20,000 nt of DNA from Albugo candida (taxonomy: Eukaryota), in NCBI GenBank assembly GCA_040437565.1, contig JBDOQK010000063.1, positions 174,861 through 194,860 on the forward strand, read 5' to 3'. Made by a program: the position numbers and the translations under genes. Each line of letters begins with the position of its first letter. The stretch's first letter is position 1. Below, in pieces: positions 1-20,000 of the stretch. The notes under the pieces are model-generated. The model saw only the letters and a list, made by a program, of their open reading frames with translations, was not told the DNA's origin and made no database searches.

Positions 1-1790
1 ATAGAATGTACACCAAACCTCCAACCTTTTCCTTCTCCACAAAACTGTGCAGCACGGGGCCAAAACTTTCGCATTCTTCGACAACGTCCTCCTGAATTTC
101 TAAATGCCAATCAGGATTCCCACTTCTCTTCTCTGCTTGCGCGTCAAACATATTTTTCACCACAAAACAGAATGAGGGAACTCCTTCAATCTTTTCAGAA
201 GCCAATGCGGCAGCTCGTTCCGTTTGCGATGTCTCTGGTTTCCCATAAGCATTGGATCCTACATTTGCGTACATAGTTGACCCTAAAGCAGGATTCGGAA
301 AGATATCTTTTCCACCGGCGAGTTTCGCCATCAAAGCGGTTCGAGATTGTGAATTGAGAGCCATTCCAGCGCCTTCATCATCGTCCAACTTCCACGTATG
401 CGACCCGTCCATACAACTAAAGCTTCCCATTCCCATTCCACCCAACCCCGCATTCTCATTAACCGGTCCGAGCCGTAGAAAATTTCCGTGTAGTTCTAAA
501 CCGTTTCCTTTCGATAACGACAAATTCGCTTCCTGTGGAGTGCCAAACTGTATAAATCCATACCCTTTCGAACGGCCCATTTCGTCACGATTTATATTAA
601 CGGAAACGACTTCGCCAAATGAGCTAAAGACCACACGCAAATGATCTTCCGTGACATTTGTATGCAAATTACCACAATAGATACGACTTGCGGCGGATAA
701 CGAGCCACCCGAAGCCATAGAGCTCGCAATTGCTGCAGCCAAAGCAGAATTGGAACCATTCGACTCACTCGTTCCAAGCCAATCGGAATTACGCAGAGTG
801 TTTGTCATGACGGTATCTTTCTTTGCAGCAAAGTTCTTTTCCGCTTCAGAAGCTTTGATCATGACAGGGAAGATCTGAAACTCTGGTATTTGGCCATTTA
901 ACAGTAAGACTTTGGGCACATCTTCCAAATTTGACATTTCGACGTATGCGAATCCTTTGGAGCGATTTGTAAATTTGTCGCGAATCAGTAACACGTGTTC
1001 CGTTTTGCCGACTTTGTTAAAATATTTTTCAAGATCTCGTTCGCGCACTTTTTGTGTCAATTGTCCGATGAAAACAGTTCGATGATCGCGCGTTAATTCC
1101 ATCAGCTCTTTCTGTTTGGCTTTTTCGGCTCGTTCAGCTGACGTACTCCGCCTTATGACTTCTGTTACCTGGGCTGCTGATTTCGATCGACTTGGTTTCT
1201 TTCGACTTGAACTTTTGCTTCGACTACGGCTGGGCGTTCCATTCGAATGATCGCGGCGTTTTCTACGACGTCGACTTGATCGATGACGATCTTTGGAATC
1301 GGATCTTTGACGCCCAGAGCGAGAGCGAGAGCGCGATCGAGAACGTGAATGCGATCGATATCGATGCCGTGGCCTACGAGATCGACGGTCACGGTCACGG
1401 TCACGGGTACCGCGAGACCGTGACTTCATACGGCGCTCTGTTCGATTGTGTGGATCCTTCTAAAATGTATACAAAACGATAAAAAGATAGAGTTAGCGAT
1501 GGTCAGAACAGCAACCACACAATATGCAGTGGATAGTGTGCAACACACAAACTCGACATCCACTCCAAGATGGGATCACTGGCAAAAAGCAATGTCAGAG
1601 CTTTGCGTTGCATAGATAGTGATATACACACATGAACGCATGTAAGTGTACATTACGAATCGCTTTGTACCTCTATGTTTTTGTCATGTGAATGACGATT
1701 TGGTTGCTTTTTTGCATGCGACGAAGGAATTGAAGAGTTTCGAATTCCTTCTTCCAAAAGTGAGTCAATTTCATCTTCAGCAGCGCCCAT
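1..1790 (-). CDS. RBM39: RBM39/CAPER (CC1-like) splicing factor, 3'-partial; exons 1790-1671 and 1459-<1
   Basis: ATG at 1790 (MGAAEDEIDSLLEEG...KNIE), then a phase-0 GT..AG intron at 1670-1460. Exon 2 encodes an RS/RD-rich domain, RRM1 (TVFIGQL...RSKGFAYVEM), RRM2 (RIYCGNL...RSKGYGFIQF), an RBM39-type linker (LDDDEGAGMALNSQSRTALMAKLA) and the start of a UHM/RRM3 (CFVVKNMFD...EIQEDVVEECESFGPVLH). The frame is open to the window edge. Confidence 0.93.
1310..1410 (-). repeat. Hexamer coding repeats in the RS/RD domain
   Basis: Plus-strand (gagagc)n near 1315-1332 and (acggtc)n near 1385-1406 encode RSRSRS and RDRDRD on the minus strand. Confidence 0.8.
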
Positions 1791-1861
1791 CGTCCTTAAA
1801 TGTGTAAGGAACAGGCGATTCTCGTTACTAACTTTTTTCTTTTTTCTTTAATCAAAAGCAC

Positions 1862-1947
1862 CCAATCGGAAGGACTCTTTGATTGGATATTAACATTCTG
1901 ATTGGTCATGGATATTTTTTAATATACACCAATCGTCTCCCGAGACG
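1862..1947. promoter_or_regulatory. CCAAT-box cluster upstream of RBM39
   Basis: CCAAT at 1862 and 1929 and ATTGG at 1882 and 1901, all in a CCAATC/GATTGG context, plus the palindrome CGTCTC-cc-GAGACG at 1934-1947. Confidence 0.5.
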
Positions 1948-2036
1948 GTATGCGCCGCTTTCCTTTGTTATTTACTATTTTTTATAAAAACATGCAGATT
2001 ATAAAAAGTCTAGGCATATCGCTGTGCATAAAGCAG

Positions 2037-3314
2037 CTACTGGCGCTTGTGCTTTGAGTACATTTGAAATCTATCCTGCTCATTGCATTTTATAGCAAGA
2101 CGTGCCAAATCGGGACGATGTTGTTGTAGTTTCTGAAGCCATTTCACTGCCATTCGTTTTCTTCCGGATCGTGTCTTGCGCCATACACGTTCGAAATTCT
2201 GCGAACTGCAGTAGTTCTGAGTGACTGCAACAGTGTCTTCCACATTAAGTACGGCATGCCACCATCCTCCAGGTACAAAAACAGTTTGACCAGGATATTG
2301 CATGAATTCAATACATTGTAACACATCAAAACCATACGCCTTTTTGATTCGTGGTAAAATAGTTGAAAAGTAATTGATAGCTTCATCATCCTCTCCAGAA
2401 CGAATAAATTCTTTTCCTTGAACGATCTTCTTGCCAACTTGATATGGGAATAGAATCCATCGCTTTCGCCCGCTGATGAGTGTATTCCAAGCACTTGTCC
2501 CAAGAGGATCCACGTGCACGCACGTTCCGGAACGTTTTGGACCAATAAGAAACCAACGATACGGCGGTCGTCGTCGTTCTCCCACAAACACAAATAAATC
2601 CTCTGGAAAGTATTTTGGTACAGAATACTCGTCTAAGAGAGGTTTGGTATCGCTTCGTTCATCAAAGCTACTATCGAAAATGTATAAAGGGCTGTCATCG
2701 GTTTGAATCTGGACCACAAGTAAGCAATACGATCCTAGTTTAATGTGGGCGCATACCTTCAGATACCTTAGAAAGTATTTTAGTTTCATGCGAATAGTTC
2801 TTCCTTCATCGTCTTCACCGCATTTGAGCATTGCCGATTTGTACTTTCTTCTGAGATGCTTGAGCGACCACTCTGTCACCGCTTTCCACCGTTGTTCTTC
2901 TGGCACACCATCGATCACTACCGGTATATACCGTTTCTCATACTCGGTGATGAAGCGACTGACGCTTAGATCACGACAATGCTCCCGCTGTATCGCGTTT
3001 GCTGATTCATCCACAGTGTGGTCACATACATCTTTTTCAGCAAATCCTTCCCGATCCCACGCATCGAAGGAAATATCTAAAGCGAGTTTTCATCTCAATA
3101 TCAACATAACGTGCACCACATTAATTCATTGTTGACCTGTTCGATGTCGGCGTTTCGCGTCATTCACTAAAGTCGTCAGCTTTGACGAGACCTTGTGAGG
3201 CTGCACTACCTGTGAAGGAAACGCAGACTTGTATGAAGCACGTTTGTGATCATCTTTTCTTGAGTGAGGTGATAAACTAATTGAGGATAGAGCTTTTCTT
3301 TTTCGACTCATCAT
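2037..3314 (-). CDS. JMJD6: JmjC 2OG/Fe(II) oxygenase JMJD6 (PSR); exons 3314-3137, 3076-2757, 2708-2037; about 389 aa
   Basis: JMJD6 signatures KCGEDDEG, DDSPLYIFDSSF, RRPPYRWFLIGPKRSGT, the HxD motif in CVHVDPLGTSAWN, and PGGWWHAVLN...VAVTQN. GT..AG introns at 3136-3077 (60 nt) and 2756-2709 (48 nt) give a 1170-nt in-frame CDS. Confidence 0.95.
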
Positions 3315-3401
3315 GAATGATAAAATGCAGATGAATGCACCAATTATACAATATCATGAATGTATAGTATACATAAGTGGAGTGGACACACCAAGGAAGC
3401 A

Positions 3402-3773
3402 ATGGTGCCGTCTATCTTTTATCTTCTTTCTGTCAAGTATCTGATCTGACTATAATGACGATGTAGGGCGCTTCGGATCGAACTGCAGGTATGCTTGTGC
3501 TTTCCATTACTTCCTTTTTGTACTCTTATTACACAATATGGGTGATTCTGACGGTACGCGTTCATTCTGGTCACTTTTGTAAACGAATTTATAATTACAA
3601 TGTAGCCATTTATCGACTCGGATCATCCGGTACAGCGTTTATTTGCTCCCTATCACTTTGCACTCGTGCTACCGGCAATACTATTAGTTCTCCTATTCAC
3701 GATTGCGGTCACTTACATCGGAACCGTCATGATTCAATCCAAACCACACCATTTAAGTACGAATCGATCCTAA
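3402..3773 (+). CDS. DPM2: Dolichol-phosphate mannose synthase regulatory subunit DPM2; exons 3402-3404, 3467-3553, 3606-3773; 85 aa
   Basis: Spliced product MGASDRTAGMLVLSITSFLYSYYTIWVILTPFIDSDHPVQRLFAPYHFALVLPAILLVLLFTIAVTYIGTVMIQSK... has two TM helices and the DPM2-type YYT.W...PF.D..HP motif. Introns 3405-3466 and 3554-3605 are GT..AG, both phase 0. Confidence 0.9.
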
Positions 3774-3820
3774 GTGCTGGAGTAGAGGTTATCCGAATGT
3801 AGCTATTTTTACATTGCGAC

Positions 3821-5545
3821 ATGACACAGACGGTTCGGAATGAACCAATCAAAGTACCCTCTTTACATACCTTTACCATACCGGTTCTAGACGGTACGAC
3901 GTCGGTCGTTGTTGCAAGCGCCGCTACATCGTAGGAACCCTTCCATCCGACCGAAATACGTGCCTCCGTCAGCTTCTAAAGCATCCTTGCAACAAAAGGT
4001 ATCCGCAGTAACCAACTTCTCATTTTGTACCAGTTGGGTTACAATTACGCCTCAAATATGCTCACTTCACTCGTTTTCGAACCCGAAAGTGTAACCCATT
4101 CGACACTCATGCAAAAAAATGATACCCTTCAGAGTGTAACCCCACTCCAATCAGCTCCCAAATCTCCAAGGAATCCACATTCGAAGGATTTGAATCAAAA
4201 AAGTCGTTTACAAAGTGCGCAACAAGCGATACAAACCGATAGCTACTTCCATGAGTTTGAGAAAAGCAAACTGTTGCATGCACTTTCACATTGTAACCCC
4301 ATCGTAACTCAATTTAACCAAAATCAATACAATTCCCTCAATCAAGCAGAAGAGCGTTTGCTTATACAAATCAAGTACATTGAGAACGCAAAGAAGCAAA
4401 TTCATGCCAACACACATCCCGATGTACTTGGTCGCTTTACAGCAATGCAAGAGCAAGAGCAAAAAATGAATTTTCAAGCCAAATGTAAACAGCAGTATCT
4501 CCAGCATTGTGCGACACTTCTTTTCATGTACGAATGCGAACAAGCGAATGAGGAATTTGAGTCTAGATGTGAGAATTTGAGGCAAAGTATGTTAAATGAA
4601 ATCGAAAACGAAATGGAGTTTTTAACTGCTCAGCGAAAAGGAACGCGCGATTTCTGTCGAAGTTTACGGAAAGTGAATGCTCGCAAAACAAGAAGTTCCC
4701 GATCGAAAAAAGAAGACGGAAGTTCTGTCTGTGGTACAGCAACAAACATATTTTCCAACACGAGCTCCACGACATCAAATGGGAATTTAGAAAAAGCGGG
4801 TAAGAATTGTCCCGGGAAGAAATCGAATGGGAATCAAACAATTTTGGAGAAAACATTGAGCTCTTCCGAAGTGAATCACGATTTACAAGAGTTGTATTCC
4901 AGTTTGAACGCCATTGAATCGAAGTCGAGTGGTGACGGTACGATACATCACGTGATCATTCTACTTTTAATCGAATTCAATGGATTGTATGTGTTGCAGA
5001 TGGACAAGAACAGGATNNNNNNNNNNNNNNNNNNNNNNNNNNNNNNNNNNNNNNNNNNNNNNNNNNNNNNNNNNNNNNNNNNNNNNNNNNNNNNNNNNNN
5101 NNNNNNNNNNNNNNNNCGTGATCATTCTACTTTTAATCGAATTCAATGGATTGTATGTGTTGCAGATGGACAAGAACAGGATTTGATCCTAGCAAAGTAT
5201 CATCGCGGGAAGCTTTTGTATCACGAAGTGATTTTGGATGAAAATGATGAGATTGTCGTGTGGGATACGCTGAGACCAAGTGCGCATTTTGGGATCGTGC
5301 AGAGCATCACAGCGAGTGAGATTTCTGTTCTGAGTGAGCGAGGCGGTATTCAATTTATATCGTTAAGCGATTTACGAACAGCAGCTTTTCGCCTTGAGAT
5401 TGTTACAAATGCGAATCGGAATCAGCTGATGGCGCAAGTATCAGGTTTTCATGCTAGTAGAGGAAAGAGTTCATTTCGTTCTGATCCGTCGTATGCGCAT
5501 TCCTGGCAAGACTCCAGGCGAAGAGAGCATATGGTTGCAACTTGA
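3821..5545 (+). CDS. Sds3/BRMS1-like coiled-coil protein (putative Sin3-HDAC subunit); start uncertain (3821 if two mini-introns are spliced, otherwise 4058)
   Basis: Coiled-coil segment HPDVLGRF...YECEQANEEFESRCENLRQSMLNEIENE resembles the Sds3 family. Intron 4938-4999 plus collapsing the gap overlap joins ...SSGD to DGQEQDLILAKYHRGKLLY in frame. Candidate 5' exons are 3821-3853 and 3891-3998. Confidence 0.65.
5017..5116. other. 100-N scaffold gap with overlapping flanks
   Basis: 4951-5016 is identical to 5117-5182 (66 nt). Confidence 0.95.
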
Positions 5546-5606
5546 GTGCGGTGAATTGGATACCTTTATAATCGCATAAACTCTTTAATGAAAATAAACG
5601 TGCTGG

Positions 5607-6148
5607 CTAATGGTTACTCGTCTGATTCTTCTTAGAAGCGTAAATGCGCGCCTTCTCTTTAGCCTCCGAAATAGATTCATGGTCCGTATTGTTGAGTGCG
5701 TCAGGAACGATAAGACCTACACGATGGGCAGAGCGATTGACAATTTCTTGTGAAGTTAATTGATTCTCTGCTCCAGTGTCCAAAAACCATAAATGCTTAT
5801 AGAATCAGAGTCAGAGTCAGAATCAGATATAAGTGTATGTGTTGATACCTTTTGTTCTTCAATGCCATTTAACATCGTCAATAGATCAAATGCTTGTTGA
5901 CGATACGCATTTACTTTCTGTGAGTCGGCTTCCTCTTGACTTCCTCGATACTGCTCATTAGAGACAAGAAGAGCTTAATTTGTGCTTAATAGTGTGGATA
6001 CAGTAGAGATCACCTGAGAGAGGATGTATTGAGACCACTGACACGTCTTTAAACTTTTATGAGAGCTTCGCTTTCGTGTAACGCGAAGTAAATTCCGCAA
6101 ATCTTTGAGCACTTGAGCCTTTGATCCAAATTGCGCTGCTGGCACCAT
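5607..6148 (-). CDS. FMC1-like mitochondrial LYR-family protein (putative ATP synthase assembly factor); exons 6148-6014, 5950-5849, 5795-5607; 141 aa
   Basis: Spliced product MVPAAQFGSKAQVLKDLRNLLRVTRK...QYILSQ|YRGSQ...AFDLLTMLNGIEEQK|HLWFLDTG...IVNRSAHRVGLIVP. It has an LYR-like N-terminus and an FMC1-like SA..VGL..P C-terminal motif. Two phase-0 GT..AG introns at 6013-5951 and 5848-5796. Confidence 0.7.
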
Positions 6149-6182
6149 TATGTAGTCTACGGTACTCGAGAAAGGTTTATTA

Positions 6183-6282
6183 NNNNNNNNNNNNNNNNNN
6201 NNNNNNNNNNNNNNNNNNNNNNNNNNNNNNNNNNNNNNNNNNNNNNNNNNNNNNNNNNNNNNNNNNNNNNNNNNNNNNNNNN
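6183..6282. other. 100-N scaffold gap in the divergent intergenic region
   Basis: Run of N; no overlap between the flanks was seen. Confidence 0.95.
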
Positions 6283-6385
6283 GCTTATCAAATGAGAAGG
6301 GTTTGAGCATGCTCGACTCTACCATAATACAGCTTTCCTATTCATAGACATATTTCAACCCGAAAAGAAAAGAAAAGAAGTCCGA

Positions 6386-8123
6386 ATGTCACGTGTAGGA
6401 ACGTTAGTATGCATAGCGTTATGCGCACTCCAATGCGTTGTGTGGAACGCAAACAGCTCAGCGGATCCAAACGGAACACCCGATCCGCTCTACTCTTCCA
6501 GTCATGCCAATATAACTTACCTCACCGATACGAACTGGAACAGCACTATCGGTCGCAATCAGAAGCCGTGGCTTATCGAATTCTATCATCCATTGTACGT
6601 GTTTTCTTCTTGCGATTAGCTCTCGTTCTCACCTGTATCTTTTTATATTAAATTCCGATTGCAACTATATCTGCAATTGCCAATTTATCCAATACTAAAT
6701 CCGTAATAACATCAGCTGTCCGCATTGCCGCCATTTTGTGAAAACTTTTGAGCGCGTTGCAGCGTATTATGCAAACATTCAAACGATCAATATTGGTGCA
6801 ATCAGTTGCATGGATCACGTGAAATGCCGTCGCATGAAAATTACCGGTTTTCCGACCCTTATGGCTTATAACTTCAATCCGAAGAAATTGGGAGAAAACG
6901 AACGCGTTATTGGAACACATACGCTTGTAGAAGTGATCAAATATGTCGATAAACAGTATCCTAATTACACAGATCCGAAAGTGCCCACATTGAGCACAAA
7001 TGTGACCACAGAGCCCGTGCAGAAGAAGGAACCTGAAGAGAAGAAACCGGTGGTAATATGGGAAGAATCTAAAAAGCCGATGAACCAAACAACTCGACTG
7101 CAAGATGCTGCATCAGCTTTCATTTTTGGATTGAAACAGGGAGTTTTCATGGGGCGAGAAGTTTTGGAAGATATGGAACTAGACGCACTTAAGGAATGGC
7201 TTCGTGTTGTCGCCAAACGATTTCCTGGATCTGCGAATCGAGAAATCATACAAAATCTGTATACAACGATATCCGATACTGCTATTCTCGACTTTGATTC
7301 GTGGGATAAGATACTTAGTGCATGGCAAGTCAATTCCACTGCAATGTTCCATTCAAAAATCAATGTATCCGACGCACGACTTCCAGAATGGCAACGTATT
7401 GATAATCTCTTCATAGGCGCAGGTGTCACATATCGAGCGTGTGCTTTGTACACTTGTGGGCAGTGGAATATGTTTCATATGATGACGATGAATCAGTACG
7501 AACAACACGATGACACACTTTTAATCGGTGTGATTGCCACAATTCGTCGTTTTATGAAGCATTTCTTTGGCTGCGTGCAATGTCGCGATCACTTTCTCGA
7601 ATACAACACACTCGAGCGAGTCGTTGAGATCTCAAAAGCTTCCGATAAAGCACTCGCATTAAAGCGTTGGCTTTGGACAATGCACAATTCCGTCAATCGA
7701 CGTGTCAGACACCCCATTTGGCCTAAAGAGAGTGATTGTCCGACTTGTGGTACTGATGGAAAATGGGTACAAGTGCAAGTCGACAAATGGCTCGAAGATA
7801 CGTACGTGTTTAAAGAACCGGTTTTACCGCAGTTGTCAACGGCTACCGGTCCGATATTGTGGAAGCCTAAAGACGCTGAGATGCAAATCAGAAATCCGGC
7901 AAATACGTATACGGATAAAGAAGGCGATGTGAACGTTCGAGTTGCGAGTACAATTAAAGTTCCTGTGATGACACATTCGACTCAATCGAAAATGTCGGCT
8001 TCGGCAGGGCTTCCGTCATTGGATATATTTCTGTGGTATTTACTTCCGATTGTTGCACTTGGATTTTATGTGGTACACGCGCGTGTACGAAAGAACCGGT
8101 ATCAGTTATTGAGACCAAGGTAG
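6386..8123 (+). CDS. QSOX: Quiescin sulfhydryl oxidase (thioredoxin + Erv/ALR domains); exons 6386-6594 and 6716-8123; about 538 aa
   Basis: Signal peptide MSRVGTLVCIALCALQCVVWNA. Removing intron 6595-6715 creates the Trx motif WLIEFYHPFCPHC. The Erv domain shows YTCGQWNMFH, FFGCVQCRDHF, WLWTMHNSVN and WP...CPTC. A C-terminal TM helix reads IFLWYLLPIVALGFYVV. Confidence 0.93.
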
Positions 8124-8922
8124 ATCGAGGTTTCTTGAATGTGGATTGGAGGTACTGAAAATGTTGAGGTCGCGTGTAGGTACGCAATCGGAAAGAATGA
8201 TAGCGTTTAGTGTAAACTTTATTGCATAATGTATTCATTTTCTTGACGCATCGCGCAGTTTCTATTCGATCCAACGAAATGCATACATTGCGAGTTATAC
8301 GGAAGCGATTGTATGTAAGTAGTAAAAGTGCAATGGAAGACGACTCATATTCCTTTTCAAAATGCACACCTGCCGGATTATCGATTCATCTGTCTATTTG
8401 AGCTATTTCATGAAACATAAGCACACGCAAATGAGCATATATATAGACATACGAGCCACAAAGTCCATAAAGCGGATGAAGATTCTAGAAGTATACATAG
8501 CTGCTGCAGTGTATATCAATCAAGGTATAGAGAACGCAACTTTAAAAAAGCGTTGCCTTAGAATCGATTCTTCTAGACTAATGTATACCTCGTCTGAGCC
8601 AATGATCGGGCTGATAGAATTTACAATAGCAGTTGAAATGAATGAATCAGCTGTAGCCAACCTTATCCGAAACGGATCAGACGCTTTTCGAACACAAAAG
8701 TTACACCTCTTTGTAGATTTTGAGGATGGACAGAATTCCAAATATCTTCCTGCAAAGTGATTGATTGGTCAATATACAACAAATCCCACATTCTTGGAAT
8801 TTCTTCGCTGCTATGACCCAACGAAGTGGGATTCCTCTTATTTGATTTTATGTTCACGTAATGATTGGATGATGCAATTTGAGAATCTCAGCATGAACTC
8901 TCTCATTATTGACTATGATTCA

Positions 8923-10589
8923 ATGCGATCACAACGATTGAGCATTTTTGCGTGGCTGCAGATATGTCACTTGTATAAAAGCTATGGTAACTTGCATGAG
9001 AGAGACTATGTTCTAGGAAATCGTGGCTATTCGGAATATGACATGTGGTCGGGCTATAAACTGTGGCAGCATTGCTTTTACGACGCTGCCGGTGTAAGTG
9101 AAATCTCTCTCCTATACTGTACATCAATAAAGAGCCGTCAGAGATTATATTCCGGGTCACTGCTACGAACTTTGCATTTCAGCGTATAAAGACTCATTGT
9201 CACCGCGAATATGCTTTTTGGTCATCATGGCGGCCAAAACAACATATACCTGTGATGTCCGAAGCTGTCCCAAATCCTGCAGACCACTATCCGATACTGC
9301 TAAAATCAAATACGATGAACATCAGACAAGATAAACAGAAACCGCTTTGTCTGACGCAAAATCTCCACCATGTCGAAGACGGATGCAGAAGTTGCTTACG
9401 AGAGAAAAATGCTTTCAATGGTCTCGGGGAATTTCTAGTGGTGAATAATGAAATCCCTTTTGTGCTATTTGTGTTGCGCACATCACACACTAAAGTTGCT
9501 ATCATCGAAGCATGCACAGAGAATAACGCCTGTGCCGAATTTAAGGATATATACCCGGATAATGCATGCCAAGACGTTCATGGAAGTGGAGCCTTGAAGG
9601 ATCATGACTCGCCTTCCACAAGTCAACGGAGTAATTCCAACGCACCGGTAGTAGAAACGCATCTGCGCTGCTTCAGTGTAGATATATCCACGATAAACGA
9701 AGCATCTAAATCGGACTTTTGGCAGGACGACTACACGATAAATGCCCTACGAGAAGTAGGAAATACTAAGGAACTTTATGCGCATCTGGCAAGTTTTAGC
9801 ACTGATGTTCCGCAAAAAAAAAAAATAACACGCGCTTTGATACTGGTATGGTTTCAAAACGATACACCCAAAAATTCTTTTCTACGACGTTACCCACATA
9901 CAAGACGGCAAGTGGACGTGCCGCATTGCTACGAAAAATATGGCGACCAGTTTGATACGTCTCCGATCAGAAGCCCTATATCCGTTCAAACACCAGAGAC
10001 AATAAATTTGATGAGCATGGGAGAGCTGAGTCAGTGTGTTTTGGCACATCAGGAAGGTAATGAATGTGATGATTGCATTGAACTTGCTGGGATAACAGGA
10101 TCGGATCTATCCTCGACGGAATTTCTAATTGGTATCAAGGATGAGCAAAAGCTTGAGCTTGGAAAGTGTATCAGCACGAGTACTTTTAAAGCTTGCAACA
10201 AACTTGAATTCGTTCCAAACGAAATTTGCATGCACGAGAAATTGTTAGACTTCGTATCCGAATCAACTATGAGTCGTCCAAATCATTTTGGTGAACTCGC
10301 CACCATTGTTTTGGTGAAATACGGTGATAATACTTGCTTAGCGTGTTTAGCTCTCCGAAATCCGATAATAATGGCTTCAAGAATAAAGAGTTATGTCTGG
10401 ATGGTCAAGCCGAATCGAGATAGTCCGTGGTGTGCTTGTGGAGTGAACACGGGCCTCAGCTTTAAAAGGCCCATGTATTTCCTCCGTCCATTGTCCGCTG
10501 CACGGGTAATGCTTGGCCCATCGATAAATCGAAATCCTGGTCAAGTCACACAACATCATTTAACTCTAAATAATCAGGATCGTATGTGA
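8923..10589 (+). CDS. Secreted Cys-module protein, Albugo CCG-effector-like; frameshifted near 9104-9113 (possible pseudogene) or spliced via 9094-9182
   Basis: ATG 8923 starts a signal-peptide-like MRSQRLSIFAWLQICHLYKSYG, followed by WQHCFYDAAG (CxxCxxxxxG with the first C as W). A second frame is open from 9102 to 10589 and carries further modules CRSCLREKNA, CDDCIELAG and CLACLALRNP, each followed downstream by C...AC. Confidence 0.6.
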
Positions 10590-13500
10590 GGTGGGGGACC
10601 AGAAAAACTCAATTTCATTATTACGTAATATAATTGAGAATCCATTTTTTTTGCGCACAGAATGCGGACGAACCGCTTGCCATGCAGCGCTATTGTTTAC
10701 ACATTAAAATGTACCAACATACACATTTTTACCATCTGCAAGTTTGACAAAGCTCAGTGAATAAAGCCAACGAAGTTGTTTGCAACGCCATTCCTCCCAC
10801 TACTCTTACGTATACACGTTTGCAGGGAATATCCCATGATATAGCCGTATCTTAGTATCCCGTTGTGAACCTGCTTACGTAGCATGTCTATACTGAGTCA
10901 AGTGACGCTGATGCGTTTCTCACAGCGGACTTTGTATAACAACTGCATGATATCGTGTAGGTGACGATTGAGCTCCGCCACGCAAACAAAACGTCTTCGA
11001 ATAGTTTTTTCAGCGCAATATCATTCCTGGCCTTGGTATACCTAATGGCGTATTCCCACTCGATTCTTGTGGTATAGAGTGATGTGTGATTTCGTCATGA
11101 TCGCCTCTTCTCTTAAAAGTGGATGATGGTACCAATAGGCGAGACATTTGGTATATCGAGTGTTTTTATACGAATCCAGTACGAGGTAAAGAGAAAGCTA
11201 GAGTCATAAGTACTGTTGAAGGGACCACATATAGCTGACCATGTCGCAAAAGGCTGAATCAGACAAAGTGGAAAACGTGTCATGAGTCGGGTGGAAGCCG
11301 TCTCATGCAACCCGCCATAGTGCAGATAGATAATGGAAAGATTATTTAATATCGAGTAGCCTTTGCGTTCGACTTAATAAAAAGCACTTTCCTAGCTTAA
11401 AACCATTTGAAAGTTCACTCACTCAGCCAATATTTCAATCATTGACGGAAATGACAGGATGGACGTCATTATACTGAAGAAACAGGATCAGGCCAAGATC
11501 GATTAAACACATGCGTATAATTGCGTGTATACGCTTCCTGCATGCATCACTGAAAACAATTTTCAAAGCATTTACTAACATTTCAGCGAATGAACCACAG
11601 CGGGATTGTGCAGCATCATATTCTGCTTCTTCTTTTCTTTATATTATAAGGTAACAACTCAACCTACCATATAAATTTAAAGTAGCAATGGATGAGAGCG
11701 GAATGTCGCGAACATGACCTCTGTGCTATATCCGAAAATGCGTTTGTGCTTTGTGCGTTTGAAGTGTGGTGTCGTCAGTGACAAGAGAGGATGCATTCTT
11801 CTAATAACCACGATTATAAAGAACGAAGATGAGATTGGAGTGGGCCCTTGAATGCCAAGAATGGGGATGCAGATACTCAACATTGAAAATCAAGGCCGCA
11901 GTAGTGGATTGATACAGAAACTCTGCCAAATTTGAACGTTATCAGAGATTCGAAAAGAAGGTTCAGAAACGTCAGACCCAAATAAATGCGCTTTTATATA
12001 TTTAAATGTCTCTGACGTGCTCTGAGTATGATCTCGAGTATTTCTTTTTCTTTTTTTTCGATTTCAATATCGTATCAGTGACTGACATTCCTAAATTGTG
12101 TCAATTTGGCATACGCCCGAATACAGTTTTGACCCGACATTCCAAATACGACGATCTCTTCGATGGTCCATTCTCCGTACCCGTAGCGTGTAACAAGAGT
12201 GACTTGATGCATTATTCTGATGTGTGATTGGGAGTAGAAAGTTGGACCGATTCTGAGAAGTCGAGTTGCAATGTTTAGAAAAAGCTCCTACGCCAAATGT
12301 CTTTGTTGCGTGCGAACAATCACTCAATGGCTCGATGGAGAACTGTTTATCAGACTTTAGATTGGCGATACGATACGGAATTGAAACAAGCGACCGTACA
12401 CAGAGCATGTCGCATTAAACAGAGGCGCGTAATGGATCAACTGGAGAAGTGGAGACTCAAAGAACGTTGCCAACGCCGTACAAATACGCTGAGGCGCCGG
12501 TTGACATACTAGAAGCAAACTCGTGGCCAAGAAGGCATTGATGTGACGGTCGTAAATAATGCTTCCCAATCGATACGCGAGCTCTGGCAAGTCCACCCGT
12601 ACCAAATCTTGCAGTTAATGCACCACGTTGCAATAAATATTCTTCCAGACTTTGGTCTACCAGCGCAGTCTTTCGCTTAATGCCACCTTGTTCATGTAAA
12701 AGCTCCTGCGTCTTCAACGTCATCATCTAAGGTTATCGAGCAATTCCTCAAAGCATTTAAAACTGGATGGAAGGACTATGAATTGATGGACCCGTGGATC
12801 ATTCACCTGAGAGATTTGAAGAATGATCGTTTTGACCCGTTTTGTGTCACACTCTCCGAGAACTATCGAAACTCGAGCGCTTGCGTGAATAAGGCGAATT
12901 CACCTCGTCTTTGATCCAAGAAGTACTGCAGACTCTCCGCGTCCAGACGAGCTGCAAGAGCCTTGCGCAATGTGACATACCAATCGCAAACATCTTCGTC
13001 GGTCATGAGGGAAAATGGACACTGTAGTTATCTATTGACGAGATTGTTGAATGAGATATAAATAACAAAGTTCGAGTGGCAATATTGTGGAACCAAATAC
13101 TAAGCATCTCAAGTATCTATATTTGCATCAATAGGCTGCGGCTTTGATTGCTCTAGCCGAGCAGTTTACTAACCCGTGGTGCTGATCCGCAAAGATGAGG
13201 TACTGAGAGATTGCGCAAAGTGATCCGATGAGCAGATGTGTTGGGATTACGCAGTAGTGTTTCAAATGACAGTAGATATACAAATGCCTATCGCATGTTA
13301 TCTCTTAGTCGTGGTGAGAGTGGGTGTGGTGATAAGGTGAGAGCTGAAATTACCCATACGTTGGAGAAGAGTGAGTGAGTTCGTTTGTCGTGTCTGAATG
13401 CATTCGTAAGACAATTTCAGATTAGTTCTTATACTATTATTTATGTCAACGTGATATGGTGCGTATTTTCGCTCCATCAAAGCGACAGAAAGACGTATGT

Positions 13501-13886
13501 GTAGTGCGTAGCCTGTTCGGCTATTTCGCATGTTGTGAATAAAAAATGACCTTACGAGTAGTCACAGTCTCTGGCATCTGTTAAGTACGGTCACGAGTTG
13601 GTGTGGAAAAATGAAAGGGATTTTCTATCAACTCGTCGATCGCGCGGTGGGATAAATGCTTGTTGAACGATTCTACCAAATAAAGCTAAACAATCTCAAT
13701 GGCTTTGACGAAAAAGTCAATAGAAGATGGCATTCCTGCAAAAATCAAGCACTCTTTGAAGACCTAACATCATAAAAAAAAACTCACTCTTAGTTGATGT
13801 AGAGCAGTACACATGGCTTCACCCTTCACACTAACGCAAACTTTCCATGTCTGCTAGTAAAACAGCAAAGTCATCGACTATGTTGA

Positions 13887-14140
13887 TGATAGAATTCTAG
13901 AAACGTTTCCCGGTAGCGGATCGATGTAGTAGCTTGCGAAGGATTGGAATTGTGTGTACACTTAGTGCACGTGATCTTTCTCTCAGTTCGATCTACAAGT
14001 CACAGACGGCTTCTGTGACTAGAGCCGGTCCTCCGTATTGATGATCAATCCAAAAAGATCTCTGTATTAGGTTTTTTTTATCCCTACCGTACTTAACCTA
14101 TTTCACTTTGTGCGAGACACAAGGGATTCAGATCCTATCA
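13887..14140 (-). repeat. 3' LTR (254 bp)
   Basis: Bounded by the inverted repeats TGATAG...CTATCA (TG..CA) and immediately downstream of the polypurine tract. Confidence 0.75.
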
Positions 14141-15500
14141 CTTCCCCTTCTTCCGTTGCGAGTCGTCATAGACTTCCACATCTCTTCAGCTCCGGGATTG
14201 TCTTTGACCCACCGTGACAGCAGGACCGGAACATCTTCATGCATTATAGCAGCGGGCGCCAAGCTTTTTTCCGCGCTATCTAGTCCGATCGATTCGACCA
14301 AGATTTCCCATGTCTGTGTATCGCAATTGATACGGCTTTCCAAGGATCGTTACACCAGATGCCCGCCATTCGCGAACACGATATGTTCCTTTAGGTCCTG
14401 CGTAACTTCCAAATAACCTTCTTTGTAAAGCCGTAGGCGCGAAGCATGACGCGTGTGAATATCATAGGGTTCCACTAGTTCATGGATATCATACACCCAA
14501 TCGTTCAATGTAGACACCACACGGTATGGTCCTTTCCACCGTAGGACCAATTTGTTTGCCTTGACCGGATAGGAGAAAATCAACAATTTCAAAATTAATA
14601 CATATGACGCCTGTTTTTTGAGCTATGACGGCGTCTTGCTGCCTCATTTTTTTGTTTTGCAGCCTCAGATAACGCCTGCTGCATATGTGCCAATGTATCT
14701 TGAAGGGTTTTGATAGAGTCCTGCTGTTTGGTAGTCAACTCTAGCGCGGTCATAGAGTCCAAATTGTTCCATGCCGTCGGCTGATACAACACGCCGACCG
14801 GATCTCCTGCTGGTAGGGCCGTAAACCCCGTAACCGGTACGTACCCATTCAATCAAGCCGATGGTAGCTGATTTACAGACGATTGACAGAGCGGCAACAA
14901 ACTGGGACTCTCTGCAATCCTCAGCTTCCTCTCGCTCAAAAGACATCGCATTGTCTTGAGTAACTGACGGTTTAGTACTTCGACCGACCCATTCGCCCAC
15001 GGCCAATACCCCGTCACGAAAAGATGTTTCGTGCGTAGGATTTTTGACAATTTCGACATAACTTCATCCTCGAAATGTGACCCTCTATCGGATCCCCAGA
15101 CTGAGACCGCGCCATTCCCTTTTAAACCAATCCAATATTGCTGCCACGGTGACATCCGTATTGACCACCACACTGGGAATAAACTCACAAAACCCGCTCA
15201 TTCCATCCTTTAATACGAGCACATAACAATATCTTCCACTGCCTGCAGGCATGGATAGAAAATCGAAATGTAAGATTTCGTTCGGTTTGGTTACTCTCAG
15301 AGTCTCTCCAAATGGGCGAGGACATCTCTCTCCTCGCGCTAAAAGACAGTGTAGACATCGAAGCACGAATTACTACATGTCCCGATTCATCGAGCTCCAT
15401 GTGACATGCTTTGACAATATCTGGAATGTCGTCCGACACCACGATGACCTGCAGAACCCGCATTTGCCACAATACACAAGCGTTGCTGAATTGTGACGGC
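14128..15500 (-). pseudogene. Integrase and chromodomain, disrupted
   Basis: Decayed Zn finger (ANAGSAGHRG...CLHC), core ILHFDFL / SDRGSHF / PWANGSVE, GPY/F motif WKGPYRV, and chromodomain-like WEILVESIGLDSAEKSLAP...EDVP. It is split across several frames. Confidence 0.88.
14141..14154 (-). other. Polypurine tract (PPT)
   Basis: Minus-strand GGAAGAAGGGGAAG abuts the TG of the LTR. Confidence 0.8.
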
Positions 15501-15739
15501 ACTATCAGGAATCCATATTCGATTGTCCGTATCTACCAAGACACCACGTTCCTTATCTGTCGTTAATTTTGGGTATTCTGAACGACTGCGTTCCTGCGAA
15601 GCGGATTGTACCACCTTAATTTCGTCCATCGACGGACACTCGAAAGCAGTATCTTCCAGCGGCGATACTTTTTGTTCAACAGCCAGAACATTCCATTTGG
15701 AGGTATTCTGTTTCGTATTTTGATTTGGCGATCCCCAAC

Positions 15740-17400
15740 GGGACAGCATATCGCCCTAGACATTTTCATCCACAGATACATACTCAATCACATAAGGAAA
15801 AGTTTGCATGACCATTGCCCATCGTTGAAGCTTGTCTGCTTAATATCTTGCAATGTTTGTATCCACGCTGTCTGGATCGAAAGTAGATTTTAGATTTCGA
15901 TGATCAGTGAATAGATGGAAACCCCGCTCTCGCAGTAGGATATACTCCAATCGTTAACACGTCTCCACAATGACAAAAGCTTCCTTCTCTACTATTGCCC
16001 ATCGTGCTGCAGCTCCCTTGAACGACCCACTTATAAATGCGAGTGGTACATGTACTTGCTCGCTAGGGGGATTTCCAACTCACCGGGCCCCACTTAAGTA
16101 ACAATAGCTCCTCAGTGATCTTGAGAGGCGTCCATATAGACACAGACCTACCAGTTCTCTTTCGGGTGTGCTATCGGTACCATCGCGCAGAGTGCGTCCT
16201 TGATCAATTGGAAACACTGGTCGTGGGATGGCCCCCATTCATGGTCATCCAATCGGACTTGCACCAACTTTCTCTCCTTTCTGCTCCCGCCGCTTTCATG
16301 GTCTTCTACAACAAATTATGGAGGGTTTGTACCAGCGAGGAGTAGTTTGGTATATTACTCCGCATCCAATTNNNNNNNNNNNNNNNNNNNNNNNNNNNNN
16401 NNNNNNNNNNNNNNNNNNNNNNNNNNNNNNNNNNNNNNNNNNNNNNNNNNNNNNNNNNNNNNNNNNNNNNNCCGGGCCCCACTTAAGTAACAATAGCTCC
16501 TCAGTGATCTTGAGAGGCGTCCATATAGACACAGACCTACCAGTTCTCTTTCGGGTGTGCTATCGGTACCATCGCGCAGAGTGCGTCCTTGATCAATTGG
16601 AAACACTGGTCGTGGGATGGCCCCCATTCATGGTCATCCAATCGGACTTGCACCAACTTTCTCTCCTTTCTGCTCCCGCCGCTTTCATGGTCTTCTACAA
16701 CAAATTATGGAGGGTTTGTACCAGCGAGGAGTAGTTTGGTATATTACTCCGCATCCAATTTACCGCACAGAAAAATTGCTGAAGGTCTGCAGCCGTGCCT
16801 GGTCGTCCCATTTCTTATAATCCTTTAATCCGCTCGGCACAATGACTCACTCCCTTTCCAGAAATTGTTTGTCCGCACCACACCGTTTCGAAATAGAGAA
16901 AACAGCATGTTTTCGGATGTAGCTTCACTCCAAATTCTTCACATCGATTAAGAACGGTTCCTAAAACATCAAGAAGCTTTGTTTCTAATTCAGCATAACC
17001 TAAAACGTCGTCCAGCCATACTTGAACACCCTGATTCAAAACGCGTTTCAATACTCGCTCCGCAACCTGCTGTGCAAAAGCTACAGCATCTGTTGAACCC
17101 TTAATAACACGAGTTCCCGTATAAAGTCCTTCCGGTGTGACCACAGTAAAATAATCACGACTGCTTTCATCTAGCGGTAGTTGCCAGTAGAAACGAAAAC
17201 AACCCAGCGAAAAGTAGCAGCGTGATTCATCGAGACTCGCGAGAACCACTTTCAAATGTGGCAGGGGCCACGTCATCGGTATTGTCAGATCATTGACTCC
17301 ACGAAGGTCCCCCACCGTCATTCGATAGCTTCCGATATCTTTCTTTGCTACAATACGAGCCGCGCAACCCCATCTTGAGTCGGGATTTCGAAGCATAAGG
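15740..17400 (-). pseudogene. Reverse transcriptase and RNase H, disrupted
   Basis: RT motifs YRMTVGDLRGVN, YWQLPL and VQVWLDDVL. RNase H motifs PLAFISGSFKGAAARWAIVEKEAF, FHLFTDHRNL, KLQRWA and DMLSRW, with in-frame stops. Confidence 0.9.
16372..16471. other. 100-N scaffold gap with overlapping flanks
   Basis: 16083-16371 is repeated at 16472-16760 (289 nt). Confidence 0.95.
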
Positions 17401-17833
17401 TTATGCTCTTCCAGACTGGATGTCTCGCCATCACTGGTTTAGTACCTTCCTTTATCTGTACCTTAAGGGGAGGGACTTTGACTGGGGGATCTGCTGCGAA
17501 CTCCACCCGAAAAAGATCCTGATACCGATAGAGTAATGATGCCAGTCGTAAAAGTGATTCTTCCTTCGCACCATTTTCTCTTGCTTCTACGACTTTTGAC
17601 TCAAGAATTTCTTTAACAGCATCTCTTTGGGCCTCCGCCTTGACCACCTCCGGTAGCATCATAAAGCTTTCTCTCTCATCAAAGTCAATGCTGTCGTTGG
17701 CATAGCACGCTTTGTCGCATTTCTCCAACACACGACGCGAAGGGGTACTGCCTCCCGTACTGTCTTCGATCCCCGAAGCGTCCCAATTTCGTTTTCACTG
17801 TCTTGCTACTCCCAGTATAGCCTCGGTGGAAAA

Positions 17834-18160
17834 TCAGATCAGCTCCATCATGCCACGATCGATCAATAATGTCAGCGATTTGTCGCTTTCGTTTACCATC
17901 ACATCCAGATTTCTCCAGATTAAAGGTCCACTCGACGTAGGAAATTCTACACAATCCAAAATGGCTCGACGCTTTATCCATATCGGCGTGTCTCCGAGCG
18001 TATTTATCTTCATTGGCGTGGTGTTTCGACTCACACGGACAAATGCCTTCGATTCTAACACGTCCACTAATCCCGCGGGTACTATTCTGCAATCCGAGCC
18101 AGAGTCCAATAGAGCACATACATTTTGTATGCCATCCACGGTAGAGAAGAACTCCCCCTT
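17834..18160 (-). pseudogene. Retroviral-type aspartic protease
   Basis: VCALLDSGSD active-site motif, in the same frame as gag after a TAA. Confidence 0.85.
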
Positions 18161-19090
18161 TTATCTCAGTAGAGCAGCTTTCTTCACATCCGGTGCTTTC
18201 GCGTAATATTCTTCACGATTGTTTTGTCGGTTTCTTAGGACAGCTTCCGCTTCGCCTGGTCCGCACCGCGGGCATCTTCTGACCGAATGTTTCATGCTTT
18301 TACACTTCAAACATTCAAATCTGTTCCGCGGCGGACCAGATTGCAACTCCCGTTGCCCCTTTTCCTCTTCTTTCGTCCTTTGATTCTGGACAGGCACACG
18401 TCGTTGCTGAACAGGAGACAATCGTGTTTTTGTTGCCGCAACATTCCGTATCGACTCCACACGGATTGCCTCAGGCTCCCATTCCATGAAAGGTCTCATT
18501 TGTCCTAGACACCACTCGTAGAACGCCACCGGTTTCTTCTTCAGATGTTTATTCGTGTCCATATTCAGCTTCTCTTGGATTTTACGCCTGAAAGCTGCCG
18601 GCTCTAGACCTTCAACAATCCAATCCACGATCGTTTTTGCATCCACCTGCTCCACATAAAGTTGCAGACCCTCCTCCTCCAATACGCGATAGATTTGATT
18701 TCGAAGCCGCGACATACGAGACCCAGCATTCATTAATCGTGTCCTCATCCTAAAATTTTTCATTATTTCATCTATCTTGCCCAGCTCGAAGGAATCTGTT
18801 GTAATAGCTTCTGTGAAGTAGTTTATCCAATCCTCTTCGCCCGCATCTTCCGGTTGCTTACACATTTCGAATTTTACGATCTGAGCACGTGTCCTAGCAT
18901 CCACGCACGCTGACACCGGTATCACAAAGGGCTTGTTCTGACACGTCTCATACGCGAGCAATGTATTGTAGTACGATTGGTAGTTTTTCACAAATTCCCG
19001 CCAATCCCGCGACGTCTCTCCGGTGTAGATCGGATGCTTTGGCAATTGCGGTGCATTTGAGATGCGATTATCTCCCGACACATCCATCAT
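18161..19090 (-). CDS. Retrotransposon Gag
   Basis: Open frame of more than 300 codons with the CLKCKSMKHSVRRC (Cx2Cx4Hx4C) knuckle; the likely start is MMDVSG at 19090. Confidence 0.8.
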   Translation of the reverse strand: MMDVSGDNRISNAPQLPKHPIYTGETSRDWREFVKNYQSYYNTLLAYETCQNKPFVIPVSACVDARTRAQIVKFEMCKQPEDAGEEDWINYFTEAITTDSFELGKIDEIMKNFRMRTRLMNAGSRMSRLRNQIYRVLEEEGLQLYVEQVDAKTIVDWIVEGLEPAAFRRKIQEKLNMDTNKHLKKKPVAFYEWCLGQMRPFMEWEPEAIRVESIRNVAATKTRLSPVQQRRVPVQNQRTKEEEKGQRELQSGPPRNRFECLKCKSMKHSVRRCPRCGPGEAEAVLRNRQNNREEYYAKAPDVKKAALLR

Positions 19091-20000
19091 ATCCACACCC
19101 CCTGTCAATCGTCGCACCCTTACGGCAGGATCAGCAGGATGCGAATTTTTTTGGGGAGAACTCCAATGTCTACGCTTAAAAAATATCGCGTGTCCACAAG
19201 AATTGCATCGAGTATTCTTCGGGCGGTAATGTTGGAGCAAATGTTCATGTATTCACTCAGACAGTATATAAAATCATCTGTCTAATCAGCAACTGATATG
19301 AAGCGATGGAAAGAGATCCAACAGAAACTCGAATGCCACCGTACAACGTTTTCATTTTTCTAGTCACATCCATGGATGCGGAATCTTTCGTCTCGTTTAC
19401 TGCTTGTATGGAAAGGTCACGAATGCGGTCATGATCTCCAGAACATGGATTGCGACACATTCGAAGGAGCACAAGGATTCTTAACTATCTCAAGGAAGTT
19501 CATCACAGCGATCCCTGGGCCTGATGTTCATGATCACACAACAAATCGTATGGATGTGACGCAAATTATCAACCGGGGACAACAATTCAAGTCTGGTAAA
19601 ACTGTTGCTGACGCTGTCGGGAAATAGCTACGTGAAGTTTCTTCATTACGGAGTTTGTATTCCTTCGACATTTAATCTTCACTCGAAAGCACTCGAGATA
19701 TAACGGAATGTGCGCTATTCAATTCGTTGGGGAATGTGGAATTCAGTACACTCACATCCGTACAAATGCGGCTTTCGATATCGTTTAGCAGCCAGAAGAA
19801 AGGAACGTCAGGTGTGGTTCAATTTCGTATCACGAAAGCTCGACTGCACTCCAAAGAAATTACCAAAGGTTTGCTTGGTTTATGTGAGAATTGGATGCAA
19901 ATTGATGATTCGAAAACGCCATCAGAAAGTGCTCAAAAAGATGAAATCGAGGACCGTATCATTGGAAAGTATGCGTCCCAAGTAGGATATCATTGTGTAT

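Follow-up and report, generated by a model that had tools for sequence, protein, structure and literature searches.

An unproductive splice form from the single coding-region intron of an Albugo RBM39 gene and a predicted hairpin at its acceptor

Could an oomycete splicing-factor gene hold, in a single intron, a means of limiting its own output? This question is raised by a locus of Albugo candida at the start of the 20-kb stretch of DNA analysed here (hereafter, the window), where a gene for the splicing factor RBM39 contains an intron with two complete acceptor sets. The proximal one is followed directly by an in-frame stop codon. We asked whether both acceptors are used, what each transcript encodes and whether the alternative form is better read as regulation or as waste. 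The coordinates, including those of exon 1, intron 1, both acceptor sets and the TGA, had been given by an earlier sequence-only reading and proved exact to the base.

An RBM39 gene with one long intron

The minus strand of positions 1-1790 codes for an Albugo candida-like RBM39 orthologue. The long reading frame at 1459-2 matched the Pfam families RRM_1 (2.7e-33, in two stretches) and RBM39linker (4.4e-16), both above the cut-offs, and comparison of its full public counterpart (P0122) with PDB chains recovered the UHM (2.9e-19), RRM2 (5.8e-18) and RRM1 (4.8e-17) of human RBM39. An RS-rich N-terminal stretch is evident in the translation, and the protein has the complete layout of the RBM39/CAPER-type family, namely an RS-rich N-terminus, two canonical RRMs, the linker between RRM2 and RRM3 and a C-terminal UHM-type RRM. 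Its closest named relatives are oomycete proteins with 59-68% identity, some of which carry the source name 'RNA-binding protein 39', and its 90% cluster includes records named Albugo candida.

The coding part of exon 1 (1790-1671, minus strand) starts with the ATG at 1790-1788, comprises 40 codons and ends in phase 0. It lies within an RNA contig spanning 1671-1845 and is identical to the start of the public model P0122. It carries the N-terminal motif EDEIDSLLEEGI, which is present at the start of 10/10 full-length oomycete orthologues examined; similar motifs were found in two of six more distant relatives (P0084 and P0100). Intron 1 (1670-1460, minus strand) runs for 211 nt from GTACAA to TTTTAG, and the exon junction in P0122, at which ..DKNIE is joined to KDPHN.., corresponds to 1671^1459. 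Exon 2 (1459-1, minus strand) begins KDPHN, encodes the RS-rich region, RRM1, RRM2, the RBM39 linker and the start of RRM3/UHM, and runs past the window start. Because the reading frame of exon 2 remains open between 1459 and the window start, and because a related sequence (P0001, 532 aa) is one uninterrupted ORF on a 28-kb contig, intron 1 is the sole intron of the coding region. Some of the public gene models at this locus are mis-modelled.

Intron 1 had been singled out as unusually long relative to its neighbours, and this was borne out, the two RNA-confirmed neighbouring introns measuring 48 nt (2756-2709) and 60 nt (3136-3077). It is thus about four times longer, in a comparison with two verified introns of a JmjC gene.

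Two acceptors and their transcripts

The 5′ splice site GTACAA lies at 1670-1665 (minus strand, as are all features of the intron described here). Downstream of it, the proximal acceptor set consists of a branch-site-like CTGAC at 1598-1594, with its A 15 nt ahead of the proximal AG, the T-rich tract gctttttgcCAG downstream of CTGAC, and the 3′ splice site CAG at 1581-1579, with its AG at 1580-1579. Its use creates the joint 1578^1671, skips 92 nt with GT..AG ends and brings the in-frame TGA at 1578-1576 into place as the first codon after the joint. As had been deduced from the phase 0 end of exon 1, translation then stops directly after codon 40: 1671 joined to 1578 reads MGAAEDEIDSLLEEGIRNSSIPSSHAKKQPNRHSHDKNIE and then the stop. 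The distal, productive set consists of a branch-site-like CTAAC at 1496-1492, whose second A (1493) lies 32 nt before the distal AG, and the 3′ splice site TAG at 1462-1460, which gives the joint 1459^1671 of P0122.

Intron 1 contains six AG dinucleotides, and two of them, the proximal and the distal, fit a strict definition of an acceptor (YAG, a preceding tract of ≥70% pyrimidine and CTRAC 8-45 nt upstream). Across the window, this strict set occurs twice on the minus strand (0.10 per kb) and not at all on the plus strand, both occurrences being the acceptors described here. When the intron interior was shuffled 20000 times, 3.1% of the shuffles contained an internal set of this strictness, rising to 18.3% if the branch motif was relaxed. 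Among the other four internal AG dinucleotides, those at 1601 and 1552 would put exon 2 out of frame and those at 1663 and 1563 are in register; whichever of them is used, a stop follows after 1 to 41 codons. That an intron-internal acceptor should lead to an early stop is therefore nothing special in itself.

For evidence from RNA, the contigs of four sequencing runs (X1, X5, X6 and X7; 17 runs were listed) were compared with the window. The library type of X1 is a guess, and we took it to be cDNA-type from its spliced contigs. In one of these, of 1271 nt, both JmjC introns have been removed (joints 2708^2757 and 3076^3137; 48 and 60 nt; GT..AG, minus strand). The sequence-only reading had proposed to look for the junction 1671^1578 against 1671^1459, and both joints are present in spliced contigs of X1. 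The productive joint 1459^1671 skips 211 nt at a contig depth of 169, and the proximal joint 1578^1671 skips 92 nt at a contig depth of 66.1, each with GT..AG ends; such depths are rough values per contig and unsuited to ranking. In the contigs of both joints, the shorter side has 28 letters plus 2 ambiguous ones, which is below our 31-letter bridging rule. Since both joints occur in X1, the proximal AG is read here as a used 3′ splice site that places a stop at codon 41, and we consider it very probable that this acceptor is truly used. The alternative form was thus found in the one run (1/1) with spliced contigs over intron 1. At the intron junctions, the other runs gave no cover: X5 contributed low-depth, DNA-like unspliced pieces, X6 spans 1977-3200 only and X7 spans 108-804 only.

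Further X1 contigs define the forms present. One spans 1432-1580 (depth 88.4), is continuous across the distal acceptor and ends exactly at the proximal AG, and another spans 1551-1700 (depth 46.6) and crosses both the 5′ site and the proximal AG without a break. If both splice forms exist, an assembly graph has to branch at 1461, 1580 and 1671, and contigs end at precisely these positions. Unspliced RNA of RBM39 intron 1 is also present in X1 at the contig level. The two neighbouring JmjC introns were without unspliced forms, and the bin over the 48-nt one has the depth expected without an unspliced contig.

The suggestion that a downstream GT (gtcgag or gtgtgt) closes the retained segment as a cassette exon did not hold. 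Among the contigs, none joins an internal GT to 1459, and the contig 1432-1580 is unbroken; the event is therefore best described as an alternative 3′ splice site that retains 1578-1460. A minor cassette form may exist, as contigs show presence rather than absence and can miss rare forms. We also considered recursive splicing after the proximal step and rejected it: a GT is recreated only through the last base of exon 1, with a frame shift, and no such joint occurs among the X1 contigs.

The transcripts differ in what they encode. Splicing to the distal site gives an mRNA for the full RBM39 protein. Splicing to the proximal site gives 40 residues and then TGA, which turns ~1.7 kb of what was coding sequence into 3′ UTR; the segment retained in this mRNA (1578-1460, minus strand, 119 nt) includes the TGA as well as another upstream ORF, of 18 codons. 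The first in-frame ATG of exon 2 (1429-1427, minus strand; MKSRSRG..) could serve as a re-initiation start for a protein minus its first 50 residues. The unspliced RNA meets a stop 5 codons into the intron. NMD without a downstream exon junction would need a long-3′-UTR mode, and any NMD of the proximal form would be of this type because the stop has no intron or exon junction after it. These results indicate that the RBM39 gene produces a real unproductive splice form.

A predicted hairpin at the proximal acceptor

The folding analysis predicted a newly noted element at the proximal acceptor, a 31-bp RNA hairpin of 74 nt (1612-1539, minus strand) that encloses the proximal branch site, the T-tract and the CAG. 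The hairpin, which was selected after inspection of the whole-intron fold, has a predicted MFE of -28.0 kcal/mol (z -3.39), with 0/200 shuffles as stable; windows of 76 nt as stable as this numbered 17 of 7760 on both strands, a GC-corrected rank of 0.06%. The antisense of the segment folds to -19.1 only, as expected if G-U pairs matter. The fold of the whole intron is unremarkable (z -0.85; 39/200 shuffles fold as well).

In the predicted whole-intron ensemble, the proximal signals are largely hidden. The bases of the proximal CTGAC are paired with probabilities of 0.96, 0.03, 0.99, 0.99 and 1.00 (one bulged U) and the proximal CAG with a probability of 0.85. The UUUUUG tract is mostly unpaired (0.07-0.18 for its last 5 bases). 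Also predicted to be unpaired are the 5′ splice site (mean pairing probability 0.06) and the distal branch adenosines (0.12 and 0.04), the flanks of the latter being paired. Of the two hairpin arms, 1612-1576 and 1575-1539, the 3′ one contains the internal GT sites gtcgag and gtgtgt. Pairing between the flank of the 5′ splice site and that of the distal branch site was predicted at -16.6 kcal/mol (P 0.012 against shuffles, 0.024 against window segments); as this is modest and post hoc, we keep it as a minor note only.

RNA structure controls the choice of 3′ splice site in yeast introns whose hairpins hide or loop out AGs. As in those introns, the predicted Albugo hairpin contains a competing acceptor; it is located after the 5′ site and before the productive branch site, and it would shorten the effective distance to the distal site; unlike the yeast cases, it is a prediction from one sequence.

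Regulated switch or splicing noise

The precedent invoked by the sequence-only reading, autoregulation of vertebrate RBM39, is real. According to the accessible part of the published account, human RBM39 favours inclusion of exon 2b (also called exon 3), a poison exon in its own transcript, and the form with the premature stop rises with UPF1 knock-down, which marks it as an NMD target (PMC10477243). That part of the account further reports that RRM2 binds N(G/U)NUUUG and RRM1 binds stem-loops, that a CUCUUUG immediately before the poison-exon AG is essential for RBM39 dependence, and that an inhibitory stem-loop reduces poison-exon inclusion (PMC10477243). The poison exon is 98.6% identical between human and Xenopus, as given in the available portion of another report (PMC6547761).

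The Albugo intron has a counterpart to the tract. CTTTTTG (1589-1583, minus strand), within the proximal pyrimidine tract, fits N(G/U)NUUUG and ends 2 nt before the AG at 1580-1579. A second match, CGTTTTG (1478-1472, minus strand), ends 10 nt before the distal, productive AG. These two matches do not represent an enrichment in intron 1 (shuffle P 0.36), and the window holds 72 on its minus strand and 86 on its plus strand.

As far as the accessible vertebrate account allows comparison, the Albugo gene resembles the exon 2b system in several respects. The proteins are orthologous (RS region, RRM1, RRM2, RBM39 linker and UHM), an early stop arises from an unproductive event close to the 5′ end of the coding region, the key element, a putative one in Albugo, is a 3′ splice site whose AG has a xUxUUUG tract directly before it, and a stem-loop, in Albugo a predicted one, lies over the regulated splice signals. 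The two also differ. The Albugo event is an alternative 3′ splice site keeping 119 nt, whereas the human event is a cassette exon, and the Albugo gene, having one intron, has no exon junction downstream of the stop, unlike human RBM39. The Albugo stem-loop would cover the branch site and the AG, whereas the human one, in the part of the source available, pairs an exonic site to the poison exon's 5′ splice site. Feedback, NMD and RBM39 binding were shown in human cells, and in Albugo they are proposed. The Albugo site may therefore be said to work like the RBM39 circuit in its anatomy, the shared layout being a UUUG-type tract before an AG at a stem-loop. We hold the likeness to anatomy because the motif is common and one copy also precedes the productive acceptor.

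More broadly, splicing-factor genes of animals, plants and fungi acquired unproductive splicing repeatedly and independently, and the AS-NMD of SR and other splicing-factor genes resembles the Albugo case in having a stop-containing isoform beside the productive one, according to the part of a review available here (PMC4379411). The text of that review (Lareau and Brenner 2015) makes no mention of oomycete, stramenopile, Phytophthora, protist or RBM39.

These observations can be assembled into a mechanism. In the single RBM39 intron, two 3′ splice sites would compete. The predicted hairpin would hide the proximal branch site and AG while the CUUUUUG tract stays exposed, and the 5′ splice site and distal branch adenosines would remain unpaired; the hairpin would thereby partly silence a proximal site that is strong in its own right. 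The exposed tract and the stem may be bound by a splicing factor, the simplest candidate being RBM39 as with human exon 2b, and an abundance of this factor would raise use of the proximal site. Transcripts would then be diverted to a form without an RBM39 product, perhaps to be degraded by NMD of the long-3′-UTR type, and the net effect would be negative feedback on the RBM39 level. With RNA support from one run and short junction contigs, we put the probability that the alternative acceptor is a functional homeostatic switch of this kind at about 0.5; its main rival is splicing noise. A role of RBM39 itself as the sensor is more tentative than the switch, and we regard it as possible rather than probable. 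The sizeable steady-state level of the stop form is not what efficient NMD leaves, and this counts against a switch.

As splicing noise, the proximal joint would be waste: a strong cryptic acceptor sometimes picked, without regulation, in an unusually long intron. The acceptor is a textbook match, so that no regulator is needed for its use, the joint is known from one run, and the motif count is at chance level. The conservation we saw covers exon 1 and the first 18 bases of the intron: read-through ORFs of 45 aa, made up of exactly these parts, were found in two other Albugo clusters (2 hits among 2 candidates), one of which also contains a protein of A. laibachii Nc14. The read-through ends are ..IEVQGDS, ..IEVQSDS and ..IEVQNDS, each followed by a stop, and these ORFs indicate that a second Albugo species has retained exon 1, a GTNCAR intron start and the stop after 5 intron codons. 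Metagenome scans with an alignment of 12 oomycete proteins (84 pattern matches) and with the single protein P0036 (38 pattern matches) yielded no confirmed related locus, a translation search with the minus-strand ORF of the intron interior gave no candidate, and the plus-strand 63-aa frame of the interior had 0 hits among 1.84 billion representatives.

Against noise, the proximal joint makes up ~28% of the spliced-joint depth (66.1 of 235, on the rough depth scale noted above), a high share for an error in a splicing-factor gene that is essential, and selection could eliminate the site through a single base change. The gene's sole intron is ~4 times longer than its two verified neighbours, and the strand-specific 31-bp hairpin is predicted exactly at the proximal site. 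In this class of genes, moreover, such forms are usually regulatory, as stated in the available part of the review (PMC4379411). On balance, we judge noise to be a serious but rather unlikely explanation of the alternative form.

A different proposal is that the alternative mRNA is made for its products, either a free 40-residue N-terminal peptide or a shortened RBM39 from the ATG at 1429-1427. The stop directly at the joint would give the widely conserved N-terminal motif as a clean 40-aa product that is exactly exon 1, and the next long ORF begins MKSRSRG. This proposal strikes us as very unlikely; the ATG at 1429 could be reached only by re-initiation past upstream ORFs of 40 and 18 codons. 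Little more can be expected of the idea that the long intron hosts a structured non-coding RNA, such as a small-RNA precursor hairpin, with the internal acceptor incidental. Few local folds predicted in the window are as stable as the 74-nt, 31-bp hairpin, but this hairpin has no Rfam family match, and a hosted RNA would leave the complete acceptor set and the immediate stop unexplained. Rfam at the gathering threshold gave 0 matches in the whole window; a permissive scan of 1300-2000 gave only snoR30, on the other strand, inside exon 1 and at chance level (E 8.3, 13.7 bits against a gathering threshold of 60). A tRNA search of the window found none, and a scan for bacterial-type promoters and terminators, irrelevant to a eukaryote, found nothing. 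Finally, it is hardly credible that the 1578^1671 joint is a chimeric contig of the assembly rather than RNA: although its shorter side has 28 letters in one contig of one run, and joints with sides under 30 can be due to repeats or to other organisms, the sequence had pointed in advance to exactly this joint, base for base; the joint has GT..AG ends and a depth of 66, far above the error level, none of the stretch matches a second place, and three independent contig ends fall at the same fork points.

Beyond a homeostatic switch in Albugo lies the bolder idea of an ancient autoregulatory logic common to oomycete and vertebrate RBM39. A structured RNA module near the 5′ end of the gene would hide a stop-creating acceptor and display a UUUG-type tract, and RBM39 would read this module, with RRM1 on the stem, RRM2 on the tract and U2 recruited by the UHM, and thereby shut down its own mRNA. 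The only intron would then be kept solely as a sensor, and the conserved 40-residue N-terminal motif would perhaps be freed as a peptide. We consider this idea as a whole speculative and unlikely.

Oomycete genes have few and short introns, and to our knowledge there are few descriptions of alternative splicing in the oomycete pathogens' own genes. At the level of search listings, no published work on oomycete RBM39 was found, the matches being papers on host splicing, and the only listed paper naming both RBM39 and an oomycete concerned a nematode effector. Intron-length figures for Albugo were not found in the accessible part of PMC5795050. At this locus, the one intron of a core splicing factor yields an unproductive splice form that is base-exact and RNA-supported. 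If the switch is true, it would add an oomycete case to unproductive splicing and an RBM39 case outside vertebrates. The Albugo RBM39 intron offers a compact 211-nt, one-intron model for asking whether splicing-factor homeostasis by unproductive splicing reaches the stramenopiles, whether unproductive splicing can work without a downstream exon junction, and whether the mechanism by which RBM39 selects 3′ splice sites is ancient or convergent.

Probable separate transcripts for the JmjC gene and RBM39

In the public protein model P0123 (1085 aa), a single product comprises the JmjC gene, the sequence between the genes (..HNENRLFLTHLRT..), RBM39 and, downstream, a small protein; this fusion spans positions 1–3300 and runs past the start of the window. 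Aligned RNA contigs stop near 1845 and resume near 1890. Because the contigs break at this point, they argue for separate JmjC and RBM39 transcripts, contrary to the fusion in P0123.

Within the JmjC gene, the 48-nt intron on the minus strand (2709–2756) is in frame and free of stop codons, and its 16 codons read VCAHIKLGSYCLLVVQ. This intron is absent from the spliced contigs of two sequencing runs, X1 (cDNA-type) and X6, whereas it is translated in both P0123 (source NCBI) and a second protein model, P0127 (source Logan only). Thus, the 16 residues are probably an insertion in both models, with no counterpart in the mRNA. Separately, X1 and another run, X5, each contain a contig matching 2238–2272, and that of X5 matches 2075–2100 as well; 134 other letters lie in between, with loose ends beyond. 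These contigs are a diverged copy or the JmjC-like sequence of another organism.

Predicted RNA structure in and near RBM39 intron 1

In intron 1 of RBM39 (1460–1670, minus strand), sequence flanking the 5′ splice site (1659–1685) can pair with that flanking the distal branch site (1470–1495; -16.6 kcal/mol; P = 0.012 and 0.024), which serves the productive acceptor, and the predicted pairing puts GUACAA opposite both branch adenosines. Such a pairing might aid use of the distal site through proximity, or it may have arisen by chance. On both strands, the 76-nt segments predicted to fold most stably anywhere in the window come from the coding repeats of the RS region (GACCGT-type, 1346–1445). 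Their stability is a low-complexity effect, which matters for the ranking of structures.

Other features of the window

On the plus strand, a weak Sds3-like frame (3980–5545) is broken by an N run (5017–5116), and a further frame (6699–8123) combines thioredoxin and Erv1/Alr (sulfhydryl-oxidase-like) domains. The minus strand carries a reverse-transcriptase fragment (RVT_1, 1.8e-13) within a string of broken frames at 16815–19252, adjoining another N run (16372–16471). This region looks like a decayed retroelement.

RBM39 exons and their counterparts

The RBM39 gene of A. laibachii is apparently divided over two public models. In P0137, exon 1 is spliced to an acceptor ~22 nt within exon 2, and the RS region is then in the wrong frame; P0124 begins only at MELTRDHR. 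Position 356 of the A. candida window, the third nucleotide of exon 2 codon 368, is G but reads A in all three runs that cover it (X1, X5 and X7); the discrepancy reflects either variation between strains or an error in the assembly. Exon 1 (1671–1790) codes for just the acidic N-terminal motif of RBM39, (E/D)x(I/F)D..(L/Y)LE, which is common to oomycetes and more distant relatives (public protein records P0084 and P0100).
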